From an uncultured Pseudomonadota bacterium (GTDB lineage Bacteria; Pseudomonadota; Alphaproteobacteria; JACZXZ01), in contig CAVVLJ010000017.1 of the NCBI GenBank assembly GCA_963749075.1, positions 512,001-576,000 of the forward strand: a stretch of DNA of 64,000 nt. Reading direction: 5' to 3'. The position numbers were made by a program, and so were the translations under genes. Below, one piece after another: positions 1 through 64,000 of the stretch (position 1 is its first letter; each line of letters opens with the position of its first letter). The notes under the pieces were generated by a model. It worked only from the letters and a program-made list of their open reading frames with translations. It made no database searches and was not told where the DNA came from.

Positions 1-1
1 C

Positions 2-340
2 TATACCGAGGCGCTGCTCTCGGCCGTGCCCGAGCCCGACCCGGAGCGGCGCCAGGCGCGCATCATCCTCGAAGGCACGCTGCCGAGTGCTGCCGACCCG
101 CCCAAGGGCTGCCCCTTCGCCTCGCGCTGTCCGCGGAAAGTGGGCGCCATCTGCGATACGACGCCGCCGCCGGAAATGCCGGGCGAGGACGGCCACCGCA
201 TCGCCTGCCACATCCCGCTCGACGAGCTCGTGCGGCTCAATGCGGCGGGCGCGCCGGCTGCGACCCCCCACCCTACCCTCCCCCTCAAGGGGGGAGGGGA
301 AGTGCATAGCATGGCCACAAACGTCCCCCTCCCCCCTTGA
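2..340 (+). CDS. Oligopeptide/dipeptide ABC ATPase, C-terminal part (5' partial)
   Basis: [10 protein letters not shown]...[20 protein letters not shown]...C...HRIACH is the DppD/OppF C-terminal Cys-rich domain. Confidence 0.9.
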
Positions 341-363
341 GGGGGAGGGTTGGGGTGGGGGGT
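263..363. repeat. REP/RPE-like palindromic element overlapping the ABC ATPase 3' end
   Basis: ACCCCCCACCCTACCCTCCCCCTCAAGGGGGGAGGGGA ... TCCCCCTCCCCCCTTGAGGGGGAGGGTTGGGGTGGGGGGT: near-perfect inverted arms, each with its own hairpin. Confidence 0.85.
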
Positions 364-366
364 ATC

Positions 367-448
367 CTATTCCACCCGCCCGTAACGCCGCTGCTTCAGG
401 CGCTCGGTGCTCATGGTGCCGGGCTTGGTGTCGTAGCCGAGGAGGGCG
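367..448 (-). repeat. 82-bp imperfect direct repeat of 924-1005 (3' end of the oxygenase gene)
   Basis: Encodes ALLGYDTKPGTMSTERLKQRRYGRVE* versus ...KERRYGRVG*; 8 mismatches by manual alignment. Confidence 0.9.
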
Positions 449-552
449 GCTTGCGCGGCTTCTGGGCCGTCACGGTCCGCGCCGACTGGCGGATTATCCG
501 GCGCTTCGAGGGCGCGAACGCCGTGGACGTGGACTTGATCGACTACCACTGA
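449..552 (+). pseudogene. higB: HigB (RelE-superfamily) toxin, C-terminal remnant
   Basis: LRGFWAVTVRADWRIIRRFEGANAVDVDLIDYH* matches the HigB C-terminus (WR..F.F......VD..DYH); N-terminal part absent; directly upstream of higA. Confidence 0.8.
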
Positions 553-573
553 GAGAGAAAGGAAGCTCGGACC

Positions 574-876
574 ATGCCGATGAAGAATCCACCGCATCCT
601 GGCCGGATTGTCCGGGAGGAGTGCCTCGAGCCCTTTGGCTTGAGCGTGAGCGACGCCGCGAAGGCGCTGGGCGTCTCGCGCAACGCCATATCCGAGCTCG
701 TGAACGAGCGGCGCGGCATTTCGCCGGAAATGGCGATCCGGCTTTCCAAGGCGTTCGGCAGCTCGCCCGAGGTCTGGGCCGGCCTGCAATTCGATTACGA
801 GATGGCGCGTGCCATGAAGCAGGCCGACCGCATCAAGGTGCGGCGCGTGTCGGCGCCCCCAGCGGGCTCCGGATGA
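574..876 (+). CDS. higA: HigA family antitoxin (HTH)
   Basis: MKNPPHPGRIVREECL...LSVSDAAKALGVSRNAISELVNERRGISPEMAIRLSKAFGSSPEVW; AAGGAAG RBS. Confidence 0.92.
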   Translation: MPMKNPPHPGRIVREECLEPFGLSVSDAAKALGVSRNAISELVNERRGISPEMAIRLSKAFGSSPEVWAGLQFDYEMARAMKQADRIKVRRVSAPPAGSG

Positions 877-923
877 AGCTTGGGAAAGAGCCGGCGTCCG
901 AAGACTGAAATGATCCCAGGGCG

Positions 924-1745
924 CTACCCCACCCGCCCGTACCGCCGCTCCTTGAGGCGCTCGGTGCTCATCGTGCCCGGCTTGGTGTCGTAGCCCAGGA
1001 GGGCGATGAGGCGCGGCCGCTCACTCATAATCTCGCTCACCCGGTGGATGGAGTAGCGGCCCTCGAAAAGCGCCAGCGTGCCCGGCGCCATGTCGACCTC
1101 GATGACGCCCGCGCGGTCGCCGTCGAGAAGGCGCCAGACCTTGTCGTAATTGGGTTCCGCTGGCGTGCGGATGTAGGGCACGTATTCGAAGACGCCGCCC
1201 TTAGCACAGCGCTGCAGGAGGAGCGAGACCACGAAGTCGGTCTGGTCGAAGTGCCAGAGGAGGTGCTCGCCCGCCGTCATGACCGCGACGTTGAGGGCAC
1301 CCAGGGGGTCGGCGTAGCGGTAGAGCCTTTCCTTGCCGAGGGCGCGGGCGAGGAAGGCGAGCATGCCGTCGCATTCGTAGAGCTCGCGGATGCGCGAGCG
1401 CGGCGGAATGAGATCGTAGGCGACGGCACCCACCGAGGTGGTTTGCAGCCGGCGCTTCGGATGGCCCTCGGGAAAGCTCTCGTCGGGCGCCTCGAGATAG
1501 CTGGTGCTGCGGCTCGCGGGCGTGCGGTGGGCGAGCGGGGCGAGGGCCGCCGCCTCCTCCGCCAATGCGGCCGTGGCCGCGGGCAAAAGAAAGCCCGGCA
1601 GCAGGCAGGCGCCCGTCGCGCTCATCTGGCGGCGGCACTCGGCGACGAGTGCTGCGACCGCCGCCGAATCGAGGTCCCTGATCGGATAGCGCTCGAGGTC
1701 GACGAGCGCTGCCGCCTCCTCAGGCCGGCTGGATGGCGATCTCAT
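924..1745 (-). CDS. 2OG/Fe(II) oxygenase, HalD/BesD-like fold, HxD type
   Basis: WHFD...GGVFEYVPYIR...PGTLALFEGRYSIHRVS...R: facial triad plus 2OG-binding Arg. Confidence 0.75.
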   Translation of the reverse strand: MRSPSSRPEEAAALVDLERYPIRDLDSAAVAALVAECRRQMSATGACLLPGFLLPAATAALAEEAAALAPLAHRTPASRSTSYLEAPDESFPEGHPKRRLQTTSVGAVAYDLIPPRSRIRELYECDGMLAFLARALGKERLYRYADPLGALNVAVMTAGEHLLWHFDQTDFVVSLLLQRCAKGGVFEYVPYIRTPAEPNYDKVWRLLDGDRAGVIEVDMAPGTLALFEGRYSIHRVSEIMSERPRLIALLGYDTKPGTMSTERLKERRYGRVG

Positions 1746-3403
1746 TGCCGAAGATATAGCCCGTCGGGTGCATCTTGAAGCCCTTGACGCGCTTGTCCAT
1801 GAAGGTGAAGAGCGAGCGCCACACCGGCTGCACGATCGGACCGTCGTCCTGGAGGATCTCCTCGAGCTTGGCCATCACCGCGCGCCGCTTGTCGACGTCG
1901 AGGATGCCGTCGGCCTCGGTGAGGAGCTTGTCGAACTCCGGGTTGGAATAATGCGACTCGTTCCACGGCACGCCCGTGCGATAGGCAAGATCGAGCACCA
2001 TGACGCCGAGCGGGCGGTGGGCCCAGGTGGTGAAGCCGAAGGGCACCTTGGTCCACACGTCCCAGTATTGCGTCGACGGCATGACGTTGATCTTGACGCG
2101 GATGCCGGCCTCCTTCCATTGCTCGACCATGGTTTGCACCGCGACGAGCTCCCAGTCGGGCTGCGGCCGGGCGGCGATCTCGACGTCGATGCCGTCCGGG
2201 TAGCCGGCCTCGGCGAGGAGCTTCTTGGACTTCGCCACGTCGCGCACGAAGGGTGCGAGCTTGGCATATTCCGGATGCGCCGGCGCCACGTGATGATGCT
2301 CGCCGGGAAGACCTAAGCCGCGGTAGGAGATCTCCAGAACGGCCTTGGCGTCGGTGGCGAAGCGCAGGGCCTGGCGCACGCGCTTGTCGTCGAAGGGCTT
2401 GGTCGGCTGCACGCGGGCTACGGCGGTATAGGCGGTCGCCACGTCGTACTTGTCGACGTGGGCGAGCTGCTTCATGGCGTCGAGCTGCGCGATCTCGCCG
2501 AGATAGAGCCCGTCGACCTGCTTGGAGGCGAGCGCGCTGAGTGCTGCCGCCGAACTCGTCGCCGAGGTCGATGTACTGCCACTCGTCGACGTAGGGCCCG
2601 GTGCCCCAATAGGGCTTCGGCTTGTAGACCTGGCGGCGGCCGACCTGGTCCTCGACCATGGTGAAGGGGCCGGTGCCGTTGGCGCCCACCTTGTGCACGC
2701 CGCCGCTCGCCGGGTCCATCATGAAGAGGGGATAGTGGAAGAGGTTCTCGGGGATGGCGAGCTGCGCCGTCTTGCCGTTGAGCCGCACGGTGAAATCGTC
2801 GAGCTTCTCGAGCGCGTTGGCGTCCCACAGGCGCGTCGATTTCTTCGGATTGCCCTTGGCGTCCTTCTCGCCCGTGTCGAACTCCTCGAGGATGAAGCCC
2901 TTGAAGAGGCCGAGCACCGAGGAGCCGGTCTTGGGGTCGAGCACCTGCTTCAGGTTCCACATCACGTCGTCGGCGGTGAACTGGCGGCCGTCGTGCCACT
3001 TCACGTCCTTGCGCAGATGGAGCGTCCAAGTCTTGAGGTCGTCGCTCGCGTCCCATTTCGCGCAGAGCGAGGGCCGCGTCACGTTGTCGACGCCGGTCAC
3101 CGTGAGGTAGTCGTAGACGAGGCGCGCCGCGTTCGCGGACTCGACCCAGCTATAGGTGTGCGGGCTCTTGAGGTCCTGGCAGCGCATGCCGATGCGGATC
3201 GTGCCACCCTTCGGCATATTCGTTTGCCCGAAGGCCGGTGCTGCAAAATCGCCGCCCGCCACCTTGCCGGCAAAGGCGTAAGCCGCGGTCGCCGACATGC
3301 CGAGCAGCGTCGCGGTCCGCAAGAACTCGCGCCGGTCGATCCGGTACTCGGCCAATTGCCGCTTGAGCGTGGGAATATAGCTGTGCTCGCGATCGTCACC
3401 CAT
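1720..3403 (-). pseudogene. ABC substrate-binding protein, family 5 (Tat signal), with a +1 frameshift near 2553
   Basis: GGAGG RBS, then MGDDREH...IDRREFL; LRKDVKWHDGRQFTADDV and GTGPF motifs; continues in ORF 1720..2475 if one base of GAGTTCG is removed. Confidence 0.85.
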
Positions 3404-3579
3404 AGCATCCTCCCTTGACTGGCGGCCGTCCGTGCGCATGCGCGCTTGACGCTCTGTTATCGGCGGCCGAATGCGCCTCGTTCCCTGTTGTCGAGCCATC
3501 CTCCGGGAAGCGCCAAGGCTTGTCAAGGAAGGCGGACGCGCGCCCGCAGGCGCTGCCGCGGCGTGCCGCGCCGGGAGGA

Positions 3580-4830
3580 TTATGAGGCGAGCGCCTCCTC
3601 GAAGGGGAAGCTCGAGAGCAGGCGCGGCGCTCCCTCGGTGATCAGCACCTGCTGCTCGAGCTTGACGCCCTCGCGGCCGCCCTCCTCGCCCATGTAGCTC
3701 TCGACGCAGATGGTCATGCCCGGCTGAAGCTCGCCGTCGTAGGCGCTCTTCTCGCGGTCCTGGAGATGGGTGATCTTGGGCCACTCGTCGCAGAGGCCGA
3801 CGCCGTGCGCCACGCAGGAGTAGCGGTTCTTCGTGAAGGCATTGGGGATGCGCCAGGCGAGCTCCGAGCCCTCGCGGAAGCTCAAGCCCGGCCGCATCAG
3901 CTTCTCGATGTTGTAATGGATCTGCTCGAGCGCCAGGCCGTAGAGCCGGCGCTGCTCGGCGCTCGGCCTGCCGGGGCCGCAGAAGAAGCTGCGCGAGATG
4001 TCGGCGCAGTAGCCGAAGGGGCCGATGAGGTCGGTGTCGAAGCTCACCAGGTCGCCCGCGCGGATGAGGCGGTCGCCGCACTCCTGGAACCAGGGATTGG
4101 TGCGCTCGCCCGAGGAGAGGATGCGCGTCTCGATCCATTCGCCGCCGAGCCGGATGTTGGTCTCATGCAGGATGGCCCACAGCTCGTTCTCGCTCATGCC
4201 CGGCCGCAATGCCTCGCGCATGCGCGCCATGCCGGCCTCGCACACGGCGATCGCCTGCACCATGCAGGCGATCTCGTCTTGGGACTTGATCGAGCGCGCG
4301 ATCTCGCACGGCTCCTGTCCGTCGTGGATCTGGATGCCGCGCGCAAGGAGGGCGGCCGTGCCCGGCGGGTCGAGGCGATCGACGGCCAAGCGCCGGCTCG
4401 CGCCGCAGTGCTCGGCCACGAGGGCCGCGATCTCGCCGGCCCACGCCTTGGCCTTCTCCTCGACCCGGCTGCCGGCACCGAAGAAATAGAAGCCGCGCGC
4501 GGGCCGCACCTCGGCGATGGTCTCGAGGCCGGCGGAAAGATGCTCGCAGTTGTGGAAGTCGAAAAGAACCGCCTTCCCCTGCGCCGGCAGGAAGCAATAG
4601 CGCGCCGGCGTGTGGGAGGTCCACACCGACATGTTGCGGCTGCCGGTCGCATACCGGATGTTCATCGGATCGAGGAGCAGTGCCGCAGCGTAATCGCGCC
4701 GTCTCAGCTCCGCCTGGAGGCGGCCCATGCGGTAGGCGCGCAAGGCCCGCATGTCGATCTGGCGCTCATTGTCCTTGACCCCGGCGCCCGCCCAGGCGGG
4801 TGCCGTCCGCGCCTCGCGCATGTCGTCCAT
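3580..4830 (-). CDS. M24 (Xaa-Pro peptidase fold) enzyme, DddP DMSP-lyase-like
   Basis: DPMNIRYATGSRNM..W, GEWIETRILSSGERTNPWFQECG, FDTDLIG.FGYCADISRS, HGVGLCDEWP, CVES, VKLEQQVLIT. Confidence 0.8.
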   Translation of the reverse strand: MDDMREARTAPAWAGAGVKDNERQIDMRALRAYRMGRLQAELRRRDYAAALLLDPMNIRYATGSRNMSVWTSHTPARYCFLPAQGKAVLFDFHNCEHLSAGLETIAEVRPARGFYFFGAGSRVEEKAKAWAGEIAALVAEHCGASRRLAVDRLDPPGTAALLARGIQIHDGQEPCEIARSIKSQDEIACMVQAIAVCEAGMARMREALRPGMSENELWAILHETNIRLGGEWIETRILSSGERTNPWFQECGDRLIRAGDLVSFDTDLIGPFGYCADISRSFFCGPGRPSAEQRRLYGLALEQIHYNIEKLMRPGLSFREGSELAWRIPNAFTKNRYSCVAHGVGLCDEWPKITHLQDREKSAYDGELQPGMTICVESYMGEEGGREGVKLEQQVLITEGAPRLLSSFPFEEALAS

Positions 4831-4853
4831 GGCCGCCTCCCCTGCCTCGCGCT

Positions 4854-5939
4854 CTAGCCGCGCAGCACCTTGGCGTAGCTCAGGTTGCGCGCGTGCAGGC
4901 CCTTCGCCTTGCCGAAGATGTAGTGCTTCGACATGTCGGCCGAGTAGCGGCTTGCCGGCGGCTGGCGGCCGAGCGCCTCGGCAAGGGCGCGGATATGGTG
5001 CGGGCCGGCGCCGCAGCAGACGCCGAGATAGCGCACCCCGAGGCCGTAGGCGGCCTTGCCGAACTCGGCGATCTCGTAGCGGTTGCAGGTGAAGGGATCG
5101 AGCGCCACGGGGAAGGGATGGTCGTTGGGGATGCAGTGGCAGGCCGGATCCTGCAACGTCTGGAAGGTCGGCTGCCGGGGCGTCGTGCGGTAGGGCACGG
5201 GAAGTGCTGCCACGTGGCACTTCACCGCCTTGCGGATGCGCCGCAAGAGCGGCAGCATGGTGCGCGGGCCGCGGCTGCAATTGAGCCCGACCACCTCCGC
5301 GCCGCCCTCTTCGAGCCGCTTGCAGGCATCGACCGGGTCCCAGCCCTCGCGCGTGACGCCCTTGTTGTGGATGGCGAGCGTCACCACCGCGGGGAGCTTG
5401 GCGGCCTTGATCGCCGCGAGCCCGATGAGCGCCTCGGCACCGTCGGAGTAGGTCTCGGCGACGACGAAATCGACGCCGGCGTCGGCCGCCCAGCCGATCT
5501 GCTCGTCGAACATCTTGCGCGAGGCCTTGTGGGTCGCGGGGTCGTCGGGCAGGTAGGTGGTCGTGTTGCAGATATTGCCGGCGAGCAGCGTGCCCGTCGA
5601 GCGCGCCACCTTCTTCGCGATCTTGAGCGCCAGGCGGTTCATCGGCGCGAGCTCCTTCTCGCGGCCGATGAGGCGCAGCTTGGCGCGGTGGCCGTAGTAG
5701 GTGAAGGCCTCGACCACATCGGAGCCCGCGTGAACGAACTCGCGGTGCAGCTCCTCGACGAGCTCCGGGTGCTCCAGCACCACCTCCGGCACGAAGGCGC
5801 CGGCCTGCAGATAGCCGCGCCGCTCGAACTCGAAGAGATAGCCCTCGGCGCAGATCACCGGCCCCTTCTCGAGCCGCGCCATGAGGCCCTCGCTCTTCGC
5901 GGCCTTCCCGCCCGTCTTCGTCTTTGCCCCGCCTCTCAT
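4854..5939 (-). CDS. Homocysteine S-methyltransferase, BHMT-like
   Basis: EGYLFEFERRGYLQAGAFVPEVVLEHPE...LHREFVHAGSDV, GLNCSRGP and GVCCG Zn ligands; GGAGGAG RBS. Confidence 0.88.
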   Translation of the reverse strand: MRGGAKTKTGGKAAKSEGLMARLEKGPVICAEGYLFEFERRGYLQAGAFVPEVVLEHPELVEELHREFVHAGSDVVEAFTYYGHRAKLRLIGREKELAPMNRLALKIAKKVARSTGTLLAGNICNTTTYLPDDPATHKASRKMFDEQIGWAADAGVDFVVAETYSDGAEALIGLAAIKAAKLPAVVTLAIHNKGVTREGWDPVDACKRLEEGGAEVVGLNCSRGPRTMLPLLRRIRKAVKCHVAALPVPYRTTPRQPTFQTLQDPACHCIPNDHPFPVALDPFTCNRYEIAEFGKAAYGLGVRYLGVCCGAGPHHIRALAEALGRQPPASRYSADMSKHYIFGKAKGLHARNLSYAKVLRG

Positions 5940-6042
5940 TGCAGCTCCTCCCATTGCTCGTTGCCGCTCGCCGCCGTAGCAAATACCAAGAATGCCGCGG
6001 CGGCAACCGGCTAGCGTCCCGGATCGCCGAACCCGCTGCACA

Positions 6043-7347
6043 TCAGAAAAAGGTGCGGATGGCCGATTTCACCTCGTAGCGCTCGTCGACCAGCCAGAGG
6101 AGCTGCCACTTGTCGAAGGTGGTGCAGGGGTGCGAGATGCCGCAGCCGACCAGATCGCCCACCCTGAGATCGGCGCCGGCGCCCAGCTCGAGATAGGCGT
6201 GCTGGTCGTTGAGTTTGGCGACCGTCCAGTCCGGCGACGCTGCGGCCGGCTCCGCGTGGAGGCCGGGCCGGAACCAAACGAGCGGCCGCGGCAGCTCGAT
6301 GTCGAAGGACACGTCGCGGCGTCCCATGGTGAGGATGGCGAGACCAGGCTCGGGCCGGGACTGCACCACGCTCCAGACCTCGAGCGCCGGCTTGAGCCCG
6401 GGGCGCGCGCGCCACTTCTCCCCGCTGCGCTCGCGGATCGGCGCCAACATGCGCTCGTAGAAGCCGGAATCGTGGGTGAAGTAGCAGCCGCTGCGCAAGA
6501 TGGTGAGCACCGGTCGCGAAAGGTGCAACGGCAGCTCGCGCGCCACGATGTCGAAGGCGGCCGAGCCGCCGGCGCTCAAGATGATGCGCTCCGTGGCGAA
6601 GAGCCCTTCTATGTCGCAGGCTACGGCGACCGCCTTGACCGTCTCGAGGAGCGCTCCCACGCGGGCCACGTCCTCCGCGGAGCGCCCGCTCACCGAGAGC
6701 CCCTCGAAGCACTCGATGCCGGCGAGCCGCAGGTGGTGCTGGGCGGCGATGCGCCGCGCGAGGGCCACCGCCTCGTCGGCGCTGCGGCAGCCGGTGCGCC
6801 CGCCCACGACGCCGATCTCGAGGAGGGCGGAGAAGGGGCGCTTCAAGCCGTGCTCTTCCGCGAGCGATACGAGGATGTCGAGCTGGGCGCCCGAGTCGAG
6901 CAGGAAGGCGAGCTCGAGATCGGGATGGCCGTTCAGGAGCTCGATCACGGAGACGATGTCGCGGCGGCCGACGAGCTGGTTCGCCATGATGAGGCGCCGC
7001 ACGCCGAAGCGGATGGCGATGCCGAGCTGGTTGACGGTAGCGACGGTAATCCCCCAGGCGCCGCCCTCGAGCTGGCGTTGGAAGAGCTGCGGCGCCATCG
7101 TGGTCTTGCCGTGGGGTGCCAGCAGCACGCCGCACTCGGCCGTGAAGTCGCGCATCCAGGCCTGGTTGTGCGCGAGCGCCTGCTCCTTGAGGAGGGCCAG
7201 CGGGAACGGCAGGTCCTGGCGCAGCACGTTCCATTTGCGCCCGCCGAGCTCGGCGAGCCTGAGCGGCGCCGCACCGGTCGGGAAGCCCTTGAGGCGGCCG
7301 TCGATGACCTCGTCCTCGATGGCCGAAAGATCCAGGATCGCCGGCAC
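6043..7347 (-). CDS. PLP-dependent D-amino acid deaminase/aldolase (DSD1, alanine-racemase fold)
   Basis: PHGKTTMAPQLF PLP lysine, GRTGCR, SAGGS, RSGCYFTHD, LNDQHAYL, SHPCTTFDKW. Confidence 0.85.
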   Translation of the reverse strand: MPAILDLSAIEDEVIDGRLKGFPTGAAPLRLAELGGRKWNVLRQDLPFPLALLKEQALAHNQAWMRDFTAECGVLLAPHGKTTMAPQLFQRQLEGGAWGITVATVNQLGIAIRFGVRRLIMANQLVGRRDIVSVIELLNGHPDLELAFLLDSGAQLDILVSLAEEHGLKRPFSALLEIGVVGGRTGCRSADEAVALARRIAAQHHLRLAGIECFEGLSVSGRSAEDVARVGALLETVKAVAVACDIEGLFATERIILSAGGSAAFDIVARELPLHLSRPVLTILRSGCYFTHDSGFYERMLAPIRERSGEKWRARPGLKPALEVWSVVQSRPEPGLAILTMGRRDVSFDIELPRPLVWFRPGLHAEPAAASPDWTVAKLNDQHAYLELGAGADLRVGDLVGCGISHPCTTFDKWQLLWLVDERYEVKSAIRTFF

Positions 7348-7354
7348 CGCCCGG

Positions 7355-7813
7355 TCACCGCGCCGTCACGTGATTGCGCAGCTCGATGGGCGAGTCGATG
7401 TTGGCGAGCGGCTCGATGCCGCTACCGGTGCCGCGCACGGTAATGGTTCCGTAATCGAGGACGCGTCCGAGTATCGATTGGTCCACGTCGACGCTCTCCA
7501 CCTTGTCCATGTTCATCTCGATCGTGTGGCGGCGGATGAGGCCGCGCTTGTAGATGATGCGGCGGTCGGTCACGGCGATCTCCGTCGTCCAGCGGCGCAG
7601 CCAGGCCGAGAACAAGGCGGCGATGCCCCAGGCGAGAACCGCGGCGATGAAGACCAGGACGATCGGTCGCCCGCCGTTCGGTCCGCCGTAGAGCGGCAGC
7701 GCTGCAATGGCCAGCAGAATCAGCAGCAAGCCCGGCAGGAGCACAACCCAATGCAGCCTGCTCAGGTGCACGACACGCTCGCCCGGCTGCAAGATCCGCT
7801 CGACGTATCCCAT
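7355..7813 (-). CDS. Membrane protein with bacterial PH domain (YdbS/bPH_2)
   Basis: MGYVERILQPGE, two TM helices, TTEIAVTDRRIIYKRGLI...KVESVDVDQSILGRVLDYGTITVRGTG. Confidence 0.85.
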   Translation of the reverse strand: MGYVERILQPGERVVHLSRLHWVVLLPGLLLILLAIAALPLYGGPNGGRPIVLVFIAAVLAWGIAALFSAWLRRWTTEIAVTDRRIIYKRGLIRRHTIEMNMDKVESVDVDQSILGRVLDYGTITVRGTGSGIEPLANIDSPIELRNHVTAR

Positions 7814-8095
7814 CGGCGCGCTCCAGGGGTCCGGATCGGCCCGCGCCGGACCGCCGGCGCGCAGGTCCCGGAGCCTATGCCAAGGTGCCGGCGCTCGCCA
7901 AGGGGCATCGCGGGCGCGCTCGCGCGGCTCGCGGGATACCCGAACGACTCGGGGTGCGTCAAAATGACTCAGAGAGCAAAAAAGTGGCGGGTCGGGATTT
8001 ACCCGGTGAGTTGTTCGTGTTAGAATCGCTCTCGACTCGAGTAGCCCGGGGGGCGGGCCACTCCAAGGGGCCAGGGGCAAGGGGGCGGATCAAGC

Positions 8096-8974
8096 ATGCG
8101 GCCACTCATCCTGCTCGCAGCGGGGGCTGTGCTGAGCGCACTGCTCTTCGGCACCGGCAGCACTCGGGCCGAGGATGCCGGGGCACAGGGCGGCTGGGTC
8201 AAGGCCAAGGGCGGCTGCAGGATTTGGAGCCTCGCGGCGCGGCCGAGCCAGAGCGCGAGCTGGAACGGGCCCTGCAAGGCCGGCGTGGCCAACGGCAAGG
8301 GCGAGGTCCAATGGTACGAGAACGGCCGCCCCACGGAGGGCTATGAGGCCGAGTACCGCAGCGGCCACGAGTATATCCGCGGCGTCTATCGCTATGCCAA
8401 CGGCGAGCGCTACGAGGGCGAATACGTCGATCTCCTGGAGAACGGCCACGGCGTCTACACCTACAGGAACCGCGACCGCTATGACGGCGAGTTCAAGGAG
8501 AACCGCGAGAGCGGCCGCGGGGTCTACGTCTTTGCCAGCGGCAACCGCTACGAGGGCGAATTCAAGGACGGCATCTTCAACGGCCACGGCATCCTCGTGC
8601 TGAACAGCGGCGACCGCTACGAGGGCGAGTTCAAGAACGGCATCTTCGATCGCGGCGTCCTCGTGCTGAGCAGCGGCGACCGCTACGAGGGTGCCTTCCG
8701 CAACGGCCGGCAGAACGGCCACGGCATCTATGTCTGGGCCAACGGCTTCCGCTACGAGGGGGAGTGGGCGGACGGGCACGAGAACGGCCGCGGCGTGCTT
8801 GTGCTCGCGAGCGGCGAGCGCTACGAGGGCGAGTTCCGCAACGACCGACCGAACGGCCGCGGCACCTACCGCGACGCCAAGGGCGAGAGCTACTCCGGCA
8901 CCTGGAGAAACGGCTGCTTCCGCGACGGCGACCGGCGCGCCGCGGTCGGGGCATCGCTCGCCCAGTGTCCGTAA
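8096..8974 (+). CDS. Secreted MORN-repeat protein 1 (8 repeats)
   Basis: Signal peptide; 23-aa YEGEF.NG..NGHG....NGDR repeats. Confidence 0.9.
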   Translation: MRPLILLAAGAVLSALLFGTGSTRAEDAGAQGGWVKAKGGCRIWSLAARPSQSASWNGPCKAGVANGKGEVQWYENGRPTEGYEAEYRSGHEYIRGVYRYANGERYEGEYVDLLENGHGVYTYRNRDRYDGEFKENRESGRGVYVFASGNRYEGEFKDGIFNGHGILVLNSGDRYEGEFKNGIFDRGVLVLSSGDRYEGAFRNGRQNGHGIYVWANGFRYEGEWADGHENGRGVLVLASGERYEGEFRNDRPNGRGTYRDAKGESYSGTWRNGCFRDGDRRAAVGASLAQCP

Positions 8975-9037
8975 GCGGGGACTGGCACCGTTCGACGCTG
9001 GGTCCGCGCGAAACTTCCCGCTGAAGGGAGGCGGCGC

Positions 9038-9913
9038 ATGCGGCTCTGCGCAGCGGGCGCCCTCATTGCCGCGCTCGGGACGAACGCCGGCGCCGCGCTG
9101 AGCCAGGACGCGGGCGGCACCACCTGGATCACCGACAGCAAGGGCTGCCAGGTCGCGGCGCCGGGTGGCAAGCCCACGCCCGGCCTGAGCTTCATCTGGA
9201 GCGGCCCCTGCGGGAGCGGGGCCGCCAGCGGGGACGGCGTCCTCCAGTGGTATCTCAACGGACGCCCCGTCGACCGCTACGAGGGGAGCTATGTCGACGG
9301 CCGCAAGAGCGGACACGGCGTCTATCTCTCGGCCAGCGGCGAGCGCTATGAGGGCGAGTTCAAGGACGACAAGCGCAACGGCCACGGGGTGCTCACCTCG
9401 AGCGGCGGCGACCGCTACGACGGCGAGTTCAAGGACGGCCACGCCGAAGGCCATGCCGTCGTCAGCTTCGCCAACGGCAACCGCTACGAGGGCGAGTACC
9501 GCAACGACCGGCCCGACGGCGCCGGCGTCTATGTGAGCGCCAGCGGCAGCCGCTACCAAGGGGCCTTCAAGGGCGGCAAGCGCGACGGTCTCGGGAGCTA
9601 TACCCTCGCCAATGGCGACCATTACGAGGGCACATTCAAGGACGGCCGCCAGACGGGCCGCGGCGTCTACCGCTTCGCCAACGGCGACCGCTACGAGGGC
9701 GACTTCCGCGACGGCCGCCAGAGCGGCCACGGGGTCTATCAATGGGCGAACGGCGACCGCTACGAGGGCGCATGGCTCGACGACCGCGCGCAGGGCAAGG
9801 GCACGTTGCGCAACCATGAAGGCGAGGTCTATACCGGCACGTGGCTCGGCGGCTGCTTCCAGGACGAGGCCCGCCGCGCCGCCGTCGGCATTCTTCTCGC
9901 GGAGTGTCCGTGA
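9038..9913 (+). CDS. Secreted MORN-repeat protein 2 (8 repeats)
   Basis: GGGAGG RBS, signal peptide, MORN repeats. Confidence 0.9.
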   Translation: MRLCAAGALIAALGTNAGAALSQDAGGTTWITDSKGCQVAAPGGKPTPGLSFIWSGPCGSGAASGDGVLQWYLNGRPVDRYEGSYVDGRKSGHGVYLSASGERYEGEFKDDKRNGHGVLTSSGGDRYDGEFKDGHAEGHAVVSFANGNRYEGEYRNDRPDGAGVYVSASGSRYQGAFKGGKRDGLGSYTLANGDHYEGTFKDGRQTGRGVYRFANGDRYEGDFRDGRQSGHGVYQWANGDRYEGAWLDDRAQGKGTLRNHEGEVYTGTWLGGCFQDEARRAAVGILLAECP

Positions 9914-10001
9914 GCGCGTGCGGAGGCCGCGTGGCGCCAGCTGGCCCGGAACCCAAGTTCCGACCCGTCGTCATGACTTGGTGTCGGCAAGGAGTTTACC
10001 C

Positions 10002-10604
10002 ATGTGGCGGGCCGCCTTGAGCGTGGCCGTGGTGGTGCTGGCGCTCGCCGCGGCGCCGGGACGAGAGGCGCTGGGGCAGGCGGCGCATGGGCCCGGCTGG
10101 ATCGTCGATCGCGCGGGCTGCCGGGTGTGGAACCCGGTCTTCGATCCGAAGCGCAGCTTCTCCTGGAGCGGCGCTTGCGCGAACGGCTATGCCGGCGGCG
10201 AGGGCGTGCTGCAATGGTACGAGAACGGCCTTCCCACCGACCGCTACGAGGGCAGCTATCGCGGCGGCAAGATGGACGGCCACGGGCTCTACGTGTGGGC
10301 GAACGGCGCGCGCCATGACGGCGAATGGAAAGAGAACGGGCGCAGCGGGCACGGCGTCTACGTGACGGCGAACGGCGACCGCTACGAGGGGGATTTCACG
10401 CAGGCGCTGCTCAACGGCCGCGGCGCCGCCGTCCTCGCCAACGGCGACCGCTACGAGGGCGGCTTCTGGAACTACCGCCCGAACGGCAAGGGCACGCTGC
10501 GGCGTCCCGACGGCGAGGTCTTCGCAGGCGAGTGGGTGAACGGCTGCTTCAAGAGCGCCACGCGGCGCTACGCGGTCGGGCTCGAGGTGTCTGAGTGCCA
10601 CTGA
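10002..10604 (+). CDS. Secreted MORN-repeat protein 3 (4 repeats)
   Basis: AAGGAG RBS, MWRAALSVAVVVLALAAA signal, MORN repeats. Confidence 0.88.
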   Translation: MWRAALSVAVVVLALAAAPGREALGQAAHGPGWIVDRAGCRVWNPVFDPKRSFSWSGACANGYAGGEGVLQWYENGLPTDRYEGSYRGGKMDGHGLYVWANGARHDGEWKENGRSGHGVYVTANGDRYEGDFTQALLNGRGAAVLANGDRYEGGFWNYRPNGKGTLRRPDGEVFAGEWVNGCFKSATRRYAVGLEVSECH

Positions 10605-10698
10605 GCGGCGGGCCGTTTTGCCGCCCACCAGTGACGGCCGTCACTGACCTCTCCTCCCTCCCGGGCTAAAAGCAAGCCCTCTACCGGGAGCGAGAGCG

Positions 10699-10866
10699 AT
10701 GACCGCGCCACCCTCCGAGCCCGCCGGCGACCCCGCCGCGAGCGAGAGCCTCACCGCGAAGGAGGTGCGGCAGGATGCGCTTCTCCTCGCCGCCATCCTG
10801 CTCCCGGCCCTCGCCTGCGGCTTCCTCTTCCCCGAAGTGGTCGCGGTCCTCTCGCGCATCTTCTAG
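10699..10866 (+). CDS. Small (55 aa) single-TM hypothetical protein
   Basis: GGGAG RBS; MTAPPSEPAGDPAASESLTAKEVRQDALLLAAILLPALACGFLFPEVVAVLSRIF*; GC3-rich codons; too short for the ORF track. Confidence 0.5.
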   Translation: MTAPPSEPAGDPAASESLTAKEVRQDALLLAAILLPALACGFLFPEVVAVLSRIF

Positions 10867-10906
10867 GGCCGCCAGAGCCGGGCCTTCGCCTCCGCCTGCC
10901 GCGCCG

Positions 10907-11563
10907 TCATCGGCATTCCGCCGCGCTGACGCCCACCGATGCCCGGCGGGCGGCGTCGCGGAAGCAGCCCTTCACCCAATTGCCCGAGAATTCGCCGTTG
11001 CCGGACCGATAGGTGCCGTAGCCGTCCGGCCGATCGTCTCTGTACTGGCCCTCGTAGCGGTCGCCGTTCGCCCACAGATAGACGCCGTGACCGTTGCGCA
11101 GGCCGTCGCGCCACTCGCCCTCGTAGCGGTCGCCGCCGGCCCACACGAGCACGCCGTGGCCGTTCTGGCGGTCGTCCTTCCACTGGCCGTCGTAGCGGTC
11201 GCCGTTCGCCCACAGATAGACGCCGTGGCCGTTCCGCCGGCCGTCCCGCCACTCGCCTTCATAGAGATCGCCATTGGCCGCCACGGCGACGCCGTGGCCG
11301 TTCTCGCGGCCATCCTTCCACTCGCCATCGTAGCGGTCGGTCGGCTGCCCATTCTGGTACCACTGGGCGACGCCTTCGCCGCTGGCGAGGCCGTTGGGGC
11401 AGACTCCGTTCCAGCTGATCGATTCGTTCGCCTGCGGGTTGCTGTTCCACAGCCGGCAGCCTTGCTTGTCGACGGACCAGCCCGGAGCACCCTCCCCCAC
11501 CTGAGCATCGGCGTTGCCGAGCGCAGTGACGGCAGCGACGATCCCCGCTGCGATCCATCGCAT
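10907..11563 (-). CDS. Secreted MORN-repeat protein 4 (5 repeats)
   Basis: MRWIAAGIVAAVTALGNADA signal; MORN repeats; same Cys caps as paralogs 1-3. Confidence 0.88.
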   Translation of the reverse strand: MRWIAAGIVAAVTALGNADAQVGEGAPGWSVDKQGCRLWNSNPQANESISWNGVCPNGLASGEGVAQWYQNGQPTDRYDGEWKDGRENGHGVAVAANGDLYEGEWRDGRRNGHGVYLWANGDRYDGQWKDDRQNGHGVLVWAGGDRYEGEWRDGLRNGHGVYLWANGDRYEGQYRDDRPDGYGTYRSGNGEFSGNWVKGCFRDAARRASVGVSAAECR

Positions 11564-11761
11564 GGCCTGCCCCTCGCCTTGCCGCCGCCAAGCCTCCCAC
11601 GGCCAATTGAGCGCCCCCACGGGCATCGCGATGCTCGCCGCCATGCTAGCACGCGCGTCGAGGTTGTTTTAACGATTAAGAAACCTTTGCCGCCACGGCA
11701 AGGGGGGCAGAAGACCAGCTTGGTCCGGCGCGGCTATTCCCGATCGCCGGAACAACCGATC

Positions 11762-12862
11762 TTACAGGGACCTGACAGCAGACCGGCGGGATAGCGGGGA
11801 CGAACGCCTCCGCGGCACCCCGGGTCGACCTTCTTGACCTGCGTCAACGCTCGGCAGAGCGAACCGTGCTCGCCTCGCTCCGTTCCGGCGCCGACCACCC
11901 CGATCGAGAGAGGCGCGCCAATCCGCGAGCTGGGAGAGGTTATCGACCGGCCACGAGAGCGCCGCGGTCATCTGCTGGAAGGCCTGGACCGTCTGCATCA
12001 GCGTGCCAAGGGTGATCGTCCCGGCGATGAAGCGCGGTGCGGCGACGAGGACGGGAAAGACTTGCGAGAACACCGACCAGCTCGAGGCATAGAAAAGCAG
12101 GTTGGTCAGGGCGCGCGTCTGGCGGTCCCACGCCTCCGCCGCGCCGCGAAAGAGACGGGAGAAATGCCGCCGCTCGTCCGCTTCGCCGTGGACGAGCGCG
12201 ATGGCGAGGGAATTCTCCCGCGCGCGCATCAGGCCGAAGCGAAAATTCGCCTCGAAGGTCTGACGCCGATCGGTCGCCCGCACCAAAGGGCGGCCCAGCA
12301 GCAACGCCACGGAGGTGCCGACCGCCGCCTGCGCCAACGCCAGCCATACCAGGTATCCTGGGATATAGAAATGGACGCCGCCGATTTCGTTGTCGGGCGA
12401 ACCGGACAAGGACCAGAGAATCTGCGTGAAGCTCACGAGCAGCAAGCCGCAATAGAGGAGCGAGTGCGCCAGCTCGACGGCATATTCGGTGCTGATGCGG
12501 GTGAACCATTGCCGCCAATCGACCTGGAGACGGCGCTTGACGCGCAGGTGGCTCGTGGTGATGACGACGTTCGCGGCAATGATGACGAAGAGGGCGCCGA
12601 GAAGGAGCGTGAAGCGGCCCATGGATCGCTTTTCCAGGGCATTGAACAGGTTCTCGTTCCAGGAGTTGAGGGCGATCGGGATCGCGACTTGCGCGACCGT
12701 CAGCACGACGAGCAGCAGCGTGAGCCAGAGCGCCTTCCATTTCCTTTCCGACCGCCAATAGGGGCTGGCGATCTCGAGGAAACGGCCGAAGAACTCCAGC
12801 CACGTCCGCGCCTGCCCTTGCGATGCGGCCGCAGCGGTCAAGATCGGGATCTGGGTTTCCAT
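11762..12862 (-). pseudogene. YddA/BacA-like ABC transporter membrane domain, internally deleted and lacking the ATPase domain
   Basis: ASPYWRSERKW, LNSWNENLFNALE, EANFRFGLMRAREN..IAL..GE.DE, APRFIAGTITLGTLMQ, LADWRAS then loss of homology; DNPDxRIAED segment missing. Confidence 0.75.
11834..11847. promoter_or_regulatory. FNR/FixK box (orphan)
   Basis: TTGAC-CTGC-GTCAA. Confidence 0.6.
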
Positions 12863-12887
12863 GCGTTCCCCTATCTCCTCCGGCCCG

Positions 12888-13856
12888 CTAGTGCTGCCGG
12901 CCGCTCTTCACGAGCCTGGCAAGGCCGAGAAGCGCCGGGTGCGGATGGATGATGACGGCGGTCGGTATGGCGCGCAGGTAGCCGCTCATCCGCCCCTTGG
13001 CCTCGAAGCGCTCGCGGAACGTCGAGCGAGCGAGATAGTCGACGAAGCGGGGCACCATGCCGCCGCCGATATAGACCCCGCCTCGTGCGCCGAGCGTCAG
13101 GGCTATGTTGCCGGCGACGCTGCCGAGGAGCGCGCAGAACAAATCGAGCGCCGCGCGGCACTCGGCGCAGTTTCCGGCGATGGCGTTGGAGACCACCTCC
13201 GCCGCGGTGAGCGGGCCGGCATCACGGCCGGCCAGAGCCGCGGCGGCGCTATAGAGATGCACGAGCCCGTCGCCCGAGAGTGCACGCTCCACCGAGACAT
13301 GCCCCACCCTCCCCCTGAGCGCTTCGATGATCGCATCTTCGCGGCGGTTCTCGCCGGCGAGCGTCGCGTGGCCGCCCTCGGTGACGAGGGGTATCTCCCG
13401 GCGGCCATCGCGAATGAGAGCGCTGGCGCCGAAGCCGGTCCCCGGCCCGATCACGACGATGGGGGCGTCGTCCGAGGCCGTCCCGGGTCCGATGGCGTGG
13501 ATGCCGCTTGCGGGGAGAGCCGGCACGGCGAGCGCGAGGGCGGCGAAATCGTTGACGATCAGCGCCGAGGCCATGCCAAAGGCGGCCCGGATGGCGGCGC
13601 CTTCGATGATCCAGGGCGCATTCGTCAGGGCGACGCGGCCATCGCTCACGGGGCCTGCGGCGGCGATCGCGGCGGCCTTCGGCTCATGCCCTTGTGCCGC
13701 GCCCGTGAGAAAGGCCGCGATGGCCTCGAGCGGCGATGGATAATCGGCGACCTTGCATACGGCGAGACATCGGAGCCTGCCCCGCTCGAGGATGGCGAAG
13801 CGGGCATTCGTGCCGCCGATATCGGCCACAAGGGTGGCTGCCGAGATGCGGGTCAT
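12888..13856 (-). CDS. glk: Glucokinase
   Basis: LVADIGGTNARFA, LTNAPW, VNDFAALA, GPGTGFG, TEGGH, ERALSGDGL, F..KGRM. Confidence 0.95.
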   Translation of the reverse strand: MTRISAATLVADIGGTNARFAILERGRLRCLAVCKVADYPSPLEAIAAFLTGAAQGHEPKAAAIAAAGPVSDGRVALTNAPWIIEGAAIRAAFGMASALIVNDFAALALAVPALPASGIHAIGPGTASDDAPIVVIGPGTGFGASALIRDGRREIPLVTEGGHATLAGENRREDAIIEALRGRVGHVSVERALSGDGLVHLYSAAAALAGRDAGPLTAAEVVSNAIAGNCAECRAALDLFCALLGSVAGNIALTLGARGGVYIGGGMVPRFVDYLARSTFRERFEAKGRMSGYLRAIPTAVIIHPHPALLGLARLVKSGRQH

Positions 13857-14031
13857 GGCATGCTCGTCATATGTGCCGCGGCGTCCTACGGCCGCCGCCG
13901 GCCCGTGGCGTCCGGCTATGCGGCGTCATCGGCGCCAACCGTGCGGCCGCTCACCGGAGCCTCCTTCGCCAAGGCACAGTCGCATCGATCAAGACCCGTA
14001 AAGATCATGGGCAGCTTCCATATTCCGCTTA

Positions 14032-14045
14032 TTGATGCAAATCAA
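14032..14045. promoter_or_regulatory. FNR/FixK box upstream of glk
   Basis: Perfect TTGAT-GCAA-ATCAA. Confidence 0.85.
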
Positions 14046-14081
14046 ACCGGCCGTTCCCGCCGGCGGCGCATCGGGGATCGC

Positions 14082-14095
14082 TTGACCTGCATCAA
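14082..14095. promoter_or_regulatory. FNR/FixK box upstream of the DUF3775 gene
   Basis: TTGAC-CTGC-ATCAA. Confidence 0.8.
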
Positions 14096-14198
14096 AGCGC
14101 AGCACCGCGATCGCCGCTTGAATGGCATGGCTTGGTTGGCCGATCCGGCGGCACGGCCGAAGGGTGCGCGTCGGCGCCGACGAGAAGGGAGTGGTCAG

Positions 14199-14633
14199 AT
14201 GGCCGAGGACGAGAGCGCGGCGGGGCCGGATTTGAGCATCAGCCCCGAGAAGGTCTGCTACATCGTCATGAAGGCGCGCGAGTTCGACGCCAAAGTGGAG
14301 CCCGTCGAGCCCGACCCCGGATCGAACCCGGCGGATAGCGGCGAGCGCGAGATACTGGAGGATTATGCCGACGATCCGACGCTCGCGGAACTCAACGCGG
14401 CCATCGACGGCCTCAATGACGACGAGATCGTCGACCTCATAGCGCTTGCCTGGCTGGGACGGGGCGATTTCGCGAAGGACGGCTGGGAGGAGGCGAAGGC
14501 GCTCGCCGAGGAGCGCCACCGGCGCCACTCGGCGCGCTACCTCATCGGCATGCCGGCATTGGGCGACTATCTCGAGGAAGGGCTCGCGGCGCTCGGCTAC
14601 TCCTGCGAGGACTACGAGATGGGGCGCCTCTAA
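14199..14633 (+). CDS. DUF3775 domain protein
   Basis: ISPEKVCYIVMKAREFDAK...LNDDEIVDLIALAWLGRGDF...YLIGMPALGDYLEEGL. Confidence 0.85.
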   Translation: MAEDESAAGPDLSISPEKVCYIVMKAREFDAKVEPVEPDPGSNPADSGEREILEDYADDPTLAELNAAIDGLNDDEIVDLIALAWLGRGDFAKDGWEEAKALAEERHRRHSARYLIGMPALGDYLEEGLAALGYSCEDYEMGRL

Positions 14634-14664
14634 CGCGTGCCGGGGGCAAGCCGCGCGCGCCCCT

Positions 14665-15021
14665 TCAGATCTCGAATTTCTGGTGAAGACCCGGCATCTC
14701 GATGCGGATTCCCTCGAGCTGTCGCGCGAAGGCCGCCATGGCCTTCTCGTCGCCGTGCACAAGGAACGTCGTCTCGATCCCGCCGCGGAAGCCGCGCTTC
14801 ACGAGAAGAGGCAGGCGCCCGCAATGGTCGAGGTGCGCGTGCGTCAGCAGGAGGACGTTGACGGCCGCCGGATCGAAGCCGAATGGCTCGGCATTCTCCT
14901 CATGGAGCTCGCGGCTGCCCTGATAGAGCCCGCAATCGACCAGCACGCGGCGTCCCGCGCATTCCACGAGATGGCAGGAGCCGGTGACGCCGCGGTCGGC
15001 GCCGTTGAAGGACAGCCTCAC
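14665..15021 (-). pseudogene. MBL-fold beta-CASP ribonuclease with a large in-frame deletion
   Basis: GADRGVTGSCHL..VDCGLYQG..THAHLDHCGRLPLL joined directly to the C-terminal TFLVHGD; 118 aa only. Confidence 0.8.
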
Positions 15022-15070
15022 GCCCGCCTCCCTTGCCGCGGGACGACGCTCCGCGGGCCGCGCGCGGACG

Positions 15071-16063
15071 TCATCTTGCGCTGTCCGCGGCGGCCTCGGC
15101 CAAGGTGAGGCCGATCCTCTCGTACCACTGCCGGATGCCGTTCCAGATCTCCTCGGCACTCTCGGCGAACCAGAAGAGATCGCGGTCCTCGGGATCGATG
15201 ACGCCCTCGCTCACGAGGAAGTCCGGGTCGAAGGCCTTGCGCCAGAAGGCCTCGCCCACGAGGACGACGGGCACCGGCCTGATCTTGCGCGTCTGCACGA
15301 GCGTCAGCACCTCGAAGAGCTCGTCGAACGTGCCGTAGCCGCCGGGAAAGGCCACGAGCGCCCGCGCGCGCATCACGAAATGCAGCTTGCGCAGGGCGAA
15401 ATAATGGAAGCGGAAGCAGAGGTCGGGCGTGACGTAGGGGTTGGGGTATTGGTCGTGCGGCAGCGTGATGTTGAGGCCGACCGATGGCGCGCCGGCGTCG
15501 TGGGCGCCGCGGTTCGCCGCCTCCATGATGCCGGGCCCGCCGCCCGTCATCACCACGAGCTCGCCCCGTCTCCCGCCCGGTCCCGGCGAGGCTACGAGGC
15601 GGCTGAGCTCGCGCGCCACCTCGTAGTAATGGCTCTTGGCGAGAATGCACTCGGCGGCCGAGAGCCGGCTCGCCAGCTCCCTGTCGCCCGGCGAAAGCGA
15701 GAGCCTCGCGCGCAGCGCTTCCACGCGCCGCCGCGCCGCCGCCGGCTCGGCGATGCGCGTGCTGCCGAAGACCACGACGGTATGGTTGATGCCGTGATCC
15801 CCGAGCAGGAGCTCGGCCTTGAGATACTCGAGCTGCAGCCGCAGCCCGCGCGACTCGTCGCGGCTGAGGAATTGGACGTCCTGGTCGGCCTGGCGGTAGC
15901 TCGGGCTCGCGAGGATCGCCTCGATGCGCTCGGGGGCGCTCGCATCGTCCTCGCTCGGCTTGGGCCGCTGCCAAGGCAGCGGCTCGCGCCGATTCCGCGG
16001 ATGGGCAGGCGGCGGGACGCGCGCTGCCGCGGACGTTGCCGTCGCGTCTTTCTCGCTCGCCAT
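15071..16063 (-). CDS. LOG-family (TIGR00730) nucleotide phosphoribohydrolase-like protein
   Basis: VVFGSTR, TGGGPGIMEAANRGA, FPGGYGTFDELFE. Confidence 0.9.
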   Translation of the reverse strand: MASEKDATATSAAARVPPPAHPRNRREPLPWQRPKPSEDDASAPERIEAILASPSYRQADQDVQFLSRDESRGLRLQLEYLKAELLLGDHGINHTVVVFGSTRIAEPAAARRRVEALRARLSLSPGDRELASRLSAAECILAKSHYYEVARELSRLVASPGPGGRRGELVVMTGGGPGIMEAANRGAHDAGAPSVGLNITLPHDQYPNPYVTPDLCFRFHYFALRKLHFVMRARALVAFPGGYGTFDELFEVLTLVQTRKIRPVPVVLVGEAFWRKAFDPDFLVSEGVIDPEDRDLFWFAESAEEIWNGIRQWYERIGLTLAEAAADSAR

Positions 16064-16064
16064 G

Positions 16065-17003
16065 TCACACCGTCATGAGCCGGACGCTTGGATAGAGCCG
16101 CTCGACATCGTCGGGATGACAGAGCTCGGTGCCGGCCTGCAGGAGCGCTGCCGATCCGGCGGCGACGCCGAAGCGGAAGGCATCCTCGATCGGGCGGCCG
16201 CGCGCGAGCGCTGCCACCATCGCCGCGAGGAAGCTGTCTCCGGCACCGACGGCGCTCTTCACCGCGACCTTGAGGGCGGCGGCAGCGAAGGCACCCGCGC
16301 GCGTGGCGAGGAGGGCGCCGCGCTCGCCCAGCGTGAGCGCCACCGCCTCGGCCCTGCCGTCCCTCACGAGCGCCAGCGCCGCATCGCGCCATTCGTCCTC
16401 GCTTGCCAGGGCCCGGCCCGCGAGCCTGCGCAGCTCGCCGAGGTTCGGCTTGACCAGGTAGGCGCCCTCCGACAGGGCATGCTCGAGGGCGGCGCCCGAG
16501 GTATCGACGACGAAGCGGGCGCCGAGGCCGCGCACGACCCTGGCGATGCGCCCGTAGAAGTCCTCGGGGGCGCCGGGCGGCAGGCTGCCGCTCGCGACGA
16601 CGTAGGCCGGCCTGCTCGACTGCGACGCCAGGCGATCCAGGACCTGGTTCAATTCGCCCTCGCTCATTTCCGGCCCCGGGAGGACGAAACGATACTGCTC
16701 GCCCGTGGCCTCGTCGAGTGCCGTGAAATCCTCGCGCGTCTCATTGGCGATCTCGAGCGGCACGCTTCGGATGCCCTCCTCCTCGAGGAGGCGATGAAGG
16801 AGGCTGCCGGGAAGCCCGCCTGCCGGATAGACGGCGCTCACCTCAAGGCCGAGCCGCTTCACCACGCGCGCGACATTGATGCCGCCGCCGCCCGGGTCGC
16901 GGCGAGGCATCGTGCAGCGAAGCTTGCGCGTCGGCACGATCCTCGGAACCGACACCGAGAGATCGAGCGATGGATTCAAGGTCACGGTCACGATGCCGGT
17001 CAT
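16065..17003 (-). CDS. pfkB: PfkB / 1-phosphofructokinase-family hexose kinase
   Basis: TLNPSLD, PGGGGINVARV, VKPNLGEL, SAVGAGDSF. Confidence 0.9.
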   Translation of the reverse strand: MTGIVTVTLNPSLDLSVSVPRIVPTRKLRCTMPRRDPGGGGINVARVVKRLGLEVSAVYPAGGLPGSLLHRLLEEEGIRSVPLEIANETREDFTALDEATGEQYRFVLPGPEMSEGELNQVLDRLASQSSRPAYVVASGSLPPGAPEDFYGRIARVVRGLGARFVVDTSGAALEHALSEGAYLVKPNLGELRRLAGRALASEDEWRDAALALVRDGRAEAVALTLGERGALLATRAGAFAAAALKVAVKSAVGAGDSFLAAMVAALARGRPIEDAFRFGVAAGSAALLQAGTELCHPDDVERLYPSVRLMTV

Positions 17004-17066
17004 GGCGGGCGCTCCGGGCGCAGCGGAATGCGATGCCGCAGAAGAGCAGATATGCGGACCGCTCCA

Positions 17067-17080
17067 TTGATGCAAGTCAA
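17067..17080. promoter_or_regulatory. FNR/FixK box between divergent pfkB and USP genes
   Basis: TTGAT-GCAA-GTCAA, about 63 bp from each start. Confidence 0.85.
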
Positions 17081-17142
17081 AGCATTCCGGCCACGGCGTG
17101 ACAAGACTGGTTCCCGGACCTCCACGACGGAAGGCTTGCGCC

Positions 17143-18009
17143 ATGAAAACGATCCTCGTCACGACGGGCGGCAGCACGACCGACAAGGCCGTGTTCGCAA
17201 CCGCCCTTTGCGCGGCGCGGCCCTTGGCGGCCCATCTCGAATTCTTTCACGTGCGCGTCACCGTCGAGGAGGCGGCGCTCTTCACGCCGCACGTGGAATT
17301 CGCCCGCGGTGCCGCCATCCGGGACGCGCTCGGCCGGCTGCACGACGAGGAGATCACGCGCTCCGCCGCGGCGTCGCTCCATTTCCGCACCTTCTGCGAG
17401 CAGGAGAAAATCGACATCCTCGAGGTGCCGTGCGCGAGCGGCCGCGTGAGTGCCTCCTGGCGCGAGGAGACGAACAGCGCGCGCCGCCGCCTCATGCTGC
17501 GCGCCCGCCACAACGACCTCGTGGTTATGGCACGCCCCACGCGGGCGAACGGGTTGCCGGCGGATCTCCTCGAGACCCTGCTGGTGGGTTGCGGCCGGCC
17601 GCTGCTGATCGCGCCCGCCAAGGCGCCCCGCAGCCTGAGCCGCACCGTGATGGTGTGCTGGAAGGAGACCGCCGAGGCGGCGCGGGCGCTCGCGGCGGCG
17701 CTGCCGCTCCTGGCCAAGGCCGAGCGCGTCCTCGTCACCGCGGTGGTCGAGCGCGGAGAGCCCTCCGCCGAGACGCTCGCCGATATCGCCCGCCAGCTGG
17801 CCTGGCACGGGATCGTCGCCGAGCCGCAGCTCCTGAGCGACGACGGGCGGCCGGCCGCGGCCCGGCTCGCCGCGCAAGCGGCGGCATGCCGCGCTGACCT
17901 CATGGTGATGGGGGCCTACGGGCACGGCAGGACGCGCGAGCTCATCTTCGGCGGCTGCACGCAGTCCGTCCTCGATGGGGCGGAGGTGCCGGTCTTTCTC
18001 CTCCATTGA
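17143..18009 (+). CDS. Universal stress protein (tandem USP)
   Basis: MKTILV..., GRPLLIAP, WKETAEAARA, DLMVMGAYGHGRTRELIFGGCT. Confidence 0.9.
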   Translation: MKTILVTTGGSTTDKAVFATALCAARPLAAHLEFFHVRVTVEEAALFTPHVEFARGAAIRDALGRLHDEEITRSAAASLHFRTFCEQEKIDILEVPCASGRVSASWREETNSARRRLMLRARHNDLVVMARPTRANGLPADLLETLLVGCGRPLLIAPAKAPRSLSRTVMVCWKETAEAARALAAALPLLAKAERVLVTAVVERGEPSAETLADIARQLAWHGIVAEPQLLSDDGRPAAARLAAQAAACRADLMVMGAYGHGRTRELIFGGCTQSVLDGAEVPVFLLH

Positions 18010-18043
18010 GGCGGCCATCGCGGAAAGGGCGGCGTCTCGCCCG

Positions 18044-18057
18044 TTGACTTGGATCAA
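18044..18057. promoter_or_regulatory. FNR/FixK box upstream of the YbhG-like operon
   Basis: TTGAC-TTGG-ATCAA. Confidence 0.8.
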
Positions 18058-18092
18058 GATCGCCAAGGCATTCGCGTGCGAAAAGACGCGGC

Positions 18093-19202
18093 ATGGAAGG
18101 AGCGAACCCCATCACGGATGTGAAAGGCTCGGGGAATCCGCGTGGCTTGGCGCCGGCTGAGCCCAAGGAGCGGATCGTGGCTCCGGCGGCCCCGGCTGCG
18201 ACGCATGACCGCGTCGTGACGCCGCGCAAAATCATGGTCCTCGCCATAATCGCTCTCGCGGCGATCGCGTATGGCGTCCTCGAGGGGAGCGATACGTGGA
18301 AGGGATGGCTGGGCCTCGCGAAGCCGGCGACCGCGCTTGTCGTCTCCGGCAACATCGAGGCTCACGAGAGCGTGCTCGGATTCAAGACGGTGCAGTCGCG
18401 CATCGTCGAGCTCCCATTCGACGAAGGCCAATGGGTCAAGGCGGGTACGCTCGTCGCCAAGGTCGACGACGGCGACTACCGGCAGCAAGCGGCCATCGCC
18501 GAGGCGGCTCTCGCCGTTCAGCAGAGCCAACTTGCGGCGGCGGAGCAGAACCTCATCGCCGCGCAGAAGACCGTGGTCAGCGACCAGGCCAACGTCGAGA
18601 TGAAGAAGCTCGACAACGAGCGCTACCAGACGCTGTGGCGCCAGGGCTACACGCCGACCCAGACGCGGGACCAGGCGGCCACCGCCTATAGGCAATCGCG
18701 AGCCGCATCGCAACGCGACGAGGCGTTGGCGCTCGTGGCCGAGCGCAATATCGGGCTCGCGAAGGCGAACGTCCACGACGCGGAGGAGTCCCTCGGCCTC
18801 GCCAGGATCGTGCTCGGCTACACGACGCTCGTGGCACCCTTCGACGGCGTCATCCTCGTCCGCCAGGCCGAGCTCGGCGAGATCGCCATGCCCGGGACGG
18901 CGATCGCGACGCTGGCCAACCTCGACCATGTCTGGTTGCGGGCCTATATCAACGAGACCGACATCAGCCGCGTGCGCTTCGGCGCGGCGGCCGCGATCAC
19001 CACCGATACCTATCCGGGCAAGGTCTATCACGGGCGGATCTCGTTCATCTCGCCGAGCGCCGAATTCACGCCGAAGACGGTCGAGACCCACGCCGAGCGC
19101 GTGACGCTCGTCTATCGCATCAAGATCGACATCGACAACCCGACGCACGAGCTCGTCCCCGGCATGCCGGCGGATGCGGCGATCGAGCTGCCGCGGCCAT
19201 GA
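18093..19202 (+). CDS. HlyD-family membrane fusion protein (YbhG-like); true start may be downstream
   Basis: SGNIEA, lipoyl half-motifs, coiled coil, ISPSAEFTPKTVET..ERVTLVYRIK, GMPAD. Confidence 0.88.
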   Translation: MEGANPITDVKGSGNPRGLAPAEPKERIVAPAAPAATHDRVVTPRKIMVLAIIALAAIAYGVLEGSDTWKGWLGLAKPATALVVSGNIEAHESVLGFKTVQSRIVELPFDEGQWVKAGTLVAKVDDGDYRQQAAIAEAALAVQQSQLAAAEQNLIAAQKTVVSDQANVEMKKLDNERYQTLWRQGYTPTQTRDQAATAYRQSRAASQRDEALALVAERNIGLAKANVHDAEESLGLARIVLGYTTLVAPFDGVILVRQAELGEIAMPGTAIATLANLDHVWLRAYINETDISRVRFGAAAAITTDTYPGKVYHGRISFISPSAEFTPKTVETHAERVTLVYRIKIDIDNPTHELVPGMPADAAIELPRP

Positions 19203-20143
19203 CGGAAGAGGGCGCCGCCAGCATCGCCGTCGAAGCCCTCGCCAAGCGCTTCGCCGGCGTCTTTGCCGTCGAGGACATGAGCTTCACGGTGGAGAACGGC
19301 GAGATCTTCGGCCTGGTCGGCCCCGACGGCGCAGGCAAGACGACCGTCATGCGCATGCTCGCCGGCGTGATGCGGCCGGACAGCGGCGCGATCGTCATCG
19401 ACGGCATCGACGTCGTCGCCGACCCGGAGCGGGTCAAGCGACATCTGAGCTACATGCCCCAGCGCTTCGCGCTCTACGAGGACCTCACCGTCGAGGAGAA
19501 CATCCGCTTCTACGCCGATCTCTTCGAGATCCCGCAGAGGCTGAGGCGGGAGCGCGTGGCACCCCTCCTCGCCGCCTCCAACATGGGACCCTTCCAAAAG
19601 CGCCTTGCCGGGCAGCTTTCGGGCGGCATGAAGCAGAAGCTCGGGCTCATCTGCGCGCTCGTCCACACCCCTAAAGTCCTCCTCCTCGACGAGCCCACCA
19701 CCGGCGTCGATCCGCTGTCGCGCCGCGACTTCTGGCGCATCCTCTACTCCCTGCGCGAGAGCGGCGTCACCATCCTCATCTCGACGGCCTATCTGGACGA
19801 GGCCGAGCGCTGCACCCGCCTCGCCCTCCTCCATCACGGGCGGCTGAGATATTGCGACACACCGCGGCGATTGAAGGCGCGCATGCCGGGAGCACTCGTG
19901 GCCATATCCTCGCCCCGGCCGCGCGCGGTCCGCGAGGCGGTCGCCGGTCTCGAGGGCGTCTCCGGCGTGCTCCTGGTCGGCGACGGCGCGCATGCCATGG
20001 TGGACGACGCGGCCCTGCGCATTCCCGAGCTGCGCCGCGCCTTGGATGGGGCGGCCATTCCCTTCGCGGATATCGCACGCGCCGAGCCGAGCATCGAGGA
20101 TTTATTCGTCACTCTCCTCAAGGACGATGGGGAGCACCGATGA
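19199..20143 (+). CDS. ABC ATPase (YbhF N-half-like)
   Basis: GPDGAGKTT, LSGGMKQKL, LLLDEPTTGVDPLSRRDFW. Confidence 0.92.
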   Translation: MTEEGAASIAVEALAKRFAGVFAVEDMSFTVENGEIFGLVGPDGAGKTTVMRMLAGVMRPDSGAIVIDGIDVVADPERVKRHLSYMPQRFALYEDLTVEENIRFYADLFEIPQRLRRERVAPLLAASNMGPFQKRLAGQLSGGMKQKLGLICALVHTPKVLLLDEPTTGVDPLSRRDFWRILYSLRESGVTILISTAYLDEAERCTRLALLHHGRLRYCDTPRRLKARMPGALVAISSPRPRAVREAVAGLEGVSGVLLVGDGAHAMVDDAALRIPELRRALDGAAIPFADIARAEPSIEDLFVTLLKDDGEHR

Positions 20144-21108
20144 GCGAGGACGCTGCCGACGCCGGCGCGCCGATCATCGCGGAGCGCCTCGTCAAGCGCT
20201 TCGGCAGCTTCACGGCGGTCGACAACGTGAGCTTCCGCATCTCCCGCGGCGAGGTTGTCGGCTTCCTCGGGCCGAACGGCGCCGGGAAATCGACCACGAT
20301 CCGCATCCTGTGCGGCCTGCTGCGCCCCACCCAAGGCCGCGCGGTCGTAGCCGGGATCGACGTCGCGCGCGATCCGGAGCGGGTGCGGGAGAACATCGGC
20401 TACATGTCGCAGAAGTTCTCGCTCTACGGCGACCTGACCGTCGTCGAGAACCTGCGCTTCTTCGGCGGCATCTATCGCGTGCCGCACCCCCTTCTGGCCG
20501 AGCGGATGCGCTTCGCCGTGGAGATGGCCGGACTCGCAGGACGGGAAGACTCGCTGGTGAACACCCTCGCCGGCGGCTGGAAGCAGCGCCTGGCCCTCGG
20601 TTGCGCGATCCTCCACCGGCCGCCCATCCTCTTTCTCGACGAGCCCACGTCGGGCGTCGATCCGGAATCGCGGCGGCGCTTTTGGGATCTGATCCACACG
20701 CTCGCGGCGGACGGCGTCACCGTGCTGGTCTCGACGCATTACATGGACGAGGCGGAGTACTGCAACCGCGTCGCCCTGATCGACCGCGGCCGGCTGATCG
20801 CCCTCGCAAGCCCGACCGCCCTCAAGGAACGCGCCCTCGGCGGCGAGCTCCTGCTGGTCGAATGCCCGGCGATCGGCGCGGTGATGGCGGCTCTCGAGGA
20901 AGCGCCGGGAGTGCGCGACGCCGCCGTCTTCGGCAACTCCGTCCACCTCCTGGTGGACGATGGAGCCGGGGCGCTTGCCGCGCTGGCCGCCTTCTTCGAG
21001 AGGCGGCGGCTGAAGATCGACCGCATCGAGCGCATCAAGCCGACGCTCGAAGACATCTTCGTCCAGATGATCGGCGCTGAGGCGCAAGGCGGCGGGGCGA
21101 GGGCATGA
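20140..21108 (+). CDS. ABC ATPase (YbhF C-half-like)
   Basis: GPNGAGKST, LAGGWKQRLALG, FLDEPTSGVDP, STHYMDEAE; ATGA overlap with the upstream gene. Confidence 0.92.
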   Translation: MSEDAADAGAPIIAERLVKRFGSFTAVDNVSFRISRGEVVGFLGPNGAGKSTTIRILCGLLRPTQGRAVVAGIDVARDPERVRENIGYMSQKFSLYGDLTVVENLRFFGGIYRVPHPLLAERMRFAVEMAGLAGREDSLVNTLAGGWKQRLALGCAILHRPPILFLDEPTSGVDPESRRRFWDLIHTLAADGVTVLVSTHYMDEAEYCNRVALIDRGRLIALASPTALKERALGGELLLVECPAIGAVMAALEEAPGVRDAAVFGNSVHLLVDDGAGALAALAAFFERRRLKIDRIERIKPTLEDIFVQMIGAEAQGGGARA

Positions 21109-22241
21109 GAATAAAGCGTCTCAAGGCCATCGCCGTCAAAGAGCTGCTGCAGGTCTGGCGCGACCCGCGGAGCCTGTTGATAGCGCTTCTGATGCCTTTC
21201 ATGCAGATGCTCCTCCTCGGCTACGGCGTCAGCCTCGATCTCAAGCACCTTCCGGCCTGCGTGTTCGACCGCGAGGCCAGCCAGAACAGCCGGTCGCTCA
21301 TCAAGCATTTCCAGGCGTCGCTTTACTTCTCCATCGTGGACGGCTTCGACAATTACCGCGACTTGACCAAGGCGCTCGATCGCGGCGAATGCCGCCTCGC
21401 GATCGTCGTCCCTCCCGACTTCTCCGAGCGCTTGAGCGATACGGGCGCCAGCTCCGTCCAGGCCATCGTAGACGCGACCGACGACAACAGCGCCAACATC
21501 GCGATCGGCTACGCTCAGACCGTGGTCGGCGACTTCTCCAGCGAGCTCGAGATCGAGCACGCCCGCATGCATGGCGAGCGCGCGGCGACGCTCGAGCCCG
21601 TCGCGTCCGAGTCGCGCGTGTGGTTCAACGAGTCTCTCGAAAGCCGCAACTTCATCATTCCCGGCGTGGTGGCGCTCATCATGGCGCTGGTCGGCGCCCA
21701 GCTCACGTCGCTGACCATCTCGCGCGAATGGGAGCGCGGCACGATGGAGCTCCTCATTTCGACACCGGTCACGCCGATGGAGCTGATGCTCGGCAAGCTC
21801 ATGCCCTATTTCGCCATCGGCCTGCTCGACGCCGTGTTCTGCCTGGCCTTTGCGGTCTTCTGGTTCCAGGTGCCCTTCCGCGGCGCGCTGGTGACGCTCT
21901 TCCTCACGACGTCCCTCTTCCTCGTCGTCGTGCTGGGCATCGGCTATCTGATCTCGACGGCGATCCGCAGCCAGGTCGGGGCAAGCCAGATCGGCATCCT
22001 CGTCACGATGCTGCCGACATTGCTGCTCTCGGGCTTCACCTTTCCCATCGACCAGATGCCGCCCCTGGTGCGCGCCGTCACCTACCTCGTCTCCGCGCGC
22101 TACTACATCACGATCCTGAAGGCGGTCTTCCTCAAGGGCTCGGGGCTCCTCGATCTCGCGTGGCCGACGCTCGCCATGACCGTCTATGCCGCGGTCATCG
22201 CCGTGCTGGCCGCGCGCGCCTTCCGCAAGCGATTGGACTGA
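21105..22241 (+). CDS. ABC-2 permease (YbhS-like)
   Basis: KELLQVWRDPRS, WFNESLESRNFIIPG, REWERGTMELL. Confidence 0.9.
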   Translation: MRIKRLKAIAVKELLQVWRDPRSLLIALLMPFMQMLLLGYGVSLDLKHLPACVFDREASQNSRSLIKHFQASLYFSIVDGFDNYRDLTKALDRGECRLAIVVPPDFSERLSDTGASSVQAIVDATDDNSANIAIGYAQTVVGDFSSELEIEHARMHGERAATLEPVASESRVWFNESLESRNFIIPGVVALIMALVGAQLTSLTISREWERGTMELLISTPVTPMELMLGKLMPYFAIGLLDAVFCLAFAVFWFQVPFRGALVTLFLTTSLFLVVVLGIGYLISTAIRSQVGASQIGILVTMLPTLLLSGFTFPIDQMPPLVRAVTYLVSARYYITILKAVFLKGSGLLDLAWPTLAMTVYAAVIAVLAARAFRKRLD

Positions 22242-22246
22242 CGGCC

Positions 22247-23380
22247 GTGTTCGAACGGATTTTCCGCATCCTCGTCAAGGAGTTCCTCGAGCTCAAGCGC
22301 GACAAATGGGCGCGCTTCCGGCTGATCGTGCCGCCGATCGTTCAGATGCTGGTCTTCGGCTATGCGGCCACCTTCGAGGTCTACCATGTGGCGACGATCG
22401 TGCTCGACCGCGACCACACGCTGGAAAGCCGCGATCTCATCTCGCGCTTCACCTTCAGCGACCGCTTCAGCGTCGTCGGGATCGCCGACAGCGACGCCGA
22501 GGTCAAGCGCGCCATCGATCGCAGCGACGCGGCCGTGGCGATCGTCGTGCATGCCGGCTTCGCCGAGGCGCTGCGCAAGGGCCAGTCCGCGCCGCTGCAG
22601 GTCATCGTCGACGGCACCAATTCCAACACGGCGCTCATCGCGCTCGGCTATCTCGGCCTCATCGTGTCGCAATATTCCGAGGACTACGCGGCCGATCTCC
22701 TGAGGCGCACGCCCGCGGGCAGCGATACCAGACCCGTCGCGGTCGCGGTCGAGCAGCGCCCCTGGTACAACGACGGCCTCAACGGGCGATGGTTCTTCGT
22801 CCCCGGCGTGGTCGGCACGCTGACCCTGATTCTGATCGTGAGCCTGACGGCCTCGGCGATCGTGCGCGAGCGCGAGGTCGGCACGCTCGAGCAGATCATG
22901 GTGACGCCGATCAGGCCGGCCGAGTTCATCCTCGGAAAGACGCTTCCCTTCTTCCTCATCGGCCTCGCCGAGGTGGCGCTCGTGGCCATCTTCGGGATGC
23001 TCTGGTTCGGCGTGCCGTTCGTCGGCAGCCCCTTGATCCTTCTCCTCGGAACCTGCCTCTTTCTCCTCAGCACGCTCGGCCTCGGGTTGCTCATCTCGAC
23101 GCTCTGCAAGACCGAGCAGCAGGCCTTCGCGTCGACCTTCTTCGTCATCAATCCGATGTTCATTCTTTCCGGCTTCGCCTTCCCGATCGCCAGCATGCCG
23201 GAGGCGCTGCAGTGGCTCACCTATCTCGACCCGCTGCGCTACTATCTCGTCGTCATCCGCGCGACCTTCCTCAAGGGGGTCGGGCTCGACGCGCTGTGGC
23301 CGGAGATGGCAGGCATGGCGGCGTTGGGAATTGGCTTGCTCGGCATCAGCATCCTGCGCTTCCGCAAGTCGCTCGACTAG
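22247..23380 (+). CDS. ABC-2 permease (YbhR-like)
   Basis: KEFLELKRD, VDGTNSNTA, REREVGTLEQIMVTP. Confidence 0.9.
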   Translation: MFERIFRILVKEFLELKRDKWARFRLIVPPIVQMLVFGYAATFEVYHVATIVLDRDHTLESRDLISRFTFSDRFSVVGIADSDAEVKRAIDRSDAAVAIVVHAGFAEALRKGQSAPLQVIVDGTNSNTALIALGYLGLIVSQYSEDYAADLLRRTPAGSDTRPVAVAVEQRPWYNDGLNGRWFFVPGVVGTLTLILIVSLTASAIVREREVGTLEQIMVTPIRPAEFILGKTLPFFLIGLAEVALVAIFGMLWFGVPFVGSPLILLLGTCLFLLSTLGLGLLISTLCKTEQQAFASTFFVINPMFILSGFAFPIASMPEALQWLTYLDPLRYYLVVIRATFLKGVGLDALWPEMAGMAALGIGLLGISILRFRKSLD

Positions 23381-23431
23381 CGCCGGGCTGGAAGACCCAC
23401 GGACGCGAGGACAGCATGAAGCGGTAGCCGA

Positions 23432-24268
23432 TCAATGGGACATGAACAGCGGCGCGGTCATTTGCCGCAGCAGGCTGCGCGTGGCGCCGCCGAGTACCGT
23501 CTCCCTGAGGCGCGTCCGCCCGTATGCCCCCATCACGATCAGGTCGGCGCTCAAATCCGCGGCGCGCGACAGGATGACGTCGCCGACATCCATATCGTCG
23601 GCATAGGCATGGGAGGCCTCCGTCGCCACGCCGTGGCGGGCGAGGTGCAGCGAGATGTCGGCGCCGGGAATCTGGCCGTGGCCTCCGTTGCCTCGTTCCG
23701 GATTGACCGCGAGGATGGTGACGCTCTTGGCGCGTCTCAGCAACGGCAGCGCGTCGTTGACCGCCCGCGTCGCCTGGGCGCTCGCGTTCCACGCCACCAG
23801 AGCACGCTGTCCCGTGGTGGAGAACATGCCGGCGTAGGGCACCAGGAGGACCGGCCTTCCCGATTCGAGAAGGACGCGCTCCGGCACGCCGGATTCGGAG
23901 AAGGGCAGCGTCTCGTTCGGATTGCTCTGGCCGAGCACGGTCAAATCGGCATAGCGGGCATGAAGCCGCACGAGCTTGGGCGCGTCGCCTTCGCTCTCGC
24001 GCCATTCGGCCTCGACCGCGGCTTTGCGCGCACGATCCTCGAACCTGGCCTTGGCCGTCCGGCGCGAGGCGGCGAGGTGCTTGCGCTGTTCCGTGATGAT
24101 GTCGGCGGCGAAGCGCTCTTCGAGGTACGGCGGGACGTAGATTTCGGCCGTCGTATAGAGGCCGGTCAGGTGAGCAGCGAAATCCCGGGCGAGCCGGACC
24201 GCGACATCGAGTGCCTGATCCTGATGTCTCGAGGTGCCGACATGAACGAGAAGGTCCTTGAACGACAT
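23432..24268 (-). CDS. Universal stress protein (tandem USP)
   Basis: MSFKDLLVHV, SGRPVLLVP, WNASAQATRA, DLIVMGAYGRTRLRETVLGGAT. Confidence 0.92.
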   Translation of the reverse strand: MSFKDLLVHVGTSRHQDQALDVAVRLARDFAAHLTGLYTTAEIYVPPYLEERFAADIITEQRKHLAASRRTAKARFEDRARKAAVEAEWRESEGDAPKLVRLHARYADLTVLGQSNPNETLPFSESGVPERVLLESGRPVLLVPYAGMFSTTGQRALVAWNASAQATRAVNDALPLLRRAKSVTILAVNPERGNGGHGQIPGADISLHLARHGVATEASHAYADDMDVGDVILSRAADLSADLIVMGAYGRTRLRETVLGGATRSLLRQMTAPLFMSH

Positions 24269-24336
24269 GGCGCGCCTCCCGGTCTGCGCTACTGCTCTCG
24301 ATCGTGCCAGCCGTAGTCGAAATCCGCGGCGCTGCA

Positions 24337-24350
24337 TTGATCAGGGTCAA
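24337..24350. promoter_or_regulatory. FNR/FixK box upstream of USP
   Basis: TTGAT-CAGG-GTCAA. Confidence 0.85.
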
Positions 24351-24419
24351 GCCGGCGGGCGGCCCGTCCCCGGAAGCGCGCGCCGGCCGCCGGCCTTCGC
24401 TGCGGAAATCGCGGTGGGC

Positions 24420-24869
24420 TCAGAGCAATTGGGCGCCCAGGAGCCTGGATTGGATCTCGGCGAGCGGTAATTTCGTGAGATCCTTGTCCAGCTCTCCCTT
24501 GAGGCGCTTGCGCGTCTCCTCGCCGATCGAGCCGCGCAGATCGCCGAGGAAATGCGGCGCCGCCACGAGGACGAGATGATCGAAGGCCTTTCCAACGCAC
24601 TTCTGCTCGAGGATTTCCGCCAGGCGGTGCGCGAAGGCGCGCTTGCCCTCCTGCCGCCAGTCGACGCGCGGCGCAACGGCATGGTGCGCCGCATTGGCGC
24701 TCTCGCGGACGCGCCCGGGACGCTCCGTGCCGAGCTCGCTCACCCGCTTCACGTCGTTGGCAAAGCTGCCGTCCGGTATCTGCTGCAGGGCCCCGCCGCC
24801 GCCGCTCAGCGCCAGGATGCGCGCGTGGGCGCCGTCGGCGACAAGGACCCAGGTCACTTTGGCTTTCAT
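24420..24869 (-). CDS. Host attachment protein (AtsE / baeRF-like)
   Basis: TWVLVADGAHARIL, ERPGR, FA..LAE.L, LVLVAAPHFLGDLR, ELDKDLTK. Confidence 0.85.
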   Translation of the reverse strand: MKAKVTWVLVADGAHARILALSGGGGALQQIPDGSFANDVKRVSELGTERPGRVRESANAAHHAVAPRVDWRQEGKRAFAHRLAEILEQKCVGKAFDHLVLVAAPHFLGDLRGSIGEETRKRLKGELDKDLTKLPLAEIQSRLLGAQLL

Positions 24870-24930
24870 GAAATTCACCCTTCCGCTGGCTTTCCGCCGA
24901 CAAAAGCAACATGATTGGACCGACTGGGCA

Positions 24931-24944
24931 TTGACGCAAGTCAA
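24931..24944. promoter_or_regulatory. FNR/FixK box
   Basis: TTGAC-GCAA-GTCAA. Confidence 0.8.
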
Positions 24945-24961
24945 CGCCGCCGGGCGCCCGG

Positions 24962-25811
24962 CGGCGGGCTCGAAAACCACCGCCGCCTGCTCAGCCCCGG
25001 CGAGCGGGAGACCGTCGCCTTTCACGACATGGGGCACACGCTCGTGGCACTCCCGCTTCCAAGCACCGACGCCGTCCGCCAGGTCAAGATCCGCATCCGC
25101 GGTCTCAAGAAGTCGTTCGACGGCCAGGCCGTTCTCGCCGGCGTGGACCTCGATTTGCCGGCGGGCGAGAACCTCGTCCTCCTCGGCGCCTCGGGCAGCG
25201 GCAAGTCCGTGCTCGTCAAATGCGTCCTCGGGCTCATGGCCCCGGACGCGGGCTCCATCACGATCGACGGGGAGGAGACCGTGACGCTCGGCAGCCGGGA
25301 GCGCGGCAGGCTGATGCGCAAAATGGGCGTCATGTTCCAGAATTCGGCGCTCTTCGACTCATTGCCCGTCTGGCAGAACATCTCGTTCGGCCTGATGAAC
25401 GTCCAGCGCATGCCGCCCGCGCGCGCCAAGGCGGTCGCGATCGAGAAGCTCGCCGCCGTCGGCCTCACTCCCGACGTGGCGGATTTGCTGCCGAGCGAGC
25501 TCTCGGGCGGCATGCAGCGACGGGTCGCCCTGGCGCGCGCCATTGTCGGCAATCCGAGCGTGCTCTTCCTCGACGACCCGACGGCCGGGCTGGACCCGAT
25601 CATCACGACGATCATCGACGAATTCATCTTGCGCACGCTGAAGCCGGCCAACGCCACGGCCCTGACGATCACCTACGATGTCCGGACGGCGCGCCGCATC
25701 GCGGATCGGGTCGCCATGCTCGCCGACGGGCGCATCATCTGGGAGGGCCCGACCGCAGCACTCGACCGCTCGGGGAACCCGCTCGTCGAGCGCTTCGTCC
25801 ATCGGCCGTAA
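24962..25811 (+). pseudogene. FtsH protease fragment fused in frame to a degenerate MlaF/Mkl-type ABC ATPase
   Basis: GLENHRRLLSPGERETVAFHDMGHTLVALPLPSTDAVRQVKI (FtsH M41 region) then GLKKSFDG..GASGSGKS..LSGGMQRRVALARA..FLDDPT..TITYD. Confidence 0.7.
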
Positions 25812-25904
25812 CGAGCCGCCGGGAAACGCCGGGAAACGCCGGAGAGGCGGAGGGCGAGCGTGCCGGCCGCAGCCGAGCCCGGCCGTGCCCGCGACCGGGC
25901 GCGT

Positions 25905-26651
25905 CTAGCGCGCGGTCACCGTCACGGCAAAGACGTAGCCGGCGCCGCGCACCGTCTTGATGAATTCCGGGCTGTGCGGATCGCTCTCGATCTTCTTGCG
26001 CAAGCGCACGACCTGGGCGTCGATGGCGCGGTCGAAGGCGGCCCATTCCCGCCCCTTCACGCGGTCCATCAACTGGTCCCGGCTCAAGACCTTGTTGGCA
26101 TTGAGCGCCAAGGCGCGCAGCAGCTCGAACTCGCCCGTCGTGAGGGCGACGAGGCCGCCCGATGGTTGGCGCAGCTCCCGCTTGAGGAGGTCGAGCTGCC
26201 AGCCGCCGAAGGTGAGGACCTCGCCTGGGGCGGGCGCAACCGCCGCGGCGGCGGCGGGCTTGGCCTCGGAAGCCCGCGCCGGCTCGGTCCGCCGCAGCAC
26301 GGTGCGGATGCGCGCGAGGATCTCCCGCAGGTGGAAGGGCTTCGCAATATAGTCGTCCGCCCCCGCCTCGAGGCCGGCCACGCGGTCGATCACGTCGCCC
26401 TTCCCCGTCAGCATGATGATCGGGACGCTCGAGTCCTTGCGGATATGGCGGGCGAGCGACAGGCCGTCCTCGCCGGGCATGAGGACGTCGAGGAGGACGA
26501 GGTCCGGGGCGTCGCTCGCGAGGACCGTCCGCAGCGCAGCACCGTCCGGCGCCTCGCTGACGCGGAAGCCTTCCTCGACGAGGTAGCGCCGCAGCATGGC
26601 GCGAATCCGGCTATCGTCGTCAACCACGAGGATATGGATCTGGGCGGTCAT
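25905..26651 (-). CDS. OmpR-family response regulator, FxkR-like
   Basis: ILVVDDD, LLDVLMPGEDG, DDYIAKPF, winged helix DRAIDAQVVRLRKKIE..IKTVRGAGY; divergent from fixK. Confidence 0.9.
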   Translation of the reverse strand: MTAQIHILVVDDDSRIRAMLRRYLVEEGFRVSEAPDGAALRTVLASDAPDLVLLDVLMPGEDGLSLARHIRKDSSVPIIMLTGKGDVIDRVAGLEAGADDYIAKPFHLREILARIRTVLRRTEPARASEAKPAAAAAVAPAPGEVLTFGGWQLDLLKRELRQPSGGLVALTTGEFELLRALALNANKVLSRDQLMDRVKGREWAAFDRAIDAQVVRLRKKIESDPHSPEFIKTVRGAGYVFAVTVTAR

Positions 26652-26703
26652 TCCAGGGTCACGAGCTCACTCTCGGCGGCCCGAATCGGCAAGCCGGATG
26701 TTC

Positions 26704-26739
26704 GTCACGGATTGTAACAATCCGTCTCCCATTGTTACC
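26704..26739. promoter_or_regulatory. K-box-like OmpR-family operator
   Basis: GTCACG/GTAACA/GTCTCC/GTTACC at 10-bp period; minus strand reads GTTACA-ATCC-GTGACG; palindrome ACGGATTGT-A-ACAATCCGT. Confidence 0.6.
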
Positions 26740-26835
26740 AAACTTCGCCGTGCCCGGCATCATTTTGTGACAATGATCCTTTACTCCTCGCAACGGGTGC
26801 CGGCCTTCCTCGCCCGCCGAACGGAGGAGATAGAC

Positions 26836-27552
26836 ATGCGCGCCGAAGCGGTTTCGAGCGGCCCGCAAGGCGTCGACTTCAACGCGCTCGCCATCTGCCA
26901 CGGGCTGGGACGCCAGGCGGCAAGCCACGTCGCCTCGATCGGTAGGCGCGTCAGCTACGGCGTGGCGAAGACGATCTTTGCCGAGGGCGACGAGGCCAAC
27001 AGCGTCTATGAGGTGGTCCGCGGCATCCTCAAGCTCTACAAGCTGCTGCCCGATGGCCGCCGGCAAATCACCGGATTCCTCTCCGCGGGCCATCTCATCG
27101 GCCTGGCCAACGGGGACCTCTATCTCTACACCGCCGAGGCGGTGACCGAGGTCACCCTCTGCCGCTATCGCCGGGTGCTGCTCGACCGCCTGGTCGACGA
27201 GGTCCCCGGCTTCGCCCGCGCCCTTCTCGCGGCAACCTCCGACGAGCTCCGCGCCGCGCAGGATCAGATGCTGCTGCTCGGGCGCAAGGACGCCATGGAG
27301 AAGATCGCGAGCTTCCTCCTGATGATGGCCGATCGCCAGCACGCTCTGGGGCCGTCGCGGGAGATCGAGATCCCGATGGGGCGCAGCGACATCGCCGACT
27401 ACCTCGGCCTCACGATCGAGACCATCAGCCGAATGCTGACGAAGCTCAAGAGTCAGGGAGTGATCGCACTGCCGACCCCGGCTCGGATCGGCCTGCGGAA
27501 TCGCGAGCGTCTCGAGGATCTGGCGGCCGGCGAGGGCGAGGAGGGCGAATGA
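26836..27552 (+). CDS. fixK: Crp/Fnr regulator, FixK type
   Basis: GGAGGAG RBS; LYKLLPDGRRQITGF, LLGRK.A.EKIASFL, MGRSDIADYLGLTIETISR; no N-terminal Cys cluster. Confidence 0.88.
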   Translation: MRAEAVSSGPQGVDFNALAICHGLGRQAASHVASIGRRVSYGVAKTIFAEGDEANSVYEVVRGILKLYKLLPDGRRQITGFLSAGHLIGLANGDLYLYTAEAVTEVTLCRYRRVLLDRLVDEVPGFARALLAATSDELRAAQDQMLLLGRKDAMEKIASFLLMMADRQHALGPSREIEIPMGRSDIADYLGLTIETISRMLTKLKSQGVIALPTPARIGLRNRERLEDLAAGEGEEGE

Positions 27553-27592
27553 GGCGAAGCGATGAGGCGTCTCTCGATCGCCCCGGAGCGCG

Positions 27593-27999
27593 ATGACGAA
27601 ACCCCGCGCGAAGCCCGGCGGCCGCGAGCCCTACAGCGGGAGAACGGCGCTCCTGGTCGAGGCGGAAGCCGGCACCCATGAGCTCTGCCGTTCGGCGCTT
27701 TCCCGCCTGGGATTCGCCGTCGATGCGGTCGAGACCGGAGTGGCCGCGATGTCCGCTGCCCGCGGGCGGCCGCCGGACATCATCCTCTTCGATTGGCAGT
27801 TGCGCGACGTCTCGGGCCGCGAGCTCGTCGGCTGGTTCCGCTCCAATCCGGCGTTCGGCCTCACGCCGATGATCGCCATCGGCACTCTCGGGCTCGACGG
27901 CGCGCAATTCCGCTATTATGACGGCAGGGTCGAGCGCTGCTGAAGAGGCCGGTGTCGCAGGCGGCGATCGAGCGCGCCGTCCGCGCGGTCCTCAAATAG
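27593..27999 (+). pseudogene. Single-domain CheY-like receiver with a frameshift near 27933
   Basis: ALLVEAE..PPDIILFDWQLRDVSGRE..TPMIAI; in-frame stop at 27943, while another frame gives ALLKRPVSQAAIERAVRAVLK*. Confidence 0.7.
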
Positions 28000-28087
28000 G
28001 CCGCCTCGCGCCGGCGGCGCCGGGGCGTCCTGCCTTGGCGGCAGCCCGGAGGGAGGCCAGAGGGAGGCCAGAGGGAGCCTCGACGCG

Positions 28088-28939
28088 ATGACCATCCGAT
28101 CCATTCTGGCGCCGCTCACCGGATACGAGGAAAGCCCAGCGGCCCTCGCGGCGGGCCTCAGGATCGCATGCCGGCTGCATTCCTTTATCGACGTCGTTTG
28201 CGTGCGGCCGGATCCGCGCGATGCCGTTTCGCTCGCCACGGGGAGCGCCAAGGGCGCCGGCCTCGATCCGCTGGTGGCCCATGTGGAGAAGGAGGCCGAG
28301 ACCCGCTCCAAGCGCGCGCATGAAATCTTCGAGCTGGCCTCCCGCCAAGCCGGCACGGATACGCCCGGTGCTTGCGCCATGGCAAGCTTCCGCCTGCTGA
28401 CCGGCCGCATGGCCCGCGACGTGCCGATCCATGGCCGGACGTACGACCTGATCCTGTTCGGACGTCTCCTCGATCCCGACGCGACCGAATGGCGGCTGAC
28501 CCTGGAAACGACGCTGGTGGCGAGCGGCCGGCCGGTGCTTCTCCTCCCGGCCGACGCCAGGCTGCTGATCGGCGAAATCGTGGCGGTGGCCTGGAACGGC
28601 AGCGCCGAGGCCGCCCGCGCAGCCAGTGCCGCACTCCCCATTCTGCGGCAGGCCCGCCGCGTTCTGCTGCTCACGGGGGCCAGGGATGCACCGGTCGTGC
28701 CGGGCCTGCTCGAGGTCGGCGAATGGCTCGAGCGTCATGGCATATTCGCCGAGCGCAAGGCGGTGCCCCTCGAAGAATGGCCGGTCGGCGAGAAGCTCGT
28801 CGCAGAGGCCGCCCGCGCGGGCGCCGATCTTCTGGTCATGGGCGCATACGGCCATGACAGGGCGCGCGCGACCATCTTCGGGGGCGCCACGCGGGCCGTC
28901 TTGAACGAGTCCACGCTGCCGGTGCTGCTCGCTCACTAG
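28088..28939 (+). CDS. Universal stress protein (tandem USP)
   Basis: MTIRSILAP, SGRPVLLLP, WNGSAEAARA, DLLVMGAYGHDRARATIFGGAT. Confidence 0.9.
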   Translation: MTIRSILAPLTGYEESPAALAAGLRIACRLHSFIDVVCVRPDPRDAVSLATGSAKGAGLDPLVAHVEKEAETRSKRAHEIFELASRQAGTDTPGACAMASFRLLTGRMARDVPIHGRTYDLILFGRLLDPDATEWRLTLETTLVASGRPVLLLPADARLLIGEIVAVAWNGSAEAARAASAALPILRQARRVLLLTGARDAPVVPGLLEVGEWLERHGIFAERKAVPLEEWPVGEKLVAEAARAGADLLVMGAYGHDRARATIFGGATRAVLNESTLPVLLAH

Positions 28940-28954
28940 CGTCCAGAATCGCCG

Positions 28955-31990
<3,036 letters not shown>

Positions 31991-31994
<4 letters not shown>

Positions 31995-32290
31995 CGGGCA
32001 AGCCGCCGCCCGCGGGCTCCAACCATCCCGAGCGCCTCGACAGCGCGGTGCGGCTCCGGCGCGAGCGGCGCGAGCGCGCGAAACGCGGGGGCGAGCGCTC
32101 GATCGCGCAGAATCTCGCCATGATCGGCGCGTTGGGCTGGACGATCGTGACGCCGACGCTCGCCGGCGTCTTTGCGGGCCGCTGGCTCGACCGCCACTTC
32201 GGGAGCGGCATTTTCTGGACGCTCGGCCTGCTGACTGCCGGGCTCGCCGCCGGATGCGCGCTCGCCTGGACGAGGATGCACCGCGAATGA
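31991..32290 (+). CDS. atpQ: N-ATPase AtpQ (AtpZ/AtpI-like)
   Basis: NLAMIGALGWTIVTPTLAGVFAGRWLD; operon position. Confidence 0.85.
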
Positions 32291-32574
32291 GCGCCGAGGC
32301 CTTCATCCGCGCCGCGGCGCTCGCATCGGCAGCCGCACTCGCCGGCCTGGTCCTCGGCAGCGCTTATTTCGCGGCGATGCGGTGGACGGTCGAGCTCCTC
32401 TGCGCCGGGCGGGGGCGGCTCCTGCCTGCGGCACTGACCCTCGGGCGGGTGGCGGCGGCCGTGCTCGTGCTGGCACTCGCGGCAACGCTCGGGATCGTGC
32501 CGCTCGCGGGCATTTCCACAGGCTTTCTCCTGGCGCGCGCCGCAGCGCTCCGCTGCGCACGGAGGGCGGTCTGA
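32287..32574 (+). CDS. atpR: N-ATPase AtpR
   Basis: Hydrophobic ~95 aa; GLVLGSAYFAAMRWTV, GFLLAR; operon position. Confidence 0.8.
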   Translation: MSAEAFIRAAALASAAALAGLVLGSAYFAAMRWTVELLCAGRGRLLPAALTLGRVAAAVLVLALAATLGIVPLAGISTGFLLARAAALRCARRAV

Positions 32575-33245
32575 TGCAGCCCTCGCCCTTCGCCAGCATC
32601 GTCCTCTTTCACCTGGGGCCGGTCGCGATCACCAAGCCGGTGGTCACGACCTGGTGCATCATGCTGGCATTGACCGCCGTCTCCTGGCTGGCGACGCGCC
32701 GCCTCGGTCTCCATGCGGACCGGCGCCAGGCGGTGCTCGAGGGCATCGTGAGCGCCATCATGGCGCAGATCGAGGGCGTCGTCGGCGACGACGGCCGCCC
32801 GCTCCTGCCGCTCATCGGCACCCTCCTCATCTTCCTCGTCAGCGCCAACCTCTCGGGCGTGCTGCCGGGCGTCGAGGCACCGACCGCGAAGATCGAGACG
32901 CCGGCGGCCCTGGCGCTCATCGTGTTCTTCTCGGTGCATTATTTCGGCGTGCGCGCGCAAGGGCTCCGCGGCTATCTCGCGAGCTTCGCGCGGCCCAAGC
33001 TCATCATGCTGCCGCTCAACGTCGTCGCCGAGGTGACGCGCACCTTCTCGCTCATGGTGCGCCTCTTCGGCAACGTCATGAGCGGGGAGTTCGTCATCGC
33101 TCTGGTCCTGGCACTCGCCGGCCTCTTCGTGCCCATTCCGCTCATGGCGCTCGAGATCCTCATCGGCATCGTGCAGGCGTACATCTTCACCATCCTCGCA
33201 ACCGTCTTCATCGGCGCCGCCCTCGGCGGCAAAGAGAACGCGTAA
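32574..33245 (+). CDS. atpB: N-ATPase a subunit
   Basis: RTFSLMVRLFGNVMSGE, IVQAYIFTILA. Confidence 0.93.
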   Translation: MQPSPFASIVLFHLGPVAITKPVVTTWCIMLALTAVSWLATRRLGLHADRRQAVLEGIVSAIMAQIEGVVGDDGRPLLPLIGTLLIFLVSANLSGVLPGVEAPTAKIETPAALALIVFFSVHYFGVRAQGLRGYLASFARPKLIMLPLNVVAEVTRTFSLMVRLFGNVMSGEFVIALVLALAGLFVPIPLMALEILIGIVQAYIFTILATVFIGAALGGKENA

Positions 33246-33262
33246 GAACGGAAGGAGCCCTC

Positions 33263-33505
33263 ATGGACGCAAAGCTTCTCAGCATCCTGGCGGCGGCCAT
33301 CGCCGTCTCGATCGGCTCGATCGGCCCGGCGCTCGCCGAGGGACGCTCGGTCGCCGCGGCGATGGACGCCATCGCGCGTCAGCCCGAGGCGGCCGGCACG
33401 CTCTCGCGCACCCTTTTCGTCGGCTTAGCCATGATCGAGACCATGGCGATCTACTGCCTCGTCATCGCGCTCCTCTTGTTGTTCGCCAACCCCTATGCCG
33501 GCTGA
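33263..33505 (+). CDS. atpE: N-ATPase c subunit
   Basis: GPALAEG...IARQPEA...FVGLAMIETMAIY. Confidence 0.95.
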   Translation: MDAKLLSILAAAIAVSIGSIGPALAEGRSVAAAMDAIARQPEAAGTLSRTLFVGLAMIETMAIYCLVIALLLLFANPYAG

Positions 33506-33507
33506 CC

Positions 33508-34260
33508 ATGCATCTCGACGCCTGGACCTTAGCCCTTCAGACCGTCAACTTCGCCATCCTCGTGTGGCTGCTGCGCCGTTTCCTCTACCGGCCGGTGCTG
33601 CGGATGATCGACCGGCGCAAGGGGGAGATCGACAAGCAGTTTGCCGAGGCTGAGGCCGCATTGAGCGAGGCGAAGGTCAAGCTCGCCGCCGTCGAGGGTG
33701 AGCGGGACGGGCTCGCGGCCGAGCGCGCGGCCGTGCTCAAGGCGGCGGCGGAGGCGGCGGCGGCGGCGAGCGAGACGCTGCGGGCCAGGGCCGAGCGCGA
33801 TGCGGCAGCCCTCCTCGAAGGCGGGCGCAGGACATTGGCCGAGGAGCGCGGCCAGGCGCTCAAGGACGCGAGAGCCGCGGCCCTCGATCTCGGCGCCGAC
33901 ATCGCGCGCAGGCTTGCCGGCGACGTGCCGCCCGAGCTGCGCGCCGAAGCCTGGCTCGGCCGCATCGAGCGGCACCTGGCCGGTCTCGCGCCCGACCGGC
34001 GGCGCGAGCTCCTGGGCGATAGCACCGCCACGGTGCGGGTGGTGACGGCCATCGAACTCCCGGAGCCCGTGAAGACCGCATGGCGCGCTCGGCTCGTTGC
34101 CGCGCTCGGCGGCACGCCGGCCATCGAGTTCGACGTGGACCCCTCGCTCGTCGCCGGTGCCGATCTTCATCTGCCGGGCGCCGTGCTGCGCTATTCCTGG
34201 CGCAGCTCGCTTGACGCCATTCGCACGGAGCTCGAGGCCCATGGCAACGCTCGCCGATGA
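33508..34260 (+). CDS. atpF: N-ATPase b subunit with delta-like extension
   Basis: [24 protein letters not shown], coiled coil, [10 protein letters not shown]. Confidence 0.9.
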
Positions 34261-35794
34261 TCTGCGCGAGTGGACCGCCCGCAGCCGCGCGCGCATCGCG
34301 GGGCTCGCGATCGAGCCGCAGATCGAGCGGGTCGGGCGGGTCCGCCGAGTGGGCGACGGGGTGGCGCTCGTCTCCGGCCTGCCCGAGGCGCGGCTCGACG
34401 AGCTGCTCGTCTTCGCAAGCGGCGTCCACGGCATTGCCGTCGATCTCGGCGAGGAGACCATCGGCTGCGTGCTGCTCGGCAGCGACGACGCCATAGCGGC
34501 CGGCAGCATCGTCCACGGCACCGGCGAGGTGGCCGAGGCGCCCGTCGGCGAAGGCCTGCTCGGCCGGGTCGTCGACGCCCTCGGCGCTCCCCTCGACGGC
34601 CGCGAGCCGCCCGAGGTGAAGGCCTACGCCCCGGTCGAGCAGCCGGCGCCCGCGATCGTCGACAGGGCACTCGTGACGCGGCCGCTCGCCACCGGGCTCT
34701 TGGCCGTGGACGCCGCGATCCCCCTCGGCCGGGGACAGCGCGAGCTCATCATCGGGGACCGCGGAACCGGCAAGACGGCGATCGCCGTCGACGCCATCAT
34801 CAACCAGCGCTCGAGCGACGTGATCTGCGTCTATGCCGCGGTCGGCCAGAAAACCTCGACGGTGACGCAGGTGATCGACGCGGTCAGGCGCTACGGCGCA
34901 CCCGAGCGCTGCCTTTTCGTCGTCGGCGAGGCCAGTGCCGCACCCGGGCTGCAGTGGCTCACGCCCTATGCCGCCTGCACGATGGCGGAATATTTCATGA
35001 GGCGCGGGCAGGACGTGCTGCTGGTCATCGACGACCTCACCAAGCACGCCATGGTCTACCGCCAGCTCTCGCTGCTATTGCGCCGGCCGCCGGGCCGCGA
35101 GGCCTATCCGGGCGACATCTTCTACATCCATTCGCGCCTCCTGGAGCGGGCGGCGAAGCTCTCGCCCGAGCGCGGCGGCGGCTCGCTCACGGCCCTGCCG
35201 ATCGCCGAGACCCAGGCCGGGAACATCAGCGCCTACATCCCGACCAACCTGATCTCGATCACCGACGGCCAGATCATCCTCGACCCGCGCCTCTTCTACG
35301 AGGACCAGAAGCCCGCCGTCGACATCGGGATGAGCGTCTCGCGCGTCGGCGGCAAGACCCAGGCGCCGGCGCTCAAGGCGCTCGCCGAGACGCTGCGCCT
35401 CGAATATGCGCAATTCATCGAGCTCGAGGTGTTCACCCGCTTCGGCACCATGGTCGACGAGCGCACCCGCAAGGTGATCGAGCACGGCCGCGCCATCCGC
35501 GCCGTCCTCCGCCAGCCCCAGTTCACCCCGCTCTCCCTCGCCGAGGAGGTAGCACTCCTCCTGGCACTCGGCGAGGGCATCCTCGACGGCGCTCCGCCCG
35601 AGCGCGTCGCCGCCTTCCGAGCCGGCCTCAGCACCTGGCTCGCCGATCATTGCCCGGAGGCCTTGACCCTGGATGACGAAGTGCTGCTCGCGGACGAACT
35701 GCGGACCCGCCTCAAAGCAGCACTGCGGGAGCTCGTGCGATCGCTCTCCGCCGCCGGCGGGGCGGCTCGCGGGGCGGCGGCGGAGCCGTCATGA
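34241..35794 (+). CDS. atpA: N-ATPase alpha subunit
   Basis: [53 protein letters not shown]. Confidence 0.95.
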
Positions 35795-36639
35795 CGCGCG
35801 TTGCCGACATCGAGGCGCACATCGAGAGCATGAGCGAGCTCACCGGCATCGTCGGCGCCATGCGCTCGCTCGCCGGCATGCACGTGCAGGAGGCGCAGCG
35901 CGCACTTCCCGGCATCCGCCGCTATGCGGAGGCGATGGCGGCCGCGGTCGGCACCGCCATGACGCTGATCCCGGAGGCAGCGCAGCGCGACGGCGCCGCC
36001 GGCGGCCTCCGCGCGGTCGTTTTCTTCGCGGCCGAGCACGGCTTCGTCGGCGGTCTGAACGAACGCCTCATCGCGGCGCTCGACGGCGTCGCCGGGCCCA
36101 AGGACGCGCTCTTCATGCTCGGCACCCGAGGGGCCGGGATCGCGCTCGGCCGCGGGCGGCAGGCCGCGTGGACGCATGCCATGGCGAGCCGCACCGCCGG
36201 CATATCGCAAACCGTCGCCCGCCTCGCCTCCGAGCTCTACCGGCGCATCGCGCGCGGCGAGATCGCCCGGGTCGAGGTGATGTACGCCCGTTACCGGCAC
36301 GATGGCGGAGCTGCCATCGAGCGGCACTCCCTCCTGCCGCCCGATCCGGCGCTGCTCAAGGGGGGCCGGCGGCGCTCCCCGCCGCTTCACACGCTCCGCC
36401 CGGCCGCCCTGCTCGAGCGCCTGATGGCCGAATATGTCCTGGCACTCCTCACCGAGGCCGCCGTCGAATCCCTCGCCAGCGAGAACGCCGCGCGCTTCGC
36501 CGCCATGCAGTCCGCGCGCGAGAACGTCGCGAAAAAGCTCGCCCGGCTGCGCGAGGACGCGCGTCAGGCCCGCCAGGCCGAAATCACCACCGAGCTCCTC
36601 GATCTCATTGCCGGCGTCGAGGCGCTCGGCGGCGGCTGA
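35791..36639 (+). CDS. atpG: N-ATPase gamma subunit
   Basis: [41 protein letters not shown]. Confidence 0.92.
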
Positions 36640-36649
36640 CATAGGTCAA
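36636..36649. promoter_or_regulatory. FNR/FixK box overlapping the atpG stop, upstream of CBS-BON
   Basis: CTGAC-ATAG-GTCAA. Confidence 0.65.
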
Positions 36650-36737
36650 AGGACCGCTACGGCTTTCGGCAGTAGGATCGTTTCGTCCCGCTGCGGCAAG
36701 GGCAGGACGGCCGATGTCTCGCATCAGGAGGCGGACA

Positions 36738-37484
36738 ATGAAAGTGGCGGACGTGATGACGCGCCGGGTGATCTCGGTCAAGCCGGACACGCTGGTCGCG
36801 GAGGCCGCGCGCCTCATGCTGCAGGACAACATCAGCGGGCTTCCGGTGATCGACAGCCGCAACGAGCTGGTCGGCATCGTCACGGAGGGCGATTTCCTCC
36901 GTCGGGCCGAGACCGGCACCGAGCGGCAGCGCCCGCGCTGGCTCGAGCTCCTGCTCGGTCCGGGCCGGCTTGCCGACGAGTACGTCCGCACCCACGGCCG
37001 CAAGGTGGAAGAGGTGATGACGCGCGACGTCGTCACCGTGACCGCGGAGACGCCGCTCGACGAAGCGGTGCGGCTGATGGAGCAGCGGCGCATCAAGCGC
37101 CTCCCGGTCGTCTCCGAGGGGCGCGTGGTCGGCATCGTCAGCCGGGCCAACCTGCTGCAGGCGTTCGCCGGGATCGCGGAGGAGGCGCCGGCGCCGAGCG
37201 ATGCCGCGATCGAGGAGCGGCTGCTGGCCGAACTGGCCAAGCGCTCCTGGACCCCCAGGGCCTCGACGAAGGTGGCCGTGAGCAACGGCATCGTCGATCT
37301 GTGGGGCGTCATCTTCGACGAGCGGGAACGTCACGCGCTGCGCGTCGCGGCGGAGAACGTGCCCGGCGTCAAGCGGGTGCGCGATCATCTGGTCTGGGTG
37401 GAACCCAATTCGGGTTACTACATGGAACCCCCCGGGAGCGCGCCGGACGAAGACGGAAGCCGCAGCGAGCCGCACGGGCGGTGA
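36738..37484 (+). CDS. CBS-pair + BON domain protein
   Basis: MKVADVMT, ISGLPV, VGIVTEGDFL, IKRLPV, BON GIVDLWG...AAENVPGVKRVRDHL. Confidence 0.92.
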   Translation: MKVADVMTRRVISVKPDTLVAEAARLMLQDNISGLPVIDSRNELVGIVTEGDFLRRAETGTERQRPRWLELLLGPGRLADEYVRTHGRKVEEVMTRDVVTVTAETPLDEAVRLMEQRRIKRLPVVSEGRVVGIVSRANLLQAFAGIAEEAPAPSDAAIEERLLAELAKRSWTPRASTKVAVSNGIVDLWGVIFDERERHALRVAAENVPGVKRVRDHLVWVEPNSGYYMEPPGSAPDEDGSRSEPHGR

Positions 37485-37545
37485 TCTGCCGCGCCATCTG
37501 CCGAGCGGCGACCGCAGCGCCTGCGCGCGACCGTCATTCGCCGGG

Positions 37546-37758
37546 TTATGCCTCTCTCGGCAGCCGAGTTGCGCCGGATTTCCAATAAAGCTTCTTGACC
37601 GCCGCCCAGGCCACCCGATGAGCGATCTCCTCGTGGCGCGGGTCGTCGCCGTATTGGCGCCAGGCGTGGTCGAAGGCTTCCCGATAGATGTCCTGCGCAT
37701 GCGGCGGCAGATGGTTGCGCACCGACGGCGGCAGGTCTTCATTGATCGGATAGGGCAT
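37546..37758 (-). CDS. chaB: ChaB family protein
   Basis: MPY....DLPPSVRNHLPPHAQDIYREAF..AW..Y....EEIAHRVAWAAVKK. Confidence 0.9.
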   Translation of the reverse strand: MPYPINEDLPPSVRNHLPPHAQDIYREAFDHAWRQYGDDPRHEEIAHRVAWAAVKKLYWKSGATRLPREA

Positions 37759-37803
37759 GAACCTCCCCCGGCGAAGCGGCGGGGTCCCTTCTCCCGCCGG
37801 CTC

Positions 37804-38127
37804 TTAGCGCTTGGCCAGCTCGCCGAAATACGCGACGAAGTCCTCGATTTCCTGCCGGCTGAATTGGATTGGCGGCATCGGCGGATGCGGCTTGGCGAGG
37901 AAGCCGCGCCAGTAGTCGGGACCTCTTTGAGGATCGTGTGCGATCGCCGCAAACGGAGGAGCGGTGTCCTGCCCGCTCTTCCCGCCGCCGACGAGATGAC
38001 ACGAGGTGCACCACCGGTTCGCCATCGCCTCGCCGCGCGCGGGGTCGCCGGCAATTCTGCTCCCTTGACCGGCCGCCGGAGCCGCCAGAGCGAAGGACAA
38101 GACGATCACAGCCAACGCGCGTTTCAT
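37804..38127 (-). CDS. Small periplasmic monoheme cytochrome c
   Basis: Signal peptide, CTSCH, APPF..IA, PHPPMP. Confidence 0.88.
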   Translation of the reverse strand: MKRALAVIVLSFALAAPAAGQGSRIAGDPARGEAMANRWCTSCHLVGGGKSGQDTAPPFAAIAHDPQRGPDYWRGFLAKPHPPMPPIQFSRQEIEDFVAYFGELAKR

Positions 38128-38196
38128 AGCAACCTTCGATCGGGAGCGCCGCGGAATCTTCGCCGGCACAATAGGGTCCGCCTGCCGGACCGCGGT

Positions 38197-38210
38197 ATGA
38201 TCCAGATCAA
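38197..38210. promoter_or_regulatory. FNR/FixK box upstream of cytochrome c-chaB
   Basis: ATGAT-CCAG-ATCAA, 70 bp from the start. Confidence 0.7.
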
Positions 38211-38294
38211 TCCCGCATCGAGATCCCGGCAGCGCAGGACGCCGGCCGCCGCACGCGCCGTTGCCGCGGCGTGCAAGCCCGCGGGCCGCAGGTA

Positions 38295-38308
38295 TTGACC
38301 CAAATCAA
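38295..38308. promoter_or_regulatory. FNR/FixK box upstream of the second ABC exporter
   Basis: TTGAC-CCAA-ATCAA. Confidence 0.8.
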
Positions 38309-38513
38309 TGTCGGCGCGGCGCCGGAGCCCATGATATCGCACGTATTTAACTCGGCATGGACTGCGGCAAGCGATGCGCAATGTTTCGGACAACCGCTTG
38401 GGATCGCCACGCCAAGCGCTGTATGCAGCCCGAAAAGGCGGCCCGAGCGGCAATCGCCGGCCTCGTTTGATCCCGCGCGATCTCCTCATGCCGCATGCGG
38501 ACCCGGACGTCCG

Positions 38514-39650
38514 ATGCCGGGAATCCTGAGGATCGCCTACAAGCTCTTGGTCAATGACCGGGCCAAGTTCGCCGCACTCCTGGTCGGGATCACCTTTGCC
38601 GTGTTCCTGATGATCGAGATGACGTCGCTGTTCTCCGGGATTCTCAACCGCTCGTCGGCGACCGTCATCAACATCGGCGCCTCCATCTGGGTGATGGACC
38701 CGGCGATCCAGACGGTTGCCAACAGCATTCCGCTGCCGGACTACGTCCTCGACGAGGTGCGCAGCATACCGGGCGTCAAATACGCCGTTCCCCTCTATTC
38801 CGGGTCTGCGCTGCTCAAGCTGCGCGACGGAACGCATCAGTCCGCCAACATCGTCGGTCTCGACGATACCAGCCTCTTCGGAAGGCCGAGGCTTGTCGCC
38901 GGAAACATCGAGGATATCTTCGCCGAGAACGCCTTCATCGCCGTCAAGGACCCCGAGTTCTACAAGCTCGAAAACCCGAAGATCGGCACCGAGTTCGAGC
39001 TCAACGACCATCGCGGCGTCATCGTCGGCATCGCGCATGTCGCATCGAGCGGACTGTTCGGCGTGCCGACGCTCTACACGACGTACAACCGGGCACTGCA
39101 ATACATACCCAATACGCGCTTCACGATCTCCTACCTCCTCGTCGAGCCGAAATCGCCGGCCGACGTGCCGGCGATCAAACGGCAGGTCGCGGCGGCCGGA
39201 TACCTGGCTCTCACGAAAGGCGAGTTCATCAAGAAGATCTCCGATTTCTACAAATACCAGACCGGGATCGGGACCAACATGCTGCTGATGACGGTGATCA
39301 GCTTCATCATCGGATTGTCCATCTCGGGGCAGACCTTCTACACCTTCATCCTCGAGAACATCGAGAAGTTCGGCGCCCTCAAGGCGATCGGCGCCAAGGG
39401 GCGCGAGCTCGTATCCATGATCCTGTTTCTGGCGTCATTCGTGGCTTTGACGGGGTACGGCATCGGCGTCGGGCTATGCGCGCTCATAATATGGCTCGCC
39501 CGCATCTATCTTCCCGATTATGCGGCGATCATCACCTACCCGAACCTCGGCCTCGCCCTCGTCATGGTCGTCATCATCGCCGCATTCTCGAGTTACGTCG
39601 GGGTCCGCAAGGTCCTGAGAATCGAGCCCTTCGACATCTTCCGGGGCTAG
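38514..39650 (+). CDS. FtsX/MacB-type ABC permease (DevC-like)
   Basis: KLLVNDRAKFAALLVGITFAVFL, FGALKAIGA, IEPFDIFRG. Confidence 0.88.
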   Translation: MPGILRIAYKLLVNDRAKFAALLVGITFAVFLMIEMTSLFSGILNRSSATVINIGASIWVMDPAIQTVANSIPLPDYVLDEVRSIPGVKYAVPLYSGSALLKLRDGTHQSANIVGLDDTSLFGRPRLVAGNIEDIFAENAFIAVKDPEFYKLENPKIGTEFELNDHRGVIVGIAHVASSGLFGVPTLYTTYNRALQYIPNTRFTISYLLVEPKSPADVPAIKRQVAAAGYLALTKGEFIKKISDFYKYQTGIGTNMLLMTVISFIIGLSISGQTFYTFILENIEKFGALKAIGAKGRELVSMILFLASFVALTGYGIGVGLCALIIWLARIYLPDYAAIITYPNLGLALVMVVIIAAFSSYVGVRKVLRIEPFDIFRG

Positions 39651-39652
39651 CC

Positions 39653-40357
39653 ATGGCGAGGTCGGCGATCCAGGCGGTTGGCCTCAATAAGTGGTTCGGC
39701 GAAGGCGACGCCAAGACCCATGCCGTGAGGGACGTGACGTTCGACGCCAATTTCGGCGAGATGCTTTACGTGGTCGGCCCGTCCGGCAGCGGCAAGACCA
39801 CCATGCTGAGCATGATCTCGGGAATCCTCCGGCCGAACGCGGGTACCGTCAAGATCGAGGGCACCGAGATCTGGACCCTCTCGAACGACGCGCTCGCCGA
39901 GTTCCGGCTGCACAAGATCGGCTTCGTGTTTCAGGACTACCACCTGTTTCCCCGGCTGACGACCGCCGAGAATGTCGCGATTCCGCTCATCCTGCAGAAG
40001 CGCAACTGGGACGAGGCCCTCGAAGAGGCGACGCTCGATCTCGAGATCGTCGGCTTGAAGGCCCGGGCGCAGCTGCCGCCGGTGAAGCTCAGCGGCGGCG
40101 AGCAGCAACGGGTCGCGATCGCGAGAGCCATCGTCAGCCGGCCCGACATCCTGATCCTCGACGAGCCGACCGCGTCGCTCGACGGCGACACCGGACGGAA
40201 CGTCGTCACCTTTGTCCGGCAGCATATTCTCTCCGACCAGCGCTGCATCGTCATCGTCACCCACGACAGCCGCATCTACGAGTTTGCCGACCGCATCCTG
40301 AAGATGGAGGACGGCAGGGTGATGGGCGTGGAGCGGGAGAGTTTGGATGCCCAATAG
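39653..40357 (+). CDS. LolD/DevA-type ABC ATPase
   Basis: GPSGSGKTT, GFVFQDYHL, LSGGEQQRVAIARA, LDEPT, VTHD. Confidence 0.92.
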   Translation: MARSAIQAVGLNKWFGEGDAKTHAVRDVTFDANFGEMLYVVGPSGSGKTTMLSMISGILRPNAGTVKIEGTEIWTLSNDALAEFRLHKIGFVFQDYHLFPRLTTAENVAIPLILQKRNWDEALEEATLDLEIVGLKARAQLPPVKLSGGEQQRVAIARAIVSRPDILILDEPTASLDGDTGRNVVTFVRQHILSDQRCIVIVTHDSRIYEFADRILKMEDGRVMGVERESLDAQ

Positions 40358-41432
40358 AGCCATCTACATCCTCTCGGCCATCGGCCTGATCCTGGCGCTC
40401 GTCAGCGCCTTCGTCTTCAGCGAGGAACCGAGCGCGCAGCCGCCCGTCTTCAATCCGGCGGCCAATCCCTATGCCAAGGGGATCTACGCGAACGGCATCG
40501 TCGAGAGCGCCCTGGCGCAGGGCGAGAACATCAACATCTATCCCGAAGTTTCCGGGCCGGTCACCCAGGTCCTGGTCGCCGAAGGCGAAGGGGTCCACAA
40601 GGGCGACCGGCTGCTGACGATCGACGACTCGGTGCAGCGGGCGACGGCCGAGCAGCAGCGCTCGCAGGCGGAAGCGGCGCTCGCGGTGCTCACGGAGCTC
40701 AAGGCGGAGCCCAGGCCGGAGACCCTCGAGGTCGCTGCCGCCCAGGTCGAGAACGCCAAGGCGACCCTCAAGAACGCGCAGGATCAGCTCGCCAAACAGG
40801 AGCAATCCTACGCCCTCGATGCGAAATCGGTCAGCCGCGACGCGTTGGACAATGCGCGGAACGCCGAGAAGATAGCGGACACCAACCTCAAGGTCGTGCA
40901 GAAGCAATACGCGCTCACCAAGGCAGGCGCCTGGATCTACGATATAGAAAACCAGGAAAAGCAATATGCCGCCCTTTCGAAGGCCTATGCGGCCTCCGCG
41001 GCGCTGCTCGCGAAATATACCATCGTAGCGCCGGCGGATGGCGTGGTGCTCTCGCTTCAGGCCGCGGTCGGCAGCTACGTTTCGTCGCAAGGCGCCTACG
41101 ATTCCTATACCCAGGCGTTGAACCCCCTCATCGTCATGGGCGCGCCGCAGGATCGCCTCCAGGTCCGCGCCTATATCGACGAGATCTTGGTCCACCGCCT
41201 CGCCGATCCGGCCAAGATGGACGCCCAGATGTTCATCCGGGGCACCGACATCCATGTGCCGCTCACGTTTACGCGCATCCAGCCCTATGTCTCGCCGAAG
41301 ATCGAGCTCTCCGATGAGCGGCTGGAGCGGGTCGATGTCCGGGTGCTGCCGGTGATCTTCCGCTTCGAGAGGCCGAAAGGCTTGAACCTCTACCCGGGGC
41401 AGCTGGTCGATGTCTATGTCGGCGAGAAATAG
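40347..41432 (+). CDS. HlyD-family periplasmic adaptor
   Basis: N-terminal TM, EGEGVHKGD.L, coiled coil, APADGVV, RIQPYVSPK. Confidence 0.88.
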   Translation: MPNRAIYILSAIGLILALVSAFVFSEEPSAQPPVFNPAANPYAKGIYANGIVESALAQGENINIYPEVSGPVTQVLVAEGEGVHKGDRLLTIDDSVQRATAEQQRSQAEAALAVLTELKAEPRPETLEVAAAQVENAKATLKNAQDQLAKQEQSYALDAKSVSRDALDNARNAEKIADTNLKVVQKQYALTKAGAWIYDIENQEKQYAALSKAYAASAALLAKYTIVAPADGVVLSLQAAVGSYVSSQGAYDSYTQALNPLIVMGAPQDRLQVRAYIDEILVHRLADPAKMDAQMFIRGTDIHVPLTFTRIQPYVSPKIELSDERLERVDVRVLPVIFRFERPKGLNLYPGQLVDVYVGEK

Positions 41433-41481
41433 GCGCCAGCACGTATCGCTGCCGCCGCAGCGCCTGCGGGAGGGGCTCGTC

Positions 41482-42951
41482 ATGGGGCTCTTCGGCGGCC
41501 TGGCGCTGCTCAGCGCCCTGCCCGGCTGCGCCGTCGGTCCGGATTTCCTCCGCCCCGATGCGCCGCCGGCGACCCATTACTCGAACGGCGCGGATGCCGA
41601 GGCGACGGCTTCCGTCGATGGCACCGCGCAGCACTTCGCTACCGGGACGAAGCTCGCCGCCGACTGGTGGCGCCTCTTCAAATCGCCGCAGCTCGACGCG
41701 GTCATCTCGGACGCGATCGCCAACAACCCCGGGCTCGAGGCGGCGCAGGCGAGCCTGCGCCAGAGCCAGAACAACTTGCGCAGCGGCTATGGCATCTTCT
41801 ACCCCGACATCGACGCCGAGGGCGGTGCGATGCGGCAGCGCTACACGCCGATCAAGGGCGGCCAGAACCTGCCGGCCAGCGTGTTCAATCTCTTCACGCT
41901 TTCGGCCACGGTGAGCTACGCCCTCGATGTCTTCGGCGGGGAGCGGCGCCTGGTCGAAGGCCTCGGCGCCGAGGTCGACGCGGCCCGCGCCACGGAACAG
42001 GCGACCTATCTCGCGCTCTCGTCCAACATCGCAAATACGGTGATCGCCAAGGCGGCCTATCGCGCCGAGATCGAAGCCACGGAGCAGCTCATCGAGCTGC
42101 AAAAGGAGCAGGTCGGCCTGGCCGAAGTCCAGGCGCAAGCCGGGACGGTGCCCTATTCCACCGTCTTGAGTCTGCGCAGCCAGCTTGCCTCCTACCAGGC
42201 GACGATCCCGCAGCTCCAGCAAAAGCTAACGCAAAGCGACGACTTGCTCGCGACGCTCGCCGGCCACACGCCGGCCGAGTGGAAGGCGCCGCAAGTCGCC
42301 ATGGCCGACCTCGCACTGCCGAGCGAGCTGCCGGTCAGCCTGCCGTCCGATCTCGTGCGCCAGCGTCCCGACATCCTAGCGGCCGAGGCGGCGGCTCACG
42401 CCGCCAGCGCCAACATCGGCGTGGCGACCGCAGCGCTTTTGCCGAGCGTCACGTTGAGCGGAAGCTTAGGCACCAACGGCACTTCGACGGCCAATCTCTT
42501 CGCGGCCAACGGCAATTTCTGGAGCATCGGCGCCGGCGCTGCGGAGCCGCTGTTCGACGGCGGAACATTATGGTTCAAGCGGAAGGCGGCGATCGACAAT
42601 TATCGCGAGGCCATGGCCGCGTACCGCCAGACCGTTTTGAGCGCATTCGGACAGGTGGCCGACACGCTTCGCGCCCTCGATCACGACGCCGCGGTCCTCC
42701 AGGCGGAGGAGGAGGCGCTTACGACCGCGGAGCAGGCCTTGCATCTGGTGCACGCCAACTACCAGGCGGGACTTGCGACTTATCTCGACGTCCTCAATGC
42801 CGATGCGCAAGATCACCAGGCGAAAATCGCCGAGCTGCAGGCGATCGCCGTGCGCTATCAGGATACCGTGGCGCTTTTTGCGGCACTCGGCGGCGGCTGG
42901 TGGAACGCGAAGGGCGAAGAGGCGAAGGCGGACGGAGCAAAAACCGATTGA
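41482..42951 (+). CDS. NodT/OprM-type outer membrane efflux lipoprotein
   Basis: Lipobox LPGC-AVGPDF, WW..F, LPSDLVRQRPDI.AAE, LFAALGGGW. Confidence 0.92.
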   Translation: MGLFGGLALLSALPGCAVGPDFLRPDAPPATHYSNGADAEATASVDGTAQHFATGTKLAADWWRLFKSPQLDAVISDAIANNPGLEAAQASLRQSQNNLRSGYGIFYPDIDAEGGAMRQRYTPIKGGQNLPASVFNLFTLSATVSYALDVFGGERRLVEGLGAEVDAARATEQATYLALSSNIANTVIAKAAYRAEIEATEQLIELQKEQVGLAEVQAQAGTVPYSTVLSLRSQLASYQATIPQLQQKLTQSDDLLATLAGHTPAEWKAPQVAMADLALPSELPVSLPSDLVRQRPDILAAEAAAHAASANIGVATAALLPSVTLSGSLGTNGTSTANLFAANGNFWSIGAGAAEPLFDGGTLWFKRKAAIDNYREAMAAYRQTVLSAFGQVADTLRALDHDAAVLQAEEEALTTAEQALHLVHANYQAGLATYLDVLNADAQDHQAKIAELQAIAVRYQDTVALFAALGGGWWNAKGEEAKADGAKTD

Positions 42952-43008
42952 TCGGCGAGGCGACATGGCCATGGCGAAGACGGCGAAGACGGCGGCGGAG
43001 GTTGCGCG

Positions 43009-43995
43009 ATGCGCGCCATGATCCTCGACGCCGTCCCCGGCGCTCTTCGGCTGGACGAGCAGAGAGCCGTGCCGCAGCCGCGGCCGCGCGAAGTCTTGAT
43101 CCATGTCCATGCCTGCGGCGTCTGCCGGACCGATCTGCATGTCGTCGACGGCGAGCTCGCTCATCCGAAGCTGCCGCTGGTGCCCGGACATGAGATCGTA
43201 GGCACGGTCGCCGCCGTCGGCGCGGATGTTCGCGGGATCAAGCTCGGCGAGCGGGTGGGCGTGCCCTGGCTCGGCTGGACCTGCGGCCAATGCGTCTATT
43301 GCAGGACCGGCCGGGAGAACCTCTGCGAGCGGGCGCGCTTCACCGGCTATCAGATCGACGGCGGCTACGCCGAATACACGGTGGCCGACGAGCGCTTTTG
43401 CTTTGCCATCCCCGCCGGCTTCGGCGACGTCGAGGCGGCGCCGCTGCTCTGCGCCGGCCTCATCGGCTACCGCGCGCTCCGGCTCGCCGGCGAGGCCGGG
43501 CGCCTTGGCCTTTACGGCTTCGGCGCCGCCGCTCACATCGCCGCACAGGTGGCGCGATACCGCGGGCAGAAGGTCTTCGCGTTCACCAAGCCCGGGGACC
43601 GCGCCGGACAGGACTTCGCCCGCGGGCTCGGCGCCGTCTGGGCCGGCGGCTCCGACGCGCTGCCGCCCGAGCCGCTCGACGCGGCGCTCATCTTCGCACC
43701 CGTGGGCGCGCTGGTCCCGGCGGCGCTCGCGGCGACCGCGAAGGGCGGCACGGTCGTCTGCGCCGGCATTCACATGAGCGATATCCCGAGCTTCCCCTAC
43801 CGCATCCTCTGGGAAGAGCGGGTGGTGCGCTCGGTCGCCAACCTGACGCGCCGGGATGGCGACGAGTTCCTGGCGATCGCGACCAAGGTTCCGGTGCGCA
43901 CGACGACGGTGCCCTTTCCTCTCGCCGACGCCAACGAGGCGCTGAGGCGGCTGCGCGACGGGCGCATCGAGGGTGCCGCGGTGCTCGTCGCCTAG
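43009..43995 (+). CDS. Zinc-dependent alcohol dehydrogenase
   Basis: CGVCRTDLH, GHEIVG, CGQCVYC.......LC, GLYGFGAAA. Confidence 0.93.
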   Translation: MRAMILDAVPGALRLDEQRAVPQPRPREVLIHVHACGVCRTDLHVVDGELAHPKLPLVPGHEIVGTVAAVGADVRGIKLGERVGVPWLGWTCGQCVYCRTGRENLCERARFTGYQIDGGYAEYTVADERFCFAIPAGFGDVEAAPLLCAGLIGYRALRLAGEAGRLGLYGFGAAAHIAAQVARYRGQKVFAFTKPGDRAGQDFARGLGAVWAGGSDALPPEPLDAALIFAPVGALVPAALAATAKGGTVVCAGIHMSDIPSFPYRILWEERVVRSVANLTRRDGDEFLAIATKVPVRTTTVPFPLADANEALRRLRDGRIEGAAVLVA

Positions 43996-44051
43996 CCGGA
44001 CGCGGTTGCTCGAAGGACGCGGAAACCGGGCCTCCGCGCCGATGTGCCGCC

Positions 44052-45050
44052 TCAGCGGCTCATGCTGAAGCCCTGCAGGATCTTGATATAATTTGCCCGC
44101 TCGAAGGAGGCCGGGTGCGCCACCGTGCGCTGGCTCATGCGCCCGCGTATGGGATCGAGCGTCTCGAGGTTGCGCGCCGCGAGCCAGCTCTCGAGACCGT
44201 CGCGCAATACCTTCATATGGGCGACGCCGTGCCGCAGGAGGGCGGAGGTGGTCATCACGACGTCGGCGCCGGCGAGGAGGTACTTGACGACCTCGTCGAC
44301 GCTCTCCACGCCGGTGCTCGCCGCGAGCGACGCCTTGAGGCGTCCCGCCAGCACGCCGATCCAGAGCAGCGGCAGGCGGATCTCGGAAGACGTGCTCAAT
44401 TCGAGGTCCGAGCGCAGCTCGAGCCGCGCGAGGTCGATGTCGGGCTGATAGAACCTGTTGAACAGGACCAGGCCGTCGGCGCCGGCTTGATCGAGCTCGA
44501 GCGCCATGTGGCCGATCGCGCTGAAATAGGGCCCGAGCTTGACCGCGACCGGGATCGCGACGGCGCGCTTCACGGCGCCCAGGATGTCCTTGTAGCGGCG
44601 CTCGACCTCGCGTCCGCTCATGTCGAGATTGGCCGGAATGAAGTAGACGTTGAGCTCGAGCGCGCTCGCGCCTGCCTCCTCGATCTGCCGGGCATAATCG
44701 ACCCAGCCGTGATCGGTGACGCCGTTGAGGCTGGCAATGACCGGCATGTCGACCGCCTTGGCGGCGCGGTGCACGAGCTCGAGGTACGGTCCCGGACCGT
44801 TCGGGTACGAGACGGCCGCCGGGAAATAGCTCAGCGCCTCCGGGAAACTGTCCGTCCCCGTCGTGACCAGGCGCTCGAGCAGTTCCGCCTCGCGCTCGAT
44901 CTGCTCCTCGAAGATCGAGGGCAGCACGACGGCGCCGGCGCCGAGCTCCTCCAGACGCCGGATGTTGTCCAGCTCGCCGGTGAGCGGCCCGGCGCTGGCC
45001 ACGAGCGGGCTCTTGAGCCTGAGGCCGAGATAACGCGTCGTCAGATCCAT
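44052..45050 (-). CDS. Dihydroorotate dehydrogenase-like FMN protein
   Basis: MDLTTRYLGLRLKSPLVASAGP, ELNVY, VAVKLGP, LFNRFYQPD, ERANY. Confidence 0.88.
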   Translation of the reverse strand: MDLTTRYLGLRLKSPLVASAGPLTGELDNIRRLEELGAGAVVLPSIFEEQIEREAELLERLVTTGTDSFPEALSYFPAAVSYPNGPGPYLELVHRAAKAVDMPVIASLNGVTDHGWVDYARQIEEAGASALELNVYFIPANLDMSGREVERRYKDILGAVKRAVAIPVAVKLGPYFSAIGHMALELDQAGADGLVLFNRFYQPDIDLARLELRSDLELSTSSEIRLPLLWIGVLAGRLKASLAASTGVESVDEVVKYLLAGADVVMTTSALLRHGVAHMKVLRDGLESWLAARNLETLDPIRGRMSQRTVAHPASFERANYIKILQGFSMSR

Positions 45051-45087
45051 GGCTGCGATCCTCTTCTGCTTCCTTGCGCCGCCGCCT

Positions 45088-48681
<3,594 letters not shown>

Positions 48682-48810
48682 CTCGGTTCTTCCCCTCCGG
48701 CTCGGGCATCATCTCGATGGCGTGGCGTGGACACCGCTCGGTCGGGCCGCTTCCCGGCGCGCCGTCCGTGCCGTGCGGCAGTATGAGACCATGTCGCCCG
48801 CCTGTGCACT

Positions 48811-48824
48811 TTGATCTAGATTAA
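48811..48824. promoter_or_regulatory. FNR/FixK box upstream of nifJ
   Basis: TTGAT-CTAG-ATTAA. Confidence 0.7.
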
Positions 48825-49012
48825 ACCGCCTGCGAAAGCCGCGGCCGTCGCGGACGCCACCTCGTAAGCGCGCGGGGCTGCAATTCCCGGCCCTGCCGCC
48901 CTCCCGGACCGCCTGCCGATGCCTTACGCCATCCTCAGGCGCATGAAAACCGACCCCTTCACCGCGGCCCAAGGTCTCTGCAACAGTGCGCCAGGATTAA
49001 CTCATCCCGTCA

Positions 49013-49026
49013 TTGACCAGGATCAA
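49013..49026. promoter_or_regulatory. FNR/FixK box upstream of the OYE gene
   Basis: TTGAC-CAGG-ATCAA. Confidence 0.8.
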
Positions 49027-49133
49027 GACGGCTCGCCCTGGAGCGCTTCATCTTGCATGGTCGGGCGATCGAGCATGGGCGGCGGGCCGTTCACCCGCCC
49101 CCTTCCGGGTGCCGGCGCGAGGGAGAGACGACA

Positions 49134-50264
49134 TTGGGCGGCAGGATCGAGAAGAGAGAGGCGCCGAGCGATCTTTTCGAGCCGGTGCGGCTGGGGCCGT
49201 ATCAACTTGCGAACCGCGTCGTCATGGCGCCGTTGACGCGCAGCCGCGCCGGCGAAGACGGCGTCCCACGGCCCTTGATGGCCGAATATTACGCCCAGCG
49301 CGCCTCGGCCGGGCTGATCGTCACGGAGGGCGTCAACATCTCGCCGCAGGGGAGAGGCTACGCCCTGACGCCGGGCCTCTATGACGACGCCCAGATCGAG
49401 GGATGGCGGCAGGTGACCGCGGCCGTCCATACCCGCGGCGGCCGCATCTTTCCGCAGCTCTGGCATGTCGGGCGCGTGTCGCATCCTTCGCTGCAGCCCG
49501 GCGGCGCCCTGCCCGTCGCCCCTTCGGCGATCCGCCCGGAGGCCACGTCCTATACCGCGGCCGGTTTCCAGCCCTGCGCGACGCCCCGCGCGCTCGCCAC
49601 GGCCGAAATCCCCGAGATCGTCGGGCAGTACCGCCGCGCGGCGCGAAACGCCCTCGCCGCCGGCTTCGACGGCGTGGAGATCCATGCGGCCAACGGCTAT
49701 CTCATCGAGCAGTTCCTGCGCGACAGCACGAACAAGCGGACCGACAGCTATGGCGGGCCGCCCGAGAACCGCGCGCGCCTCCTGCTCGAGGTGACGGAGG
49801 CCGTGGCCGGCGTCTGGGGCGGCGCGCGCGTCGGCGTCCGCCTTTCGCCGCTCAGCCCGGTCAATGGCGCCGCCCTCGACAGCGACCCCGCCGGGACCTA
49901 CAGCCATGTCGTCGAGTGGCTGAACGCGTTCGGGCTGGCCTACATCCACATCATCGAGGGAGCGACCCAGGGGCCGCGCGAGGTCCCGGGCGGCTTCGAT
50001 CTTCAGATTCTACGGCGATCGTTCAAGGCTCTCTATATCGCAAACAACGGCTACGACTTGGGGCTCGCCCACGAGGCGCGCCGCCGCAACCTCGCGGACC
50101 TCATCTCGTTCGGCCGGCTCTACATCGCCAACCCGGACCTCGTGGAGCGCTTGCGCACCGGCGCGCCGTTGAACGTTCCCGACCGCGCGAGCTACTTCGG
50201 CGGCGGTGCGGCCGGATACACCGACTATCCGGTCCTGACGCCGGCGGAACGCGACGCCGCCTAG
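49134..50264 (+). CDS. Old-yellow-enzyme alkene reductase (NemA/XenB-like); start uncertain
   Basis: NRVVMAPLTRSRA, QLWHVGRVSH, EIHAANGYL, NPDLV, GYTDYP. Confidence 0.92.
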   Translation: MGGRIEKREAPSDLFEPVRLGPYQLANRVVMAPLTRSRAGEDGVPRPLMAEYYAQRASAGLIVTEGVNISPQGRGYALTPGLYDDAQIEGWRQVTAAVHTRGGRIFPQLWHVGRVSHPSLQPGGALPVAPSAIRPEATSYTAAGFQPCATPRALATAEIPEIVGQYRRAARNALAAGFDGVEIHAANGYLIEQFLRDSTNKRTDSYGGPPENRARLLLEVTEAVAGVWGGARVGVRLSPLSPVNGAALDSDPAGTYSHVVEWLNAFGLAYIHIIEGATQGPREVPGGFDLQILRRSFKALYIANNGYDLGLAHEARRRNLADLISFGRLYIANPDLVERLRTGAPLNVPDRASYFGGGAAGYTDYPVLTPAERDAA

Positions 50265-50357
50265 CGCCGGCCGCTGCACGCCTCGTTGCCTCAGGGGCCG
50301 CTCGGCGATGAGAGGGCGTGCGGAGCGCGCAGACTTTCGCTAGAGGCAGGCCTTTGA

Positions 50358-52034
50358 TCAGGGCCGCGGCTCAGGCGCCCGGTCTGCAAGGGCGGCCGGC
50401 GGCAACGCGGCGGTTGGATTTCCCGCGCTTTCCCCGGAGCGATTGCCGCCGCGCCGCCAGCCGTCGATGGCCGCGAGCTCGGCTTGCGGCACTTCCGCGA
50501 TAATCTCCAGCCGGCCGAGCATGACCTCGCCGGTCTCGCCGTCGAGAGAAATCCAGCTTCCCTCCTCGATTTTCCTTCCGGCAATCTCGCCGCCGGATCC
50601 GCTCTCGCCGATTTTCAGATCGCGGCACCCGACCAGACAGACCTTGCCGAGCTGGCGTGCCACGACCGCGGCATGGGCGGTCCGCCCTCCGACCGCGGTC
50701 AAGATGCCGGCAGCCGCCGCGAAACCGCCCACATCATCGGTCGAGGTGTCGTGGCGCACGAGAATGACCGGTTCGTTCCCGGCCGCGAGCGCCTTGGCGC
50801 GGATGCTGTCGAAGGCGACGCGCCCGGTGGCGACGCCGGGAGACGCCGAGAGGGCGGTGGCGACCGCCGGAACCTTGTTGGCGAAGCGGGTCAAGCGGGT
50901 TCCCGCAAGGTCGATCTCGGCTGCGCGCGACAGCGCCGTCGCGCGATCGAGGAGGCCTTCATCGACGAAATCCACCAGAACGCGCAAGGCCGCCCGCGGC
51001 GTCCGTTTGGCCGAACGCGCCTGCAGGAAGAACAGCCTGCCGTTCTCCACCGTGAACTCGACGTCCTGGACGTCGCGGAATTCGCGCTCGAGGCGGGCGA
51101 CGCCCTCGGCGAGCTCCTTTGCCACCTGCGGAAGCCGGGCGGCAAGCAGATCACCGTTGCCCGGCATGCGCCGGCCGGCCACCACGTCCTCGCCTTGCGC
51201 ATCGACGAGAAAATCGACATAGAGCTCTTTCGCGCCGGTTGCCGGATTCCGCGAGAATGCGACGCCGGCACCGGACTTCCCGCCCGAGTTGCCGAAGACC
51301 ATGGCCTGAACGGTGACGGCGGTGCCGATGAGCCCGTCGAGCTTATTGAGACGACGGTACTCCTTGGCCCGCGGGTTGTCCCAGGAGCGATAAACGGCGC
51401 GCGCCGCGGCCTTGAGCTGCTCGATCGGGCTATCGGGAATCGCCCGGCCCGCCGCCTCGGCTGCCGCGGCACGAAACTCATGCGTCAGCCGCTCGAGCGC
51501 TTCCGAATCGAGATCGCCGTCGCTTTCAGCACCCTCCGATCGCATCATCTCCGCAGTGCGCGCCTCGAAGAGCGCCGACGCGGCGCCTTCGACGGTCTCG
51601 CAATAGTTCTGGATGAAGCGCCGATAGCTGTCCCAGGCGAGGCGGGGGTTGCCGGTCAGGCCGATCAAGCCGCGGACGCTCTCGGCATTGAGGCCCACAT
51701 CGAGAATCGTGTCCAGCATCCCGGGCATGGATTTTGCCGCACCCGAGCGCACCGAGACGAGGAGGGGCGCGCGGTCGCCGCCGAAACGGCGGGCGGTCGT
51801 CTCTTCCAAGCGGGCGATGCCGTCGCGCAGCCCTTGGTCGAGCGCCTCGAGGGCCTGTGCATCGCCCCGGTTGGCCGGCGCGCAGAGCTCGGTCGGCAAG
51901 ACGAAGGCAGGCGGCACGTTCAAGCCGAGCCTTTTCATTTGCCAGAGGCTGGCCGCCTTCGACCCGGCCAGCGCCGCCGTGATTTCGTCGCTTCGCCCAG
52001 CGGTGCCTATGTAAAGCGGCGCATAGCGGTTCAT
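50358..52034 (-). CDS. PPDK-like protein: ATP-grasp + phospho-His domains, no pyruvate/PEP barrel
   Basis: GSKAA, VPPAF, LLVSVRSGAAKSMPGMLDT, QAMVFGN, QGEDVVAG, DVEFTVENG.L..LQ.R, GGRTAHAAVVARQLG; ends after the swivel domain (558 aa). Confidence 0.85.
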   Translation of the reverse strand: MNRYAPLYIGTAGRSDEITAALAGSKAASLWQMKRLGLNVPPAFVLPTELCAPANRGDAQALEALDQGLRDGIARLEETTARRFGGDRAPLLVSVRSGAAKSMPGMLDTILDVGLNAESVRGLIGLTGNPRLAWDSYRRFIQNYCETVEGAASALFEARTAEMMRSEGAESDGDLDSEALERLTHEFRAAAAEAAGRAIPDSPIEQLKAAARAVYRSWDNPRAKEYRRLNKLDGLIGTAVTVQAMVFGNSGGKSGAGVAFSRNPATGAKELYVDFLVDAQGEDVVAGRRMPGNGDLLAARLPQVAKELAEGVARLEREFRDVQDVEFTVENGRLFFLQARSAKRTPRAALRVLVDFVDEGLLDRATALSRAAEIDLAGTRLTRFANKVPAVATALSASPGVATGRVAFDSIRAKALAAGNEPVILVRHDTSTDDVGGFAAAAGILTAVGGRTAHAAVVARQLGKVCLVGCRDLKIGESGSGGEIAGRKIEEGSWISLDGETGEVMLGRLEIIAEVPQAELAAIDGWRRGGNRSGESAGNPTAALPPAALADRAPEPRP

Positions 52035-53968
52035 GCCGACAACTCCTCGAGGACACGGTCTCTGAGAGCGAGAGCCGAATGAGACAGGTGATCGGTCGCG
52101 GTCTCGAGTACGCGCGCGATCTCAAGGGCGAGCACCAGCGGCCTCGCGTCGCCGCGAGGCACGGCCATGAGTGCCGCAAAGGCATCGCGCTCGGCCGTGT
52201 CGGCGCTGCGCTCCAGGTTCACCACCGCATCGAAGGCTTGCAGCGAGGCGACCGCATCGGCGCGCTGGCCCCTCGGCAGCCGCGATGCCGCCTCGACGGC
52301 GCGGACAAGCTCGCTCACGCTCTCGGTCACGATCTCGGAGAGCTCTGCCAGCGGCGCAACGGCGAGCACCGATGCGTCCTCTTCGGGCACGAGGCTCAGA
52401 AGGAAGGTGCAATCCTCCAACGAATCGGTCGTATTTTCGACCTCGTCGATCACCGGCCGCAGCATCCCGGCTTCGCGGATGCGGGCCGCCATTTCGCGCG
52501 CGGAGACGGTCTGACGATCCGCCTTCTCTTCGATTTTCTTGGCCCGGCGGGCGAGCGCGCGCCTCTCTGCCGGCGTCACGGAGGAAGGCGCCGAGAGAGC
52601 ATCGGAGATCGCCGCGGCGAGAATCCGCGTGAGCCCGAGATGGCGGACGAGCACCGTGAGGACGGAGCTTTCGGCCGTCTCGAACCGGCGCGACAGATCG
52701 GCCTGGATCTCGTCGCGAATGAGCCGCGCGGTGCGCCCGGCGGAGAGCCCCTGGCTGGTGTCGCGCAGAACCCGCTCGAGGAATTCCCTGCATGCGGTGG
52801 CACCCAGCGCCTCGTCGAGCCGCACGCCATAGGGAATGCGCCCCGCCGCGGCACGCTGCACCGCGTCGAAGATCAGATCGGCGCCGCCAAGATCGAGAAA
52901 GGCCCGGTGTCCGAGATCGCGTGCGGCGGCCCACTTGAGCAGATCGACCGCGGCGTTCTTGCCGACGAACGTCTGGAGCGCCTTTCGCGCCTTGTTCCAG
53001 TCGATCAAAAAGACGATGCGCGACCCGAGAAACTCGAGGAAGCGCTCGACCGCACCATCGCCATCGGAGACGTAACGCCCCGTCAAAAGGTAGAAGACAT
53101 CCTCGTCGAGCCCGGCCGCCGATTTCTCGGCAAGAGGGCTCCAGCCAACGCCCTGGCCTTCGAAGAGCGCTATGAAGAATTTGGCGCGCGGCCGGTGGGT
53201 GTCGGTGTAGGTGACGGTCACCGCCTGATCCTCGACATGGACGACCAGCACATGGGCATCCGTGGTCCCGATGTCGTTCTGGATCGTCAGTCGTCCGCCG
53301 GCCCGGACCGCCGTCGTGCCGAGCCCGGGGTGACCGAAGGCCAGAGGTGCCGTGCGGTTGAGCCCCCGCATGAACGCCTTCACCCGTACGCGGTCGCGCT
53401 CGTCGATGCGATGCACGCGCGCCCCATCGAGAGTTTCGAGCGCCGTATCCGCGGCGAGCCGGTTGAGCGCCTTGTGGATATCCATGACGAGGCCGTGAAC
53501 GCTGTCCCGGCCGGCGCGGCCGGCTGACGTGAGGTCATCGATGTCGCGGAAATCGAGCTGATCGCGCTCGCCCGCGGGAAGGCATCTTGTCAATGCCTCC
53601 GCCCTCGCGACGAGGGATCGGCTGGCTTCGCCGTCGGCCGCCTCCAGGGGGGCCAGCATGAGCGAGAGATCGGCCGCGGCACCAGCGAGCAATTCGCTGG
53701 CGCCCGGAATGAACAAGCGCGTCGGGCCGAGTGCCCTGGCACCGGAGACCAGCGAGTCGAGCCCCGGCGCATCGAGACGGGCGGCCTGCCGCTCCGCGCG
53801 GAAGAGACGCGGCTTGCGGTTGGGGTCTTGCGCTTGCAACGCGGCTTCTTGCAGAAGACTGAGGCGGAGCTTGATGCGGTCGTTGGCGGCAAGCGCATCC
53901 CCGATGAGCGAAGGCAGCAGAACGGCCTTCTCCCCTAAACGCTCCATCACTTTGGCTTTGGTTGTCAT
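52031..53968 (-). CDS. Large protein with C-terminal DUF47/PhoU-like helical domain
   Basis: AKKIEEKAD, E...D.LED, LERSAD..ER, LE.ATD acidic repeats; N-terminal MDIHKALNRL and IQNDIGTTDAHV; ATGA overlap with the PPDK-like gene. Confidence 0.65.
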   Translation of the reverse strand: MTTKAKVMERLGEKAVLLPSLIGDALAANDRIKLRLSLLQEAALQAQDPNRKPRLFRAERQAARLDAPGLDSLVSGARALGPTRLFIPGASELLAGAAADLSLMLAPLEAADGEASRSLVARAEALTRCLPAGERDQLDFRDIDDLTSAGRAGRDSVHGLVMDIHKALNRLAADTALETLDGARVHRIDERDRVRVKAFMRGLNRTAPLAFGHPGLGTTAVRAGGRLTIQNDIGTTDAHVLVVHVEDQAVTVTYTDTHRPRAKFFIALFEGQGVGWSPLAEKSAAGLDEDVFYLLTGRYVSDGDGAVERFLEFLGSRIVFLIDWNKARKALQTFVGKNAAVDLLKWAAARDLGHRAFLDLGGADLIFDAVQRAAAGRIPYGVRLDEALGATACREFLERVLRDTSQGLSAGRTARLIRDEIQADLSRRFETAESSVLTVLVRHLGLTRILAAAISDALSAPSSVTPAERRALARRAKKIEEKADRQTVSAREMAARIREAGMLRPVIDEVENTTDSLEDCTFLLSLVPEEDASVLAVAPLAELSEIVTESVSELVRAVEAASRLPRGQRADAVASLQAFDAVVNLERSADTAERDAFAALMAVPRGDARPLVLALEIARVLETATDHLSHSALALRDRVLEELSA

Positions 53969-54036
53969 GACCACCCTCGCCCGCCCGCCGCCCCATGGCC
54001 GACGCGCCATTAGGGCAAGAAATCGCCGCGCATGCC

Positions 54037-54050
54037 TTGCGCTAGATCAT
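54037..54050. promoter_or_regulatory. Degenerate FNR/FixK box upstream of the DUF47-PPDK operon
   Basis: TTGCG-CTAG-ATCAT, 69 bp from the start, similar to the spacing of several strong boxes. Confidence 0.45.
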
Positions 54051-54284
54051 TCATGGAAGTGTCATGACCCTATTGCGTTACAGTGGCAGCCCCGGCTTTT
54101 GCCCCGTGAGGCTGAAAGGATCGGGCGGGGCGCCGGTGGAAATTCACCAGGCGAAAAGGCCGCCCGCTCGGCGGAGAAAACTCGCCTGCGGCAACGTCAT
54201 GCCGGCAACGCCACGCCGATGGCCGACGGACTGCCGCCCTGCGGGCGAGCCACTCGCTTTTACGCGTAGCCGGCAGTAATCGCT

Positions 54285-54407
54285 TCAAGGCTTGGTCTCG
54301 CCGCGCAAACGTCGGACGTGGTCCTCGAGCTGCCGACGCGCCGCGCCGAGGGCGTCGCGTATCGCGACATGAACGTCCTCATGGGCGTGGCGATCCCGGT
54401 GCAGGTC
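54285..54407 (-). pseudogene. HPF/RaiA ribosome-hibernation factor fragment
   Basis: HAHEDVHVAIRDALGAARRQLEDHVRRLRGETKP* resembles the HPF C-terminal helix; no start or N-terminal part. Confidence 0.65.
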
Positions 54408-54712
54408 TATGCGTGGCTTCCGGACGGCTCGATCCAGCCGCCGCACAGCTCGGGATTGCTCCGGCAATGCTCGATGAAATGGCGGAGGACAAGCTTCAAC
54501 TGCGCCGCGTGACGAAAATCGCGGCGGCCGCGCGCCGCTTCGATATCGTCGCGGATGATCGCCTTGATCGCCTGCTGGCCGCCCGGGCAATGGACGAGGT
54601 AACAGCCGAGCGAGGCCGCAATCACCTCCGGGCGATGCTCGTGCTCGGCGATGGCATCGATCTCTTCCCGGGTGAGATCGCTCAAAGCGATGCAGTCCTC
54701 GAGCGTCAACAT
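54407..54712 (-). CDS. Small hypothetical protein
   Basis: GGAG RBS; MLTLEDCIALSDLTREEIDAIAEHEH..EVIAA.LG.YL. Confidence 0.75.
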   Translation of the reverse strand: MLTLEDCIALSDLTREEIDAIAEHEHRPEVIAASLGCYLVHCPGGQQAIKAIIRDDIEAARGRRDFRHAAQLKLVLRHFIEHCRSNPELCGGWIEPSGSHA

Positions 54713-54774
54713 CGACATCTCCAACGAAAGAGCCTGCCTCGATGGTAGGATCGCAGGCATCTCGCCCGAGTGCC

Positions 54775-54788
54775 TTGACATAGATCAG
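54775..54788. promoter_or_regulatory. FNR/FixK box between divergent genes
   Basis: TTGAC-ATAG-ATCAG. Confidence 0.7.
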
Positions 54789-54881
54789 CTGGCGAGCTGA
54801 GTTTACCCGCCAAGCTTGCGAAGCCGCATCGCCGAGTTGGCTTTCTTTGCGCTCCGCATGCGGGCCTGGCGGAGGCGGGCG

Positions 54882-56012
54882 ATGACCGACAAGAACCCGG
54901 CCGAGCGCTATCGCGCCAACCTGCAAGGCGAAATCGACAGCGCCTCGCTCTACCGCGCCCTGGCCGAGGTCGAGGGCGACCCGCAGATCGCCAAGGTCTA
55001 CGGCCGGCTCGCCGCGGTCGAGGAGGCCCACGCCTCCTTCTGGCAGAAGCGCCTCGAGGCGCTCGGCAAGCGGCTTCCCCGGCTGCGTCCCGGCTTCCGC
55101 CCCAAGGCGCTGGCGTGGCTCGCGCGGCGCTTCGGGCCGGGCTTCATTCTGCCGGCGATCAACACGCTCGAGCGCATGGACAGCGGCCATTACGACGCCC
55201 AGCCCGAAGCCGTGGCGGGCGGGCTGCCGCAGGCCGAGCGCAGCCACGCGCGCATCCTCCAGGCGATTGCCGGCGACGCCCCGGGGGCGATCACGGGGAG
55301 CACGCTGGCGCGGCTCGAGGGCCGCCACCGCGGGCTCGGCGGGAACGCGCTGCGCGCCGCCGTGCTCGGCGCCAACGACGGGCTCCTCTCCAACCTGAGC
55401 CTGGTCATGGGGGTCTCGGGCGCGGCGCTCGACCGCCATGCGGTTCTCATCACCGGGCTTGCGGGGCTCCTGGCCGGCGCCTGCTCGATGGCGCTCGGCG
55501 AGTGGCTCTCGGTGACGAGCTCGCGCGAATCCTATCAGCGCCAGATCGGCAAGGAGGCCTCCGAGCTCGCCGAGGTGCCCGACGAGGAGAAGGAGGAGCT
55601 CATCCTCATCTACCAGTCGAAAGGGCTCGGCGAGACCGAGGCGCGTGCCTTGGCCGAGCGGCTCATGGCCGACAAGTCGACGGCGCTCGACACGCTGGTG
55701 CGCGAGGAGCTCGGCATCGACCCGTCCGAGCTCGGCGGCTCGGCCTGGACGGCGGGCGCCACGTCGTTCCTCCTCTTCGCCACGGGTGCCGTCTTCCCCG
55801 TGGTGCCCTTCTTCTTCGCCGGAGGAGAGCGCGCGGTGGCAGCGAGCCTGGCGCTCTCCGGCCTCGCCCTCTTCGCGATCGGCGGCGGCACCAGCCTCTT
55901 CACCGGCCGCGGCGTGCTCCTCTCCGGCGTGCGTCAGCTGCTCGTCGGCCTGGCCGCGGCCGGCGTCACCTACGGCCTCGGCCGGCTCATCGGCGCGGCG
56001 CTCGGGGGATGA
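54882..56012 (+). CDS. VIT1/CCC1 iron transporter with N-terminal ferritin/rubrerythrin-like domain
   Basis: E.DS..LY..LA, EEAH, ERSH; LRAAVLGANDGLLS, GACSMALGEWLSV, REELGIDP. Confidence 0.9.
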   Translation: MTDKNPAERYRANLQGEIDSASLYRALAEVEGDPQIAKVYGRLAAVEEAHASFWQKRLEALGKRLPRLRPGFRPKALAWLARRFGPGFILPAINTLERMDSGHYDAQPEAVAGGLPQAERSHARILQAIAGDAPGAITGSTLARLEGRHRGLGGNALRAAVLGANDGLLSNLSLVMGVSGAALDRHAVLITGLAGLLAGACSMALGEWLSVTSSRESYQRQIGKEASELAEVPDEEKEELILIYQSKGLGETEARALAERLMADKSTALDTLVREELGIDPSELGGSAWTAGATSFLLFATGAVFPVVPFFFAGGERAVAASLALSGLALFAIGGGTSLFTGRGVLLSGVRQLLVGLAAAGVTYGLGRLIGAALGG

Positions 56013-56034
56013 GCCGGGTGCCGGCGCCGGGCGC

Positions 56035-56063
56035 TTGCCATGCACGGCCGCTTGGCGTATCTC
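56035..56063 (+). promoter_or_regulatory. Putative sigma70 promoter of the tRNA
   Basis: TTGCCA-N17-TATCTC. Confidence 0.45.
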
Positions 56064-56088
56064 CTGGCACCACTTCGCCTCGAAAGCT

Positions 56089-56163
56089 GCCGCCGTAGCT
56101 CAGTGGTAGAGCACGTCCTTGGTAAGGACGGGGTCCGGTGTTCAATTCACCGCGGCGGCACCA
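56089..56163 (+). tRNA. tRNA-Thr(GGT)
   Basis: GCCGCCG/CGGCGGC acceptor stem, TAGCTCAGTGGTAGAGC D-arm, CGTCC-TTGGTAA-GGACG anticodon arm, GTTCAATTC T-loop, encoded CCA. Confidence 0.97.
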
Positions 56164-56187
56164 CCCACTCCCCATGCCACGCCAGCC

Positions 56188-56880
56188 CTAATCCGGCGCG
56201 CGCAAGCGGTAGCCGACGCCCGTCTCGGTCAGGAGGTACTGCGGCCGCGCCGGCTCGCGCTCGAGCTTGTGGCGCAGGCTGCGCACATAGACGCGCAAAT
56301 ATTGCACGTCCTCCACGTGCGCCGGCCCCCACACCTCGCGCAGGATGAACTCGTGGGTGAGCACGCGCCCGGCCTGGGTCACGAGCAGGCGCAGGAGATC
56401 GAATTCCTTGGCGGAGAGCCTGACCTCCTCGCCCTCGAGCATCACGTGGCGGCGCACGAGGTCGACGGTGAGCGCGCCGCACTTGTAGACCGGGGGCGCG
56501 CCCTGCTCCTGGAAGCGCCGCCGGAGCGCCGTGCGCAGGCGCGCGTTGAGCTCCTCCATGCCGAAGGGCTTGGTGATGTAATCGTCGGCGCCGAGATCGA
56601 GCGCCTGCACCTTGCCGCGCTCGTCGCCGCGCGCGGAGAGCACCAGGATGGGCATCGCGGAGAGCCGGCGGATGCGCTGGATGACCTCGAGGCCCTCCAT
56701 GTCGGGCAGACCGAGATCGAGGATGACGAGGTCGGGCTTTTGCAGCACCACCGCGTCGACCGCGTCGCCGCCGGTTTCCGCGACGCTGACCTCGTATCCC
56801 TCGGCCTTGAGCCCGGCATCGAGGAAGCGGCGGATCGCCTTCTCGTCGTCGACCACGAGGATGCGGTGGGCCTTGCTCAT
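56188..56880 (-). CDS. kdpE: KdpE response regulator
   Basis: ILDLGLPDMEG, KVQALDLGADDYITKPF, YLRVYVRSLRHKLE, TETGVGYR. Confidence 0.95.
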   Translation of the reverse strand: MSKAHRILVVDDEKAIRRFLDAGLKAEGYEVSVAETGGDAVDAVVLQKPDLVILDLGLPDMEGLEVIQRIRRLSAMPILVLSARGDERGKVQALDLGADDYITKPFGMEELNARLRTALRRRFQEQGAPPVYKCGALTVDLVRRHVMLEGEEVRLSAKEFDLLRLLVTQAGRVLTHEFILREVWGPAHVEDVQYLRVYVRSLRHKLEREPARPQYLLTETGVGYRLRAPD

Positions 56881-59591
56881 GCCGGTGCCGCCGCGTCGCG
56901 CGCTTCCGCCGGCTGCGGCGCCAGGGGGAGGGCGATGGTGAAGACCGCACCCGAGCGGTCGGCGCGGTTGGCGGCGCGCACCGTGCCGCCCGACGCCTCG
57001 ACGAAGCCGCGGCAGATGGCGAGGCCGAGCCCCGTTCCCGCCGGGCGGTGGTCGCCGTCTGTGACCCGGTAGAACTTGTCGAAGATGCGCTCGAGCTGGC
57101 CCTCCGGAATGCCGGGCCCCTCGTCGGCGACCTCGAGCCTGAGCGTCTCCTCGTCGCGGCGCGCCGAGACGCGGACGAGCGAGCCCGGCGGCGCGTATTT
57201 CGCCGCGTTGTCGAGGAGATTGAAGAGCGCCTGGTCGAGCAGCAGCGCATCGCCCGCCACCATCGGCAGATCGGGAGCGATCTCGACCTCGACGCGGTGG
57301 TGCTGGAGCAGCCGCCCCGCACGCCTCAAGGCGGTCTCGACCAGCTCGCCCGCCTCGAGCATCTCGCACTTCGGCTGAAGCGCGCCCAACTCGAGCCGCG
57401 TCACGTCGAGGAGATTGCCCACGAAACGGTTGAGGCGCTCGGCCTCGTCCTCGATCGTGGCGATGAGCTCCTCCTTGACGCGCGGCTCCGCCGCCTCCTT
57501 GAGCGTGCGCAAGGCGGTGACCGAGCCGATGATCGAGGCGAGCGGCGTGCGCAAATCGTGCGAGATCGAGGTGAGGAGCGTCGAGCGCAGGCGCTCCGCC
57601 TCGGCCGCCACGCGCGCCTCGTCGATGTCGCCTGCGAGCCGCACCCGCTCGATGGCCACGGCTATGAGATCGGAGAGCGCGTCGAGGAGGCGGCGCTCGT
57701 CGGGCGTGAGGATCGGCCCCGGACGGTCGCGGTCGAGGCCGAGCACGCCGATGATGCCGCGCCCGGTGCGCATGGGGAGAAAGAGGCGGCGGGCGCCCGG
57801 CAGCGTGTCCGAGGCGCGGCCGGCCGCCTGATTGTGCGACCAGGTCCATTTGGCGGCGGCGAGGTCGGCCTCGTCGAGCTCGTCCTCGGGCGGATAGCCG
57901 GCGCGCACGGCGATCTGGCCCTTCTCCGGGAGGAGGACCACGATGCGCAGCTTGAGGAGGGCTGCCACCTGGTAGCAGAAGGCCCACAAGAGGTCGTCGA
58001 GATTGCCCGTCGCCGCGAGCTTGCGGCTGAAGGCATAGAGCTCGGCGGTGTCCTTGGCGCGGCGCTGGGCGGTGAGGACCTGCTCGCGCGTGCGCGCCGT
58101 CAAGTTGCTCGTCAGCACGGCGACGATGCCGAAGAAGAGGAGCGCCATGACATTCGCCGGATCGGAGATCGTGAAGGTATAGAGCGGCGGCAGGAAGAAG
58201 AAATTATAGGCGAGCACGCTCAAGAGCACGGCGAAGAGCGAGGGCAGGAGGCCATAGGCGACCGCGGTGAAGAGGATGGCGGCGAGATAGACGAGCGAGA
58301 GGTTGGGCAGCCGCACGAAATGGTCGATGGCGAGGCCGATGAGCGTTGCGGCGGCCGTAGTGCCGGCGGCGACCAGATAGGGCAGCAGGTCGACCGGCTC
58401 GCCGGCGGCACGCGTGGTGACGTTCTTCGGCGGGATGGGCTGACCCTCGCCGGTCACCACCTCGACGCCGATGTTGTTGGCCTTGCGGATGAGCTCGCCC
58501 GGCACCGAGCCGCGCAGTATCTCGCTTACGCGCGAGCGCCGGGGTTTCCCCACGAGCACGCGCGTGACGTTGTTGGCCCGGGCGTAGGCGAGCACGTCGT
58601 CGGCGACGCTGCGGCCGGGGACGGTGAGCGCCTCGCCGCCCAGCCGCTCGGCCAGACGCAGCGTATCGGCGATGCGGTCGCGCTCGACCTCCGAGAGGCG
58701 GTGATGCCGCGAGGTCTCGATGTAGAGCACGCCCCACTTGGCCTTGAGCTGGTCGGCCACCCGCCGCGCCTGGCGCACCACTTGCGCGGACGCCGGGCTC
58801 TCGCTCACGCAGGCGAGCACGCGCTCGCCCGCGGCCCACGGGCCGCTGATGGCGTGCGCCTGCATGTAGCTCAGCATCTGCTCGTCGACGCGCTGGGCGG
58901 CGCGCCGCAAGGCGAGCTCGCGGAGTGCCGTGAGGTTGCCCGGCGAGAAGTAATGCTTGAGGGCGCGCTGCGCCTGGTGGGGGACGTAGACCTTGCCCTC
59001 CTTCAGGCGCTGCGTGAGGTCCTCCGGCGTGAGATCGACGACCTCGATCTCGCCGGCCTGGTCGATCACGCTGTCCGGAATGGTCTCGCGCACGCGGATG
59101 CGCGTGATCTGCGCCACCACGTCGTTCAGGCTCTCGAGGTGCTGGATGTTGAGCGTCGAATAGACGTCGATGCCGGCGGCGAGCAGCTCGGCCACGTCCA
59201 TGTGGCGCTTGGGATGGCGCGAGCCGGGAGCGTTCGAATGGGCGAGCTCGTCGACCAGCACGAGCTGGGGCGAGCGCTTGAGCACGGCGTCGAGATCCAT
59301 CTCCTCGAGGATATGGCCGCGGTACTCGACACGGCGGCGCGGGATGATCTCGAGCCCGCGCAAGAGGCGCTCCGTCTCGACGCGGCCGTGGGTCTCGACC
59401 ACGCCGACGACCGCGTCGACCCCCTCGCGCCGGCGCTGCGCCGCGGCGAGCAGCATCTCGTAGGTCTTGCCGACGCCGGGTGCGGCGCCGAGGAAGATCT
59501 TGAGCTTGCCGCGCCGCTCCTCCTTCGCGGCCGCGAGCAGGGCTTCCGGCGACGGGCGATGGTGGTACTCGCTCCCGTTCGGCTGGACCAT
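56877..59591 (-). CDS. kdpD: KdpD sensor kinase
   Basis: RGKLKIFLGAAPGVGKTYEML, VDELAHSN, USP domain, 4 TM, GAF, SHDLRTPL, GTGLGLAIC. Confidence 0.97.
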   Translation of the reverse strand: MVQPNGSEYHHRPSPEALLAAAKEERRGKLKIFLGAAPGVGKTYEMLLAAAQRRREGVDAVVGVVETHGRVETERLLRGLEIIPRRRVEYRGHILEEMDLDAVLKRSPQLVLVDELAHSNAPGSRHPKRHMDVAELLAAGIDVYSTLNIQHLESLNDVVAQITRIRVRETIPDSVIDQAGEIEVVDLTPEDLTQRLKEGKVYVPHQAQRALKHYFSPGNLTALRELALRRAAQRVDEQMLSYMQAHAISGPWAAGERVLACVSESPASAQVVRQARRVADQLKAKWGVLYIETSRHHRLSEVERDRIADTLRLAERLGGEALTVPGRSVADDVLAYARANNVTRVLVGKPRRSRVSEILRGSVPGELIRKANNIGVEVVTGEGQPIPPKNVTTRAAGEPVDLLPYLVAAGTTAAATLIGLAIDHFVRLPNLSLVYLAAILFTAVAYGLLPSLFAVLLSVLAYNFFFLPPLYTFTISDPANVMALLFFGIVAVLTSNLTARTREQVLTAQRRAKDTAELYAFSRKLAATGNLDDLLWAFCYQVAALLKLRIVVLLPEKGQIAVRAGYPPEDELDEADLAAAKWTWSHNQAAGRASDTLPGARRLFLPMRTGRGIIGVLGLDRDRPGPILTPDERRLLDALSDLIAVAIERVRLAGDIDEARVAAEAERLRSTLLTSISHDLRTPLASIIGSVTALRTLKEAAEPRVKEELIATIEDEAERLNRFVGNLLDVTRLELGALQPKCEMLEAGELVETALRRAGRLLQHHRVEVEIAPDLPMVAGDALLLDQALFNLLDNAAKYAPPGSLVRVSARRDEETLRLEVADEGPGIPEGQLERIFDKFYRVTDGDHRPAGTGLGLAICRGFVEASGGTVRAANRADRSGAVFTIALPLAPQPAEARDAAAPA

Positions 59592-59662
59592 GGCTTGCTA
59601 TTAACCCCGCGAACGAACGAGGTCGGACCCTCCGCCCCCGAGGGGGCGGATCGAGCCGGCAC

Positions 59663-60619
59663 CTAAGGCGCGCTGCCGGCGGCTCCCTCGGCCGTCTGCC
59701 CGGCCGGCACCGGCCGCCTGAGACGCCCCTCGCCGAGGAGGAGGAGGATCGGCGCCGCGATGAAGATCGACGAGGACGTGCCGATCACGATGCCGACGAG
59801 GAGCACGATGGCGAATTCGCGGAGCACGCCGGAGCTCATGATGGCGAGCGGCAGGATGGCGAGGAACACCGTGCCAGAGGTCGCGATGGTGCGGCACAGC
59901 GTCTCGTTGATGCTGCGGTCGATCAGCTCGCGCAGGCTCATGCGCCGGTAGAGCCGCAGATTCTCGCGCACGCGGTCGTAGACGACGACCTTGTCGTTGA
60001 TCGAGTAGCCCATGACGGTGAGGATCGCGACGATGCTGGTGACGTTGAACTCGAAGCGGGTGAGCCCGTAGACGCCGACGATCTTCGTCACGTCGAGGAT
60101 GAGGGTCGCGGTCGCCGCCACGCCGAACTGCCATTCGAAGCGGAACCAGATGTAGCCGAGCATCGCCAAGAGGGCGATGCCGAGCGCCTTGAGGCCGTCG
60201 CTCCACAGCTCGCCGCTCACGGTGGCGCCCACTGCCTCGACGCTCTGCAGCACGGTGCCGGGCAATTCGCGCTCGAGCGCCGCGCGCAGCACGGTCACGG
60301 CCTCCTGCTGCGCCGCATCTCCGCCGGGCTGCCGCTCGAGACGGATATCCACGTCCCTGGGCGAGCCGAACTGCTGCAGCTCGACCGGGCCGAGATTGAG
60401 CTGCTGGAGATCGACGCGCAGCTTGGCGAAATCGACGTCGTCCTTCATATGGGCCTGGATCCCGATGCCGCCGCGGAAATCGATGCCGAGATTGAGCCCG
60501 GGGTAGAGGGCGAGGGTGATCGAGCCGATGCTCAGCACGGCCGAGACGATGAGGCCCGCGAAGCGCCCGTTCATGAACGGGATCGTGGTGTCGTCGGGTA
60601 CGAGGCGGGGTCCGAACAC
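59663..60619 (-). CDS. secF: Protein translocase subunit SecF
   Basis: GIDFRGG, YIWFRFEWQF, GYSINDKVVVYDRVREN, GTSSSIFIA. Confidence 0.93.
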   Translation of the reverse strand: MFGPRLVPDDTTIPFMNGRFAGLIVSAVLSIGSITLALYPGLNLGIDFRGGIGIQAHMKDDVDFAKLRVDLQQLNLGPVELQQFGSPRDVDIRLERQPGGDAAQQEAVTVLRAALERELPGTVLQSVEAVGATVSGELWSDGLKALGIALLAMLGYIWFRFEWQFGVAATATLILDVTKIVGVYGLTRFEFNVTSIVAILTVMGYSINDKVVVYDRVRENLRLYRRMSLRELIDRSINETLCRTIATSGTVFLAILPLAIMSSGVLREFAIVLLVGIVIGTSSSIFIAAPILLLLGEGRLRRPVPAGQTAEGAAGSAP

Positions 60620-60631
60620 GGGGCGGTCTCC

Positions 60632-62200
60632 TCAGGCGAGCAGCGCCTTGGGCCGCGCGCGGCGCACCCAGAGCGCTATGAGCATGCGGACGAGCACGAT
60701 GGCAGTGAACATCGAGGTCATGATGCCGAGGCTGATGGTGACGGCGAAGCCCTTGACCGGCCCCGAGCCCAGCATGAAGAGGATCATCATCTTGAGGAGC
60801 GTGGTGAGGTTGGCGTCCACGATCGTCGACATGGCCTTGGCGAAGCCCGTCTGGATCGCCGAGAGCGGGCTGCGCCCCTTGCGCGCCTCCTCGCGGATGC
60901 GCTCGTTGATGAGCACGTTGGCGTCGACCGACATGCCGACGGTCAAGAGGATGCCGACGATGCCGGGGAGCGTGAGGCTCGCCTGGAGGAGCGAGAGCAG
61001 GCCCATGAGCAGGCAGAGGTTCATCACCAGACCGGCCGCTGCGAAGACGCCGAACAGGCGGTAGAAGAAGATCATGAAGGCGACGACCAGCGTGCCGCCG
61101 ATCAGGCAGGCATAGATGCCGGTGCGGATGGCGTCGGCCCCGAGGCTGGGCCCGACGGTGCGCTCCTCGATGATCTTGAGCGGCGCGGGCAAGGCGCCGC
61201 CGCGCAGCAGAATGGCGAGGTCGTTGGCGGATTGCGCGGAGAAGTGGCCGCTGATCTGGCCCCGGCCGCCGAGGATCGGCTCGCGGATCACGGGCGCGCT
61301 GATGACCCGGTTGTCGAGCACGATGGCAAGCAGCCGGCCCACGTCCTTCTGCGTCGCCTGGCCGAACTGCCGGGCGCCCACCGTATCGAACTCGAAATTC
61401 ACCACCCATTCGCCGGTCTGCGAATTGGTGCCGGCCTGCGCGTCCTTGAGATGCGAGCCGTCGACCTCGATCGCGCGCTGGACGAGATAGCGGCCAGCAC
61501 CCTGCCGCCCGTCCGAGGCGGGCATGTACTCCGTGCCCGGCGGCGCCGCGGCGCCCGGACTCGGCGTCTCGCTGCTCACCAGATGGAAGGTCAGCTTCGC
61601 CGTGGTGCCGAGCAGCCGTTTCAGCCGGTCGGGATCCTGCACGCCGGGAAGCTGCACGGCGATGCGGTCGGAGCCCTGCCGCGAGATGGTGGGCTCGTTC
61701 ACCCCGGTCTCGTCGATGCGGCGGCGGACGATCTCGATCGACCGCGTCACGGCGTCGTTGGCGCGGTCGCGCAGGACCACCTCGCTCGGCTTGAGCGCCA
61801 CCTCCCCGCCGGCACCGGCGGTGATGTCGTATTCCGCGGCGGCCCCGCTGCCGGCGACCGTCTGAAGGGCGCTCCGCGCCTCATCGCCGCGCTCGGGGTC
61901 GCGCAGCTTGAAGCGCACGGCGCCGCCCTCGACGCGCAGCTCCGTGTAGAGGAGATGGGCCGCAAGCAGCGCGCGTCGGACGCCCTCGAGGACGCCCTCC
62001 AGGCGCTCGTGCTCCGCCGCCGCCACGTCGACCTGGAGGAGGAGATAGCTGCCGCCCTTGAGGTCGAGACCGAGATGGATCTGCCGGTCGAAGGGCAGGT
62101 AGCGAAGCGCTTGCTGACCGACCACGTTGGGCAGCGCCAGGAGCAGGCCCAGGAGACACGCCAAGCCGATAGCGGTGATCTGCCATCGGGAATAAAACAT
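60632..62200 (-). CDS. secD: Protein translocase subunit SecD
   Basis: LGLDLKGG, RRRIDETGVNEP, LAIVLDN, GMSVDANVLINERIREE, GPVKGFAVT. Confidence 0.95.
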   Translation of the reverse strand: MFYSRWQITAIGLACLLGLLLALPNVVGQQALRYLPFDRQIHLGLDLKGGSYLLLQVDVAAAEHERLEGVLEGVRRALLAAHLLYTELRVEGGAVRFKLRDPERGDEARSALQTVAGSGAAAEYDITAGAGGEVALKPSEVVLRDRANDAVTRSIEIVRRRIDETGVNEPTISRQGSDRIAVQLPGVQDPDRLKRLLGTTAKLTFHLVSSETPSPGAAAPPGTEYMPASDGRQGAGRYLVQRAIEVDGSHLKDAQAGTNSQTGEWVVNFEFDTVGARQFGQATQKDVGRLLAIVLDNRVISAPVIREPILGGRGQISGHFSAQSANDLAILLRGGALPAPLKIIEERTVGPSLGADAIRTGIYACLIGGTLVVAFMIFFYRLFGVFAAAGLVMNLCLLMGLLSLLQASLTLPGIVGILLTVGMSVDANVLINERIREEARKGRSPLSAIQTGFAKAMSTIVDANLTTLLKMMILFMLGSGPVKGFAVTISLGIMTSMFTAIVLVRMLIALWVRRARPKALLA

Positions 62201-62405
62201 CGCCCCTTCCTTTCGCGCCGCCTGGCGCTAGCTCGCAGAAGGGCGCCATGATAGCGAGCTTCCCGCCCCAGCACCAGACGGGATTCGCTTTGAAATCCAA
62301 AGGCTTGGTATAGTCCGCGGCGGGCCGCGCGAGGGCCGCGATCACGCCGCCGCGAGGCGGTTGGAGGAGCGCGCTTCTCCGCATGGGGCGCTTGCCGCCC
62401 GCGGC

Positions 62406-62642
62406 TCAATTGCGGCGGCACCCATCCTCGCCCTCGACCACGAGCCTGAGCGAGGCCGCGTCGTCGCTCTCGTCGCGCGCGAAGCGGATGGCGGCGTCGC
62501 GCTTGAAGAAGATGCCGAGCACCATGCCGTCGGCCCGGCGCGCGTGCCAGCGCCCGATCTGATTGCGGAAGATCTGGAAGACGTTGCTCGGGTCGGCGGC
62601 TGCGGGCGGCGGCTCGTAAGCGGTTCTCGTCAAGGCGTTCAT
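62406..62642 (-). CDS. Small hypothetical protein (78 aa)
   Basis: GGAGAG RBS; FQIFRNQIGRWHARRADGMVLGIFFKRDAAIRFARDES; GC3-rich codons. Confidence 0.65.
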   Translation of the reverse strand: MNALTRTAYEPPPAAADPSNVFQIFRNQIGRWHARRADGMVLGIFFKRDAAIRFARDESDDAASLRLVVEGEDGCRRN

Positions 62643-62736
62643 CGGCGGCTCTCCTTGCCGTTGAGACATCGCCGTGAATATTAGGAGTGCGCGGCCGGAT
62701 TTTCTAATAAATATGTAGTATAAACTCTTGGTGTCC

Positions 62737-62754
62737 CCATAAAAACGAGTAAAA
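62737..62754 (-). promoter_or_regulatory. Putative KdpE-type operator in an AT-rich promoter
   Basis: Minus strand TTTAC-TCGTT-TTTAT direct repeat resembles the KdpE site TTTATA-N5-TTTACA. Confidence 0.4.
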
Positions 62755-62786
62755 GCTTCGCAGAGGCATCTCGGACCGCGTGCGGT

Positions 62787-62953
62787 GCATCCTTCGAGAC
62801 GCTCGCTGCGCCCGCTCCTCGGGATGAGCTCAAGTCTTTCAGCCACGCACGAATCCACCTCGTCCTGAGGAGCGCCCCCGCGGGCCGAAGGCCCGCTCTT
62901 TTGCACCATGCAAAAGAGGCGCGCTTCGCGCGCGGGGGCGCGTCTCGAAGGAC
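62787..62953. repeat. Rhizobial-type REP/RPE palindrome with nested hairpins
   Basis: TCCTTCGAGACGC...GCTCCTCGGGATGAG ... CTCGTCCTGAGGAGCG...GCGTCTCGAAGGA; internal CTCTTTTGCA-CCA-TGCAAAAGAG. Confidence 0.8.
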
Positions 62954-62985
62954 CGACGTCGGCAGTGCAAGCCTCCTCGAGTTCT

Positions 62986-63116
62986 GTCCATGCCCTGGCG
63001 CGAAAGCGGGGGTCCAGAGCAGATGGATTCCCGCTCTCCGCCTTCGCGGGGACAGGCTTCGCGGGGACAGGCTTCGCGGGGACAGGCTTCGCGGGGACAG
63101 GCTTCGCGGGAATGAC
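62986..63116. repeat. REP element containing a 15-bp tandem repeat (4 full copies + partial)
   Basis: GCGAAAGCGGGGGTCCA...TGGATTCCCGC..(CTTCGCGGGGACAGG)x4-CTTCGCGGGAATGAC. Confidence 0.85.
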
Positions 63117-63152
63117 GACCGCGGCGGCAATTCCGTTTGAACGGCGACCGTT

Positions 63153-63761
63153 CTACGGCTTGTGCGCGGCCATCTCGTCGAGCGCCATGTTGAGCTCGAG
63201 CACGTTGACGTGCGGCTCGCCGAGCACGCCGAGGGTGCGGCCCTCGACGAAGCGCTGGACGAGTGCCGCCACCTCGCTCTCCGGGAGATTGCGCGCCTTG
63301 GCGACGCGCGGGATCTGGAATTGCGCCGCCGCGGGCGTGATGTGGGGATCGAGGCCGCTCCCCGATGCGGTCACCAGATCGACGGGGACCGGCTTGCCGT
63401 TCTCCGCGTGCAGCTTCGCCGCCGCGTCCTTGACGCCGTCGACGAGCGCCTGGCTGGTGGGGCCGAGGTTCGAGCCCATCGAATTGCTGGCGTCATAAGG
63501 ATCGGGGATCGTCTTCGACGGATCCTTGGGATCGGGTGCCGTGATCGCCGACGGGCGGCCGTGGAAATACTTGTCGCCGGCAAAATTCTGCCCGATCAGC
63601 GCCGAGCCGACCACCTTGCCGCCCTTCTCGATCAGGCTGCCGTGCGCCTGCCAGGGGAAGAGCACCTCGGCGATTCCGGTCATGGCGAGCGGGTAGGCGA
63701 GCCCCACGAGCGCCGTGAAGAGCACGATCATGACGAGGGCGGGACGCAGCTCCTTGAGCAT
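63153..63761 (-). CDS. kdpC: KdpC
   Basis: [55 protein letters not shown]. Confidence 0.96.
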
Positions 63762-63772
63762 GGCACGCTTCC

Positions 63773-64000
63773 CTAAGCAAGGCCCAAGGCGCTGATGACC
63801 ATGTCGCACGCCTTGATGCCGATGAAGGGGATGATGACGCCGCCCACGCCGTAGATGAGGAGATTGCGGCTCAAGAGGCGATAGGCGCTCTCCGGGCGGT
63901 ATTTGACGCCGCGCAGCGCCAGCGGGATGAGCGCCACGATGACGAGCGCGTTGAAGATCACCGCGGCTAGGATGGCGCTCTCGGGGTTGCGCAGGCCCAT
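63773..64000 (-). CDS. kdpB: KdpB C-terminus (partial)
   Basis: [46 protein letters not shown]. Confidence 0.95.

Follow-up and report, generated by a model that had tools for sequence, protein, structure and literature searches.

A barrel-less pyruvate, phosphate dikinase paralogue conserved beside a PhoU-like protein points to a two-protein phosphate-transfer enzyme or switch

In the window analysed here, i.e., a stretch of 64,000 nucleotides from an uncultured alphaproteobacterium, a short paralogue of pyruvate, phosphate dikinase (PPDK) is encoded directly downstream of a 645-aa protein, the C-terminal third of which has, in the predicted structure, a PhoU-like helical-bundle fold (Table 1). 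The two genes very probably constitute an obligate functional pair and suggest an enzyme or switch, hitherto uncharacterised, in which two proteins transfer phosphate; no paper describing this pair was found in the literature. Regarding its activity, roughly an even chance is given to a two-subunit dikinase, in which the acceptor site, probably one for a phosphate-type acceptor, would be contributed in trans by the partner.

Table 1. Position of the features of the pair and of its upstream region in the window.
Feature	Position	Strand	Basis or remark
Short PPDK paralogue, 558 aa (P0001)	50358..52034	(-)	ATP-grasp and phosphohistidine swivel domain, without PEP/pyruvate barrel
ATP-grasp nucleotide-binding region, residues ~18-375	50910..51983	(-)	Pfam/NCBIfam matches and motifs
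PEP-utilizers mobile (swivel) domain, residues 420-502	50529..50777	(-)	PF00391
GGRTAHAAVV, residues 449-458	50661..50690	(-)	Thr452 and His454
ATGA start/stop overlap, partner/short PPDK	52031..52034	(-)	Translational coupling; junction sequence
Partner gene, 645 aa (P0003), start MTTKAK	52031..53968	(-)	Start of relatives and GAGGG before ATG
Partner N-terminal region, residues 1-412	52733..53968	(-)	Mixed alpha/beta; alignments
Partner C-terminal DUF47/PhoU-like helical bundle, residues ~413-645	52034..52732	(-)	PF01865 in relatives and fold
Partner N-terminal motif IQNDIGTTDAHV	53252-53281	(-)	Conserved
Conserved upstream element ATGACAC-N4-ATGAATGATCTAGCGCAAGGC	54034..54065	(-)	Comparison of related loci
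Putative -10 hexamer CCTAAT	54009..54014	(-)	Read from the sequence

The short PPDK had been presented in a preliminary description as an open reading frame retaining the ATP-grasp motifs, the swivel histidine and the regulatory threonine, and ending soon after the swivel domain without frameshift, all of which was borne out by Pfam searches and alignments. The frame is devoid of internal stops and matches PPDK_N (PF01326, E 2.5e-39) and PF00391 (E 2.4e-21), with no match to the PEP-utilizers_C barrel (PF02896) in the Pfam search; the TIGR01828 profile of canonical PPDK aligns over positions 13-516 of 865 only and scores 545 bits, below its cut-off of 843.45, and NF041857 matches the swivel region only (28.6 bits against a cut-off of 999). 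The ATP-grasp motifs are GxK26, VSVRSGAxxSMPGM, RR138-139, QD324xE326FT and LQ338xR340, the nucleotide-site motifs and the T-x-H being common to seven canonical PPDKs in the alignment. Thr452, at the position of the regulatory threonine of PPDKs, and His454 (codon 50673-50675), the predicted phosphocarrier, are invariant in 32/32 family members. Conservation extends to about residue 527 and is followed by a variable tail, the frame ending some 30 aa past the last conserved column of the family. Besides lacking the barrel, the short clade differs from canonical PPDK in exhibiting GGRTAH for GGMTSH and ARQLG for ARGMG, and in being always paired with the 645-aa protein. Since the same genome also retains a full-length PPDK (896 aa), with 44% identity over residues 20-534 of the short form, the latter is regarded as a specialised paralogue. 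The short form is not a local truncation with full-length PPDKs as nearest relatives: the 120 best homologues are all short (435-583 aa), as is the PPDK form in 75/75 evaluable genome loci.

While the partner frame opened by the first ATG counts 659 aa and reaches 54010, the length of 645 aa given previously is retained because relatives have 645 aa from MTTKAK and GAGGG precedes the ATG at 53968. In this form, the motif QNDIGTTDAH already singled out corresponds to residues 230-239; further N-terminal motifs are FGHPGLG, TYTDxHRxR, FLIDWNKARK and GHRAF. Across 21 aligned sequences (28-44% identical to the first row), 48 columns are invariant, including six histidines, namely His158, His165, His213, His239, His258 and His354, besides many Arg, Asp and Asn, and from these columns the partner looks catalytic. 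Residues 1-412 returned no match in Pfam, NCBIfam or PDB, and no structural relative of this N-terminal domain was found with Foldseek (best E 0.095, TM <0.25). Regarding the DUF47/PhoU-like C-terminus proposed earlier, the window's own partner has no Pfam match anywhere in the protein, and the assignment is upheld by its relatives and by its fold: three distant relatives (P0184, P0183, P0208) match PF01865 above the cut-off of 24.4, with 26.4, 27.0 and 34.7 bits for the three taken together, and 7/32 close relatives match at E up to 1. In the AF2 model (pLDDT 86.2), the C-terminus matches 3l39, 2iiu and 2olt in Foldseek with a probability of 1.00 and a TM on target of 0.68-0.75, at E values of only 3e-3 to 0.2, as well as the PhoU structures 1t72 and 4q25. 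Pairs of the E/DxxxD type, i.e., E483/D487, D518/E521 and E590/D594 in the numbering of the first row of the alignment, show little or no variation among 21 divergent sequences. Typical DUF47 proteins are single-domain proteins of about 205-215 aa, as judged from Foldseek target lengths, and are typically linked to the Pit transporter; unlike them, the partner, labelled "phosphate transport regulator" in some sources, adds a 412-residue N-terminal region and is tied to a kinase.

The association of the two genes, on which the earlier proposal hinged, holds well beyond the window. As already described, the start codon ATG of the short PPDK is shared in part with the stop codon TGA of the partner gene, the junction reading GCATGAACC, and such a four-nucleotide NTGA overlap, in frame and open, is found in 74/79 genome loci. 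The short PPDK lies directly downstream of the partner on the same strand in 79/80 genome loci, the sole exception (L070) having its contig end inside the partner, and follows it in 72/72 evaluable metagenome loci, i.e., those with at least 300 nt of room downstream, eight more lacking such room; the metagenome loci range from 34 to 70% GC, with partners 35-43% identical to that of the window. The identity of the short PPDK to its counterpart in the window is correlated with that of the partner (r = 0.89). In addition, 34 protein clusters are fused single-chain forms of 1183-1243 aa, the domain order of which was checked; PF01326 and PF00391 are present in all of them and precomputed PF01865 in 25/34, and one cluster has five members of 1205 aa originating from NCBI, JGI and ENA. 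No conserved third gene was found beside the pair in the 160 genome and metagenome loci. The short homologues, conservation, overlap, fusion and the DUF47/PhoU-like C-terminus are all compatible with a partner that works in trans together with the phosphohistidine domain.

The partner family amounts to 1111 clusters at 50% identity, and the pair is found in Alpha- and Betaproteobacteria, in Solirubrobacteraceae and in at least one archaeal MAG; it is sometimes plasmid-borne, and its distribution is sparse and patchy (10/401 genomes). In a tree of 28 rows, only one of which is of the VadK type and none from M. tuberculosis, partnered and fused forms make up one clade (100/100), with canonical PPDKs and the NF004531-type short form outside and deeper branches lacking resolution. 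VadK (Rv1127c) of M. tuberculosis is a published truncated PPDK, which, according to the available part of the article, autophosphorylates the equivalent histidine with ATP and Mg2+, is taken to be a kinase that regulates other enzymes rather than a small-molecule dikinase, and binds tightly to the operonic Rv1126c, 2 M NaCl being used for their separation (PMC13400623). In the same portion of text, VadK is reported from Actinobacteria only, with mention of neither DUF47 nor PhoU (PMC13400623). As far as that source goes, the VadK type (NF004531/PRK05878) resembles the short PPDK in possessing the ATP-grasp and swivel His, in the absence of the barrel and in having an operonic protein partner; with 449.9 bits, the window's protein narrowly misses the NF004531 cut-off of 456, two other partnered members scoring 404.7 and 413.7 and a true member 784.8. 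The VadK type nonetheless differs in its position in the tree and in its neighbours, which were unrelated to the 645-aa partner in hhalign comparisons for one bona fide NF004531-type gene. Neither a methylcitrate-cycle gene nor an Rv1126c-like gene is conserved beside the short PPDK in the 160 loci, only the 645-aa partner. On these sequence comparisons, the partnered forms make up a truncated-PPDK clade of their own, whose obligate partner is a different one.

Dikinases spread over separate polypeptides are likewise on record, as HpeHI of Rhodococcus, which the available text describes as two polypeptides with a swivel His shuttling between sites, HpeI being the ATP-grasp alone and HpeH the swivel plus a substrate-binding domain (PMC12167813). 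In the window's pair, by contrast with that account, ATP-grasp and swivel remain together, and the candidate acceptor part is separate, unrelated and equipped with a PhoU-like bundle. Phenylphosphate synthase is another two-component small-molecule dikinase. Rifampin phosphotransferase and glucan, water dikinase combine the ATP-grasp and swivel His with other acceptor domains (PMC4844700, PMC13553574). Unlike the pair, both are single polypeptides with known acceptor domains. The novelty initially ascribed to the barrel-less architecture is overstated, this architecture having a precedent in VadK (PMC13400623) and the two-part dikinase one in HpeHI (PMC12167813).

If the pair operates as a two-subunit dikinase, three steps can be proposed, namely (i) the short PPDK would bind ATP via its ATP-grasp and phosphorylate His454, as its intact motifs suggest; (ii) the swivel domain would carry the phosphoryl group onto the partner, which would stand in for the third domain in trans; and (iii) the group would pass to an acceptor not encoded next door. 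In vitro His autophosphorylation is known only for the distant relative VadK, from the available text (PMC13400623). Swivel delivery to the partner is proposed because the PEP/pyruvate barrel is missing; the receiving site would be formed by the invariant His/Arg/Asp/Asn of the N-terminal domain, by the metal-type E/DxxxD sites within the PhoU-like bundle, or by both. That the partner supplies the acceptor site is a proposition about evenly poised and, since the partner has no Pfam match and its N-terminal domain no structural relative, one read from conservation. The best guess for the acceptor would be a phosphate-type or phosphorylated small molecule (Pi, PPi, polyphosphate or similar), owing to the PhoU-like domain and to the polyphosphate genes recurring beside the pair. 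Among the nearest upstream open reading frames (n=122), CHAD is found in six, CYTH in six and Ppx-GppA_III in two, and among the nearest downstream ones (n=109), PPK2 in four; altogether, a polyphosphate-type gene (PPK2, CYTH-CHAD, Ppx) occurs in the flanks of 16/160 loci and is absent from 144/160, counts drawn from non-independent loci and set against the background of one genome only, i.e., that of the window, with seven polyphosphate-type genes in 5.49 Mb, all more than 115 kb from the pair. The polyphosphate link is weak, and a phosphate or polyphosphate context of the pair is put forward tentatively, as somewhat unlikely. In a more specific and improbable version, the pair would be an inorganic-phosphate dikinase, to our knowledge an enzyme class so far undescribed, where ATP would yield His454~P, PPi being formed from Pi in the manner of PPDK, and the phosphoryl group would then be passed to Pi, PPi or a polyphosphate chain bound at the metal sites of the bundle and the N-terminal domain, the net reaction being ATP + Pi + (P)n <-> AMP + PPi + (P)n+1.

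Regulatory rather than enzymatic roles are known for PhoU-type proteins, and the PhoU/DUF47 families are known to control phosphate transport and signalling, which favours regulatory alternatives to a dikinase. In a phosphorelay, a possibility judged rather unlikely, a VadK-like histidine kinase would read ATP/AMP/Pi/PPi and pass the phosphoryl group to a partner residue (His to His or Asp), the PhoU-like domain then modulating phosphate homeostasis, e.g., transporters, PhoR-type kinases or polyphosphate enzymes. The six invariant histidines and the PhoU/DUF47 fold of the partner would suit such a relay, as would the recurrence of nearby polyphosphate genes and the lack of a conserved third gene, expected if the output acts on housekeeping proteins; VadK is itself described as a regulatory kinase in the available text (PMC13400623). 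However, Pfam and NCBIfam searches yielded no receiver, HPt, HPr or DNA-binding domain, the dense invariant Arg/Asp/Asn/Trp around the histidines resembles, in our judgement, a substrate pocket more than a single phospho-acceptor site, and the regulator of a universal process would not usually be so patchily distributed. With lower probability still, the partner would be off the phosphoryl path, as a regulator, scaffold or stabiliser of a kinase targeting other proteins or metabolites, in the manner of PhoU for PhoR/PstB or of Rv1126c, co-expression of this operonic neighbour being required for VadK solubility according to the available text (PMC13400623). Strict co-occurrence and fusion are equally expected of a regulatory subunit, but about 48 invariant polar positions at 28-44% identity in a 645-aa protein are a far tighter constraint than a scaffold needs, and hhalign shows no relation between the neighbours of the NF004531-type gene and the partner (probabilities of 0.8% and 0.1%), so that the case of Rv1126c is an analogy, not a homology. 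A canonical PPDK split in two, the barrel of which would come from another gene for the enzyme still to make or use PEP, is very improbable: PF02896 matches the genome four times, once within an open frame as short as 263 aa, but never near the pair, no barrel gene is conserved beside it in 160 loci, a complete 896-aa PPDK is already present, and the conserved and fused partner is a DUF47-type protein, not a barrel. Finally, a decaying PPDK remnant beside an unrelated gene by chance, for which the missing domain alone would speak, is refuted by adjacency in 151/151 evaluable loci, the short form in 75/75, invariant catalytic motifs and 1111 partner clusters.

Upstream of the partner, the FixK box (54037-54050) reported in the preliminary description is contained in the sequence TGAYYYRGCGCAA, the core of an upstream element that is conserved and specific to the operon. 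The box was aptly termed weak, since 3/10 positions differ from TTGAT-N4-ATCAA and about 63 such sites are expected by chance per window, 114 being seen. The link to FixK and hypoxia is not supported in the form proposed, given these mismatches and a right half reading CGCAA, not ATCAA, in 23/23 loci conserving the box; the latter may be a site for some regulator of the CRP/FNR family. With the putative -10 hexamer, for which related loci show CTAAT/TGAAT-like words similarly spaced, the 14-mer would be centred 41.5 nt before the inferred transcription start.

In databases, the short protein is labelled "pyruvate, phosphate dikinase" or "PEP/pyruvate-binding domain-containing protein", and metabolic reconstructions counting it as PPDK are wrong because the barrel used for PEP/pyruvate binding is missing. 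That truncated PPDKs can matter physiologically is indicated by the 2026 work on VadK, in its available part (PMC13400623). As a clean and self-contained system, the pair lends itself to studying the tasks to which a phosphohistidine swivel domain can be rewired, and it gives a first access to what the 412-residue domain without fold match does. Should the inorganic-phosphate dikinase prove true, it would add a third route to those of PPK1 and PPK2, tying adenylate charge to PPi and polyphosphate, and the first catalytic role for a PhoU/DUF47-type domain; more generally, the pair possibly gives a biochemical activity to the long-enigmatic PhoU/DUF47 fold.

The short PPDK, a barrel-less pyruvate, phosphate dikinase (PPDK) paralogue, and its partner, the protein encoded directly upstream, are defined by their reading frames (see the table below). 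Regarding the partner, the longest frame opens at an ATG falling within a likely -10 box; since its relatives are 645 aa long with a start at MTTKAK and GAGGG precedes the ATG at 53968, the gene was delineated from this second start. The gene junction reads GCATGAACC, with the start of the short PPDK and the stop of the partner overlapping by four bases. The arrangement given in the preliminary description, i.e., a 558-aa short PPDK and a 645-aa gene with overlapping start and stop, is thus confirmed. From Pfam, the short PPDK exhibits PPDK_N and the PEP-utilizers mobile domain, and PEP-utilizers_C was not found. Respective to NCBIfam models, TIGR01828 (865 positions) aligns over its first 516 positions only, scoring 545 bits for a cut-off of 843, and NF004531, the VadK-type short-PPDK model, gives 449.9 bits for a cut-off of 456. 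The partner has no match in Pfam or NCBIfam, and neither protein has one in PADLOC.

Features of the window considered in the analysis of the short PPDK and its partner
Feature	Coordinates	Strand	Basis
Short PPDK, 558-aa ORF	50358-52034	-	ORF reading
Partner as 659-aa ORF from first ATG	52031-54010	-	ORF reading
Partner, 645 aa, start MTTKAK	52031-53968	-	Lengths and starts of relatives, GAGGG
Putative -10 CCTAAT	54014-54009	-	Inferred
FNR/FixK-type sites with 0-1 mismatch	14032-14045, 14082, 17067, 18044, 24337, 30010, 38197, 38295, 48811, 49013, 63813		Consensus match
OYE-family NADH:flavin oxidoreductase	49053-50264	+, convergent with pair	PF00724, E 5e-81
Ferritin-like (Rubrerythrin/COQ7-type) N-terminus and VIT1/CCC1 iron-transporter domain	54816-56012	+, divergent from pair	PF01988, E 6e-68
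kdpD then kdpE, further upstream of pair	56188-59591	-	Domains

The short PPDK gene is a specialised paralogue and not a remnant, as indicated by several convergent elements. The best 120 homologues are all 435-583 aa long and contain PF01326 and PF00391 only; the closest relatives being short forms rather than full-length PPDKs, a local truncation is excluded. The last conserved column lies near residue 527, and in all 75 evaluable genome loci a stop closes the reading frame shortly beyond it. Both the T-x-H and the motifs of the nucleotide site are invariant across 32 family members, and are also present in seven canonical PPDKs. Besides, the genome of the window encodes a separate, complete PPDK of 896 aa, 44% identical to the short PPDK, together with a gene for the PPDK regulatory protein (PF03618). 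A candidate long form at the comparison locus L013 was ruled out, as the translated frame terminates normally at about 560 aa; the extra frame there contains no Pfam domain.

The pair is obligate. Among 80 genome loci fetched via the partner, the short PPDK lies directly downstream on the same strand in 79, the 80th locus stopping within the partner, and an NTGA overlap, in frame and open, is present in 74 of these 79. A further 80 metagenome loci were fetched with an alignment of distant partner relatives (partner 35-43% identical to that of the window, locus GC 34-70%); the short PPDK is next in line in 72/72 loci with at least 300 nt downstream, the other eight having no room for it. In either set, no conserved gene besides the pair was found, the next commonest neighbour cluster occurring in 10 of the 80 genome loci. 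Sequence identity to the window copy is correlated between the short PPDK and the partner (r = 0.89). Natural fusions also occur in 34 clusters (1183-1243 aa), where the partner, PPDK_N and the swivel domain form a single chain, the domain order being verified on three of them; PF01865 is called in 25 of the 34, one fused cluster comprises five members of 1205 aa from three archives, and the named fused forms belong to Solirubrobacteraceae. Altogether, the coupling previously proposed from a single locus is strongly supported by this co-occurrence.

In a maximum-likelihood tree of 28 rows, a small sample where deeper branching is unresolved, 14 partnered and two fused forms constitute a single clade (100/100). 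Outside this clade are seven full-length PPDKs, three further actinobacterial short forms encoded in different surroundings, and a true NF004531 member (784.8 bits). The partner shows no relationship to the products encoded next to the NF004531-type gene. VadK (Rv1127c), a truncated PPDK, is a histidine kinase autophosphorylating on His422, is needed for virulence as well as for growth on propionate and cholesterol, is tightly bound by its operonic neighbour Rv1126c, and is reported from Actinobacteria only (PMC13400623). HpeHI is a two-polypeptide dikinase, split at another point than the pair (PMC12167813). In the open-access papers searched, no publication linking DUF47 or PhoU to a PPDK or dikinase was found. 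Other barrel-less PPDK-like genes (527-593 aa) were encountered in quite different contexts at L088, L091, L092 and L099, loci from Rhodococcus and Streptomyces plasmids: one adjoins the genes of a DUF7065 protein and of a 122-aa "PEP-utilizing enzyme" that stands alone, one lies within a biotin carboxylase/carboxyltransferase cluster, and one is downstream of a small putative regulator. Evolution seems to have made use of barrel loss on several occasions. At L093, on plasmid RPME01 of Methylibium petroleiphilum, an 844-aa "pyruvate, phosphate dikinase" is encoded amid microcompartment shell genes (EutM, EutN/CcmL, BMC domain) and forms a loose group in the tree with the short form of NF004531 type.

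Regarding the partner, AlphaFold2, given 32 sequences, yielded a confident model (pLDDT 86.2, pTM 0.73). Residues about 413-645 form long helices matching the PhoU-like DUF47 structures 3l39, 2iiu and 2olt as well as PhoU 1t72 and 4q25, with a probability of 1.00 and a TM of 0.44-0.75 on target but E-values of only 3e-3 to 0.2. In distant partner relatives, PF01865 exceeds its cut-off, and acidic E/DxxxD pairs are conserved in the C-terminal bundle. The fold matches, and PF01865 in these relatives, support the DUF47/PhoU-like C-terminus initially put forward. Modelled separately (pLDDT 84.9), residues 1-412 have no match in the PDB (best E 0.095, TM below 0.25), with one local ACT-like match over 83 columns as a lead only. 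Sequence searches of the PDB returned nothing, be it with a single sequence or with a profile (best E 0.23). In an alignment of 21 partner sequences, 28-44% identical to the first one, 48 columns are invariant, six His included, with motifs HPG, N..G....H, D.H..R, DWN..R and GH. Invariant polar residues at such a density would be expected of an active site.

As for the genomic neighbourhood, the nearest upstream ORFs in 122 dereplicated loci most commonly encode CHAD (6), CYTH (6) and YdjM (5), with Ppx-GppA_III in two, while PPK2 is the commonest (4) among 109 nearest downstream ORFs. Using tblastn with seeds from the genome of the window, PPK2, CYTH-CHAD or Ppx appeared in the flanks of 16/160 loci, on either side or strand, and 144 were without; compared with the seed taken from locus L017, CYTH-CHAD copies show an identity of only 26-35%. 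With seven such genes in the 5.49 Mb of this genome, about 1.3% of 10-kb flanks would contain one by chance for 10% seen, the background being that of one genome and the loci non-independent. The pair of the window itself has no PPK2, CYTH-CHAD or Ppx neighbour. At most, the neighbour genes hint at phosphate or polyphosphate chemistry, in keeping with the PhoU-like domain of the partner and with PPDK chemistry, which involves Pi and PPi. Outside the window, on the same contig and about 115 kb from the pair, PPK2, Ppx/GppA (507-aa frame) and a CHAD protein are encoded within 17 kb (681-698 kb), which looks like a polyphosphate gene neighbourhood. Within the window, a 586-aa ORF (54285-56045, minus strand) without real Pfam match is probably a shadow of the VIT1-type gene on the opposite strand. 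The kdpD product exhibits KdpD, Usp, DUF4118, GAF, HisKA and HATPase domains, and kdpE is recognised from a receiver and a Trans_reg_C domain within the C-terminal 225 residues of ORF 56188-57987. Two very long ORFs overlap on opposite strands, 45049-48786 (plus, 1245 aa, no Pfam match) and 45088-48681 (minus, 1197 aa).

From the motifs and the VadK precedent, the short PPDK would be phosphorylated from ATP on His454, the predicted phosphocarrier of the swivel domain. Given a pairing that is obligate, the occurrence of fusions and the lack of a barrel, the swivel domain would then hand the phosphoryl group to the partner, for which a role as acceptor or acceptor-binding subunit is plausible; the final acceptor could be a phosphate-type molecule, as a guess. 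Two main rival explanations fit the co-occurrence data equally well, namely (i) a phosphorelay from the His of the short PPDK to the partner with a regulatory output, and (ii) a partner that merely regulates or stabilises the short-PPDK kinase.

The FixK/FNR consensus is TTGAT-N4-ATCAA. The FixK box formerly described as weak upstream of the pair (54037-54050) indeed has three mismatches to it, when about 63 such sites are expected per window. In total, 114 sites with up to three mismatches were counted for 62.8 expected, with none of 100 shuffles reaching as many, and 11 sites have 0-1 mismatch, so that true FixK/FNR sites in the window look near-consensus. This richness suggests a low-oxygen regulon region. 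Two of the one-mismatch boxes (48811-48824 and 49013-49026) lie just before the OYE-family gene. The weak box is in fact the core of a conserved element in the sequence upstream of the partner gene, TGATCTAGCGCAA. In 23 of 75 upstream regions (74 genome loci and the window), the motif TGAYYYRGCGCAA occurs 62-85 nt before the partner start. Counting both strands over 1.9 Mb of these loci, 22 of its 25 occurrences have this position, and none of 76 distant metagenome loci contains it. The genome of the window holds one exact copy of the element, and 36 sites with two mismatches (3 for a reversed control) that have the appearance of coding sequence. Given the putative -10, its centre is 41.5 nt before the inferred transcription start, a spacing that would suit class II activation of the CRP/FNR type. 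In 23/23 cases, the right half is CGCAA, a candidate NnrR-type half-site, and not ATCAA. Given the three mismatches and this right half, the proposed link to hypoxia through FixK is unsupported. Just before the box, ATGA-type words 11 nt apart (ATGACAC N4 ATGAATG; 54059-54065 and 54048-54054, minus strand) are conserved in many related loci and, on the opposite strand, resemble a Pho box at 11/14 positions, the Pho-box consensus being CTGTCAT-N4-CTGTCAT. In the upstream regions, this consensus beats 40/40 scrambled direct repeats (mean best mismatch 4.14 vs 5.45) and the FNR pattern 38/40 scrambled palindromes. Because the two patterns fall on one and the same element, with the Pho-like repeats on the strand opposite the gene, neither a Pho nor an FNR regulator is claimed; a dedicated CRP/FNR-family regulator of the pair is plausible. 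From Rfam, region 53800-54900 gave a single chance-level match (E 0.89) and no leader RNA family.

The partner family comprises 1111 clusters at 50% identity (E up to 1e-3), or 313 at E up to 1e-30. It is sparse within the class (10/401 sampled genomes, 6/307 genera), is missing from one genome of the same genus as that of the window, and is found on plasmids of Methylocella tundrae and Aquabacterium olei (Betaproteobacteria), one relative being labelled Methanomethylovorans. Among the carriers of the pair are cultured, non-pathogenic species such as Methylocella silvestris, Xanthobacter autotrophicus, Acidocella aromatica, Reyranella soli and Tistlia consotensis. Another M. tundrae plasmid record (LR536451) matches the partner over residues 170-446 only and has "hypothetical protein (x2)" annotated next to the short PPDK; in this record, the partner gene may be interrupted or wrongly called. 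This sparse, plasmid-borne and scattered distribution fits a mobile accessory module. A truncated PPDK as histidine kinase (PMC13400623) and two-polypeptide dikinases (PMC12167813) are already published; the pair is a separate barrel-less PPDK lineage with a new, obligate partner, partly of unknown fold.
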